Below, piece after piece: positions 1-64,000 of a stretch of 64,000 bases of DNA; positions within the stretch are counted from its first letter, which is position 1; the number at the start of each line of letters is the position of its first letter. The stretch is from Bugula neritina (Eukaryota; Animalia; Bryozoa): positions 5,088,233 to 5,152,232 of the forward strand of contig OZ037772.1 in NCBI GenBank assembly GCA_964035545.1, written 5' to 3'. The position numbers and the translations under genes are program-made. The notes beneath the pieces were generated by a model, which saw nothing but the letters and a program-made list of their open reading frames with translations, searched no databases and had not been told where the DNA came from.

Positions 1-203
1 TAGTAATTACCAGGAATCCTAGTGATTACGTCCGAGCTCGTTGCGCGCAATGAACTCAATAATATCCAATATCATTCTAGTTCAGTAGCTGCTAACTATA
101 AATATGATTACGATATGACTCCGATGTCATTTCGGGTTGTAATTTTGGCTACTCTTTATTGATTAACGGAAGTTGACTGTGAATTGGTTTCACTTTAAAA
201 GAA

Positions 204-3200
204 ATGGAGGACTTAAAGAAGTTGGCTGGAGGTGCCTCTGCCCTTTTTAACCGCGCTGTACAGGTAAGACAGTATGCCGTTCAACTTTAAATTTACATTC
301 AAAATTCTGTAAAATTCATTGCGTTGAAAATAAGCTTTTAGTGTGTTGAGCTAAAGAAAATGCCTGCTGAAATTGAATCAGGCAATGTGAAACGGAATGT
401 AAAAGTAAAACTAAAAGTAAATCAAAATGAGAAGTAAGTCAACTGTGAAGTTTGACTCATACTGTTGCAGTTAAAATAAGATAAACATAATTTTATCAAA
501 TTTAATAATAATTTGAAACTAAGATAACTAATTTATATGAGTTTTCATACTAATAATTCATTATACTGCTAGTAGTAATACTAATACTAAGTCCAATAGT
601 AATAGTAATAGTAATAATCATAATGATAATACTAATACTAATAGCAATTATTGAATTAAGCTTAAACTTAAAGCATTGAATTTGATTATAAAATAGTAAA
701 TTTATTTCTAGAAACTGATAGTGATCATCAGAATCTGTAATGCTAAGAGTAGGTGCATTGTACATTTTTTTCAATTTTAAATTGCTGTAGTCTGTGGAGT
801 GTAGAGTGTAGGTAGATCGTCACAGTTAGTGTTACCATTATGATTAACTTAATTATTGTGATTATCTATTAGTGATTGGGATAATCATAATGACAGTCTT
901 AACTTGCCGTATGTAATAAAATAAATTAACACCGAATAATAGTATCATTGTACATGTAATATTTGTAATGAACAGAATCATCATGACTATCACAGTTATC
1001 ACTTAGAGTGCTATTATCATTATGATTGTTACTATTAGTATTAGCAGTATAATGAATTATTAGTGTGAAAACTCATATAAATTAGTTATCTAAGTTTCAA
1101 ATTATTATATTAGTTATTTAGTAATTAGGTTGTAGTTGCTGCGATAACCCATAAAGATAATGTAAATCAAAATGTAAGCCTGTGGGCTATGGGTAATGTA
1201 GCATTTCAGAAACTTTTGAGATGAAGTTTACTCCTGATGTATTCACTTTATTATTTGAAACACCAACAGCTGTACATCACCAGTAAACTTCTCTCAAAAG
1301 TCTCTGAAATGCTACAGGCAATTTAATAATAAAAACTGTTATTTATTCTCAAAATTCATTTGGATTGATCTGTATATCAAAGTGATAATTTTATTCTGGC
1401 TTCACTAAGCTTTTCTAAATTAAGCTTAAGACTTGAAACTAGTTTAACTTATATTGTTAACTGCTGACTGCTGGTAAGGAAGTTTACTCCAAATGTAGTG
1501 TTCCGATTGAATTTATTTCAAAATTATTAAAATACTATCACTGTGACTGGTTAAGGGCAATTTTGTCATTGTAATACTAGGTATTGCTTTTTTGTAGGAT
1601 TCTCAGTTATACTAATCAATTTGAATTCAATTTTTCTGCATTGACCATTTTTATTCTTTAGTTAGTAAGTTTGTCAACTTCAATTATCTTAGATATCAGC
1701 TTGTTGCTGTTTACAACAGATAGCTGTACCAGTTGTGAGGACAACTTCAAATCAACATAATCATTCTGTTCCAAGTGACACTATTTTATATGTCACAGTC
1801 TGTACTGCTGATCTGCTAAAGAGTGGATTTGTTTAATAGTAACAATTTAATAATCTATGTATAGTCATTATGATTTCAGTTACTCTCTCAATCCGTAAGT
1901 TTATCTGTTTGGTAATGATGATAGGCAAGCTGTCAGTACTTGTTTAGTAATGACTGGTGCAGGCTGGCAGTAATACTAGTATTCTTAATTTTATTTGCCT
2001 TCACTCTGATAAATTAGTTTGTCCCAAGTTGAATTTATTAGGAGTAGTTTATATAATCCTATTCCTTTAGAGCTCCAGGGCTAAAGTTTTGAGTTTGCTT
2101 ATTTTGATGCTCAAGCCTCGCTCAGCATGTGAGCTTCTAGAGTACTGTTAGAGTAAATATAACTGTTTTCAACTATGTCAAGGTTATACACACCCTGTAA
2201 TTACTCTTGCATCTAGCCTGTGAACTGGAATCCAGAAGTATCACCTCCAAATAGTGTAAGATGTAGATCTTTGAGACAGTGCTCTAGGTTTAGTTGTGGT
2301 ATGATAACTTAGCTAACCGTTAGACTTACTTTTCACAGTACACCGGAGAAAAGCTAGGCACGGCAGAGCACACGGATCTAGATGCTCATTTCGAACAGCT
2401 TTTACAAAGAGCTGACAAGACTAAAGCTCAGACTGAAGTTCTACTCAAATGTACGGAGACTGTGCTCCACCCAGATCCCAGTAAGTATAGCGGCTTTTGC
2501 TATGGATATAGCTGCAGTTTGACTTGGCTATGGGTACTAACTATACAGTGCCTACTAGTAATAGTTACTACTAGTAATAGTTACTACTAGTAATAGTTAC
2601 TGCTAGTATTAGTTACTACTAGTAATAGTTACTACTAGTAATAGTTACTACTAGTAATAGTTACTACTAGTAATAGTTACTACTAGTAATAGTTACTACT
2701 AGTAATAGTTACTACTAGTAATAGTTATTGCTAGTATTAGTTACTATTTGTAATAGCTACTGCTAGTATTAGTTACTACTTGTGATAGTTACTACTAGTA
2801 TTGGTTACTGCTTGTGATAGTTACTACTAGTATTAGTTACTACTAGTATTAAATTTACTGCTAGTAAATGGTACTGCTAGTAGTAGTAGTACTACTACTA
2901 CTAGTAGTGACTATTACTAGTAGTAGGCTACTGACTACTAGTAATAGGTACTGCTAGTAATAAGTACTGTTAGTGATAGTAACTACTAGTAATAGTGTGA
3001 GTTGATACTACTAGTAACTTGTATTTGAGTGAGCAGTTATATTTTGACAAAGTGACTGTAGTAATACTAGTATGAGTTGTTTCACTAGCATGGAAGGCTG
3101 TAGCATAGACATTGGTTATTGTAGCAATGCTCATAGTTGCAGTAGTGGTAGCAGAACAACTGCTAATAGCAGTACCAATACCTATAAGTACTATATAATT

Positions 3201-6200
3201 AGTATCAGCCACTGTTACTACTAGCTTTGTAGAAGCAGTAGTGGATATGGGGTTTTAATTCACTTAATTGTAGTTGGTTCCAATTTAGAAATATGAACTA
3301 ATAACTGGAGAAGTATTGAATATAAACTGAGCTGATGTCACTTGTCGCACCCTACTTCACTTCATAGACTCCCCCCCCCTCTCTGATATGCAGTTATATC
3401 TTTAATATTCTAAGAACTCAGGCTTCCCATTAGGCCACTCAACTATTAAAATCAATATAATTGTCCATCAAATGACTTCAACAATGATAGCTGTAAGACT
3501 TTACCATTAAATATCCTTCTACCCTGCCAAGATTAAGGCAATATTAGATTAAGGTTATCTTGTGAGTTTGGGTCAAAGTCCTCCCTGCAGAGTGTATATA
3601 AACCAGTGTTGGTCCTGAGGCTAGTAATACAATGTTTGCTTTATCCAGTATTGTCTATGAATATTTATATATCTTATGCATGTAAGGTATGCATACTAAA
3701 ATGCAGTTGTATAGGAAGTATGGCTACTTTTATTGCATTGTGGGAAATATTGTGAATTTATCTAGATATTATTTTCATATGATATACTGAGCTACTAACT
3801 ACTGAGCTACTAACTACTAGTTACTAACTGTTAACTACTAGATACTGAGCTACTAACTACTGGCTACTAGCTACTAGCAATATGACTCAGACTGAGTTTC
3901 CCTTACAGCTGCCAGAGCCGAGGACTATCTCTACGACAAGTTGGAGAGAACCGGCCTGGAGAAGAAGCGACAGAGACTCTCCAACCTGACTCAACTAGGA
4001 GGGACTATGCTGGAAGCCAGTGCTGCGTATGGCCCGGGTTCTTCTTACGGTATGTCTTGTTTACGGTTGGTGTTTGCACCGTCTTAGTTTTATGCTGATT
4101 CTCTGTTTATGAACTGGGGCTAAGTTGTGCGAGGGATTATTTGAATATCGTTAGAAGCAGCACCGAGTTGGGGTTACTGAGTACAGTATTTGTATACACT
4201 GCGTTGGCGAAACTCGAGATCCCCAACCAAATTACTCAGTGACCGTGGACTCGGTGCTACTTCTAGCAACTTTCAAATTGTAGAAGCACCAAGTAGGTTT
4301 CTAATTCTACACCCTCTACACTTTATGCTATCAGCAAGTTGAATGAATGTCAGATATCAAAAGTGTCTTCAGTGTTATTTCTAAGCTTGTAACTTAGGAA
4401 AGAGACTATTCTTATTCATAGACTGTGTTCTACAGGCTGCGACTCTGCTATAATGCGGTCTGAGGAACTTTTGCTAAGTATGTCTCACAACAGCACCCTG
4501 TGTACTCGTAATTTCTAGAACTTTCCTCATCATGTTGTTGTGGAAGTGTGTGATTCATCGTCGTGTTGTCTATAGTGTTAATGCTAGTCTGGTTCACTTA
4601 TACTTTCAACTCATCTGTTTAGTCTTTCTGTTCTTTGCACTCATAATATTTCACAATAAAACTCAACTTTTCAGCCATTTTGACTGTCAATGCTGGGGTT
4701 TCGTTGCAAATTTCTTTAATTTCATTATTAATTCAAGTTGAAAGTCTCCAAGCTGAGAATTCAAGATATTCATATTAATTATTAGTTAGTTTCTATAGAA
4801 GATGATTTGAGTTGAAGTGATCACTGTGACTAGTAGTCATAACTGTGCTTTAGTACTTGGCTAGTTGCTACGTGTATCTTGTGACTTTCTTAGCCTCAGT
4901 ATCCTATCTGATGAGTTGTGAATCTCTCTTCCCTCAGGCAATGTCCTTCTCAAGGTCGGTCAAACTGAGCAGAAACTCGGAGATTGTGAGAAGACTTTCG
5001 TGTCGACAGCCACGACTGAGTACCTGCAGCCCCTGAAGGCCTTCCTCGACACCGACATGAAGAACATAACGGTTAGTATGTCACTTCCTGTCTGCCATTT
5101 CCTGTCAGCCATTTCATTCTGTCATTTCTTGTTGGCCATTATTTCGACACCCAGTTGTCTTATTTCACGAAGAGATAAAGTTTTACCTGTAAGACGAGGT
5201 AGGTGCAGTAATAGAGAGATTGAGAAAAGCCTGTGTTCTAAATTAAAAATGTGACAAAAGAATTTATGTCCTCATGAAAATTTTAACCTGCGCCCCAAAC
5301 CAAAATTTAATAATAAAATTAAAGAGCTTAGGCTATCTCAAGTCCTCTACCGCTGCTCCTAAGACATGCATATGGCTGGGCCCTTTTCACTTCCCCTTGT
5401 TTTGTTGCTAACTGTCAGGGACCACAGTTTATAACAGGAGATATTGTCCACTATGAACAGCCATTCCAGTTGTTTTGGTAGTTCATTGGCCAATTTCCAG
5501 TTTTTCTTACATGCCATGTTTTGTTTGGTGTTATTAGATAGTATAAGAAATTGAGAGAGAGAAATACAATAGTTTAATGTTAATGTGTTCTCCCAACAGA
5601 CATGCAAATTGTTTCTCTATTCATATTTAATGAGCAAACTTATAAATATATATATAAGCCTATCATGAGATGGTGGGGTGAATCTTTAACTGTCTATAAC
5701 TGCTCAGCATCATGTGACCTTATAGTGACCTTCACCTGTGCTATCTATTGGCCACCTTCTCATCCAGCAGTGTGTCTGTTAGCACCTTCACCCACCTGCT
5801 CTGTCATCTCACAGATATTTGTCTTCTGATTTAATGAGTCATGTGTGAAACTATTTGCTGGTAGAGAGAGTTATATTCAATATGATTTGCATGGAGAAAA
5901 CCCATCTAGAACATTGGATATGGCATAACTAATAGTGTACTCACAGTATAACTAATATTATACTCACAGTATAACTAATAGTGTACTCACAGTATAACTA
6001 ATAGTATACTCACAGTATTACTAATATTATACTCACAGTATAACTAATAGTATACTCACAGTATAACTAATAGTATACTCACAGTATAAGTAATGAACTA
6101 ATATGATGATGACATCATCAGGGTGTTATGACATCACAAGACCCTCCAGTTAGCTTTCTCCCATTGAAGCATGTGCCCAACATGTTCATCTAATATATTG

Positions 6201-9200
6201 CGTTGTGTTGTGGTTTACAGAAAGAGAGGAGAACTCTGGAGGTCAAGAGGTTAGATCTAGATGCTGCCAAGAGCAAGCTGAAGAGAGCAAAGTCAGAGAA
6301 GGGAAAGTCAGATGTGAGTTTATCAATTTGAGAATGTAAATGCAGGAAACTGTCTATTCACTCTTTGAGAAAATTGTAAAGCATTTTGAAGTAAATAGAC
6401 CAAATTTTAGAGTTATCTACTCTAAAATAAGTTCTAATCTAGTCCTGTTTTCCTAGTTGTTGTGAAAATTAGATTTATTACTCCTATTTTTATAACAATC
6501 ATCACCATGGATTAACTTTGAGTAACAACACTTGTGATTGGTTGATTTTAGAGTAAGATGAAGCCAACCCAAATTGAGGTAGACCAGCTCCATGCCTATT
6601 GTACATCAGTTTTGTGATAACCCCATAGTAGTTCCCTTTCATTCAATATCTGATAAATTGACATTTTAAATTAAATAGATCAGTATGTTTGCTTCTTGCA
6701 CATTATTTGACGGAAGATTTGAATGGCAAGATGTTTGAAAGGGAGTTGCACATTGGACAGTGTTTGTTTAGGTTACTGTAGCTTATGGAGAGATATAATT
6801 TCGTGTGTATTAACACCATGTTGTGTGTAGGGCACAGTATCAGTTGCTTGTATAGTGGAGAAAGTCTGCTAGACTTGTATGTGTAGATTTGTAGATGAGT
6901 TTAGGCTGTGTCTCTTGTCATGTAATATGTTGAACTGCGGGCTTACTCTAGGCCGCAGAGCTGTCCAACAGGAGGCCCTAGTGCCGGATGCAGCCCTCAG
7001 CCTACATTTATGTGGCCCTAAGAGGCATAAAATATAAACTTTTGCACACATACAACTTAGAGTGGAAAAACATTTTTAAAATGTCTCATTTATATATAAG
7101 CTAAAACATATCTAGTATCTATTGGGACTTCATTATGTAATGAGTCATAGGAATTCGAAGAGAAGTCACTTGAAAACACTGATGCAGCCAACTAAAGTTA
7201 AAGTTTACAATGTGGCCCTTACCATAAAATATTTTATCTCTGTGGCCCTCGATCTGAAAAGGTTGAACACCCCTACCTTTCTGTTGATATGCATTTGAGT
7301 CTAGGCTGTAATAGATTGTTGAGTTTTCAAAGTTGATTAGACCAAGGGGGTCCAGCTTTTTCAGAGCGTCGGCCACTGAAATGCGACATTCAATGGCTAG
7401 GGCCACTATAGTTAAGCTTGAGTCTGGGGGCCACAGCACAGCACAGTTTTTTTAAAATAACCTTATTCCAAAACTTTCTGAACCATTACATAATAGAGTT
7501 CCAATAGATTCTGCAGGCTGCATGTTTTTATAGTTTACATAAATAAGACATTTGAAAGGTGGTTTTCACTCTGATTGATAAATGTGTGTAAAAAGTAATT
7601 GTATTTCTTATGCCTTTGAGGGTCACAGAGAGGTAGGCCCTGGGGTCGGGCCGCCTGTTGGACAGCCCTGGTTTAAACACTCAAACGTCATGACTCATGA
7701 GTAGTTCACCAATCTTCTACCAATTTAGTGTGACTCATTTAGGTGACTCACTCATTCACGTGAGTGTGACTCATTTAAGTGACTCACTCATTCATGTGAG
7801 TGTTACTCATTTGTGACTCACTCATTCATGTGAGTGTGACTCATTTAAGTGACTCACTCATTCATGTGAGTGTGACTCATTCAAGTGACTCACTCATTTA
7901 TGTGAGTGTGACTCATTTAGGTGACTCACTCATTCATGTGAGTGTGACTCATTCAAGTGACTCACTCATTTATGTGAGTGTGACTCATTTAAGTGACTCA
8001 CTCATTCATGTGAGTGTTACTCATTTAAGTGATTCACTCATTCATGTGTGACTCATTTAAGTGACTGACTCATTCATGTGAGTGTGACTCATTCAAGTGC
8101 CTCACTCATTTATGTGAGTGTGACTCATTTAAGTGACTCACTCATTCATGTGAGTGTTACTCATTTAAGTGACTCACTCATTCAAGTGGCTCACTCATTC
8201 ATGTGAGTGTGACTCATTTAAGTGACTCACTCATTCATGTGAGTGTGACTCATTTAAGTGACTGACTCATTCATGTGAGTGTGACTCATTCAAGTGCCTC
8301 ACTCATTTATGTGAGTGTGACTCATTTAAGTGACTCACTCATTCATGTGAGTGTTACTCATTTAGGTGACTCACTCATTCAAGTGGCTCACTCATTTATG
8401 TGAGTGTGACTCATTTAAGTGACTGACTCATTCATGTGGGGTGACTCATTTAAGTGACTCACTCATTCATATGAGTGTGACTCATTCAAGTGATTCACTC
8501 ATTCATGTGAGTGTGACTGGAAAGGGCTTTCAAAGTTATCAAGATGATTTCACCTTTTATTTAGTCTAAAGTTACTAAGTGCACAAATAGCTTTTATAAA
8601 TTTAATTTTTACTTTTTGCCTCTCCTTTTTCCTCTGGCAAATATGGCTACTTGATAACTAAAACTTGTTGATATAGGATACCAATAATGATATATGTTTG
8701 TGTAAAGTTGAGATAGAAGCTACTGTTCCTTTATTTATTAGTTTTGGTTTAGTCCCGATGTGTGTATCTTGGTTTAAAAGAAAGCTATTTGAATCTATTT
8801 AAGAGCGTTTCATCTAATTTAGAGATCTACTCCAAAGTTATTCAGAGTGGGGATAACTAGTATTTTTAACTTGTTTTCCAGTTGACAAGCATGTGTGGCA
8901 TTGCATATTGTTTCTGTTGTTGTTTGCAGGAGATGATTGTAAAGGTTTGTTGGGATATTGTGAATTCTTCCATCACTTATATGTTGTGTATGATTTATCA
9001 TTTGTTTCTTCATATAATTTGCTAGCTCATCAGTTTCTCTATATTGTTGGTGCGGCTTCTTGCTATATGTTGTGTCATGGTAAGGACGTCTGTGGTGCAT
9101 GTAGCCAGTGGTGGATGTCGGTGTAGAGGAAGGGGTATGGGGGTGTAGAAAAGGGGATGTAGTGGAAGGGGTGTAGATGGTGTAAAGGAGGGGTTGTGAT

Positions 9201-12200
9201 TCTAGTGGAAGAAGGGGTGAGTGATGTAGAAAAAGGGGTGTAGAGGAAGGTGTGTGATGGTTGTAGAGAAGGGGGTGTAGTGAATAGGGGGAAGGTATAG
9301 TTTTCACCTATTTGAGTTAACGATGCTAACTCAACAAGTTTTGTTGATTGGAACAGTTAGACTTGTGTTGCCATTATTTGCAGCTTCATAGCCTTAGAAC
9401 TTAAGCAGCTTCTTTATTTCTACTTTTATTAGTTTGGGCTTATGCACCTCTGGCCTCACTTTACAGCTCTGTCTAGACTCAGTGGGTTCGTTGGTTTAAC
9501 TTCTGACCATTTTGCATGAGAGCACAACTCTAGATAGTTTTATCTTCTCTCATGTCCCTATGGTTCGGTCTGGGAATCGTTCTTACAGTCTCATAGCTAA
9601 GTGCTCTAATTAAAGTGCTACTTTCAGAGTTGTCTTCTCCTTCATACCAGAGAATATATTTATTGATTTGTAATTGCAGGCGGAGTCTGAGTTGAGGCAC
9701 GCCCAATCAGAGTTTGACAGGCAGGCTGAGACCACTAAGCTGCTTCTAGAAGGTGAATACAATACTTGACATAGCAATTTACTCTTCAAGTAGCAGTTAT
9801 CTTTTCTTTTTATTGGGTCTATGGGTATAACCATGTGGCAATGTCAGTAACTCACGCTCAAGCAAGTTTATAGCCACTATCCCTGTGAGAACCTCTTATA
9901 GAAGGGTTTTTAAATTTGGCTTAGAACTTATTCAGATGGGGCACAGGAGCAATTATGACTGGATGCTCTTCCTAACATCACCAATAGCCTTTGTCTAGGG
10001 CTAGAATCTGTAACGTCGTGTTTACTAGGCAAAAGCTCTATCCACAGTTGCTCCTCATGTAGCAATTTCAACACTTAGTTCATTTAAGTTGAAAATATGA
10101 TCATGATTTTGATTCCGTGATAAATAACAATTTGAGTTGAAATAATTTTGTAATAAAACTATATTTAGAATTGTATCTATTTTTCCAAGTGTGCATATTT
10201 CAATGTCACTTATCCCTAAGTAGTTGTCTTTCCTCCAAATTGTCACATGCAGCGGTTATCTTCTATAAACACCCATGTGCTAGTCATCTCGCTGGTCAGA
10301 TATAGTTTACCAAATTCTCCTCGTTTCAGGAGTGAACAAATCCCACGAGTATCACACGAAATGTCTGAACAGCTTTGTGGAGGCTCAGGCTAATTACTAC
10401 GCCAGCTGTCACCAGTATATGCAGGACTTACAGCGACAGCTCGGCAGGTGAATACACTACTCGGGCTATACATACCCCTCCCTCACTGTGTGATGAGTTT
10501 CTAAGGCTATACATGCTCTGTACTCTGGTTACTCACACTATACCCTCCTTCATCACACTCTGTTTAATCATGCAGGCTATACATTGTAGTTGGGCAGCTA
10601 GATTTAATGCGATGATTTGTGTCTGTCTGTATGTCCGCTACCTATGTTCTGTCTTCACCTCACCAACTGCTACGTACTGGTGCTTGTAGTGCAGGGGTGT
10701 TCAACCTTTTGAGATCGAGGGCCACTGAAAGGGAATATTTCATGGCGAGGGCCACATTGTAAACTTTAACTTCTCCTGGGGGGTCACAGCGTCGGGCATT
10801 TTTCAAACTACTTTATTCTAATTTTTTATGAATCGTTACACAATAAAGTCCCAATAGTTACTGCAGGCTGCATGTTTTGTAACATGTGTATGAAAAATAA
10901 TTTTCGTGTTATGCCATTGAGGGCGGCATAGATGTTGGCTGGGACCACATCGAGCCCTGGGGCCAACTGTTGGACAGCCCTGCTCTAGTACAACTTATAG
11001 TGCTTGACTCTTTCAATATCAGCACATGCTATGGGTATTGGAATCATATTTTAGGGCTATATGTCCCAGACTATCTTCAGATAATATCCACTATTCTCTC
11101 TTCCGCTGTGCTGTGTCTAGATTCTAGTTATTCATCTCCTTAGCTTTATTCTTCTACTTAGCCTGTGATTACTGCTTTGTACGGGAGGCTATAAGTGACC
11201 CCTTCTCTCCCTCCTTACTCCCCTTCTCATAATCATGAACATGTGGTGGTATTTACACTTTATCTGTTATCTCTGCGATGGCCTTCAGGGATTGAGTCAT
11301 TATATTTATATTGACAGCACGCCCACTACTACTCCTAGCTTGAGGTCACATGACCTACATTATTCTCCCACTGCACCAATCAATCGATCGGCCAATGACA
11401 GCAAAGGAAAAGCTAAAGTGCTGTATGACTATTTTGCTACTGATGAAACTGAGTTATCCCTGATTGCAGATGAGGTAAATTATGGAGCGGGTGACTGCCC
11501 CTCCCCCTAACCCCTGCTCACTTAACTCTCAGGCTAACCCGTAGCTTCACTCACTCCGCTCTTAGTTTAACCTCATTTCCTGCACCAACTGACCCACTGT
11601 GAGCACTCGTTAGCAGCACGTGACTCTAGCAAAGGGATTCAAACCCCCGGATTCTCTCCTTCTAAGATGCTGTTTTTTCATTTCTGTGTAGCTTTAGTTC
11701 CATGCCTTTAACTTCTTGTAGTAACAATGCTAAAATAGTTGGTGGAGGTGCGTCGGGCTTCTCACAACCTGCTGGGTCCACCGCAATGTACGCAGCTGGC
11801 TCCGCCTACCTCAACAACTCCTACGACCACAAGGTGCCCGGTAAGGGGGGCTTCGCGTCCCTCTGCAATGAGCCCGTCACTCAGAGAGCCAAAGTGCTGT
11901 ATGATTATGAGGCTAATTCCGCAGGAGAGCTCAGTCTAACAGCTGACGAGGTGATTCAGTAGGGAGACAACTCCATGTGTTCAGAGAGTGTCTTTTGTTA
12001 TTAGATACCTGCACTACCATTGCTTATGGTTGTGGTTTCATTCCACCTGTTCCCAAATGTTGAATGCAAAATTCATTTGCATAATGTAAGCACTGCAAAT
12101 GCAGTGATTGTAATAGCAGTAGTGCTATAGCAGTGCTATAGTAGTGCTATAGTAGTGCTAGTAGTAGTGCTATTAGTAGTGCTAGTAGTAGTGCTAGTAG

Positions 12201-12604
12201 TAGTGCTATAGCAGTGCTAGTAGTAGTGTCATAGTAGTGCTAGTAGTAGTGCTATAGTGGTAGTGGTGGTGGTAGTGGTGGTGGTAGTAGTGGTGGTAGT
12301 AGTGGTTATACTGAATGTATTATATCTGTAGCATACGATTTTAGAGGCTTGTAAACTCTGGTAGCTTGAAATCTGGAGACATTGAAATTAATGAAACGTC
12401 AATTTTCAAGTTTATGTTGTGTTATATGTTATATTGAAGAGACTGAATTCCTAGTGTATAACATACTCACATCAACATGTGTTTCTTCATATCCTGTAGA
12501 TTATAACCGTGTGGACTAGCGACTCTTCTGATTGGATGATGGCTGAGAGAGCGGGTCAAAAAGGTCGTGTGCCGATGTCATATATAGAGATTATCCGTAT
12601 ATAA
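204..12604 (+). CDS. SH3GLB1: Endophilin-B (N-BAR + SH3), multi-exon gene; ~340 aa (exon 8a) or ~374 aa (exon 8b)
   Basis: GT-AG exons in consistent phase: 204-263 (MEDLKKLAGGASALFNRAVQ), 2339-2480 (YTGEKLGTAEHTDLDAHFEQLL...), 3909-4049, 4938-5071, 6221-6313 (KERRTLEVKRLDLDAAKSKLK), 9680-9752 (AESELRHAQSEFDRQAETTKLLLE), 10330-10447, then 11318-11474 or 11692-11950, then 12500-12604 (IITVWTSDSSDWMMAERAGQKGRVPMSYIEIIRI*). The motifs match recalled endophilin-B1/B2 sequence; the symbol indicates the family ortholog. Confidence 0.93.
1197..1316. mobile_element. Short inverted-repeat (MITE-like) element in intron 1
   Basis: tgtagcatttcagaaacttttgagatgaagttta ... taaacttctctcaaaagtctctgaaatgctaca, ~34-bp imperfect TIRs. 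Confidence 0.45.
2553..2970. repeat. 15-bp minisatellite (ACTACTAGTAATAGTT-type) decaying into TAG/CTA low complexity
   Basis: Direct tandem copies visible in sequence. Confidence 0.9.
4152..4265. mobile_element. Small palindromic MITE-like element
   Basis: agaagcagcaccgagt ... actcggtgctacttct terminal inverted repeats. Confidence 0.4.
5925..6090. repeat. 24-bp minisatellite (ACTCACAGTATAACTAATAGTAT-type)
   Basis: About 6-7 tandem copies. Confidence 0.85.
6956..7275 (-). mobile_element. hAT-like MITE, copy 1
   Basis: Ends CAGAGCTGTCCAAC... and ...GGTTGAACACCCCT; homologous to 7343-7670 and 10692-10982. Confidence 0.6.
7343..7670 (+). mobile_element. hAT-like MITE, copy 2 (inverted relative to copy 1)
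   Basis: CAAGGGGGTCC ... GTTGGACAGCCCTG; flanks gattagac / gtttaaac resemble a decayed 8-bp TSD. Confidence 0.6.
7725..8520. repeat. 36-bp minisatellite GTGACTCACTCATTCATGTGAGTGTGACTCATTTAA, ~20 copies
   Basis: Tandem array; explains the spurious SDSLIHVSVTHL repeat ORF. Confidence 0.95.
9872..10056 (-). mobile_element. SINE-like dispersed repeat (second copy at 63685-63863)
   Basis: Shared core ggcacaggagcaattatgactRgatgctcttcctaacatcaccaatagc in both copies; degenerate tRNA-like head on the minus strand. Confidence 0.55.
10692..10982 (+). mobile_element. hAT-like MITE, copy 3
   Basis: CAGGGGTGTTCAAC ... GTTGGACAGCCCTG TIRs; right flank ctctagta resembles the Charlie-type target preference. 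Confidence 0.65.
11318..11474 (+). CDS. Endophilin-B alternative exon 8a (linker + SH3 N-half)
   Basis: ttgacag acceptor, phase 2 in and phase 0 out, GAG|gtaaat donor; encodes STPTTTPSLRSHDLHYSPTAPINRSANDSKGKAKVLYDYFATDETELSLIADE. Confidence 0.8.
11692..11950 (+). CDS. Endophilin-B alternative exon 8b (longer linker + SH3 N-half)
   Basis: tgtgtag acceptor, phase 2 in and phase 0 out, GAG|gtgatt donor; ends ...QRAKVLYDYEANSAGELSLTADE. Confidence 0.8.
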
Positions 12605-13028
12605 ATAATAATACAGTTTACTAGAGATGTACTGCAGAATTTATAAACTCTCTCTTCACTATTTTCTAGTCTGTTGAGTAGTAATGCTCAGTTAGTTTTC
12701 TGTATAATATATACTACAACACACAAGTTGCTGCACCTGTATCATGTGGGGAAACCTAGCTCTAATTATTGTTTGTTTTCAGTGAGTGTGTTGCAGATGT
12801 TTTTCGTTTACTTTTGATTTGTAATGTGCAATAGTTTGTTTCTATAGTTACTATTATTTATACACCATAAAGGTGTTCAGTTCACTGTTGGCCATTCCCA
12901 TTACTCGCAGCTATATGCTAAACTATTATGGTACTTTCTTATCAGTTAATGTTTCAGTTTTGTGGGCAAATAAGGCTACACTTTTGATTATTATACTCCA
13001 TAGATATTATGTCTTATTTTTGAAGTAA

Positions 13029-13034
13029 AATAAA
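13029..13034 (+). terminator. Candidate polyadenylation signal of endophilin-B
   Basis: AATAAA ~425 nt after the stop codon, followed by GT/T-rich sequence. Confidence 0.4.
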
Positions 13035-13554
13035 ATTTGTCAATTTAATAAGTTATGGTTTGGTACACAGTTGTAATGTTTGTAACTTACGGTTATCTTG
13101 CTACAGGGATAACTCTCAAATATTTCATTATGTCAACATTGTATACATCAATTGCTGAATCTTCGGAAAGAAAGTCAAAGCCGCTAGAAGTAGTATCCAG
13201 TATTTTTAGAAGTCACACCAATGAATTCTCAACTTGGTCATCTAACATTTGTGTGTCGCCTATCTTTGCAAAACATTCAAAGTAATTTGTGACTAAGTCA
13301 GTTTGAAGTAGAGGATCTTACTCGAGTTTGTTGCTCAGGCAGGCAAATATGATGTGTAAGCAGATAGTCAAGTTTTACATTTTTATTTATGAAGGAAACA
13401 GAAATAATTCCTAGCATATCAGTAACTTATCAACTGTGGCAGTTTTGCAGCTGTAGGAAGGCCTGATTTGCAGAGCTATATGTATATGTAATTCAATGCA
13501 GTTATAGTATTTATTGTAGCATAAAATATAATATGTGTGTGTGTGTATTATATA

Positions 13555-13823
13555 TTATGCTTTCACTTTATGCTCAGCAATGACATTCAGTGATTGAGCA
13601 CTCTTTAACAATGGTCACAAACTCAAGCTGCTAGCATTTAACAATGCTCGTGACTCCTAGGTGACCCCTAGAGTCACTTGAGCACTCTGGCTTGAGTTTA
13701 CACATCTTTTAAATATGCTTTAGTAAAACTATAAGTTTTACTATTGCGAAGGTGTGGGCAATGGTACTCTGTTCTGTGCTGATGAGGGGACAAACCCCGA
13801 AACAGCCGCTGTCTACAGATTGA

Positions 13824-13826
<3 letters not shown>
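13555..13826 (+). mobile_element. ~270-bp non-coding hammerhead-bearing retroelement unit (Penelope pLTR- or retrozyme-like), copy 1
   Basis: Near-identical to the reverse complement of 19780-20048; both are bounded by TA-repeat sequence; hammerhead at the 3' end. Confidence 0.7.
13773..13819 (+). ncRNA. Minimal type I hammerhead ribozyme
   Basis: Stem I TCTGTG/TACAGA; core CTGATGA; stem II GGGG-acaaa-CCCC; GAAA; stem III CAGC-c-GCTG; GTC cleavage triplet ending 13813. Confidence 0.85.
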
Positions 13827-14107
<281 letters not shown>

Positions 14108-14586
14108 AGAACGTATAATAGGCAGATTAATATACATACACTATGCATATGTGTTCGCATATTGTTCAATAAATGCAACCTATTTTAAAAGGTTATAACA
14201 TACAATTTTATTTATTGTAAGAGGAAATAAGAAAATACGAATAGAAATAAATAAATAAATTCCAGCAGTATAAGATGCTATAAAAAGAACATTTTGCGCA
14301 CTCAATAAATACTACTTATAGAAGAAATGTCAAGAACACTTTCAATACTAATAAGAATGCAACTGCTTGGATTTCTGAGCTTGCCTGCTAAACCCCTGCA
14401 TACATGGATGTATATATACAAGTGGTATATCTTTAAAGCTTTTTTGGTAAAAATCTTACATTATACAATTCGCTACACATTCCTTTGCCAAATACATGAA
14501 ATATTTGTTAAATAACTTAGAAAATTCTCTTTTTAACCAAAAGATGTTAAAGATTAAAATATAGAAAAGCTAAAATACTATCAAAA

Positions 14587-17500
14587 ATGGATCGCTTAGG
14601 TGCCGGCCACCCGAAGTGCCTTATGCTAAAAGAACTGGGGTTGTCAAAAGGAGAAGTGATTTATAGTTCTGATATTATTAAATCTTTTTTATCCAAATGG
14701 TAAAATAGCTTTATATCCCTTCAATAATATTTATTTCTTAAACTGCAATTTTGCTGTTAACTTGCATTTTATGACTATTACCTACTATAAATAGACTTAC
14801 AAATTATATTTGTACATTATTTTAACGGAAAATTTCAAAACGTTATTTCATTATTCAAATTACCACATGTTATAATATTTATATATTGTTTATCTAGTCT
14901 AAACCAGAAAGCCGCCATTGTTTTTCCAAATGGAAATTTAGAAGTTCCTGTCTTTGAAAATATTATAGATTATTCTGAAGACCAAATTGTCAGTAGACTT
15001 CACAATTACCGTAAGTGTTTAAATTCTATAGACAACAATTTGTTTTGAGCTCTAAGATATGCCATTTTCTAAAATATATTTTGCAAAAAATTGGGCCATC
15101 ACCATTCTAAATGAAGTTGAATATAATAACTGCTTAAGCTGCCATGTTTTTCCTAACTTGATATTTTTATATTGGTGTTTTTATTATTATATATGGTCAC
15201 TCTTGAAGGCATCTATAAATTACATGACGGTTTATATGTAGCTTATATACTAGCTAGATCTACTAAAAAGTCACATATCACGTGCATGAGTTTTTAAGCA
15301 GATAGCTGTAATCAACTTCTAACATAACATCAAATTGATTGTAAAATCATTTATAGCTGGTTATATTTATTAAGTACATGGTATTATAGTTAACTGTGTT
15401 GAAAGCAAAAAATGTGTTAGAAAGTTTATTTATTGAGCCCTTTATATTATTATCTAATTATGTTATATCATGATTATAATACGTTACTAAAATATATGCT
15501 ATTATGACAAAATATTTTTTATATAATAGGCCTAATATTATACTATCTAATATATCGATATTTTACATTACTCTGCATTCAAGTTATATAGATGCAATTT
15601 ATTCATGTTTTACCTATATAGCAATTGTTATTCTTTAACCTGGTATATAAAAACTCATATAATATACTGGTTGATTGTCCTTTCACAGTGTTAACCTGCT
15701 ATGACCAGATGTTCAACCAAGCTATATATGACGCTGTCAAAGCATCTGACCTCTATACAGAGTACGTTGAAGGCTCCAACACACTGGCTAACTTCAAATA
15801 CCATTTCTACATGGCTTTAGAAGATATACTTTCTCTCCCAACATGGAACAGGACTATGAGGGTGAGGGCAGGTTGTTTCACACTCAACATCTCTCAACTT
15901 TAATTAGCTGTCTTGTAGAATTTTTCTGCTGCGCAATTTCTGCGTGGGGAGGGGGGTTGCCATAACCCAATAAAATATTTCACACTCAATATATCTCTCC
16001 AGTTTTTAGCTGTTTTTAATAATTTATGAAGTTTAATGTAAATGGTGTTTTGCTCTAAATTAATAAAGTAATAACGCAAATAAAATTAAATACTGAAAAG
16101 CATTTCTAATTCTACTTGATCTTTTATGTTTTTTTCTTAGGTTTTTAATAAATTGGGATACCCGAACGTGATGAACAAATTATCAGGGTATATAGTAAAT
16201 ATATATTTAACTAAAATGGTGAATATGTTGTAATTTGATCTTGCAAAACCCCTAGTTCCAATCATTTGTGCTATATAGATATAGTTAGAATCAAGGCATA
16301 CAATTCTGTAGTGTTGTGTTCACCCAGCTGTCCCTATGCTGTAATGGTTAGCACACTTGCTTGCAAGTCGGAGGTCTCGATTCCCAGTAGGAGCAAAATT
16401 ATTTTTTAAGCTATTTCAGCCTTCAGTGAAGTGTAGGATATAAAAGTTGAGTAGCCAGGGAAGCCTGGAGACTGAAAAAAGTAGTGAATAAGCCAGTGGA
16501 GTTCAGAGAACTGGGTAGGATGCAGTGTTGAGTTTACCCAGTGGTCCCCGTGGTGTAATGGTTAGCACACTTGCTTGCAAGCCATGCAGAGGTTCGATTC
16601 CCAGTGGGGGGGGGAACTAATTTTCAAATTATTCATGTATGGTGAATTTTTTACAATAAGCAAACTTTGAATTTTGGTCATAATCTGCTGATGTGTACTA
16701 AATAAAGTAAAGTGGAAATATAAATATGTATCAAAATATTGTACCTACCCATTTAAAGTGATATAGAAGAGTTGCCTACAGTTTACTAATCTCTTGAGAG
16801 CTTTCGACAGAAGCAATTATAGTTAACCATGATTTTTAAAGTGCTATATGCTGCTTGTGTTAATTACTTCTGTAAAATAATTGCTCCCACCGAGATTTGA
16901 ACCACAGCCCTCCGGCTTGCAAGCAGGTTTGTTAACCAATTATACACCACAGGGGCTTCGGGATTTCCAACAACATCCCGTCCAGTTCTCTCCAGAACTA
17001 CACTGGCCCTTACATAGTCTGTCAGCTTTTAGTGCTCCACTCACCACTCAACTCACTCAGAGTACTTCCACAAAACAGGGCTGAAATAGCTTGTAAAATA
17101 ATTGCTCCCATCGGGATTCAAACCACAGACATCCGCTAACCAATTACACCACAGGGGTATCGGATTTCCAACAAAAACTCCAAACCACTAATCCAGTTAT
17201 AGTTCTATAAAAAGCTGCTGCATGCAATTTTTTCATTTAACTATATTTCACTGCTCTAAATGTTAACAAAAAGAGAAACAAAGCTGGTCTGCTGTTCTAT
17301 TCTGTTCAAACATATAGTGGCTGTTACATTGTGGATAATTTGTATGTATTATATCGAAAGGACAACTCCACACACTTGACTGACATGATGCATTTTGCAT
17401 CATGCAAATCAACTAGTGCGATGGTGCCATCGTAATGGCCAATCAGTAACTGCTAGTAATTAGTAATAGGCGGAGCTGCATACCAACTTGTAGCGGACAC

Positions 17501-18004
17501 TAGTCTAATTGACTTGCTGGCAGAGATGACTAGAAAGTGCTAATGTAAAGTCTTGTGTATTGTCTCTCTTATTATGTAACAAGTTTTTGATAGTTGTACA
17601 TTTTACTAGTATATTGAATTAAATAGAATAAATTGTTAGCAATCGCAAATCTGGTGATATAGCTTTGCCTGAATAGACCCAAAAATTACAAGTAAAGTGT
17701 AAGTTCACAACAATATTGATCACTGAATGAAACAATCTCTATTTTTTAACTGAGCGCTCTGATATCGATAAAATTAATTCTCAGTTAGTTAATTAAACAA
17801 ATGATTTCTCTATAATAATCTGTTTGAAACTTGAATTTGCAGGCCATCATCTTTACCTGCAGACTAGCAGAATTCATACAGGTAAACCGCTGTGATTTGA
17901 AGTTTGTCTATCTGATTGCTGATTGGCTGATAGAATACTTTGATAACCACAGAGATCTGATTATTCACCAGAGTGGTGGGTGGAGACAACTCAGAGACAA
18001 GTGA
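14587..18004 (+). CDS. Divergent Bcl-2-family-like protein, 186 aa, no C-terminal TM helix
   Basis: Exons 14587-14699, 14898-15010, 15689-15861, 17843-18004 join in phase. BH1-like ...EDILSLPTWNRTMRAIIFTCRLAEF and BH2-like WLIEYFDNHRDLIIHQSGGWRQL. Exon lengths and splice sites are conserved in the inverted paralog, with many synonymous differences. Confidence 0.72.
16307..16626 (+). mobile_element. TRIM-like element with tRNA-containing LTRs (two-LTR form)
   Basis: LTR1 16307-16408 and LTR2 16521-16626 (TG...CA-type ends); ~110-bp internal region starting AGCTATTTCAGCC and ending purine-rich GAGAACTGGGTAGGA; flanks aattc/aatta. Confidence 0.7.
16871..17176 (-). mobile_element. TRIM-like element with tRNA-containing LTRs (two-LTR form, second subfamily)
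   Basis: LTRs 17092-17176 and 16871-16975; same internal start AGCTATTTCAGCC and PPT-like GAGAACTGGACGGGA; flanks acttc/actcc. Confidence 0.7.
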
Positions 18005-18324
18005 ATCTGTTTGATGGGAAGAAAAAACTGTGCATTTGAATTTAAATGTCTCAGCTCAAAATAATATTCCTATAAGCATTTAAACAGACATGCTTTTTTT
18101 GTTGATATTATTTAGTAATATATTCTCTGCTCCATATATATCGACTTTGCATGTTTGAATAATTGAAATATAGCTATTGTTCAAGTTTTATGATAACAAT
18201 AATTATACGACACACTGTTCAGCCTGAATATAGCTATCAACTCTTAATAACTAATTCATGTTGAAATTATTTTAAACACGCAAAATGCTTGCAACTAACA
18301 TTTAGATGAAGTAGATTTCCACTT

Positions 18325-18388
18325 ACAAAGCACGCAGGCAAACTAACTAATTACACCACAGGGGCTGCTGGCTAAACTCAACTCTACA
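18325..18388 (-). mobile_element. Truncated solo LTR of the tRNA-TRIM
   Basis: TGTAGAGTTGAGTTTAGCCAGCAGCCCCTGTGGTGTAATTAG; the paralogous site in the right arm (48398-48695) holds the two-LTR form. Confidence 0.55.
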
Positions 18389-18827
18389 TAAATGTTGAGT
18401 AATTTGTTTGAATATTCATATCTTTACAAGATAGTAATTTTATTAAAACTAAATAAACAAAAAAAGTTAATTTCTACTTTATTTATATAATATTTAAACT
18501 GTTGGCACATTCTAAGAGCATAGAAAGCTTTTGTTGCATTATGTTATTATGCAATCGCAGTATGCTGAAGCAATTTATTTTAAGTAAAAACAAAAACATT
18601 CAGAGCAGAACAAAATGTGTTGAAAATTGATCATCACAAGATCAAAAAGCGGTGTTGTTTTATAAATGATGCAGTGTATAATATGCATGCCAATTGTTAG
18701 TTCACAGTTATAAAGTTATTATAATATGTGGAACAAAAAATTAATAAAAATTAGCTTTTTGAGACCATATAACAGGTGGTATATAACTATGAACTAGAAG
18801 TATTTTTAGCTTGTAAAGTTGAAATTG

Positions 18828-19066
18828 TCAAAATAATTTCAAACCATGAATTTCTAACTCATAGTTATTTAGAAAATTATTCACTTCAACAGCTGTTAGT
18901 CTCACATATCTACCATACATTCTGGTATGACATGTAACCAGAAATATATCTGCAGGCTGTGGTTGTCCAGGAAGGTAGTTACAGATCTCATCTTCTGGTG
19001 GATCATCAAAGTTAGTGTCAGTTTCACCAACTGTTACTCTTACATTGGCCAGTCTCTTAATGACCT
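18828..19066 (-). pseudogene. Orphan copy of the F-type lectin last exon (reading frame intact)
   Basis: tttacag acceptor + 239 nt (EVIKRLANVRVTVGETD...ELEIHGLKLF*), paralog of 27708-27946; no upstream exons found on this strand. Confidence 0.75.
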
Positions 19067-19339
19067 CTGTAAAATTATTAATTATACATAGAAATAAAAC
19101 TTGAAATTTAGGTCAAATGAACTCCCTGAAAGATGATTGTATAGATTATGGTCATGTGACATGTGATATTATGTGTCATGATTGATGTTTTTGTTTCATG
19201 TACAGTGCATCATGTGTTATGTGTCATGCGTAACATACCACATGTCATATTATATGCTACTTGACACCACACATAATATTCTAGAAAGAGAGTATATATA
19301 TACATATATATATACACACACATATATATATATATATAT

Positions 19340-19386
19340 TCTGTGCTGATGAGGGGACAAATCCCGAAACAGCTGCTGTCCACAGA
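19340..19386 (+). ncRNA. Minimal type I hammerhead ribozyme, isolated between (TA)n tracts
   Basis: TCTGTG-CTGATGA-GGGG acaaa TCCC-GAAA-CAGC t GCTG-TC-CACAGA; stem I fully Watson-Crick. Confidence 0.85.
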
Positions 19387-19388
19387 TT

Positions 19389-19779
<391 letters not shown>

Positions 19780-20045
19780 CTCAATCTGTAGACAGCAGCT
19801 GTTTCGGAGTTTGTCCCCTCATCAGCACAGAACAGAGTACCATGGCCCACACCTTCGCAATAGTAGAAACTTATAGTTTTACTAAAGCATATTTAAAAGG
19901 TGTGTAAACTCAAGCCAGAGTGCTCAAGTGACTCTAGGGGTCACCTAGGAGTCATGAGCATTGCAAAATGCTAGCAGCTTGAGTCTGTGACCATGGTGAG
20001 AGTGCTCGATCATTTAATGTCATTGCTGAGCATTAAATGAGAGCG

Positions 20046-20048
<3 letters not shown>
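19780..20048 (-). mobile_element. ~270-bp hammerhead-bearing unit, copy 2
   Basis: Reverse complement of 13555-13826; (TA)n on both sides. Confidence 0.7.
19785..19831 (-). ncRNA. Minimal type I hammerhead ribozyme
   Basis: Reverse strand TCTGTG-CTGATGA-GGGG acaaa CTCC-GAAA-CAGC t GCTG-TC-TACAGA. Confidence 0.85.
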
Positions 20049-20130
<82 letters not shown>

Positions 20131-20159
20131 AATATATCTTTACGAGCTAGTAATTTGAT

Positions 20160-20363
20160 TATAAATAGGTATACGAGAAACATTGTTATTTATTACTTTA
20201 TTAGGTAAAGTAATTACACTGATATTTCGGGTACCACTGTACCCATCTTCAAAGTAGCAATGAATTCATTGCTACTTTGAAAATGGGTACAGTGGTACCC
20301 GAAATATCAGTGTATATATTACTTTACCTATTAAAGTAATAAATAACAATGTTTCTCGTATAC

Positions 20364-20371
<8 letters not shown>
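20160..20371. repeat. ~210-bp near-perfect spacerless palindrome (foldback) among (TA)n tracts
   Basis: Arms mirror around GAATTC at 20262-20267. Confidence 0.9.
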
Positions 20372-20442
<71 letters not shown>

Positions 20443-21012
20443 GGTTGTCAATATCAAAAATCATTTAAGCTTATGCATGCAATTAAGCTTGTGCAGCAGC
20501 TAAAATATTACAGTGTTAAGAGTCATTATTTTCATATAATTTTATTTTCGATTCTGTCTCTAACAATAGACTTCTCATTACTATCATATGGTCCTTTGAT
20601 TTACTATTGACTATATCCAAGTATATACAGGTTACACAATCTCAATCAATATCTCATTAAAATAAGATGACATAATATTGTAAGGAAACTTGTGTTACTG
20701 GATTGATGTTGATTATAATAAATAATGTTTTGTTGTATTTTACTTATACACTACAATTAAAACTAAATTGCATTTTTTCCTTTCATTCAAATATAAAAGT
20801 ATAATTTGTGAGCAGCTTTTGTTAAACTACAAGCTGTTTAATTAACGAGTTGTAATCACAAATCTAGCAGTTAAACTAATCAAATTTGCAAATGAATCTC
20901 TTTGGCTCGATAGTGCAACATTTACATCAGATCTGAGAAAACTCGATGCAAGTACAGCTCACTCTGTTCTTCTACTTTAAACTTCATTCAGCTGTGACGA
21001 CCAAAATTATCC

Positions 21013-21043
21013 ATGCTACACTCTTATATTATATATGCCACAG
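21013..21043 (+). pseudogene. Orphan first exon (plus upstream region) of a fourth PAN-FTLD lectin copy
   Basis: ATG...ACAG|gtacag, 31 nt (MLHSYIIYAT), same length and phase as 30003-30033 and 35076-35106; ~400 bp upstream is homologous to those genes; no exon 2 before the Gypsy fragment. Confidence 0.6.
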
Positions 21044-21459
21044 GTACAGCATAAAGAGTTTGTGTATAGCGAATACATATACTGTATATTGTGTAGTGTA
21101 TTATACAGGTACTGTTTATGATTATGTATAGTGTTACGTAGAGGTGTTGTCTAGAATGTAGTGTATTGTGCAGGTATTTTATATTATTCAGTGTATTTCA
21201 TGAAATCAGTAAGAATTAACTTATTCACAACTTCAAAGATAAAAAGTATATACTACAGGTACAGCAGCAACAATAATGGTGTTATTTTATAATAATAATT
21301 GATTTGAATTTTGAGCTGTGTTGCTACTTACTGAAACAGTATAAGTAGAAGACAACGGAAAATAATTATGTTCTTTATATTTTCTATGATAAAATACAAT
21401 TCAAAAGCTTGAATATTATTAATAAAAAATTCAAATGTCAATCAACTCTAGCTAGGCCA

Positions 21460-23520
21460 GTCTTATAAGTTGGAGATCTTAAACTCTGCAGTAGCCAGCA
21501 GTCTCAATCAGCTGACTGCGCAAAGAGAGATCTTAGTGCAGTGTGTCAACCCCTTCACGGAGTCGGTAGAGTTACCGAGAGGGTCTATACTGGGCCGTTT
21601 CCACTCTGTCCAGGAAGAGGACGTGGGGTCGTTGTTGGGAGATGCGACTGAGGGTCCCCGGACAGCGCCCGCCTAAAGGGCGGGGGACCGTCCCACCACA
21701 CATCAAGGAGTTGTACGAGGCAGCCTGCGGTGGCTGGGTGACCAACGAAGAAGGTCAGGCTATGGCGAAGTTGCTGCACGAGTAAAACGACGTGTTCAGC
21801 ACTGGAGACCATGGTGTAGGCCTGACAAGAGTCGTTTGTCATGAGATACCGCTGGCTGCGGGGACAGCTCCTATCCAGCAATCCACGAGCACGTTGGGGC
21901 TGGAGAAGAAGAAAGAGGTCAGCCGACAAGTCCCAGATCTTCCAGACCGCAGCCTCATAGAGCGATCCCATAGTGTGTAGAGCTCGCCGGTCGTCCTGGT
22001 TTGGAAAATAGACGGAAGTAGGCGGTTCTGTGTGGATAGGCCAGCAAGCATGGTCGTCTCCCTGGTGAAGTGGGACGACTGAGGTTATATGCTGCATGGC
22101 CGTGGTAAGTGATAGCTGTCGACCTGGTTGGACCCATGCCCCCTGACTCTCAGAGGCACCAGCTGGATCCTAGTATTAACTGACCACTTCACTAGGTTGG
22201 CCGACGCCCTGGCTATCCCAGACGCGTAGACTCCGACAGTGACCAGGGTGCTAAATCAACATGTATTCTGTTACTTCGGTCTTCCGAAACAGATGCATGC
22301 CGACCAAGGTGCTCAGTTCCAGTTTCAACTGATGAGTGACCTCTCCCGCTTCTGGAGAGCAAACCAGAGCAGGACTACCCCGTACCACCCAAAAGGTAAC
22401 GGGATGGTGAAGCGCAACAACCGGATGTTAGGTGATGCGCTCCAGAGTCTGCTCCTCAGGCGTAGTCAGAAGGAATGGAATACGGTGCTACCGCAGGTCA
22501 TGCGCGCGTACCGCAGCACACCACACACCAGTACTGGTGAGACTCTCAACCTCCTGATGCTCGTTTGGGAGATTCGAGTTCTCGACCACCTTACCTGTCT
22601 ACGTTTCTGAGCAGAATAGCTCAGTCCACAAGTACGCCAGTGAATTAGTAGAACGGATGAACGCCGCACACAAAATGCTGCTAGAAAAGCAGTGGCAAGT
22701 GCGGCACGAGCATTCCGACGAACCATCCCTCTATCAGACAAGAGACTGGGTGTGGATGGTAAATCACTGTAGGCGTCGTGGACAGGCTAGGCGACTAAGT
22801 TACAGCCTAAGTTTGTGAGACCCTATGTAGTAGTTGAGGCGATGCCCAACCATACCTACAAGATTGAGCGCTCAGGTCAGGTGTCTATTCAGGATGAGGC
22901 TCGCTTGAAGCCGTATTGGGCTAGCCTTGACGTTGTGGGAGAAACCCTCCATTGTTGGAGCCCCGGAGGCAGACAACAACGCGCGGGCAACAGCGGCGTG
23001 GACCGGAAGATAAAGTGGGCGTGCCGTGGGAAAAGGACCTGGCCAGAGACTACCGACCGCTTCCTCCAGCAGAAGTGCGTTCGCCGCTTCCAGCGCCAGG
23101 CCTTACATCATCACTCCCGGAACCCGAGCCGGGCCCGCAAGTGCAAATCTCCACGAAGGCTCCATCCGAAGAAAGCCAAAAAGAGCCAGTCACTAACAAG
23201 CCGGAAGCCCCGCTAGTGTAACTTGATAGTCCACCTGTGAGTGCACCACCTCCTGATCTGGAACTAGGACAGCGTACCAGACAACCCCCAGCATACTTGA
23301 AAGACTTCATATGTGACTGCGTTCAAAGCGACAATTATATAAGTCTAGCGGAAGGCCATACCGGTGGACTGTCAGTAAATTGTGGGAGTTGTTGGCCCCA
23401 CTACAAAATCAACTTTTACGAGGGCGGAGTAGTAGGCAGAGTTAATATGCCCAAGGCGAAAAAGTCCTAGTCACATGCAGCGAACACGCTGCCCAGCCTT
23501 TTCCTACGCTGACATCGCCA
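21460..23520 (+). mobile_element. Degenerate, internally deleted Ty3/Gypsy pol fragment related to the 40-47 kb element
   Basis: LVQCVNPFTESVELP, HEIPLAAGTAPI, DQGAQF, TTPYHPKGNG and PAYLKDF motifs with stops and frameshifts; jumps from the RT start (RFCVD) to integrase at ~22040. Confidence 0.9.
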
Positions 23521-23935
23521 AAGGCAGACGTGTTCTCAAATCTCATAAACAGATACTTGAATGTTGAGTATGTCTATAATTACTGAGTTCCAAAGTACGC
23601 CTGCATAGATCTAGTATTCCTATCTATGCAAACAGTTCGGTTACCAGCTAATTCTGATCTAATCGATCTGATTGAATCAGAACTACTGGAGACCGTGTCT
23701 AATGTGAATGACGATTAGGACGTAGTAATAGTTGACTATTTTTTAGATCTAGAGCTAGATGCTATGATTCTTAGCCAGTCTACACATCCGAACGCGAGCT
23801 CTCAAGTGCCTTATAAAAGAATTTGTGACATTCACACTAGTAACAGTCGATTGTCACATGAATTACTAAATGTTTTTGATATGTGTAGAAATGACGGTCT
23901 CCTTCTATGTGCTGCACCGTAGCTTATATGAGTAG

Positions 23936-23994
<59 letters not shown>

Positions 23995-24609
23995 GTATAT
24001 ATATTTACAGTTTTTAAAAATTTAATGAAGATTCGCTTTAAAATTCAGTGAAATATGATAATTCTCTTGCAGCATTTTATGGAAACGTATATCAGTTTCT
24101 AAATTTAGTGCAATCAATTATTATTTAGCTAGACCAGCTTATTTCATTACCAGATTAATTGCAAGCGTCGCCTTAGTATCTTCCATTTTAAAATTTGTTA
24201 TTCTTTTTGAAACCAGATTTTAAGCTATTAAATAAACAACTGGGAATTAGATTTAGCACAGATTCAAATTACCAATTTCATTGAAATAAAACTTATTATT
24301 CTTTTAGAAACGGAACATTGAGGTGTACATGCAACTGGGAATAATGTTTTATCACATACTCAAATAAACAAACAATGCAACAGCATATAAATCAATATCT
24401 TTTCAATACACTCCTCTCTAGGTGTCTTTATAACTGCTGATTCTCAAATGTGCATTTATGTTCTGAACAATTATTTGTGTTGAAAGTTAGTAGTTAAATA
24501 TTAATGTTGTTAAATTCCTACACAGCTGTGCTATAAGGAGACAGCTTATACTCATTTTGCGATCAGCAGTTGTACCTTGTCACACGGTTACTAGAGATAG
24601 GCAGTTATA

Positions 24610-27600
24610 ATGGCTTTGATGAATGTTTTTCTGGTTCTATTTCTTTTACTTGTTCCAGCTGACTGTTCATGCTGTAAGTTTGTTTAATTTGCAATATTTT
24701 CTAAGAAATAAGCACAGGAAATATGTCAATCAGTTAGATTTTTATCATTAATTAAGTGAATCAAACGTTTATTAGACTATTTTGAAGATTATGTATTAAC
24801 TTGTCAAATCTCATTAATTAAGCTTCTTTGAACTTCAATTCAAACTTTTTTTATGCTTTGAATAACCAAATGTTCAATTTGTTTTTGAGTTGTAGGCATT
24901 TGTCGAGAACCATGTTTTCTATCTATTGCAATCTAATTATTGTATATCTTGATTCTGTTTAAGCATACATTTTTAGGATAGCATGCATTATTATACTGGT
25001 TAATATGTAATATGTCTGTTCCAGCTATAGATGTGTACACCAACCGAAACTACTCTTCCATCTTGGATACACACAACATGAAATACCTGCCCACTCACAG
25101 ACACTGCTTGGCTGTTTGTGCAATCAACCAATCATGTGCTGCTGTGTCATATGACAGAGTTACAAGCACCTGCAAGATGTCAGAAACACCAAGTGTGATT
25201 GTCAACTCATCTGACACTGAGGAAACAGCATCTGTCAAACAGATTCACTCTGATGACACTCAGGTTTATGAGTTCTCAACATTGCTTGCTAGTGGTAAAA
25301 TATAATATATATTGTATAGTCGTAAATAGAAACGTAAAAGCCTTCCAAAAGCAACCAGCTATAAACTCAACATTTTGTTGCAATACGTGTAAAGCTACAA
25401 GTTATGCGGATTACCAGATGAAATAGTTCTGCTTCTTGCAACTAAAACACTGAACGAGTCTTTGTGAAAAGTTTTGAACTCAGTTATATATAATAATTGT
25501 ATAAATCGAAATTAAAAGTGACTTTAAATGAATTTCTTTTAATTAAAATATCTGAAGTAGCTGCATTCTTGTAAATATAAAAGTTTTAACAAGTACTTAA
25601 ACTTTTATAAAAGCACATAGTTTTCTCCACTTGTGAATTATCAAATTGTTGTTGCAGGAAATTTTGTTGAACTGTCTAGTGAAGTTAATTGGCTTTCTTT
25701 TGATGGTTCCAAGGCTATTGATGGAATTTATCTTCCATCACAGCATGGAATATCTAAGTTTGGTAGCATGACCTACACACAGAGAGAACTGTCTCCATGG
25801 ATACAAGTGGATCTTCTCACTAATCACTTCGTGTACGGTGTCAAAATCTGGAACAGATCTGAACATCCAAATCCAGGTTCTTTAGACTTTTAGTTATCAT
25901 ATAGAAATAGAAACTTATCAAACCAGTACTGTGCTTCTCGAATATAATTTTTGTGTAAAAGTGACTTATTGCAGCACATGACAAATGGTTATAAGAGGGA
26001 AGGGATGGTTGAACCACGGGGCTTGTTGAACTAGGGGGCTAATTGAACCATATGCTCTAAATTTTCTTGTTTCAATAATTTTACTATTTTGCTTGTAAAT
26101 TTTCATGTCTGACCATTAAGCTAAACACTCTTAAGTAGATCTATAACTTATGAGTGTTTTTATAGCTGAACTGTCAAACATTTGGAATTATGTATATGAA
26201 ATCAAAACAGAATTGTTCAAATGAGCTAGTTTTTTTCAAATTTTTTGCATAAAAAATAAGCCAATTGTGCAAGTTTATTTCTCCATAAAAAGTTGCATGG
26301 CTTCTCAAATTTTGATAACTCAGTCACATGAATACAGGCGTGTATTATCAAAGTGATTTCAAAACTGGGCATTGACCTAAATTTGTAAGGATCTCTTTTT
26401 CACAGCAGATAACTGGCAGTGTGACAGTGTGGGTCTGGTTGAGACAAGAACATCATAGCAAGTGGGGCAAGTTGAGACAAGTACAACTCGCCCCACAATG
26501 AGTTAGTTTTACCATACTGATTATAATTCACATGTTCAATAATTAGTTAGGATTTTTCCTATAATTAGAGTTTTTCTGCCATCAATATCCAAATCCAAGC
26601 ATGCATTTAGTCCTAGAACAAATGGAAATATATTAGGTCAACAGTGTAATTGAACTATTCTGCAATTGTTTTCTAAATTCGGTGCAAAATTACATACAAA
26701 ACAAACAGGGAAACGAATAAGGAAAATTTTACTATAAAAACGAATATGGTAAAGCAAGCAGTGGCATATATCATCTAGTATTAAGTTGAGAGCTTTCAAA
26801 CAACCTTCTGAAAAGTTGGTTATATTCTGGTATTTTTTGATGTCAAATATTAGAGGACCCGATTTCATATTTTTAACTTATTCAAAGATGAAAATTGCAA
26901 AAAAATCTTTTGGAAGTTTTCCTACTAGTTTACTGCCACTGCTTGGGCTTAAGCGCTTCATTTGTATTGTCTATCTTTGTGATATTGAACGTTTGTAATC
27001 TCAAATCACATCAGGTGTTTCTGTTGTTTGCTTGAATGAGAATTTTTTTTGGCGCTTCTTATGTTATGTTATTGGTAATTTCTATTATAAATCATTTTCA
27101 GCTGGCACATATAGAAAGTGAAAAACGTTTATGTAATAAGATGAATAGCACTGAGTCAACTTTCCCGTCGGGTGGTTCAACATGCGCCCCTACTAAGCTG
27201 TTAGACCAAAATAATATTTACAGAAAATAATTTGCCCTATCTTATTGAGTAAAATGTTTGTGCATTTAGCTTTAATAGGCAAAGACAGCAACATATATGA
27301 CTGATTTTCATAGTGCCATAGTCTTTAGATTGGCAAAATGTTTTTTAAAGCCTATGCTTAAAAACAGAATTAACGGTTCAGCTATTAAAGCCCCTCCCTC
27401 TCCTACTTTATAAGCATGTTACTTAAGAACGGAAACTCATCAAGTTGGTATACTCTCTTTCTAGAATATTATATGCATGTGTGGTGTCAAGTAGCATATA
27501 ATATGACACGCGGTATATGTTACGCATGACACATAACGCATAACACAGGATGCACTGTACATGAAACAAAAACATCAATCATGACACATAATATCAAATG

Positions 27601-27946
27601 TCACTTATGACACGTGTCACATGACCATAATCTACAATCATCGTTCAAAGAATTTATATGACCTATATTTTAAGTTTTATTTAAATGTATAATTAATAAT
27701 TTTACAGAGGTCATTAAGAGACTGGCCAATGTGAGAGTAGCAGTTGGTGAAACTGACACTAACTTTGATGATCCACCAGAAGATGAGATCTGTAACTACC
27801 TTCCTGGACATCCGCAGCCTGCAGATATCTTTCTGGTTACATGTCATACTAGAATGTATGGTAGATATGTGAGAGTGACAGCTGTTAAAGTGAATAATAT
27901 ACTCAACATCTATGAGTTAGAGATTCATGGTTTAAAATTATTTTGA
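24610..27946 (+). CDS. Secreted PAN/apple + F-type lectin (fucolectin-like) protein A, ~263 aa
   Basis: Exons 24610-24673 (signal peptide MALMNVFLVLFLLLVPADC), 25025-25294 (HCLAVCAINQSCAAVSYD...C, PAN), 25658-25876 (SKAIDG...SPWIQVDL...KIWNR), 27708-27946 (GRYVRV...LNIYELEIHG); all introns phase 1. Confidence 0.85.
25993..27406. mobile_element. Non-autonomous TIR DNA transposon(s) in intron 3 of lectin A
   Basis: Imperfect inverted ends (agagggaagggatggttgaacc / ggttcagc...cccctccctctcc) and repeated GTTGAACC/GTTGAGAC subterminal motifs. Confidence 0.45.
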
Positions 27947-30002
27947 CAATTTCAACTGCGTTACAAACTAAAACTACTTCGTGTTCATAGTTACCACCTT
28001 TAAATGGCCTCAAAAAACTAATATTTGTTTATTCTTTGTTTCATATACAGTAACTTTATAACTGCCAACTAACAAAACATATACCGCATCACTTATTTAT
28101 AAAACAACACTGCTTATTGACCTGTGATGAATAATTTTCAACACATTTTGTTCTGCTCTGAATGTTTTTGTTTTTACTTAAAATATTACTTTAGCATCCT
28201 GTGGTTTATTAGTTAATAAGTTTTTTTGCCTGTAAAACATTACCTGTTTTGTCTGATAAAAAAAATTAAAATTCTCCGTGATGTTCATTTCCTGCTTTCT
28301 GTTAAAAATGCAACAGCTATTTATTTTTTGCAATAGACAATTATTTACTGCATAAACTTGCTTTGATACAGTTTTACCATCCGTCATCTAAGTCACATAG
28401 GCTACTGTCAAACAACTATTTAAGTTGGCTTCACTTAATTAGTTGTGTTTTTCGAAACAAATTAATTAGTTTATGAATATTCAATATAAAACTTAAAACA
28501 ATATTCTTTTAATTTCTGCATGGATATCAAATTAAATATTATAATATTGAATTTTTCTACATATTGAGGTAAACTTGCCGCAGCACAAGAGTATCACAGA
28601 ATAGATAAGTGCAACCATATATAACAGGTTGCCCTTATCTATCCTTATCCCTTATAAGCTATAACTGTAACTGCCTTGCTATGATTGCTTTATTAATAAA
28701 TAAATATACATTATCAGTATAATAATATGTCTAAACTAATTATGTTAAAATCAAATCGCAAACACTACGTTGTATTCGTGAAAAATTACTGGCATTTTTA
28801 ATTCTAATCTTTTAAGCAAACCTTTGGACAGAAACCTACCCATTCTTGAGTAATTTTGCTTGAGAAGTTGAGTTTCAGTATACCATGAAAGTAGCATACA
28901 TATGTAATTAATTCCATTCACATGTAATTGACTCCAACCTTGCCGCCGTTTCTGTCATCGTACATTCTACATTCTACAACTTATATAAATAATACAAAGT
29001 ATTACAAAAATTTGTCTTGTTACGAGTACGAAATCTCAGAATATTCTAATTTGCACCGTATAATATTTAGTATACAGGACACCAAAACGAACTTTAAATT
29101 AATAATCCAATAATTGTTATCAATGAAATAAAAATTACATTATCGATTCCAATTTTTTTAAAACTATATTTACCCGATTTCATATACCAAACAACTGCAA
29201 TTACATTAGGTATGCCGATGTTGACAAATTATTGAAGTCACACACTTGAATATTTTATGTTTGATTTCCTCAGTAAATTAAGTGAACTGACCTATTTACT
29301 GATTTAATGATTGGGATGTTTTTTACCGTATCGAAATCAAATTTCAATTATATTGCAAGACCCAAAACTTTATAGCGAGTTAGTGGCAGTACATGAGGCA
29401 GCCCTGCATAGTTTCTATACACATCTTTCTAGTTATGTTCATACAGTAATTGATGCACACAAACGTAAAGAAATGCCATTGTGTTTTTGTAATCTACAAA
29501 AGTCTTGTCTACTTCTGCTATGTTAGCAAACATAAGGAATACATAAAATTAAAGGCACACGCATTGACTACCATTTAAAGGATGGTATATGTATATCTTA
29601 CAGAGAGGAATTGTGCTGCTGACTATATTCAAGTACAGGATGCTTCACCTCGATCAATATTTCATTAAACTAAGATATGATGGAACATTACAAGCAAACT
29701 TACTTTACCAAAATGATGTTGATTATAATGAATAATGTTTTTCTTTATTATACTTACTCTACAATTTTAAATCATGTAAATTGCATCTTTTCCTTCCACT
29801 CAAATATTAAAGAAAAGTTGTGAGAAGCTTTATTTGAACCACACTTCATCTACAGAACCAGCTTTGATCAAACATCTAACAATTAAAATAATGGGCAACT
29901 CATTCAATTTGCTAGCAACACGTCTTAGAATACTACAAGCAAGCTCACTTCTTTTTATTATTTCATTTTTAGCTCGTCGACATTTAGGAACGAAATTCAT
30001 CC

Positions 30003-32163
30003 ATGCTGCTCTTCACTGTGTTATATCTGACAGGTATAGTATGAAATAACTTGTGTGTGTATATATATATTATCAATTCCATTGAATTCAATTAATTTTG
30101 TCAGCTGAATTTGCATTATTTAACTATTTGATTTATCATATAACTACAACGCAAGTATGTTTATTATGAATACATATATTGTTTAGTGCACCTTGTGACA
30201 CTTGTCACGAGTCAATGTGGCATGCGTACTGACAGATTCAGAAGATACAGTGTGCCAGAGAACATGCCTATCTCAACTCATCTGACGGGTGAGTCAACAT
30301 TTGCTCTGACTGCTGCCATTTGTCTCATAAAGTGTGTAGAGAAGCAGGGCTGCCAGGGAATGATTTATGATGTTAAGACAACGAGCTGTTTCCTGAAGGA
30401 ATGTGTGAATCCTCATCAGTTTACTGAGTATCAAGGATCTGACTCAGACTACCATATTCAGATATCACAGAGAGCCAATGTCGAGCCAAACAAACATCTG
30501 GCTAGAGGTAGGAATCAGTATAACAGCTGATTCAAATTTAAAATAATAGATAAGTATGTAAATGTACAGATAGGTCCTCTGTCTTTTTATCCAAACGGGC
30601 CTATGCAATTTTATATTCGTCTAACACTTTTTTCACAATCTGTTATTTGATTGATGGCGGTTGCTTGGAAGTGCAACAAAAAGATTTTTCAAAACTGTTC
30701 ACTGAACAAAATTGAAATAGCAACACAAAATTAGAATCAATCTAATATAAAGAACATTTAAAAGCATATTTTAGTTTAAAATAATATATACACCTTCTAT
30801 ACACGTTTTATATAGAGAAACCAGCTAAACTTTCTAGTGTGTTTGCTCTTGGAAATGGAGAAGAACACTCAGCTTCTAATGCAGTAGATGGTGTTTATGA
30901 TGGAGCTGACTCTGACATATTTTCTCTGGCTCACAGCCATCAGGAGTACAGACCCTGGTGGAGGGTGGATCTGGTTGGTACTCACTGTGTCTGGGCAGTT
31001 AACATTCTCAACAGATCTGATGGTAATTATTACGTCACATAATTATATTACTTTTACAAAATCAATAATTCCTCTGTTTTCAACAAGCATTTAATGATCA
31101 CTAAATTAAAATGAAGACATTCAACAGCATAGCGCATTTGTACATGTTTTATGTTTTTTTTGCAAACCGTGTGTAATTATAAAGAGCCAAGCAGTTAATA
31201 AATTAGATATCGTTCTTTTCCTAACGAAGAATAGCAAATAGTTAGTATGATGTTACTCAACATCAACAAATCCTTAAAACCACACCCATCAATTGACAAA
31301 CAGAACAAACTTGATAATACATGGTCTTAAATTGTTATGCAGTGAAAGATTTCAAGCTGGTAATTGTGTGCAAAAGCACTGCGTAACATTAATATTATCT
31401 TCATAATTGTATGGTCACCTTTGACTGCCGTGGTCTTGCGCGGGTGGCGGGTTTTTGTTTCATACCAGACTTTTCCATCGCACGCGATCTTCAGTATCTG
31501 CACCATTTAGATCAAGCCATTTAAGATCTAAGTTTATCGTATCACTCCATCTTCGCTTTGGTCTACCCCTCGGCCAAACTCCTTCAACTGTCATCTCTGA
31601 CACTTTCCCGATGTCATCCTCACTTTCTCTCTGTCTAACATGTCCATACCACTGCATTCGTCTCTCCCTCTTCAGGTCTCTAATTAGCATCACTCTGGCT
31701 TCTGCAGTTATTTCCTCATTTAGCTTAAGACCTTCTAAACTGAAATTCAAGCAGTATCGCAACATGCACATCTCACATGATGATATCTCATCCGCCAAAG
31801 ATTTTGTGGTGGGCCATGTTTGATTTCCATTTACTACATCTTCATCATTGTATGTGAGTGTTGTTTATAGCTATAGCCATATGACAATAAAAAAAGTAAA
31901 CATAAATGTGCATACTTTAAGAAAAATGGGGAAAACTTTGGCAAAGAACAGCAGACGCTGAGATTACAGTAGCAAAGACAGAAAAGGAGATAGAGTTTAC
32001 TGGAACAAACCCTGAAGTCCTGTGTTACTACCATGATGGAGTCCTTAACCGGTACTACACCTTGCTTACGTGTAAACAACCAATCAGAGGTCGCTTTGTT
32101 CAGATTTTGCTCAACGCAAATACTGAACTTAATTTTTATGAAGTGGAAGTGCATGGAATTTAA
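30003..32163 (+). CDS. Secreted PAN/apple + F-type lectin protein B, ~266 aa
   Basis: Exons 30003-30033, 30187-30507 (ICLIKCVEKQGCQGMIYD...C), 30816-31022 (ASNAVDG...AHS...PWWRVDL...NRSD), 31922-32163 (RGRFVQI...LNFYEVEVHGI*); H-x26-R-x-D fucose-binding spacing present. Confidence 0.87.
31425..31830 (-). mobile_element. RTE-clade LINE 3' fragment in intron 3 of lectin B
   Basis: RRMQWYGHVRQR...VEGVWPRGRPKRRWSD...DRVRWKSLV, typical RTE ORF C-terminus. Confidence 0.8.
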
Positions 32164-32564
32164 AGTTGAGCAAGTTATTTCAAGATAACTATAAAAAATA
32201 TCTTTTAATGCTCATGGTCATAATTTTTTTCAATTTGAAAAAAACATATATAATGTTTTGTTGATACCTATAATGCAATCAAGTGCATAAATATTTTTAG
32301 CTTTTATGAAGACAATATTAGTGCTACAGTGCTAAAGACCAAGTTAACGGCAGTGTCTACTTTAAGTTGATGTTAAAGCACGCAGGTCTTCAATCAGCAC
32401 ATTGTACTATGTTTATTTTTTTAAATTTTATTTGTTGTCAAAAGTACGAGTTGTGATATAGAACTTGTTGCTTTTTGTTTGCTTTTCTACCACATGGTTA
32501 TCGTGTTTTTAGCGTGTATTTGTTTGTTGCTTCTTTATTAGTGTGGGTGCGCGCGAGTGGGTGT

Positions 32565-32566
<2 letters not shown>

Positions 32567-32656
<90 letters not shown>
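32567..32656. repeat. (GCGT)n microsatellite
   Basis: Direct. Confidence 0.95.
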
Positions 32657-35075
32657 ATTAAGAGATTGTCATATACAATGAAGCTCACATTTAAACATGT
32701 CATCTAATCTTAATGAAGAAAATAAATTGTGTTGTGGAACAAACTAGTCTTGTTGATGTTGACTTCAATATTATTATAAACACTTGTGGGTCACAGACTA
32801 ACTTAGTGGTTTTGCTACATCAATTAAAGAGACATGGTTAAAGCATATACTACTCCTATACGTACTATACTACTACAAGCCTTGCACTGATCTTGTATGT
32901 TACTAGACTCAAGACAAATTTATATAGAGGTCTCTGTGAAACAGAAAGTATGTTTTGCTAGTGTCTCACACATAAATGAAAGAGAACTATGAGAAATAGA
33001 ATAAAAGCCCAGCTTGTATCGGAGAGATAACTCCTGGTACCAAAGTTTGAAGTTTGAAATAAATAACTTACTTAAGATAAAAATTGCTGCTAAAAATTTG
33101 ATAGTATGCTATACAACATGCAGTAGACAATGGAAATTAGTAAAAGGTGCAAGCTGCGAATACCAGCTTCAATTCCTACAAATATAATACAAAACCACAA
33201 TGTGCTCTGATCTAATACAACATTGTATAATAAATTTTTTGAGAGCACTATCAAACTCTGAACTTTGTGATGTATTCAATACATAATTATAAAAACGAAT
33301 AACATATTTAATGCTATAAATGCTATAAAATAAATATAAGATGATCGTAAGAGAAAATGTACTAAAGTTTAGAGGGAAAATTTGACAACAAAATTTGGGA
33401 AAACAAACTATGCATAAAATCGACAAAAATAAAACAACTTTTTGATGTTTGGGTAAACATAAGATGATGATTTGAGTACTTGATATTTGAATTTGTTCAA
33501 TTTGTATATATATGAGGATGAGGGTTGCATATGACAATACTTTATTTAAATATATTATTAACATAATCAAGTACCTTAAAACAGTTTGAAATATTGCACT
33601 TGATGTATCATGTTTTGATTGATAACATTTCCAACATTCTCCATTATATATGGACTAGGGGACAAACATACACACGCACACAGACACACGCACACGCACA
33701 CATGCATGTCTGCATATACACACATGCATACACACATGCATACACACATGCATACACACATGCATACACCCACAAACGCACATGTCTGTGCTGTTTTTTA
33801 TGACAGTGCAGCCTTAGATATTCAAATCTCTCAACAAAATTCCTCTCCTACTTGTTTATAGTAAATCTACTCCTGGAGATTGCGATAGGTTAACAGTTCT
33901 TTCATGTCTTTGAGAAGTTAAAATATTTACACCCATCATCTAAGCTGAGCAAACATGCAGTTGTTTAATGGCGCTGCATGTATCGCAGTATTGTATCTGA
34001 AAAACGTTGTTCAATGACAATAATTTATGGGTTTTTAATTAAGTTTAAAATTGTACTGGACCTAATAAGTATCAAATCATTTGATGAAAGCATCTGCTTC
34101 TAAGCCGGTATGAATTGTTTAGAGAAAGGGCATATATAGGAATTATCATATTGAAACTTGTTTAAGCTGTGATTTGAAAGTCATCAAGAATTGACTTAAT
34201 TAGTGTGAGTAGAAGGACAAATAGTGTATTAAGTACTCTAACTACAGTGCTTTGATTTAAGTACATTGTCAAATGCTTTGCAAACTCTACAGATAGTCCA
34301 AGGGAGAGTGAGTTTCTGACTTCCTAATCAACCAAAGTTTCAAGACCTTCCATCAATGTGTAAATGTTCTCATTTTACTGTAACAATCACGGATCATTAT
34401 TTGAGTAGATTATGGTTCATATTGCATCGAATTGAGCAGGCTCTCATGATGTATATGCCATGTTAATTACAACACACCAGCACACACATGTGTACATATA
34501 GATGACAGATATGGTTGTTTAATTTAAAACTCATATATATAATACTTAAGCTCAATGTAGGGTTGTCTTGCAACCTAGCTACACAACTATAGTTGGGCAT
34601 TCAGGCTCAGATATATTCTTGTTATAAGTTTTAATTCAACGACATATGCTGCTTTCTTTGATATACTACTGAATACATTCAAGTATACAAGTTCTTGATC
34701 TGCTGTAATCAATATTTCATTAAAGTTATAGGATATGATATAACGTTGGCAGCATGCAATATACATTACTAAATTGATGTAGATTATAATCAATAATGTT
34801 ATGTGTTGCTTACTTTACATTGAAAACTCAAATTAGAGTTTTCGTTTTGTTCAAAGTATTATGTAGATGAAAAACCATAGGCAGCTTTTGTTAAACCACA
34901 AGTTATTTACCGAGCCAGTTTTAATCAGACATCTAACAATTAAAATAATGAGATGCCCAACTGATTCTCTTTGCTAGGACAGCATTTATATCACATCTTA
35001 GTAGACTCCAGACAAACGCGGTTCTCTTTATTGTTTTATTTTAAACTGTATCAGCTGTAAGAATTACAATCAAGT

Positions 35076-37299
35076 ATGCTGGTCTGCATTACGTTATATG
35101 TCACAGGTACAGTATAAAAGAATCTGCATAACATATACATATACATAATTTATATTACAAAAGTCATAATGCATTGTACTGGTATACCATTTATTATGTA
35201 ATTTGTAGTGTATTTCACAAATGAGTATAAAGCTATATAGTCATGTTTCAATACAAAGTAGTGCACTATTTTGTATTGAAATATTTACAATACAGGTGTG
35301 ATTAAACAATTATTTTATTCCATTCAATGCTAGCATAATTTTTAAACTAACAAAAAAAACGTTGTTATAGCTGTATTTATTTGAACTTTATATAGCTTGA
35401 AAATGCAAAACTATTTAGTTTGTTCAGTTGAAAGTTAAAAAAGTATCTGTGCTATATCAGATCTTAGAAAAAACTTGAATCCCAAATTCTAAAGTTATTC
35501 AATTCTAATCATTTGACAAACTGTGGAGAATTCAAGCTCTAAAATTCATCTAAGTTTAAGATGTAATACTTTTAAATATTTTCATTAGGCTAATTGAAAA
35601 GCTATTATCAAAGTTGACTGCTTATCAAACATTTAATTATGAGTTTATTTACTGGAATCAAGATCGAACTAAGATATAGCCTAACGTTTGTCAAAAACTT
35701 GATATATTATATTTAGTTTATAAAAGTGCCTGTATTTATAATAATTGCAAATATTGTTTAGTGCACCTGGTGACACTTGTCATGAGTCAATGTGACATGC
35801 GTACAAACAGATTCAGAAGATACAGTGTGCCAGAGAACATGCCTGTCTCAACTCATCTGACAGGTGAATCAACATTCGCTATGACTGCTGCCATTTGTCT
35901 CATAAAGTGTGTAGAGAAAAAGGGCTGCCAGGGAATGATTTATGATGTTAAGACAACGAGCTGTTTCCTAAAGGACTGTGTGAATCCTCATCAGTTTACT
36001 GAGTATCAAGGGTCTGACTCAGACTACCATATTCAGATATCACAGAGAGCCAACGGGGAGCCAAACAAACATCTGGCTAGAGGTAGGAATGAGTAGCTAA
36101 ATACGAGTGGGTATTTTAAATATGATTAAAAGTCAAAATTTTACAAGTTAATATAAATTCCACAATTGATTTAACATCATCCATTTTTTTCTAACATTAT
36201 TTTGATAACCTGCTGCTCAATTGATTGCCTTTTTTGCAGGTGCAACAAATAAAGGTTTCAAAACTGGTCGATGAACAAAATTGAATAAGGCTAATTTAAA
36301 AAATAGAAGGTTATTTGTATTATTGCAATATTGTGCATTATTGGAACACATGGTTATAGTTTCTATATATGACCTTTGTAGAAAAACCAGCTAAACTCTC
36401 AAGTGTGTATAATGTTCCGTCAAATGGAAGAGAACACCCAGCTTCTAAGGCTGTAGATGGTGTTTATGATGGAGCTGACACTGACAGACTTTCTCTGGCT
36501 CACAGCCAACAGGAGTACAGACCCTGGTGGAGGGTGGATCTGGTTAACACTCACTGTGTCTGGGCAGTTAACATTCTCAACAGATACGGTGGTAAATACT
36601 GTCTCACTGCACATAACTATATTAGGTTCCCCAAAATCAATACTGATCACATTTTCAACATCCAACGAGTTTTTAATCATCATTAAGCTAAGAATAAAGA
36701 TTGTTGGTAGGCATAGTATATGTTGTCTGTGTTTAATATACAAACTGTTTCTTGATAAACTAAGCAGTTATAAATCAAACTTATTATTTTCCTATAAATT
36801 TTGAAGCATAAAAATAACTTACTTAACTATATTAAACATTTGGTAATTCTTAAGACAAAAATTTGCTTGGGTAAATTGAAAAAAAATGATTATGATACTT
36901 ACTATTGGTGATCTACACAGTGAATAACTCAAATCGATCTTATACCTAGTTACTGCATAAAGGATAAATCATATTTATTATATAGTAACTGTATGTAGAT
37001 GTTTTTATTGCTTGCTATACAATAAACAATGAAGTGGTGATAATCTTATACTTTAAGAAAATTGGGAAACCTTTTGGCAAAGGACAACAGACGCTGAGAT
37101 TACTGTAGCAAAAACAGAAGAAGAAATAGAATTTACTGGAACAAATCCTGAAGTGCTGTGTTATTACCATGATGGAGTTCTTAACCGATACTACACTTTG
37201 ATCACGTGTAAACAACCAATCAGAGGTCGTTTTGTTCAGATTTTACTCAATGCTAATACTTACTTAAATATTTATGAAGTGGAAGTGCATGGAATTTAA
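35076..37299 (+). CDS. Secreted PAN/apple + F-type lectin protein C (tandem paralog of B), ~267 aa
   Basis: Exons 35076-35106, 35762-36082, 36382-36591, 37058-37299; intact frame; same intron phases as B. Confidence 0.87.
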
Positions 37300-37794
37300 A
37301 TGTTAGAAAAATATTATAAGGTCATTGGAGAAAAGCCTCGCGACTACTTTCGATGTTCTGTTCGATTTGTTGGCAACAAATATATTTTGCTCTGTTCATC
37401 TCTCCTAAACAAATAAACATTTTAAATATGCTATGTTTTCTGCAAAAAAGAGCAATATTCTATGACATAAAAAAGTATTTTTAAGGCACCCTGATTATGA
37501 ATGTACATTTGTCAAAATATTTATATTTTAAGCCATTGTTCATTATGTTAAATTTTTAGTGAAAGTGTTTTTAAGTAATGTGAATTCTTATTATAGCATA
37601 TAACATGAGAGTATTTTTTTACTGTTTGTTTTTTTCAAAGTTCTATGAGCGCTTGCATATGTGTGTCTGTGTTTTGTGTTTGTAATCATGGAAAGGTTGT
37701 AGACAGTAAAGTTCACATCTAAGCATGTGGTGTACACTTCTTTCTAGTAGACTAAATAAACTGTGCTGACTAACAAACTGGTCCTATATTTATA

Positions 37795-39312
<1,518 letters not shown>

Positions 39313-39595
39313 ATATTCTGTTTCTATATAGAATATTATATGTGTGGTGTCAAGTAGCATATAATATCGCTCGTGGTATGTAAAGCATGACACATAACAC
39401 ATGATGCACTGTACATGAAACAAAAACATCAATCATGACACATAATATATCACATGACACATGTCACTTATGACACGTGTCACTAATGACACTTATGACA
39501 CGTATCACATCACCATAATCTACAATCATCTTTCAATGAAATAATTTGACCTAAACTTTAAGTTTTATTTAAATGTATAATTATTAATTTTACAG

Positions 39596-39834
39596 GGGTC
39601 ATTAAGAGACTGGCCAATGTAAGAGTAACAGTTGGTGAAACTGACACTAACTTTGATGATCCACCAGAAGAGGAGATCTGTGACTACCTTCCTGGACAAC
39701 CGCAGCCTGCAGATATATTTCTGGTTACATGTCATAGTAGAATGTATGGTAGATATGTGAGAGTAACAGGTGTTGAAGTGGATAATTATCTAAATATCTA
39801 TGAGTTGGAAATCCATGGTTTAAAATTATTTTGA
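39596..39834 (+). pseudogene. Orphan copy of the lectin-A last exon (frame intact; possible alternative terminal exon)
   Basis: tttacag acceptor, phase 1, 239 nt ending ...ELEIHGLKLF*. Confidence 0.7.
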
Positions 39835-40395
39835 CAATTTCAACTTTACAAGCTAAAACTACTTCTAGTTAAGTTTCGAATTACCACCCTCGCAATGGCC
39901 TCAAAAAAGTAATTTTTGGTAATTCTTTGTTTTATAAATAGGCTAGTTACTTTATAACTGTGGACTAACAATTATCATATCATATTGTGATAGATTTTAG
40001 TGGTGCAATCATTATATTGGTATTAATCAAAAAGGTCCACTCTATACTGTATATTATATTGTGAGTTCGACTACATCGACCTGTAGCTATGGACAGCAGT
40101 GGCACCACTAGTAACCACCAATCAGGACGGACACACTAATTGATAGCAGGTGGAGCTAGCTACTCGTAGTTGCAGTGCGCTGAGTAGCTAGCCGGCAGAG
40201 CAGCTTGGGACTTTATTTAGAGTAGTTGTGTATAAAGCTCACTACTTATGTAATCGTTTCTATTCATGTTAGCAGTAAATAAACCTTCTTGTATTCGTGT
40301 AAATAATAAACCTATCTTAGCGTAAACAACCTGGTGTAGTGGCTTTGTTTAAGTTGACCCACACATAATATAGTGAACTGCGAAATTCACTACAG

Positions 40396-40415
40396 TGGTG
40401 GCAGCGGTGGGATTC
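40396..40415 (+). promoter_or_regulatory. Primer-binding site, tRNA-Leu type
   Basis: TGGTGGCAGCGGTGGGATTC directly after the 5' LTR, complementary to the recalled tRNA-Leu 3' end GAATCCCACCGCTGCCACCA. Confidence 0.8.
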
Positions 40416-40449
40416 CACTTAATACAAATGCTCCTAGCCAGGGAGTAAG

Positions 40450-41319
40450 ATGGCCGACGAGAACGACGCGCCCAGACAGGAGCCAGCAGCAGTAAAGGAG
40501 GATCACATAGGCGGCCCAGCGCTGCCTATGGACAGGTACCACTTGCGGGCTCCCATCTTCTCAGGGGAAGAAGATGTGGAGCAATTCATCACTGAGTTTA
40601 GTGATGTGGCGGACATCTGCGGATGGCCGAATAGGGTTACTCTGATCCAGCTGCGGTTATGTCTGACAGGGCCGGCTAGACCCTATGGAATAAGCCAGAA
40701 TGTCGGTGACATATTTGAAGCACTACGAGCTCGGTTTGGATTAACCGCTCGAGATGCTCGCGTGCAACTGCAGAGTCTTAGGAGAAATCCTAAGACCAAC
40801 CTGCGAGAGCATGCTACCGCAGTCGAACGACTGGCACAAGTCGCCTACAGCGACTTGCCTGCCGACAGTCGACAGAGCCTAGCACTGGATGCATTCCTCC
40901 AGTCTATTTACAACCTCGGTCTGAAACAGCATCTGCTGGTGGCCGAAGTTGAGATTATGGAGAGAGCTCTAAGGCTTGGGAATGCCTATTTCCAAGCCGA
41001 CAGTGCGAGTCGACCTGGTGCGACGATACAGCAGGTCGGGGCAGACGACGTGTCGACGTCGCCGGCGAAGACAGCTGTACAGGTCGCCGCGGCAGCAGCA
41101 GACGAATCTACTAGCTTGACCACAAGCTTGATTCGAGAACTGCTAGCCGAGATCAGGCAACTGCGCCAGCAGTCGACAGCCGAGAGACCCAGGAGGTCGT
41201 CAGTGGCTGTCGACGACAGGCGCAGCCCTGTATGCTGGGGCTGTGGTAGTGGTGGGCACTTCATACGAAGTTGCCCCCGCGGCAGTGGGAGGCGGTTAAA
41301 CAGCAATGGCCCACGGTAA
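40450..41319 (+). CDS. gag: Gag
   Basis: 289-aa ORF, capsid-like FSGEEDVEQFI...W, CCHC knuckle CWGCGSGGHFIRSC. Confidence 0.9.
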   Translation: MADENDAPRQEPAAVKEDHIGGPALPMDRYHLRAPIFSGEEDVEQFITEFSDVADICGWPNRVTLIQLRLCLTGPARPYGISQNVGDIFEALRARFGLTARDARVQLQSLRRNPKTNLREHATAVERLAQVAYSDLPADSRQSLALDAFLQSIYNLGLKQHLLVAEVEIMERALRLGNAYFQADSASRPGATIQQVGADDVSTSPAKTAVQVAAAAADESTSLTTSLIRELLAEIRQLRQQSTAERPRRSSVAVDDRRSPVCWGCGSGGHFIRSCPRGSGRRLNSNGPR

Positions 41320-42302
41320 CTTCCGCCGACCGTGGGCCCCAGTTCAACCCCCCCAAGGCAGAGGCCAAGGCCAAACCCCACCGGGTGAGGAGGCCGCCTT
41401 CGCCAGAGTGGCAAGCCCCAAGGAGAGTGAGTAGGCCGCAAGGCCCACCTAAACCTCCGGCTTGGGCACTCAAAAACCGCTTTGAAGGTTTGCTTGATGA
41501 GGGAGTGAACGACGAGTGGGAGCAAAACAGGGATTTTCCTCGGTTGCCCACACGAGCATCAGTCCGAGAATTCACTCGGCCGCCCGTGTGTGAGCGAGAC
41601 CGAGACGTAACCTGCCTGCCCACGCAACGTCGACTACCCCCTCGCAACCGAAAAGCACAGGTGCATCCCCAACTCCATGCACATGAGGTGTCGCCTCAAG
41701 AGACGAACCGCTCAGTGAGCGCTCAGCCATATGGAAGCAGCTATTTCCTCCCCGGCAAACTTGCTGGCAAAGCTGTCACATTCCTGTTGGATACTGGGTG
41801 CACCACAAATCTACTGAGTCAGCATCTATTCGACAATCTCAGTGCCAGGGACAGGGCTAGCCTAGAACCATATGAAGGGGAACACGGCACGTTGGCGGAC
41901 GGGTCGTGTATTCCTTTCTATGGGGTAATCCAGTTGACTGGTAGAGTCCGTGATCAGACGATCAGTGAGACCTTCATCGTCAGTCAACTCAAGGAGGACG
42001 CCATCTTGGGCATGCCATTTCTGAAGCGACACAGGTGCTACATCGACTTTAGCAAGTTGGCGGTAGTGATGGCCGGGCGTGAGCTGGCCCGTGTCGACCG
42101 ATTTGGCCGACCCTTGGTGGGGGGAGTGCAGGTGGTACAGCGCTGTACTGTACCTGGGCGCTCCCGGGCTACAGTTCGCTGCAGAGTGAACTGTAGAGAA
42201 ATCTCCGAGCTAGGAGTGGTAGAAGGTGCACTGGGGGGCGTCCAGCTCGCTAACAGTCTGAATAGGCTGGATGAGCGGGGGAGTTCCTGGTCCAGTGCGT
42301 AA
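41271..42302 (+). CDS. Aspartic protease region of pol
   Basis: FLLDTGCTTNLL and ILGMPFL motifs. Confidence 0.85.
   Translation: MPPRQWEAVKQQWPTVTSADRGPQFNPPKAEAKAKPHRVRRPPSPEWQAPRRVSRPQGPPKPPAWALKNRFEGLLDEGVNDEWEQNRDFPRLPTRASVREFTRPPVCERDRDVTCLPTQRRLPPRNRKAQVHPQLHAHEVSPQETNRSVSAQPYGSSYFLPGKLAGKAVTFLLDTGCTTNLLSQHLFDNLSARDRASLEPYEGEHGTLADGSCIPFYGVIQLTGRVRDQTISETFIVSQLKEDAILGMPFLKRHRCYIDFSKLAVVMAGRELARVDRFGRPLVGGVQVVQRCTVPGRSRATVRCRVNCREISELGVVEGALGGVQLANSLNRLDERGSSWSSA
41295..41338 (+). promoter_or_regulatory. -1 programmed ribosomal frameshift signal (gag to pro-pol)
   Basis: G_TTA_AAC heptamer at 41295-41301 in gag frame, 6-nt spacer, 10-bp stem GGCCCACGGT/ACCGTGGGCC; the protease ORF is in the -1 frame. 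Confidence 0.75.
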
Positions 42303-42325
42303 ATCCTTTCACGGAACCGGTAGAA

Positions 42326-45300
42326 TTGCCGGCTGGGTCTCTAGTGGGGAAGTTCCACTCCGTACAGGAGGAGGATGTAGGGCTCGCGCTGGAGACGGCG
42401 GACGAAGCCCGTGGGGTACCCACTAGAGACGGCAGGGGGCCGGTGCCTGAACACGTAGCGGAGTTGTACGAGGATGCCTGTGATGGCTGTGAGAGCAAGC
42501 GGGAACGCCTGGTGATGGCGCGGCTACTCTCTGAGTACAAGTACGTGTTTAGTTGCGGCGACCATGACATGGGTCTGACTAAGACTGTCCGTCATGAGAT
42601 ACCCCTGGCGGCGGGGACGGCGCCCATTCGGCAGCCGACCCGCCGGTTAGGTCCTGAGAAGGAGAGAGAAGTGAGCCGTCAGGTGCAAGACCTTCTGAAT
42701 CGGGACCTGATTGAGCCAGGCCATGGGGCCTGGAGTTTTCCAGTCGTCCTGGCTTGGAAAAAAAATGGTAGCTGGAGGTTTTGCGTTGACTATCGCAGGC
42801 TGAACAGCGTGACCATCCAGGACGCTTACCCTCTCCCTAGGATCGATGAGTCGCTCGATGCCTTAGCTTGTAGCAAGTTCTTCAGCACGTTGGACTTGCT
42901 AAGCGGGTATTGGCAGGTGCCCCTAAGTCCTGAAGCACAGGACAAGGCCGCATTTATAACGCGGGATGGGCTCTGGAAATGGAAGGTGTTGCCATTCGGA
43001 CTTACGTCTGCACCGGCCACCTTCCAGCGACTCATGGAGCAGGTCGTGAGTGGGCTGCACTGGAAGACCTTGCTCATCTATCTCGATGATGTCATTGTCA
43101 TCTCCCCCGACTTCGACACACATGTCAGTCGACTCAGGGAGGTGTTTGACAGGCTCCGAGCTGCGGGTCTGAAGCTCAAGCCCTCGAAGTGTGCATTACT
43201 GCAGCGCAAGGTTAAGTACCTGGGCCATGTAGTTGGTCGAGACGGGGTCGCCACAGACCCCGAGAAGGTACGGGCTGCGAGGGACTGGGCCTTCCCTGTC
43301 GACCTCCCTGAATTGCGGGCATTCCTGGGACTGGTAGGGTACTATCGTCAGTACATACCAGACTTCGCCGGAATTGCACAGCCGTTTAATCGGCTGACAG
43401 CAAAAGGGGTGCGATGGCAGTGGACGCAGGCCGAGCAGAGGGCATTTGACCACCTGAAGGATCGCCTGGTGGAAGCACCCATCTTGGCGTATCCTGACCC
43501 TGTGAAGGAGTACATTTTGGATACTGATGCCAGTAACCATAATGTGGGGGCTGTGCTATCGCAGGTCCAAGATGGTCGCGAGGTGGTGGTGGCTTACTAT
43601 AGCAAGGCCCTGTCGGCGCCTGAGAAGAACTACTGTACAACCAGGAGGGAACTCCTGGCAGAAGTCAAGGCGGTCAAACACTTAAGACCATATCTATATG
43701 GGCGTACATTCCGGCTTCGGACGGATCATGCGTCTTTGATATGGCTGTGTCGACGGGCGGAACCATCAAGCCAAGTGGCGCGATGGCTAGAGATCCTGGC
43801 AGAGTTTTCTTATCGGATCGAACATCGACCCGGTAAGAAACACGGTAATGCCGATGGACTCAGCCGCCGCCAGGCAGATGGGTGTAAGCAGTGCCAGAAT
43901 ATTGAGCGCAGGGACGGTGGAACCCCTCGCTCGGACGTTGAAGCGCAGTTGGGGAAAGCGAATGTATACAGCTGGGAGGAAGGGCAACTCTTGTCCAAAC
44001 CTCCCAACGAAGTTGTTAACAACCTTCACGCAAACCCCACGCTGCTCAGGAACGTCAGGGAGCTATGTCGGCTCCAGGCTACGCTACTAGGGGTGGTAGC
44101 TGACCTAGTCCGGGCCAAGAAGGAAGGACGGCGGCCGAGTGAGGCCAAACAGCGAGTGAAGAGTGCAGAGTTTAAGTACTTCTGTGACCGCTGGTACTCC
44201 CTCAGGTTCAAAAGCGATGGGCTGCTAATGATCACGTTGGCAGCCGGCACCAATTGCAGTGAACGAGAGAGGGTAGTTTGCCCGTCCGCTCTGAGGCGGG
44301 AGTTGATCTGGGACACCCATAAGCAAGCTCACGCAGGAGCTAGCCGGGTGACTAGGTGTCTTCAACTCCAGTGGTTTTGGCCCGGTATGACCCTGGATGC
44401 CCGACTCCGGGTGCGGAAGTGCGAGGTGTGCCAAGCTAGCAAGCATGGCCGCCCCACTGAGACCGCAGGGAGGCGTCGCCTCCATGCCGGCCGTTCGTGG
44501 CAGGTAGTTGCTGTCGATCTGGTAGGCCCCATGCCCACAACAGCGAGAGGTAATAACTGGATACTGGTATTAACTGACCATTTCACGCGGTGGGCTGATG
44601 CACTGGCTATTCCAGATGCGTCGGCCCCCTCGGTGGCCAGAGCCTTGGACCAGCATGTGTTCTGCTATTTCGGCTTGCCGGAGCAGATACACTCTGATCA
44701 AGGCGCCCAGTTTCAGTCGCAACTTATGAGCCATCTCTGTAAAGTGTGGGGGGTAAACCAGAGTCGGACGACCCCGTATCACCCGCAAGGGAACAGGGTT
44801 GTGGAGCGGAACAACCAAATGCTAGGGGACTCTCTGAGAAGCCTGCTTATCGGTAGGAGCCAGGAAGAGTGGGACTTGGTGTTGCCGCAGATCATGCGAG
44901 CGTACTGTAGTACCCCTCACTCCAGTACACTGGAGACCCCTAATTCTCTCATGCTGGGGAGAGAAACCAGGGTTCCTGAGCACGTAACCTATCATGTTCC
45001 GACTCCCGAGAGCAATGTCCACGATTACGTGGACAAGCTCGTAAAATGCATGGGGACGGCTCACGAGGTGCTACGTGAGCAGCAGTGGCAGGTCAGAAGT
45101 GGTGACCCTGACGACCCCCCCTTATACAAGGTGGGAGACTGGGTCTGGATGACCAGTCATCGCCGACGGCGCGGACAGGCAGCCAAGTTGCAGCCGAAGT
45201 TCGTAGGTCCCTACTGCGTAATTGAGGTAATGCCAAATCACACCTATAAAGTGGAACGGTCTGGACAAGTGTCGATCCAGAACGAGGCACGACTAAAACC

Positions 45301-45844
45301 TCACTGGGCAAGTCCTGATGCGGCGGGTCAAGCACCTCCTCTCTTAGAGCCTGCTAGAAGCCCTCCTATGAGGGGGCGAGGCATAGCGTATCGAGAGATT
45401 GAGGAGATACTGCCAGATCAGGACGGGGTGGCCGACGCGCCGCCCAACCAGCCCCAGCCACCTCCACCCCAAGAGGAGGAGGCCGACACACCAGAAGACC
45501 TGTCAGAGCCGGCCCCACCACCTGTGGAGCCGGTCGACAGGCCCATCGCCCCGGATGAGATGGAAAAACCTCAAAATCATGAGGAAGAGGCAGCTAGGGG
45601 AGGACCACCCGTACTGGTGGACCCCCCCGTACTGGCGACACCACTCGTGGTGGAAGAGTCACCAGTCGTAGCAAATTCCCCAGTGCAGTTGGAGCGTAGG
45701 CAACGCACTAGGGCGCCTCCATCTTATTTAAAAGATTTCTTGTGTGATGCAGTAGAAAAACATCCATCAGCTATCATAAAAGAAATCTGGGGAGACGAGC
45801 AATTGAGAGTTGCGTTTCCGAGATATAAGAAGACGCAATTGTGA
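42326..45844 (+). CDS. pol: Pol: reverse transcriptase, RNase H, integrase
   Basis: WRFCVDYRRLN, LPFGL, YLDD, TDAS, H-x4-H...C-x2-C, VDLVGP / SDQG / ERNN; separated from the protease frame by a 1-nt loss in the G-run at ~42277-42281. Confidence 0.93.
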   Translation: MPAGSLVGKFHSVQEEDVGLALETADEARGVPTRDGRGPVPEHVAELYEDACDGCESKRERLVMARLLSEYKYVFSCGDHDMGLTKTVRHEIPLAAGTAPIRQPTRRLGPEKEREVSRQVQDLLNRDLIEPGHGAWSFPVVLAWKKNGSWRFCVDYRRLNSVTIQDAYPLPRIDESLDALACSKFFSTLDLLSGYWQVPLSPEAQDKAAFITRDGLWKWKVLPFGLTSAPATFQRLMEQVVSGLHWKTLLIYLDDVIVISPDFDTHVSRLREVFDRLRAAGLKLKPSKCALLQRKVKYLGHVVGRDGVATDPEKVRAARDWAFPVDLPELRAFLGLVGYYRQYIPDFAGIAQPFNRLTAKGVRWQWTQAEQRAFDHLKDRLVEAPILAYPDPVKEYILDTDASNHNVGAVLSQVQDGREVVVAYYSKALSAPEKNYCTTRRELLAEVKAVKHLRPYLYGRTFRLRTDHASLIWLCRRAEPSSQVARWLEILAEFSYRIEHRPGKKHGNADGLSRRQADGCKQCQNIERRDGGTPRSDVEAQLGKANVYSWEEGQLLSKPPNEVVNNLHANPTLLRNVRELCRLQATLLGVVADLVRAKKEGRRPSEAKQRVKSAEFKYFCDRWYSLRFKSDGLLMITLAAGTNCSERERVVCPSALRRELIWDTHKQAHAGASRVTRCLQLQWFWPGMTLDARLRVRKCEVCQASKHGRPTETAGRRRLHAGRSWQVVAVDLVGPMPTTARGNNWILVLTDHFTRWADALAIPDASAPSVARALDQHVFCYFGLPEQIHSDQGAQFQSQLMSHLCKVWGVNQSRTTPYHPQGNRVVERNNQMLGDSLRSLLIGRSQEEWDLVLPQIMRAYCSTPHSSTLETPNSLMLGRETRVPEHVTYHVPTPESNVHDYVDKLVKCMGTAHEVLREQQWQVRSGDPDDPPLYKVGDWVWMTSHRRRRGQAAKLQPKFVGPYCVIEVMPNHTYKVERSGQVSIQNEARLKPHWASPDAAGQAPPLLEPARSPPMRGRGIAYREIEEILPDQDGVADAPPNQPQPPPPQEEEADTPEDLSEPAPPPVEPVDRPIAPDEMEKPQNHEEEAARGGPPVLVDPPVLATPLVVEESPVVANSPVQLERRQRTRAPPSYLKDFLCDAVEKHPSAIIKEIWGDEQLRVAFPRYKKTQL

Positions 45845-48397
45845 GTTGCCTACCCAGTGGTGTAATATAAACACTACCGGGGGTAAAGAAAAGAGCGAAG
45901 CCAGCTCGCTAGTAAAAGGGGTGTTATTTAATCACTTTCACTGCGAAGAGCGTTCTTTTCTATTTTACTGCCAACGTGCACGCATGTACTTGGCAGGCCG
46001 GCGTACTACATAGCCTAAGTGGGCAGCAGACTAAAGTCAGGGCTGCCTTATGGTAAGTCTACTAGTATAATTCTATTAACTAAGTAGAATTCAAGCTGGT
46101 AGCTTAAATCAGCCTCGCTTTATCATAACGATAAAGCTGGTTTCCCAAGTCAGGTGATTCACTGACGACTTGAGTGAGGCGGTCGACCACATGATTTATT
46201 ATTAATCAGTGGTTAGTAGATTGCGAGACTCAGTCGAGGTGTCGTACTGACAGGTGCAAACCCCTTCAACAGTTTCCGGCATTCTATTGCAGGTGAGACT
46301 TTAATGGCGGAGCATAATTCTTTCTCCTGGCACCACCGTAGCGCAGTCACACATCATTCATCACATTCTTTGTCGACTACGATGCTGACTGCTTGACTGG
46401 ACTCTTGTAGCGACATAACAGCAATGCTGATGATTGTCGTAGCAGATGGTGCCCCACTATGACAAAGTGCAGGAGGCAGCTGACAGAGGAGTTCTTCCCC
46501 TTTCTCGTCCTAGCGACAACGCATCGATGTAACATTACTTCAAGAGGAATGCCATTAGACAGAGTAGCTCTTCCCTCTCCTCTCCTAGCGACGACGTACC
46601 GATATAGACATAGCAGTTCCTCTCTTTTCTCGCCTGTAGCGACATCATAATAATAAAACCGTATAATATAAAAAGAAGTAACAAGTAATATTAAAGATTC
46701 CTGCATGAAGTTAATACTTAAATATAAAAGTCAAGATGAAGAAGTCTTTACTTCCCCCCTTTGGGAATTCGACGGCGATGAGTGTGGATGTTGGTATTCT
46801 ACACGATCCTCTAGAAAGAGACCAGTCAACCCCCCCTTCTCCATCTTCCCCGTTTGGGAAGATTTCTTCGTACTCCCCAACCCCCTTTCTTCTCTCTCCT
46901 TTGGAGAGATTCCTTTGCCACGCTTGATTCTTCTGGAGACTTCTCGACCACCCATTGCTTGGTTCTGACTATGTGAGTGTGAGACAGTACCTCCCCTTCT
47001 CCACTAAGTTCATGCTGTCTTACATATTTGGTGGAAGATACCCTACCCTGTGACGGACCCGGATCGATCGTTTTGTTAATGTGAAGTCGTATTGAATACA
47101 TTATTTTGTGTTCTCTTATTCTTGTTGTTTGTTTTTGGTCTTTTGTTTTATTTTATTTTATTTTTATTTTTAATGTTGTCATGCAAGTATTGATCATAGA
47201 GTGTACTTTTCGATAGGTGTGGCGAGTGTGATAGATTTTAGTGGTGCAATCATTATTGGTATTAATCAAAAAGGTCCACTCTATACTGTATATTATATTG
47301 TGAGTTCGACTACATCACCTGTAGCTATGGACAGCAGTGGCACCACTAGTAATCACCAATCAGGACGGGCACACTAATTGATAGCAGGTGGAGCTAGCTA
47401 CTCGTAGTTGCAGTGCGCTGAGTAGCTAGCCGGCAGAGCAGTTTGGGACTTCATTTAGAGTAGTTGTGTATAAAGCTCACTAATTATGTAATCGTTTCTA
47501 TTCATGTTAGCAGTAAACAAACCTTCTTGTATTCGTGAAATAATAAACTTATCTTAGCGTAAACAACCTGGTGTAGTGGCTTTGTTTAAGTTGACCCACA
47601 CATAATATAGTGAACTGCGAAATTCACTACAATATACTGCATCATTTATAAAACAACACTGCTTTTGACCTGTGATGATTTTATTTTGCTCTGAATATTT
47701 TTGTTTTCACTTTAAATATTACTTTAGCATACTGCGCATGTACTTTATTACTCAATAAATTTTTTTGGCTGTAAAACATAATCTGAACTGTTAGGAATAA
47801 AAAAAATTAGAATTCTCCCCGATGTTTCTTTGATGCTTTTTATTAAAAATGCAGCAGCTCTTTATTTGCAGTAGACAATTTTTTACTTCATAAACTTGCT
47901 TCGAACAAAAAAATACCGTTAACTTTATTTTTATTCATAATTCAAAAGACAAGACTTGAGTTTTTTTCAAAGTGATGACTGTTGAACTTTGTTAAATTTT
48001 TAGTTGGTAGAGGTTTTATGATGTTTATAATAAATAGGAGTTATATATATATATACATGCACACGTGAATGGGTGAATGGGTGAATATAATTATAGTCTG
48101 AAAGTTAGCTTTTTGTGGTAGTTAAAATAGCTATGTACGTAAACTGTGCCATACAAAATACAGAAAAGTTAAGGATAGCTGACATAGCTATAAAACTCCA
48201 ATTAAAACTGCAATGAGGTGTGCTTGTTGTTTGCATATCAACATACTGCAAAAAAAGCTTTCAAGGCCGTGAATTTAGCCAACAGTTTAAATATTGTATA
48301 AATGAAGTATAGAAAGTAAATTGTTTTGTTTATTCACTTCTAATTAAGTTACTATCTTGTACAGACATGTATATTCAAACAAATTACTCAACATTTA

Positions 48398-48695
48398 AGT
48401 AGTTTTGAGTTGATGGGCCAGCAGCCCCTTCCTTCTTCCTTGGTGTTATGATTTAGCTACCTGCTTTTAAGTCAGCAGTCTGTGGTTCGAATTCCGGTGG
48501 AGGAAAAGTTTTTACAAGCTATTCCACACTTGGTGTAGCAGTACTCTAAGGGAGTTGAAAGGCTCAGAGAGCCTGAAGACTGAAGGAGTAGTAGAAGGGC
48601 CAGTCGAGTTCAGAGAACTCGGTGAAAGGTAGTGATGAGTTTACCCAATATCCCCTGTGGTGTAATTAGTTAGTTTGCCTGCGTGCTTTGTAAGT
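48398..48695 (+). mobile_element. tRNA-TRIM, older two-LTR copy with truncated 3' LTR
   Basis: LTR1 ends TTTTTACA, then AGCTATTCC; conserved internal GCCAGTCGAGTTCAGAGAACT; second LTR from ~48629. Confidence 0.6.
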
Positions 48696-49005
48696 GGAAA
48701 TCTACTTCATCTAAATGTTAGTTGCAAGCATTTTGCGTGTTTAAAATAATTTTAACATGAATTAGTTATTAAGAGTTGATAGATATATTTAACTGAACAG
48801 TGTCGTATAGTTATTGTTATCATAAAACTTGAACAATATATTTCAATTATTCAAAATTGCGAAGTCGATATATGTGTAGCAGAGAATTTATTACTTAATA
48901 ATATCAATAATAACAAGCATGTCTGTGTAAATGCTTCTATGAGTATTATTTTGAGCTGAAAGGCATAAATTCAAAAGTTAAGTTTTTGTTTCACGTCAAA
49001 CAGAT

Positions 49006-52000
49006 TCACTTGTCTCGGAGTTGTCTCCAGCCACCACTCTGGTGAATAATCAGATCTCTGTGGTTATCAAAGTATTCTATCAGCCAATCAGCAATCAGAT
49101 GAACAAATTTCAAATCACAGCTGTTTGCCTGTATGTAGGTACTCTGCTAGTCTGCAGGTAAAGATGATGGCCTACAAATTCAAGTTTCAAACAGGTTCAT
49201 CATTAAAGACCGATGGGTGGATTTACTATATGAGAATTTATTTTAAAATCTAAATGCTGTGTTAGAACATAACAATGTTGTTTCATCCGGTCATTGATAT
49301 AACAGCCACTTTTTAAAAAAAGTAATTTTATAACTCCTTAATGTAATTGAAGACTGCATGATGCGATTTGTTTTGAAGGTAAATTCATCAGCATAATATA
49401 CAGGTTGGCGACGTAGTGCAGTTAAATATAGTTTAATTTTTAATGAACAGATTACAGCAGCTTGTAGCACTATACTTAGAACTATACTGAGTTGGTGTTT
49501 TGGAGCAATTAACACAAGTATATAGCAAATTAAGGATTATATAGTAAACAATAATTATAAATTCAACTTAATTATTTGTTTGTGTTTGATGTGTATGTTT
49601 ACCAAATAAGTAAACTAGGCAACCTATTGGATCATGTATATAGGTACAATGTTATAATTTTACAAAAGTATTTTCATATGTATCTATATTTACATATTAC
49701 TTTATTTTGTACACATCAGCAAATTATGACCAAAAATTGAAGCTATAAAATTAAATTCTTGAAAATTTACGATATGGAGTATTTTTGTGTCTTGAATTTA
49801 ACTATACATAATAAAGAAACCGGAAAGAGGTCCAACATTAAAGTGAAACATCACTGAAATTTAAGCGGAATCAAAAAACACTTTGATTATCCAGTTGTGT
49901 TTGTTAATATTTCATTACGTTAGGAAAACTCCCTTCCCATATACATTAACTAAGCTAAATTAATAAAAACAACTAAAAACCAGAAATATTGAGTGTGAAA
50001 TAACCTGCACTCACCCTCATAGTCCTGTTCCATGTTGGGAGAGAAAGTATATCTTCTAAAGCCATGTAGAAATGACATTTAAAGTTAGCCAGTGTGTTAG
50101 AGCCTTCAACGTACTCTGTATAAAGGTCAGATGCCTTGACAGCGTCATATATTGCTTGATTAAACATCTGGTCATAGCAGGTAAACACTGTGAAAGGACA
50201 TTCAACCAGTTATTTATGAGTTATTTACAGGTTAAAGAATAACTTGCTAGGTAACACTTGAATTGAATGCATTGTATACCTATAATAATATAATTTGAAT
50301 GCAGTGTAATATGGTATAGAGCTATATAAGATATAAGATATTCTAATATAAAACAATAATATTATAATGATAATAATATAATGATATAGCAAGATGTGTT
50401 AGAAAGAAATAGTATAGTAAACTACTATAATAATGATATAAAGTAAATATTATAAAAATAATATAATAAAATAATAATATAAATGGTTCAATAAATAAAC
50501 TTTCTTAAAAAATCCCCCCCCCCCTCCCCTATGCTTTTAACAATTAACTAATCCAATGTACTTGATAATAAATATAATTATCTGTATGATTTTATGATCA
50601 ATTTGCTATCATGTTATATAGTTTTTTAGAGCTATTTGCTTGAAAACTCATGCATGTAAAATGAATGACTATAATTCTGTCAATTTTAGTAATATATAGC
50701 TGTCTTTAAATTTAGATGCGTTCAAGATTGATTATAAAAACGAAAAAAAAATAAAAATATTAGGTTAGAAAAAGTAAGGCAGCTGAAACGGTTTTCCAAT
50801 TCAACTATATGTTTACTAAACTTTAGCATTGCAAAAAGAGAAATTTAAAAGTTAGGGTGCCTTTGCTCTTAACTGTTTGGAGAATATAACAACTACACTC
50901 ACGGTAATTGTGGAGTCTACTGATGATCGGGTCTTCAGAATAATCTATAAGGTTCTTAAAGACAGGAACTTCTAAGTTTCCATTTGGAAAAACAATGGCG
51001 GCCTTGTGGCTTAGACTAGAAAAACAACAATAATAATTATAATAACATGTGGCAATATGAATATATAATAAAATACAGTTTTTTAAATTTCTTATTAAAA
51101 ATATTGTACAATAACTTGCAAGTTTATTTATTGTAGTTATATAATACAAGTTAAAAATAAAGCCGCATGACAAGTAGGGGAAACCCGGGTGATATGGGCC
51201 ACTTAAGCCCACAGCCCAGGCTGACTATGGTTGATTGAAAATTATTATTTCATCATGTGGGTGCTATCTCTACTGACATACAAACTGAGTTTGAAGCTCC
51301 TATACAGATGCTTAACTGAGCTATAATTGAAAATTAGTGGACCATATCACCCGAGGATTTTTTGAAATTTCGGGTGATATGGGCCACCACAGACTCCGTC
51401 ACATAAAGTCAGCTTTTTTGTGTTGAAAATGCATTTTGCTATATTAAAAAGTAACATAAAACAATAGATTTAAAATAAGTGTGTAACAGCTTCTTTTAGT
51501 GCCTCCTAACTCCAAGCATTTCAAATATTTTTGAAAGAATATCTTGGCATTTAAAATACATTGCATGAGTATGAATATTTCAAGCACACATTATACAGCA
51601 ACTGGCTATATTGTTGTCTAATCATATTTAGAAGTTTAATGCTTCATCATTTTTTGAAACACTTGAGAAATAGTATTATTTTTCTTCAAACAAGTATATG
51701 AATAGAAAAATTCACGGTCCATATCACCCCCCAAGTGGCGGTCCATATCACCCAAAAATTATGTCACCAAAAATTTTGAATTCCTACAGGCAGAGAGTGG
51801 ACAAGTATTATATATACTATTTGGGTATTTATACATACCTTCCACACATTATCTGTAGATACAGGCCCCTTACTTCAGGTAATTTTTTTCAATGAAAATA
51901 TATCCACAAAATTTGTGAAAAGTTATAAGAAAATGAGCAAAAAGAGAAAATGTGTCTTTATTTTCTAAGACAAAGAGACAAGTCTAAAATATGTAGACAG

Positions 52001-52372
52001 GGAGTTAGATATTCCTATTTCTAAGCAATGAGACACTTTTCAACTTTCTGGTAGCCTTGGATACTGCAAAACATGCATGGTCCATATCACCCGGGTGGTT
52101 CATATCACCCAGGTTTCCCCTATATAGATATAGGCTAGCCTCTGAAATATAATTATACATGCATCAAGAGTCAATGCACTAAAGGTGCATGTCTATATCT
52201 TGCAATTTCTTTAACTTTTCAACTCTTTTAACTTTACTACATTAAGATAAGATTATTACTATTTGGATAGAAATGATTTAATAATATCAGAACTATAAAT
52301 CACTTCTCCTTTTGATAGCCCCAGTTCTTTTAGCATGAGGCACTTTGGGTGGCCGGCACCTAAGCGATCCAT
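49006..52372 (-). pseudogene. Inverted paralog of the Bcl-2-like gene, frameshifted in its last exon
   Basis: Exons 52372-52260, 51015-50903, 50187-50015, 49171-49006; the last exon is 166 nt versus 162 nt because of a 4-nt CTAC insertion near 49135, giving a stop before the BH2-like GGW. Confidence 0.75.
51177..52120. mobile_element. Non-autonomous Tc1/mariner-pogo-type TIR element
   Basis: TIRs GGGGAAACCCGGGTGATATG / CATATCACCCAGGTTTCCCC; TA on both sides; repeated internal CCATATCACCC motifs; absent from the left-arm paralogous intron. Confidence 0.85.
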
Positions 52373-52947
52373 TTTTGATAATCTTTTAGTTTTTCTATAT
52401 TATATCAATGACCAACATTTTTGGTTATATAAAAAGACTTTTCTAAGTTTTTTGACAAACACGTAATATATTTTTCAAAGGAATGTGTTGCGAAATGTTT
52501 GAAAAATTTCAACAAAGCTTTCAAGCTTAGCTATATATACACTGCAATGAAAGCTTTTTGCAAATTATATAAAGCTGTCTACAGTACACTCAGTGCTAGC
52601 TTAAAAACTCTGGCACTAATTGGCAATAGCTGCAGTGCTAGTGAACTAGTTTTTACAGAAAAAAGTAAAGAATTTGCTAAAATATTGTTGAATACAATTG
52701 TTAATATTGTTTATTTATTTTAAAGGTTATAGTAATGATTATATAAGTTTTTGAATTGATTGTAGCCTTAACATTCTCATCCAGGTGTTATATTGGTGTA
52801 TTGTAATTGATAAAGAAAATAATTGAATGACTGAAGGTCAAATTAAAATCACTATAAACCAGCATGTTTGACTTAGACTGAAGGGTTTCTCCAGTTTTTG
52901 AAATAACTATGAATGTGTGAAATGTGAAGAAAATTGAAATAAGAAAA

Positions 52948-52956
<9 letters not shown>

Positions 52957-53014
<58 letters not shown>
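52957..53014. repeat. (TA)n microsatellite
   Basis: Direct. Confidence 0.95.
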
Positions 53015-53017
<3 letters not shown>

Positions 53018-54593
53018 GCCATATGTTTATTGATCCTTGGTCTTTCTTACCAACTGGGAAAGTTAGGTTTGGAAGAGTTTTCACAAATATATACCTTTTA
53101 ATTTATTGTATTGAAATATTAACTTTATTCCTTTGTCCTTCAAATGCATGATGTTGTTAAATTTCTACAAATCTTATAAACAAGATATACAAAATTTGTT
53201 GGCAACTTGAATTTCATTTGAAGTAAGACAAACTGGTAAAACCAAACACCACGTTTTACAAATTTCTCATACCTTCAACAAAATTATAATATGTTTGTAT
53301 TTAACATCCCAAAAGTTCAAGCAATATTTTTATTAAAAGACTATTTTTTAGTGAATTTGATATAATTGAATTTAATACTTATTCTCACTTCATGTTCTAA
53401 ACAATTTATTGCGAAGCTATAGCATAGAATTTATTATTCTTGATATTTAGAAAATTTTTATTCACTTTAATAATAAAAAAATTTACACGCAGGAGTTTTA
53501 GCATAATATTTGGGCCATAGATTCAAAATCAAATTAGCACCACTAAAAAAGTAAAAATGAATCTCTACCTAAACTGTAAAATCACCGTTGGCACAAGACA
53601 AGAGAGAGAAATAGCAAAACAATATTAACTACAAAATACAAAAATTCAAACGCTTGACACATAGGACATGTAAAATAGACTCAAATCAAAATATAAAAAA
53701 AATTATGTACATTTCTTAGAGATTCCTATGGTCTAAAAATTCTTTATAACTATAACACGGTTTATTCTAGAGCCACAATATATAAATAATCTAACTTATG
53801 TATATTTATAATTAGTAATAAATAGTAATGATGTGTTAAAATAGTTTTGATGCGCAAGACATTAGCAATAATGCCAAATTATAAAAATCTAGTGACAATT
53901 TGATACAAAATAAATTTAACCGCGTTTAAAAATCACTTGCTCACTAAATTCAATGCATGATAAATGATTTATACAATATAATATATACGTATAATAACTA
54001 TATAGCCAGTTCAAGAGAAGAGATGAAAGTAGGAAAGGTTTTGTACAAATACAACAGCAATGTGTCTAATTATCCCTGCAGTATGTACATCTATTACTAA
54101 TATTGTTTGAACGCTTCTTTCAAAACAGAAGTTAGTTTAAAATATTTTATAGTCAAACTTTAACAGTAAGTCTCTCTACTTTTCAATGAAACGGTTAATA
54201 ATTTTTGTTCTCGTATAACAAGTATAATAGACTAAAATATAACTCAAATATTTACAGTTGCTATGCAGTTAAAATAAGTATAACATAATATTTCCAGACA
54301 TATAATTGCATATTTTAGTTGACATGGCATATATATGAAATTATTATCTAACGTGACATGCTATTTCAGATTATAATGCTAAAAGATGACTTCACTATTA
54401 TACATGAAATTCTATGCATTGTCAAATGCTTTGAGCAGTGAGTGTAAGATTGTCATTTTAATAGGCTAATATCTAACTTTGGCAGTTATATAGAGCAATT
54501 CAATTGGCTAGTATCTGACTATGCCAGTTATGTAGGTGGAGCATTTCAATTGGCTAATATTTGTGAACGTCCTTAGCTGTAGTATTTGGTATT

Positions 54594-56565
54594 CTATTTT
54601 CTGACTCTTGTTTTCACAGCTGTAGACACGCCTTTTCTCATAGCTCCTCCCGCTCCACTACTTCCCATTCTATTGTAGTTACCTCCCCCTACACCCTGAA
54701 AACAAAATTAATCTCATCAACTACAAGCTTTATTCATGCAATTGCAAGATATTTGCATCACAGAGCTGAAATTAAAACAATATGCAACAAGACTAAATAC
54801 TGTGTTTTTAAAAATAATTTTATGTGTAAGATGTAACATTACATATCATTTAATATGCTGCACTATATCATTATAATATATAATATATTACATGTTATAA
54901 TATTGTGATGTGCTATTCTTATGACATATATTATGCTATAATAAATATCATTTTGAATTAAGTCAACTTATCACTATATGCAGTTTGACTTAGTAGATCA
55001 GAGTATGTTATTAATTTGTATTATTTTATTGCGTAAATTGGATAATGACAACCTTGGCTATGATTCTAAGATAAGCATTGAGTGTAGCTATACTAGAGAA
55101 CTTACCAGTGACACTCACTAATAGTCTTCCCAGCTAGTATAGTATCAATTAGTAATAAACAGTAGTATTATAGCTAGTAATGTTGAGTAACATTACTATT
55201 TAGTAGTATGACAACTGGTAATGTTAAATAGCAGTAAAACTAATTAATAGTATTATAGTACCAACTATACAGTAAAAGCAGCAACTAATAGTAGTACTAA
55301 CTAGCACTAGTACTAACTATAGAAGTAGTACTAACAAGTAACAGTATACTAACTATAGTAGTAGTACTAAATGGTTGTAATACTAACTATACTAGTAGTA
55401 CTAAGTAATAGTACTAATATATAGTAGTACTATATAACTAGTATAACCTGACTCAAAGCTGCTACTCACTGTGTTTGTGGTACCCACTCGGTACGGGTCG
55501 GTAAAATTGCTAAAACCTTTTCCCCTTGGACCATTATCTGCAAACTTGCCCATGTAGTTCTTGTTGGTGCTGTACTGGCTGTTGTAACCAGGAAGCTTGG
55601 TGTCTGTAAACAGCATTATTAGTGGCCATTAAAAATGTCTTTAGATCGAAAAGATAAAATATTTCATTTAATTGTTCAAATTTCAACACTCAATAATCAC
55701 TTTGGCTCTATTAGGAATACAAATAGACAACTATAATTATGGTAAATATAGCTAAATCATTAATAGCATGTGCAAGCAATATACTAAATGTTTGCTCATA
55801 TAATTTATGACATAACAAGTGTAAAAAGAACAATGTACTATTTGTATATATTAAAGTTGGGCAAATGGGGGCCCAGGGGCACCTGGAGCCCCTTGTTTAT
55901 TTGTCAGTGGTCTTTTTAATGCTTAAGATAGGTAAAGACTGTTATATGCATTATAATTAGCACAGCAAAAGTTTGGTGACAAACTACTTTATTATAAAAA
56001 ATTCCACATGTGTTCAATCATGTAGCCCTTCGTTTTGGCTGACATTTGAACCTGGCCCTCATACAAAAGAAGTAGCCCATATCCTTGCTATATAGTACGT
56101 TCTCATTCAATTACTTGTAATTTGATTATAACTTACAATTGTAGATTGTAATATATTAGTAATGTAATTTTTTTTTCATTTCAGCCATTTTGAAAACTCA
56201 TCAATAATTTATTTGTATCCTATATAAACTGTATTCTTTATTTTATTGACCTGCAATAATTGTAGAGTTCGGTCTATCCAAAATCATTTAGGAACAGTAG
56301 TGGAGAAATTGAGATAGCCTAAGTTCTTTAAATTTTGTTATAACTTTTGGCTTGGGGTGCAAGTTGAAATTTTAGCGAGAACATAACTTATTTTACTACA
56401 TCTCTAATCTAGATCACAGGCTTGTCTCAAATTCTCCATTACTGCACCTACCCCTCCAAAATCAAGTCTTTAGATACTGAAAAACAATGACTCACTGTTT
56501 TTGTTTTTATCTTTAGCAATCAGGGCAGCTGTAGGTGCATCTTCAGAGTCCAAGGGGATTGGTTG
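54594..56565 (-). CDS. In-frame C-terminal extension of the innexin beyond the TGA (readthrough and/or alternative donor)
   Basis: 56565-56496 (QPIPLDSEDAPTAALIAKDKNKN, A|gtgagt), exon 55603-55470 (NTKLPGYNSQY...RVGTTNT|gtgagt), exon 54695-54594 (GVGGGNYNRMG...KTRVRK*); phases 1 and 0 match and there are no internal stops. Confidence 0.7.
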
Positions 56566-59500
56566 TCATAAGGGGTTGGTTATTCGAACCTCCTCACCCC
56601 CGGGGTCGTGGGTCGCACCCAGTAGCTTCGGCGCATTTTTATCTGGAGCAATTGGTGATTCTGGACGAAATATCTTGGAGCGGTATGCCACAAAGTTGTC
56701 GTACATAGCTGTCACTATCTCACCTGGAAACAGACATACATAATAGAATAAAACAACTGCCCATTTATTTGTAAATTAACTTGCATTGAATTTGGGATAA
56801 ATATTAATTTTCAAAGAACATTTTAGCGAAAGTTGTGTATAATATGCTGTTGTCATAATGTTGAGGAAATAACTTGATTCGTTCATCAATAATTAACTTA
56901 GGAGTCAGAAAATTTAACTGGCTTAAAGATTAACCAAATGCAAGACCTGTTACTAAATAATAAACCAATAGTTGAATCTGTAACCTAATTACTGACTAAA
57001 AGGCAAGTCTGTAGCTAACTAATTAACCAATCATTGAGTCTGTAACTAAATAACCAACAAATAGTGAGGTATGTGACTAAATAACTAACCAATCATTGAG
57101 TCTGTAACTAAATAACCAACCAATAGTGAGGTCTGTGACTAAATAACTAACTAATCATTGAGTCTGTAACTAAATAACTAACCAATAGTGAGGTCTGTGA
57201 CTAAATAACTAACCAATCATTGAGTATGTAACTTAATAACTAACCAATAGTCAGGTCTGTGACATTCTTAGATATAAGCCAGAGTACCAGCACTCCATCT
57301 AGCCTGAGATATCTCTGTACAAAATCTCTCCTTAGCTCCTTTTCATATGGATTATTTCTCCCCATTATTTTTAGATATTTGCTAACATATCTGTAATAAA
57401 AGAATATTCAGAGTGCATTGTAATTCTCTGAAGCTACAGTTGTAAACGCATATCAAATTAAATACTTTTGTTTTATTACACGGTTTTAGAACTGATGCAC
57501 CAACATTGTACATAACATATACAGCCTATTTATATATAATGTCCTGTAATAGAGACAGATCAAATAATGACCCAAAATAAATACAAGTTAGAAGGAAGTA
57601 TTCAACTACATTTATAAAAGAGTTTTGCTTTTTTTAAATGATATAATTTTTTCATAAATACGACATCAATATTCACTCTTTTATGAGTTAATGTAAAATT
57701 TTCAAATGCTATAACAAGTGCCGATTGATAGGAAAAAGAACTTCAGTTCTTGATTGACGTAAAGTAGTTTGCAGTAGCTGTAGCCTTAAACACATGTAAA
57801 AAGATAATTATTGTTCTTGCTTAAAATTTGTGTTGAATTTTCTACCTTTTGTTGAGTGGTGCTATAAATATAGGTATGTAGGTAAGGAGGCCAATGATGG
57901 ACATGGTGGCTACCAGACAGTTCCACCACCAGAGGAACAGGTAAATCTTCTCATTGAACAGGTTGATGGGGAGGACACACTGCACCACGTACTGGTGGAT
58001 ATTGTCTCCTAGTCGGCGAATCTGGAACAGGTAATCAGGTTTAAGAAATTGATCAGAACTTCAAAGTTTGAGTTCTTTAACCATACAATTGTAACTTAAA
58101 ATTTCTTACAAAATTTAAATTTTAACTTTTCTTCAAATTATTTTGATTATTTTAAAACATCAAACAACTTTTTTTCGCTTTGGGCTTTTTAGACTTGAAT
58201 ATCAAATTTTCTTTTTGAGATTATTTCATTCATGAGACATATTTCTGCAAAAAGGTTTTGATCGGAATTTAGCAAGTAAATGTAAAAAATTGAAGCATAG
58301 AATATTTATCATTATTCAGCCTGCATCTTACAACTGAATATAATTTTGCCTCCACTGGGAATCGAACCCGAGACCTCTGGCTTGCATGCAAGTGTGCTAA
58401 CCATTGCACAACTGGGACCACTCGGTTAAACTCATCACTACATACAATAACGAGTTGTACCTTAAAGTAACAGAGTGTCACTCTTGGGAAGAATGGACTT
58501 TCATGCCACTGCTCTCCTTTAATGGCTAACATTAGTACATTGTAGCCATACATTGTGTAGCCTTGGCCAATTATAGCATTCATCAGATAGAGTTGACCAA
58601 CCGCATTCCCTGTAACAGAAAGAGCAGATTCAATTCACGTGACTAACACTACATGAGTCACAGCTGGAAGTCAGAGAAGTCTTCTAGTAAAATTGCAATC
58701 TCCTTTTAGTCCATTTTGAATTTTGATGACAATGTTTTACAAGTTACAGTGAAGGAATAAATAAAAAATCTTCTCAGTAAATGTTGAAAAGGCAAAGTAA
58801 AAAGACTCACCTATAAAGCAGAGTTTAACTATGAAGTAAACCAGAACAAGATGGCAGCCATATCTCTTACCAAACCGGATGTTGGCTTTATTCTCCATCT
58901 TTTTTCTTGCATTAGCAAACCACCCTGTACAATGTAATTGAGCAAATTAATGAAGCATGCTTGGCCTTGTGAAAAAATAAAATTACCTTACCACCTATAT
59001 TATATCACTATATTTTTGCTTCAAATTGCTTTTTATTGTTTTTAGCTGAATAGCTGGAATGGTATTTGCTTTTTAGTATTTGATGAGACTTTGACGTTTT
59101 GATTTGATACTCTGTTTAGTTGCAGATAATTCAACATAATGTATGATAATATCTATATACGTTTAACTTGCTAAGTGAAATAGATTCTGTTTACAAACTA
59201 TTCTGTCACCACATGTAACTGGCATAAATGTTTCATAAATTGAATTTCATAAAATAAAATTTTGAAGCAGTGTGAATGCATAATCGAAATTTAAATTATA
59301 TGCATCAATGCTAGCGTTTTAAGCAGTTTACTCTTCCTTCATTACAGAAATCAGCTTAAGAGATATTAGAAAAAAATTTAAATTAAAATTTAGTTGGTTT
59401 TCATTCACGGAGTGACACAGGACATAGTAAACATGAATAACACATAAATGACTAATTACGTAGACATTAGATTTGGTGGAGAGGTTGATGATGAAGTTAT

Positions 59501-61982
59501 TTTACCTCTTCTGTACTCTTATTGGTTCCCTAGCAACCAATTCTCCTTGTAGTATCATTGGTTCCCTAGTAACCTAACTTTTCTGTGCCCCCATTGGTTC
59601 CCTAGTAACCTACCTACTCTGTATTCTTATTGGTTCCCTAGCAACCTACCTACTCTGCAGTCTCATTGGTTCCTTAGTAACCTACTTTCTCTGTATTCCC
59701 AACAACCTACCTTCTCTATACTCCCGCCTGTATCCTAGCAACCTGTCCATTTGATTACTAATAAACTTTATTAGTCTGTCTCTGTTCTCAGGGTTTATAT
59801 TTTCTGGAGAGTTGCACATCTGGACAGCTCGGTTTACTCCATAACCTGAAATAATTTGTGAGGGAAAGTTATTCTCATTATAACCTAAATGTAATTGTTT
59901 ATTCTGACAATAAAATTTATTTGCTAACTTTGTTACTTTTGAGCAACGAAAACTCTCATGAAGTTAGCATTAAGTCTTAGTGCGCTGTGATATGAGTGGG
60001 CTAAAGGAAGTAAACATCAATTGCTAAATTTTTTTAGCTACTTTTTAAAAATATAACATTTTTCTTTTGTAGAAAAAAAAAAATTTTTAATCTACATATA
60101 GCAGTTTACCATAAGGCGGATTGGTGTAGATATGTTATAGCATATATAGATATTATGTTATAGCAGAGGTATGCTATAGTAAAGCTATGATATAGTATAT
60201 GACAATGTGCTACAGTACAAACATGTTATAGCAGAGGTATGCTATAGTAAAGCTATGATACAGTATATGACTATGTGCTACAGCACAGACATGCTATAGC
60301 ATCTCACCTGCATGATGGGTTGCAAACCCCCAACAGATACTTGGGAAGGCGAAGAGAAATGCCTGCATGACCAGTATAAGGGGAGTCCACTGGTAGTAGC
60401 TAATTTCATTGTCATACAGATTTATATCATCCGCCCCTGAGAAAGATTAGTAAAAATATTATATATATATATGTTTTCTATCATCATCGAATTATAATAT
60501 AAGTCATAGCATAGTGTATATATCGGCATATCCACTGTAGTGTTGAGTTTACCCAGTGGCCTCCGTGGTGTAATGGTTAGCACACTTGCTTGCAAGCCAG
60601 AGGACTCAGTTTCAATTCCCAGTGGTGGCAATTATTTTACATCCACCTATATGTCTTTCAATAGCATTGCAATACGTTATATGGTATAAACTATAATATT
60701 TAGTGTGCATCCGGAATGGATAATGCAGTGATGAGTTTACTCAGTGGTCCAGGGGTGTAATGGTTAGCACACTTACTTGCAAGCCGGAGGTCTCTGGTTC
60801 GAATCCCGGTGGGGGCAATTATTTTACACATAATGCTTTTAGATAAGTTTCTTAGCAGCATATGTATTTTCTATTAAATCTATTTTCACTTTGATTATGT
60901 ATAGAATCCTCACATAATATGATATCATTTTGGTTTTAATTAATGGCTTTTTCAATTTATAAAGTCCAAATTAGTTTAATACACCATAATATTATTTACC
61001 AATACGAAGTTGTGCCCTCTTACCTGGAATACTTTGATCAAAGGGAACGTAGTATGTGTTCTTAACCCAACACAGTCTGTCTGTATACCGCACCCATTGT
61101 CCGTTGAATTCTGATGGTGTCCAGCAATCAATAGGATCCCCAGCAAACTGGCCTACAAAGTGTTGAAGTAATTTTCAGAATTTCATGCAATTTTATTAAA
61201 ACCGCTTTAATGCACAAAGATGTCTTTTGTATACACATCTCCCTGATTGGACTTATACAAATTTTGGTAATTTGATTGGTGAATTTGACATGTCAAACTC
61301 ACTAATCAAATTACCAAATTTTGCAGTGAGAAAGTTTTGACTACTTTTTATTTTACTATCTCAAACCACCACATCATTTATTGAACTAAGTTAGTTTAAA
61401 AACAGAATAAAAATCTGTCCAATCACATGGAAGAAAATCTGCATGTACCTGAGCAACACCAGCTCGTAAAGAGGTTTATAACCAACGTGCTAGACTAAAC
61501 TGCTAATGTTGTCTTTCTACATATTGTGACTTCTTTGCATTCCCACAAGATTATGCTTTTTATGCCGAAATTATATTCCCAAATTACATGCTGCCAGTAT
61601 ATCATGTCAAGGTAAAGTATCTTCAGGTAAACATACATGTGGAGGCAATCCCAACTGGGGATAAAATCCTACCGGTGGTTACAACAAACCCACTTGTGGA
61701 CACAACCTCACTTGTATGTAAAGACAAGCCCACTTGTATGTAAAGGCAAACCCACCTGTATGTATAAAACAATCCCACCTGTATGTAAAACAAACTTACC
61801 TTTATGTAAAGCAAACTTACCTATGTGGATACAATAAAGACAAACTCACCTGTGGATACAATGACCGCAAACACTATGCAAAGGGCGACAGAGTAACGAC
61901 TGGATATTCTATCAAAGAAGTCGTCATCCCCATGTTTTAATAGCCTCAAACCTTTGTTCAAAGCGTCTAAGATTCCTGACAT
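56566..61982 (-). CDS. Innexin (invertebrate gap-junction protein), 422 aa to the first stop
   Basis: Exons 61982-61850 (MSGILDAL...DDDFFDRISSRYS), 61152-61024 (GDPIDCWTP...CWVKNTY), 60436-60308 (YYQWTP), 59845-59711, 58924-58811, 58609-58461 (FPRVTLC), 58021-57846 (QCVLPINLFNEKIYLFLWWW), 57390-57245 (YLRLDGV), 56723-56566; all phases compatible. Confidence 0.95.
56930..57263 (-). repeat. 31-bp tandem array copied from the innexin exon-8 end + donor site
   Basis: Unit GTCACAGACCTCACTATTG|GTTAGTTATTTA versus exon end GTCACAGACCTGACTATTG|gttagttattaa. Confidence 0.9.
58335..58442 (-). mobile_element. Solo tRNA-containing LTR
   Basis: TGTAGTGATGAG...GGTTCGATTCCCAGTGGAGGCAAAATTATATTCA; tacaa present at both flanks (1 nt offset on one side). 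Confidence 0.65.
59500..59745 (-). repeat. ~37-bp tandem array related to the innexin exon-4 end + donor site
   Basis: Unit GGTTGCTAGGGAACCAATAAGAATACAGAGTAG|GTAG versus exon GGTTGCTAGGATACAGGCGGGAGTATAGAGAAG|gtag. Confidence 0.8.
60536..60641 (+). mobile_element. Solo tRNA-containing LTR with perfect 5-bp TSD
   Basis: tccac|TGTAGTG...ATTTTACA|tccac. Confidence 0.8.
60724..60828 (+). mobile_element. Solo tRNA-containing LTR
   Basis: gataa|TGCAGTG...ATTTTACA|cataa; clear A-box-like sequence and B box GGTTCGAATCC. Confidence 0.75.
61625..61862 (-). repeat. ~22-bp tandem array copied from the innexin exon-1 end + donor site
   Basis: Repeated ...ACAG|GTGAGTTTG / ATAG|GTAAGTTTG / ACAG|GTGGG units, including a second ATTGTATCCACA. 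Confidence 0.8.
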
Positions 61983-62707
61983 CTGCAATAATATATTGAG
62001 ATCTCAGGCTAATGTAACTGAACAACTTTATATATCTGTCATAAGTCATAGTCTTGGCAGTAGTCCAGGTCTAATATTCACAATGATTGTTTAAAACTGC
62101 ACATTACTGTGGGTTGGAATTTGTTAAAACACCGTGTATCTCTATTGCAGCTTTATATCTAATGATAAACAGTACATAGCAGTCTGCACAGCTAGGGTAT
62201 TGAAGATTGCAGTTAAAATTTTGAGAAGACGGAATATGAATATATCACAGAAGCAGTAATGACATCATCAAGAGCAGTTCTGAAGCTGGAGCTGTTGGCC
62301 TAGCATATATATATAGTGTGAGTAAATCATTCTGAGTCAACAGCTCAACTATAACTGCAATTGATAGAGAGAAAGGCACTCTACGTAGATGTCACTGTAG
62401 CTGTCAATTTCAATGTAGATGTCTTTGCAACTTGAACCACTTTGCCCCCCACTGATTGCAAGTAGGCGTGCTAACCATTACACCACATGGACTATAACTG
62501 GGTAATCTCAACATCCAGTAATAATGACACATGTCAATATTACTGTAAATGTAAAGTCACTGTAGATGTCAATGCCAGTGTAGATGTTATTAATAACATG
62601 CTAATGTGAATATCAGTATAAATGTAGATATAAATGCATACAAAAACTATTTAGTTTAAATCATATAATTGTAATGTATATCCTAATATATAGGCAGTAG
62701 TAAGTAC

Positions 62708-62814
62708 TGTAGTGTTAGATGTAAAAACTAGTCGCTGTGGTGTAATGGTTAGCACGCCTGCTTGCATGTTAGAGGATTCAGGTTCGAATCCCAGTGAAGG
62801 CAATTTTTTTTATA
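62708..62814 (+). mobile_element. Solo tRNA-containing LTR with perfect 5-bp TSD
   Basis: agtac|TGTAGTG...TTTTATA|agtac; a partial inverted copy lies at ~62440-62518. Confidence 0.75.
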
Positions 62815-63684
62815 AGTACATATTATATGAAAATACAGACTTGAGAATGAAAAGGCTATTAGAAAATACAAACAGTTGCTGACCTTAGCCCAAAGTTGGC
62901 TAGTTGCCAAAGCTATAGATGAGTCTTTTAAACAAACAGGTGAACAGCATGTAAAACAAGTGGAATAGCCACTCCGTACACCTACACAAGCATCTTCAGT
63001 TACGTAATCTAAATATCTTTAGCAATCAACCTAACTAGAAATGACTATAATGCAATTTTTATTGTCTTTAGAAGCTAAATCATCATTAATTCTGCAATAT
63101 AAATGGCCAGTGATACACTGAGTTGAGTAATTAGCCAAGATAGCAGTCAGTTACAGGAAGACCAATTAAACAGCAGAGAACCAGGTAAAATATTCATTCA
63201 TAATACAAAAACTTGGTTTATCGCCAGACATTGCATCAGCCAAGTCTAGCTGCGGTGATAAGAAAGCAATCTGCAGCTAACAAACAAATGAGATAGAAAA
63301 AACTTATCATTTAAACACTATAATAGCAATTTTCAAACACAATATTGACTTCAAACTCACCAGCTGTTATAAATACTGTTTACTCGGCAGCGAGACTTTA
63401 GAAATACACCTTTCTGAGAGTCAGCATGCAAATGAAGTGTTGAAACCCCAAATGATGCAGTTGTTGATATTTATAATATTGGAAATGTAGCCATGTATTA
63501 TTGATTACGTAGTTTGGAATATTTCCAAGTACACTCGTGATGGTGATTGAAGTAACTATACTTAGCATGCATAATGCAGTGTAAGTGCCTAATAAGACTG
63601 TATATTTAGCTTACATCATCATCCTTACATCACACGAGGATGATTATTTTACTCTTGATAAAAAAACTTACACAAGTTTACAGT

Positions 63685-63863
63685 CACCATCCCTGTGAGA
63701 AAACCCCTGGTGGAATTTATAGTTTCTTGTTAAATCAGATTAGGCACAGGAGCAATTATGACTAGATGCTCTTCCTAACATCACCAATAGCTTTTGTCGG
63801 GCTGAGCCCATGACTTCGTGTTTATTAGGCAAGCCCTTTAACCCCTAGATCACAGCTGCTCCT
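63685..63863 (-). mobile_element. SINE-like repeat, second copy of 9872-10056
   Basis: Shared internal sequence. Confidence 0.55.
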
Positions 63864-64000
63864 TGTTTTATGCTTAAGATAATTATTGGAATATATCTAA
63901 TATTTGTTAAGGATGTTGTGAGTTGTAAGATCTGCCAGTTTTTGTCCTGAATTAACAAAAGAGAATTAGTCTCATTTATGAGTAAAACATTTTCATAGTT

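Follow-up and report, generated by a model that had tools for sequence, protein, structure and literature searches.

The window, a stretch of 64,000 nucleotides of Bugula neritina DNA, carries on its minus strand an innexin gene of 11 exons that runs from an ATG at 61982 to a TAG at 54594, with all introns of the GT-AG type. Exon 1 (61850–61982) starts at the ATG and is 133 nt long, as in Watersipora; it is followed by exon 2 (61024–61152), exon 3 (60308–60436), exon 4 (59711–59845), exon 5 (58811–58924), exon 6 (58461–58609), exon 7 (57846–58021), exon 8 (57245–57390) and exon 9 (56496–56723). Exons 6 and 7, at 41 and 59 bits, both exceed the cut-off of 25 for the Pfam family Innexin (PF00876; 173–223 and 229–278, respectively). 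Among named proteins, the nearest is the 422-aa innexin of Watersipora subatra (P0005), which shares 77% identity and the lengths of the first eight exons, and this orthologue in turn matches C. elegans INX-6 (PDB 5h1q) at 5e-49. Judged by these matches, the 422-aa product of the gene is an ordinary innexin.

After these 422 codons, the frame meets a TGA (56568–56566) at codon 423, still within exon 9 and followed by CAA CCA. The frame then stays open for 23 codons (70 nt) up to a phase-1 donor after 56496, and it continues through exon 10 (55470–55603) and exon 11 (54594–54695) to the second stop, the TAG. The post-stop frame thus amounts to 101 codons across three exons, and the full product to 524 aa. 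The coordinates of the gene, stop and junctions and the codon counts given in the first-pass annotation of this DNA were all reproduced on the window. Exon 10 contains the best-conserved block of the tail (about 55562–55482; GKF..D.GPRG..FS.F..PYRVG), and exon 11 encodes a Gly-rich stretch and then a basic end. The 3′ UTR, followed to the limit of the homologous contig L019 (53995–54593), has diverged from that contig by 12.6% and includes a 42-nt tandem repeat at 54454–54560.

Public transcript sequences show that the TGA is kept in spliced mRNA. Our database queries were single exons or natural sequences (L019:2-769, P0001 and P0005), the joined gene model being used for local scripts only. 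A search with exon 10 found the protein P0001, which is encoded on L019, a spliced Logan contig from a sibling lineage. L019 spans the gene from exon 4, in which it begins, to the 3′ UTR; it keeps the TGA and uses the donor at 56496 as well as both later junctions. A second spliced contig, L026, was found by a pattern search and comes from a distant bryozoan lineage: it also keeps the TGA, its junctions are equal, and its tail has 91 codons. The RefSeq model of the Watersipora protein, which ends at the UGA after 422 aa, likewise treats the mRNA with the stop as the normal form. Assembled contigs lose minor forms, so that rare splice or edited transcripts would not show in them. In 13 probable RNA runs from four studies, 6–7% of the region’s words were present, a share that may reflect expression in a lineage a little diverged from this one.

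The stop and its immediate context are conserved. UUA UGA CAA shows no variation among the window, L019, L026, L020/L027/L028, Watersipora (L023) and L030–L032. Exon 10 was found without the rest of the gene in one further lineage (L021, L022), and it is single-copy in the genome. In the tree, the five rows bearing the UGA stop form one clade (support 100/99) whose sister is P0006/P0007; L020/L027/L028 and L021/L022 were omitted from it because their innexin core was too short. The sister proteins P0006 and P0007 end in TAG-A and TGA-A and show no likeness to the tail over the 13 and 60 nt, respectively, that their contigs continue past the stop. Since two public spliced contigs keep both the TGA and the junctions, the TGA is not an assembly error, and its presence in every lineage read led us to discard a rare allele as well. 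A similarity between IAPDKN and IAKDKN on the two sides of the stop, previously noticed as a possible repeat, is not shared by the other lineages and was rejected as a meaningful feature.

Judged by its substitutions, the tail evolves as a protein. Between the window and L019, the post-stop codons show 16 synonymous and 2 non-synonymous changes (binomial P = 4e-9 against neutral), a ratio like that of the pre-stop codons (22 and 3). The post-stop frames +1 and +2 contain 4 and 8 stops, and the corresponding ratios in them are 1:16 and 1:17; the coding signal stays in frame 0, and we rejected a frameshift on this ground. Between distant lineages, pN/pS of the tail is 0.26–0.42. Two of the points on which the first-pass annotation had suggested checking its reading, namely conservation of TGA-CAA in related species and coding constraint downstream of the stop, were thus borne out, the former in all six sequences and the latter in frame 0 only. 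The piece of exon 9 between stop and donor is, on sequence grounds, the part that tells readthrough apart from splicing. It is 67, 70, 73 or 85 nt long, always keeping the frame and free of stops. In its codons 7–23, 17 of 30 differences fall at third positions, and three copies of one lineage show 0/67 differences in it, their introns differing by 4.5–8.6%. Codons 1–6 after the stop are frozen and so tell nothing about coding by themselves; tested alone, post-stop exon 9 is borderline (P 0.06–0.07 per pair).

These comparisons also bear on the idea that the post-stop region owes its appearance to an assembly error, a rare null allele, an intron-bearing non-coding 3′ UTR or a re-initiated downstream frame. 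Gene callers do render the tail as a small independent ORF (P0001), as a separate frame would have it. However, the TGA is found throughout the lineages read and coding-type substitutions are confined to frame 0, which speaks against an error or a non-coding region, and re-initiation was rejected because no in-frame ATG is common to the lineages, L026 and the readable part of Watersipora having none. We consider the chance of any of these explanations to be negligible.

A weightier alternative is that the tail is made only from mRNAs whose splicing avoids the UGA, the stop-keeping mRNA giving just the 422-aa protein. The window offers three such routes that preserve the frame: a donor after 56598 could be joined to exon 10, giving 490 aa; a 57-nt in-frame mini-intron (56597–56541) could excise the stop; or exon 9 could be skipped, the donor of exon 8 and the acceptor of exon 10 both being phase 1. 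Bypass would account for the constraint on exons 10 and 11 without recoding, and the 56598 donor, rated on a small matrix built from 27 real donors, reaches 6.1 bits, a value in the lower part of their range. Nevertheless, both spliced contigs (L019 and L026) retain the stop, and the best upstream phase-1 donors of four other lineages score 4.2, 0.8, 1.5 and −3.6 and lie at non-matching places. Potential acceptors just past the stop have scores between −3.3 and 3.5, the median of real acceptors being about 7.4, and a mini-intron in L030 would measure 39–45 nt, whereas no real intron seen is shorter than 72 nt. Neither whole-library nor word searches found an innexin fused to the tail, although clustering or left-out records could hide one; a tail search of the whole library gave six matches, each a fragment from this orthologue group without any innexin attached, and a word search returned nothing but its own query. 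Bypass would also leave unexplained the invariant UUA UGA CAA, the RNA stem described below and the frame-keeping post-stop exon 9. We therefore regard it as unlikely. As for the alternative donor GGG|GTGAGG (56592–56600) pointed out in the first-pass annotation, it does exist in the window and in L019 and would give the 490-aa protein proposed there, but its use is unsupported: four other lineages have no counterpart at this position, and none of the contigs is spliced there. The 490-aa form may be a minor product in Bugula.

Readthrough of the UGA, in turn, would find a stimulator just downstream of it. Bases +8 to +19 past the UGA (56558–56547, in exon 9) can pair with the codons for G-P-R-G in exon 10 (55532–55521). 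The resulting helix is the best and longest fold in all six spliced sequences, with 10–12 bp, −18 to −24 kcal/mol, a loop of 107–125 nt and a mean pair probability of 0.78–0.99, and it starts at +8 or +9 (7–8 nt downstream) in each of them. Among synonymous-codon shuffles, only 0–2 of 600 matched the helix energy, and the z value of the L019 segment fold is −2.3. Conserved residues use identical codons at 8/9 positions in the arms and in the 7-nt spacer between UGA and stem (56559–56565; CAACCAA, in L030 CAACGAA), as against 11/46 elsewhere (P = 4e-4). At one stem pair, four sequences have U-A and L019 has U-G, while L030 has C-G at the cost of a Leu-to-Ser substitution; another pair is a U-G wobble in L026, and Watersipora and L030 lack one or two of the terminal pairs. 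With a single compensatory event (U-A to C-G) and two wobbles, the covariation is supportive rather than conclusive. In the pre-mRNA, the arms are separated by intron 9, which measures 892 nt in the window, 305 nt in L030, about 2 kb in L020 and 7.6 kb in Watersipora; once spliced, they lie about 120 nt apart. The helix is therefore most plausibly formed in the spliced mRNA. Rfam gave no match for the stem.

This arrangement changes the view of the signal. The first-pass annotation had pointed to the TMV-type motif CARYYA, which CAA CCA fits in 5/6 sequences, but the most divergent orthologue (L030) reads UGA CAA CGA. The motif is thus broken in L030–L032 and was rejected as a conserved signal; what is kept is UGA-CAA together with the downstream stem. 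Type I readthrough is defined by stop-CARYYA, and type II by a UGA together with an extended stem-loop that begins some 8 nt past it (PMC3542737). According to the same source, CARYYA can also stimulate UGA, although natural type I sites usually have UAG and need no structure. The innexin site resembles type II cases such as alphavirus replicase, coltivirus VP9 and tobravirus in its UGA-C, in a stem from about 8 nt 3′ and in its long loop; it differs from them in being cellular and spliced, with arms in different exons, and in having CAA in all sequences instead of CUA or CGG (PMC3542737). By sequence and predicted fold, it has the type II layout rather than the TMV motif.

Readthrough in insects is marked by UGA, a 3′ C, a conserved stop and conserved 3′ structure, and splicing and restart must be excluded (PMC5100048). 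Like these abundant cases, including Drosophila hdc, the innexin has a conserved UGA-C, a post-stop coding signature and a conserved RNA structure within about 100–150 nt 3′ of the stop, but it belongs to another phylum and its extension crosses two introns. By the comparative standard, the UGA stands in spliced mRNA and is conserved across species, the constraint past the stop is in frame, and neither site scores nor the two contigs pointed to a conserved way of splicing around the stop or to a start codon beyond it. No innexin names were found in the supplements of PMC5100048, which may list transcript ids only.

The position of the duplex raises two other ways of decoding the UGA. By A-to-I editing, with the duplex as ADAR substrate, UGA would become UGI, read as Trp, in some of the mRNA. 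A conserved duplex does adjoin the codon, the consensus fold permits a weak extension around the UGA, and contigs would lose edited minor forms; however, L019 and L026 both read A at the stop, and this A lies outside the conserved helix, which is short, and has a 5′ G. ADARs disfavor a 5′ G. We hold editing to be very improbable. The other possibility is a selenocysteine codon, for which the conserved in-frame UGA and the stem just 3′ could be cited, as some selenoprotein mRNAs have redefinition elements that consist of a stem 3′ of the UGA. Against it, the site shows neither a Cys nor a redox motif, and no SECIS was found by Rfam in the 3′ UTRs of L019, L026 and L029 or in window positions 51500–54720, at E values up to 1–5, in UTR contigs that may be incomplete. 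We know of no innexin selenoprotein. With the SECIS scans empty, this reading was set aside, and we think it extremely improbable.

Based on these findings, we propose that programmed UGA readthrough very probably yields two innexin subunits, a short one of 422 aa and a long one of about 524 aa. The same pair of products had been inferred from a leaky UGA in the first-pass annotation, and it now has strong support from conservation, the spliced contigs and the coding constraint. In this scheme, the majority of ribosomes would terminate at the UGA and release the 422-aa protein, and a minor share would read through to make the ~524-aa subunit, with a near-cognate amino acid inserted at the UGA. 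In UGA readthrough, the near-cognate amino acids inserted are Trp, Arg or Cys. The weak UGA-C context and a stem positioned at the mRNA entry channel would both aid the process, and splicing of intron 9 would complete the stimulator by bringing its arms together. The UGA lies 70 nt upstream of a junction, and a second intron lies beyond. Such a stop-before-junction layout usually invites nonsense-mediated decay, which counts against the readthrough reading. We would further entertain, as an idea somewhat short of an even chance, that removal of intron 9 or the choice of exon 10 switches on the long subunit, which would link splicing and recoding with escape from nonsense-mediated decay, and that the tail is a conserved interaction module altering where or how the channels work.

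Gly, Asn, Thr and Lys abound in the tail, which has a single conserved, aromatic-rich block in exon 10 and a basic end that is conserved in four sequences. It has no Pfam match, no credible ESM Atlas match and no relative beyond the orthologue group, and this extra tail sets the protein apart from the innexin family (PF00876; INX-6). In Watersipora, exon 11 was not found within 2.2 kb after exon 10. Innexin topology puts the C-terminus in the cytoplasm, so the tail would be cytoplasmic. More weakly, such a low-complexity Gly/Asn/Lys-rich tail with an aromatic-rich block may bind a partner. The C-tails of innexins and connexins govern trafficking, anchoring and gating, and a minority of long subunits per channel could change any of these, in the way that AQP4ex acts on aquaporin-4; these roles are a guess by analogy. 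The stop context of AQP4 is UGA-CUAG. In two reports (PMC6444679, PMC7070019), AQP4ex and L-MPZ likewise appear as oligomeric or junctional membrane proteins whose cytoplasmic C-tail is lengthened by readthrough, and AQP4ex controls anchoring; these proteins are unrelated to innexin, and the AQP4 tail is much shorter.

Readthrough with a 3′ stem is already known as a phenomenon, and the open papers searched contained no report of it in innexins. If true, our reading would provide the first conserved readthrough isoform of the innexin/pannexin family, as far as searched, and one of the few documented in a lophotrochozoan. It would also be a compact cellular case in which a long-range stimulatory stem shows natural covariation and has its arms in separate exons; we know of no other readthrough stimulator split between exons. 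It points as well to an annotation gap, since the RefSeq protein of Watersipora is cut off at the UGA and the databases yielded no protein uniting tail and innexin. Among the other innexins of the genome with readable stops (nine intron-poor loci; L011, L013 and L016), there was neither a stop followed by CAA nor a similar tail. The 216-Mb genome has 44 innexin matches in all, and a Bugula neritina protein, P0010, matches another of its innexins with 94–100% in most exons.

Five introns of the innexin gene carry a tandem repeat directly 3' of the donor (window 61699-61872, 60154-60301, 59510-59698, 56947-57263 and 55283-55445). The repeat unit in introns 1, 4 and 8 duplicates donor-like sequence, producing a series of decoy GT sites. 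Short copies resembling tRNA-derived SINEs, as judged by eye only, also lie within the introns and upstream of the gene, at about 58340-58440, 60560-60630, 60750-60820 and 62730-62800 of the window.

In the bryozoan lineage represented by contigs L020, L027 and L028, which keeps the UGA, the pre-stop portion of exon 9 is divided by an additional intron (L028:319-933). The consensus fold across orthologous spliced sequences contains a small second hairpin (window 55482-55503 and orthologues) spanning the D-P-Y-R-V-G codons, for which the support is weak and mixed. The sister innexin P0007, which falls outside the UGA-CAA orthologue clade, ends in TGA-A, and its frame stays open through the 20 codons remaining on the contig (L025:1481-1543); these codons, a stretch too short for judgement, have no likeness to the predicted readthrough tail of the innexin. 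The 3' UTR of the innexin holds a tandem repeat with a 42-nt unit (window 54454-54560), and its counterpart in the spliced contig of the sibling lineage (L019:1100-1260) is longer by about one unit, owing to a 49-nt insertion.

Elsewhere in the window, a GC-rich island at 21000-24000 includes a 170-aa ORF without a Pfam match. Another GC-rich region, on the plus strand at 40450-45844, is an LTR-retrotransposon-like element in which a gag-like ORF, an aspartyl protease ORF and an RT/RNase H/integrase ORF (1172 aa) occupy separate reading frames.
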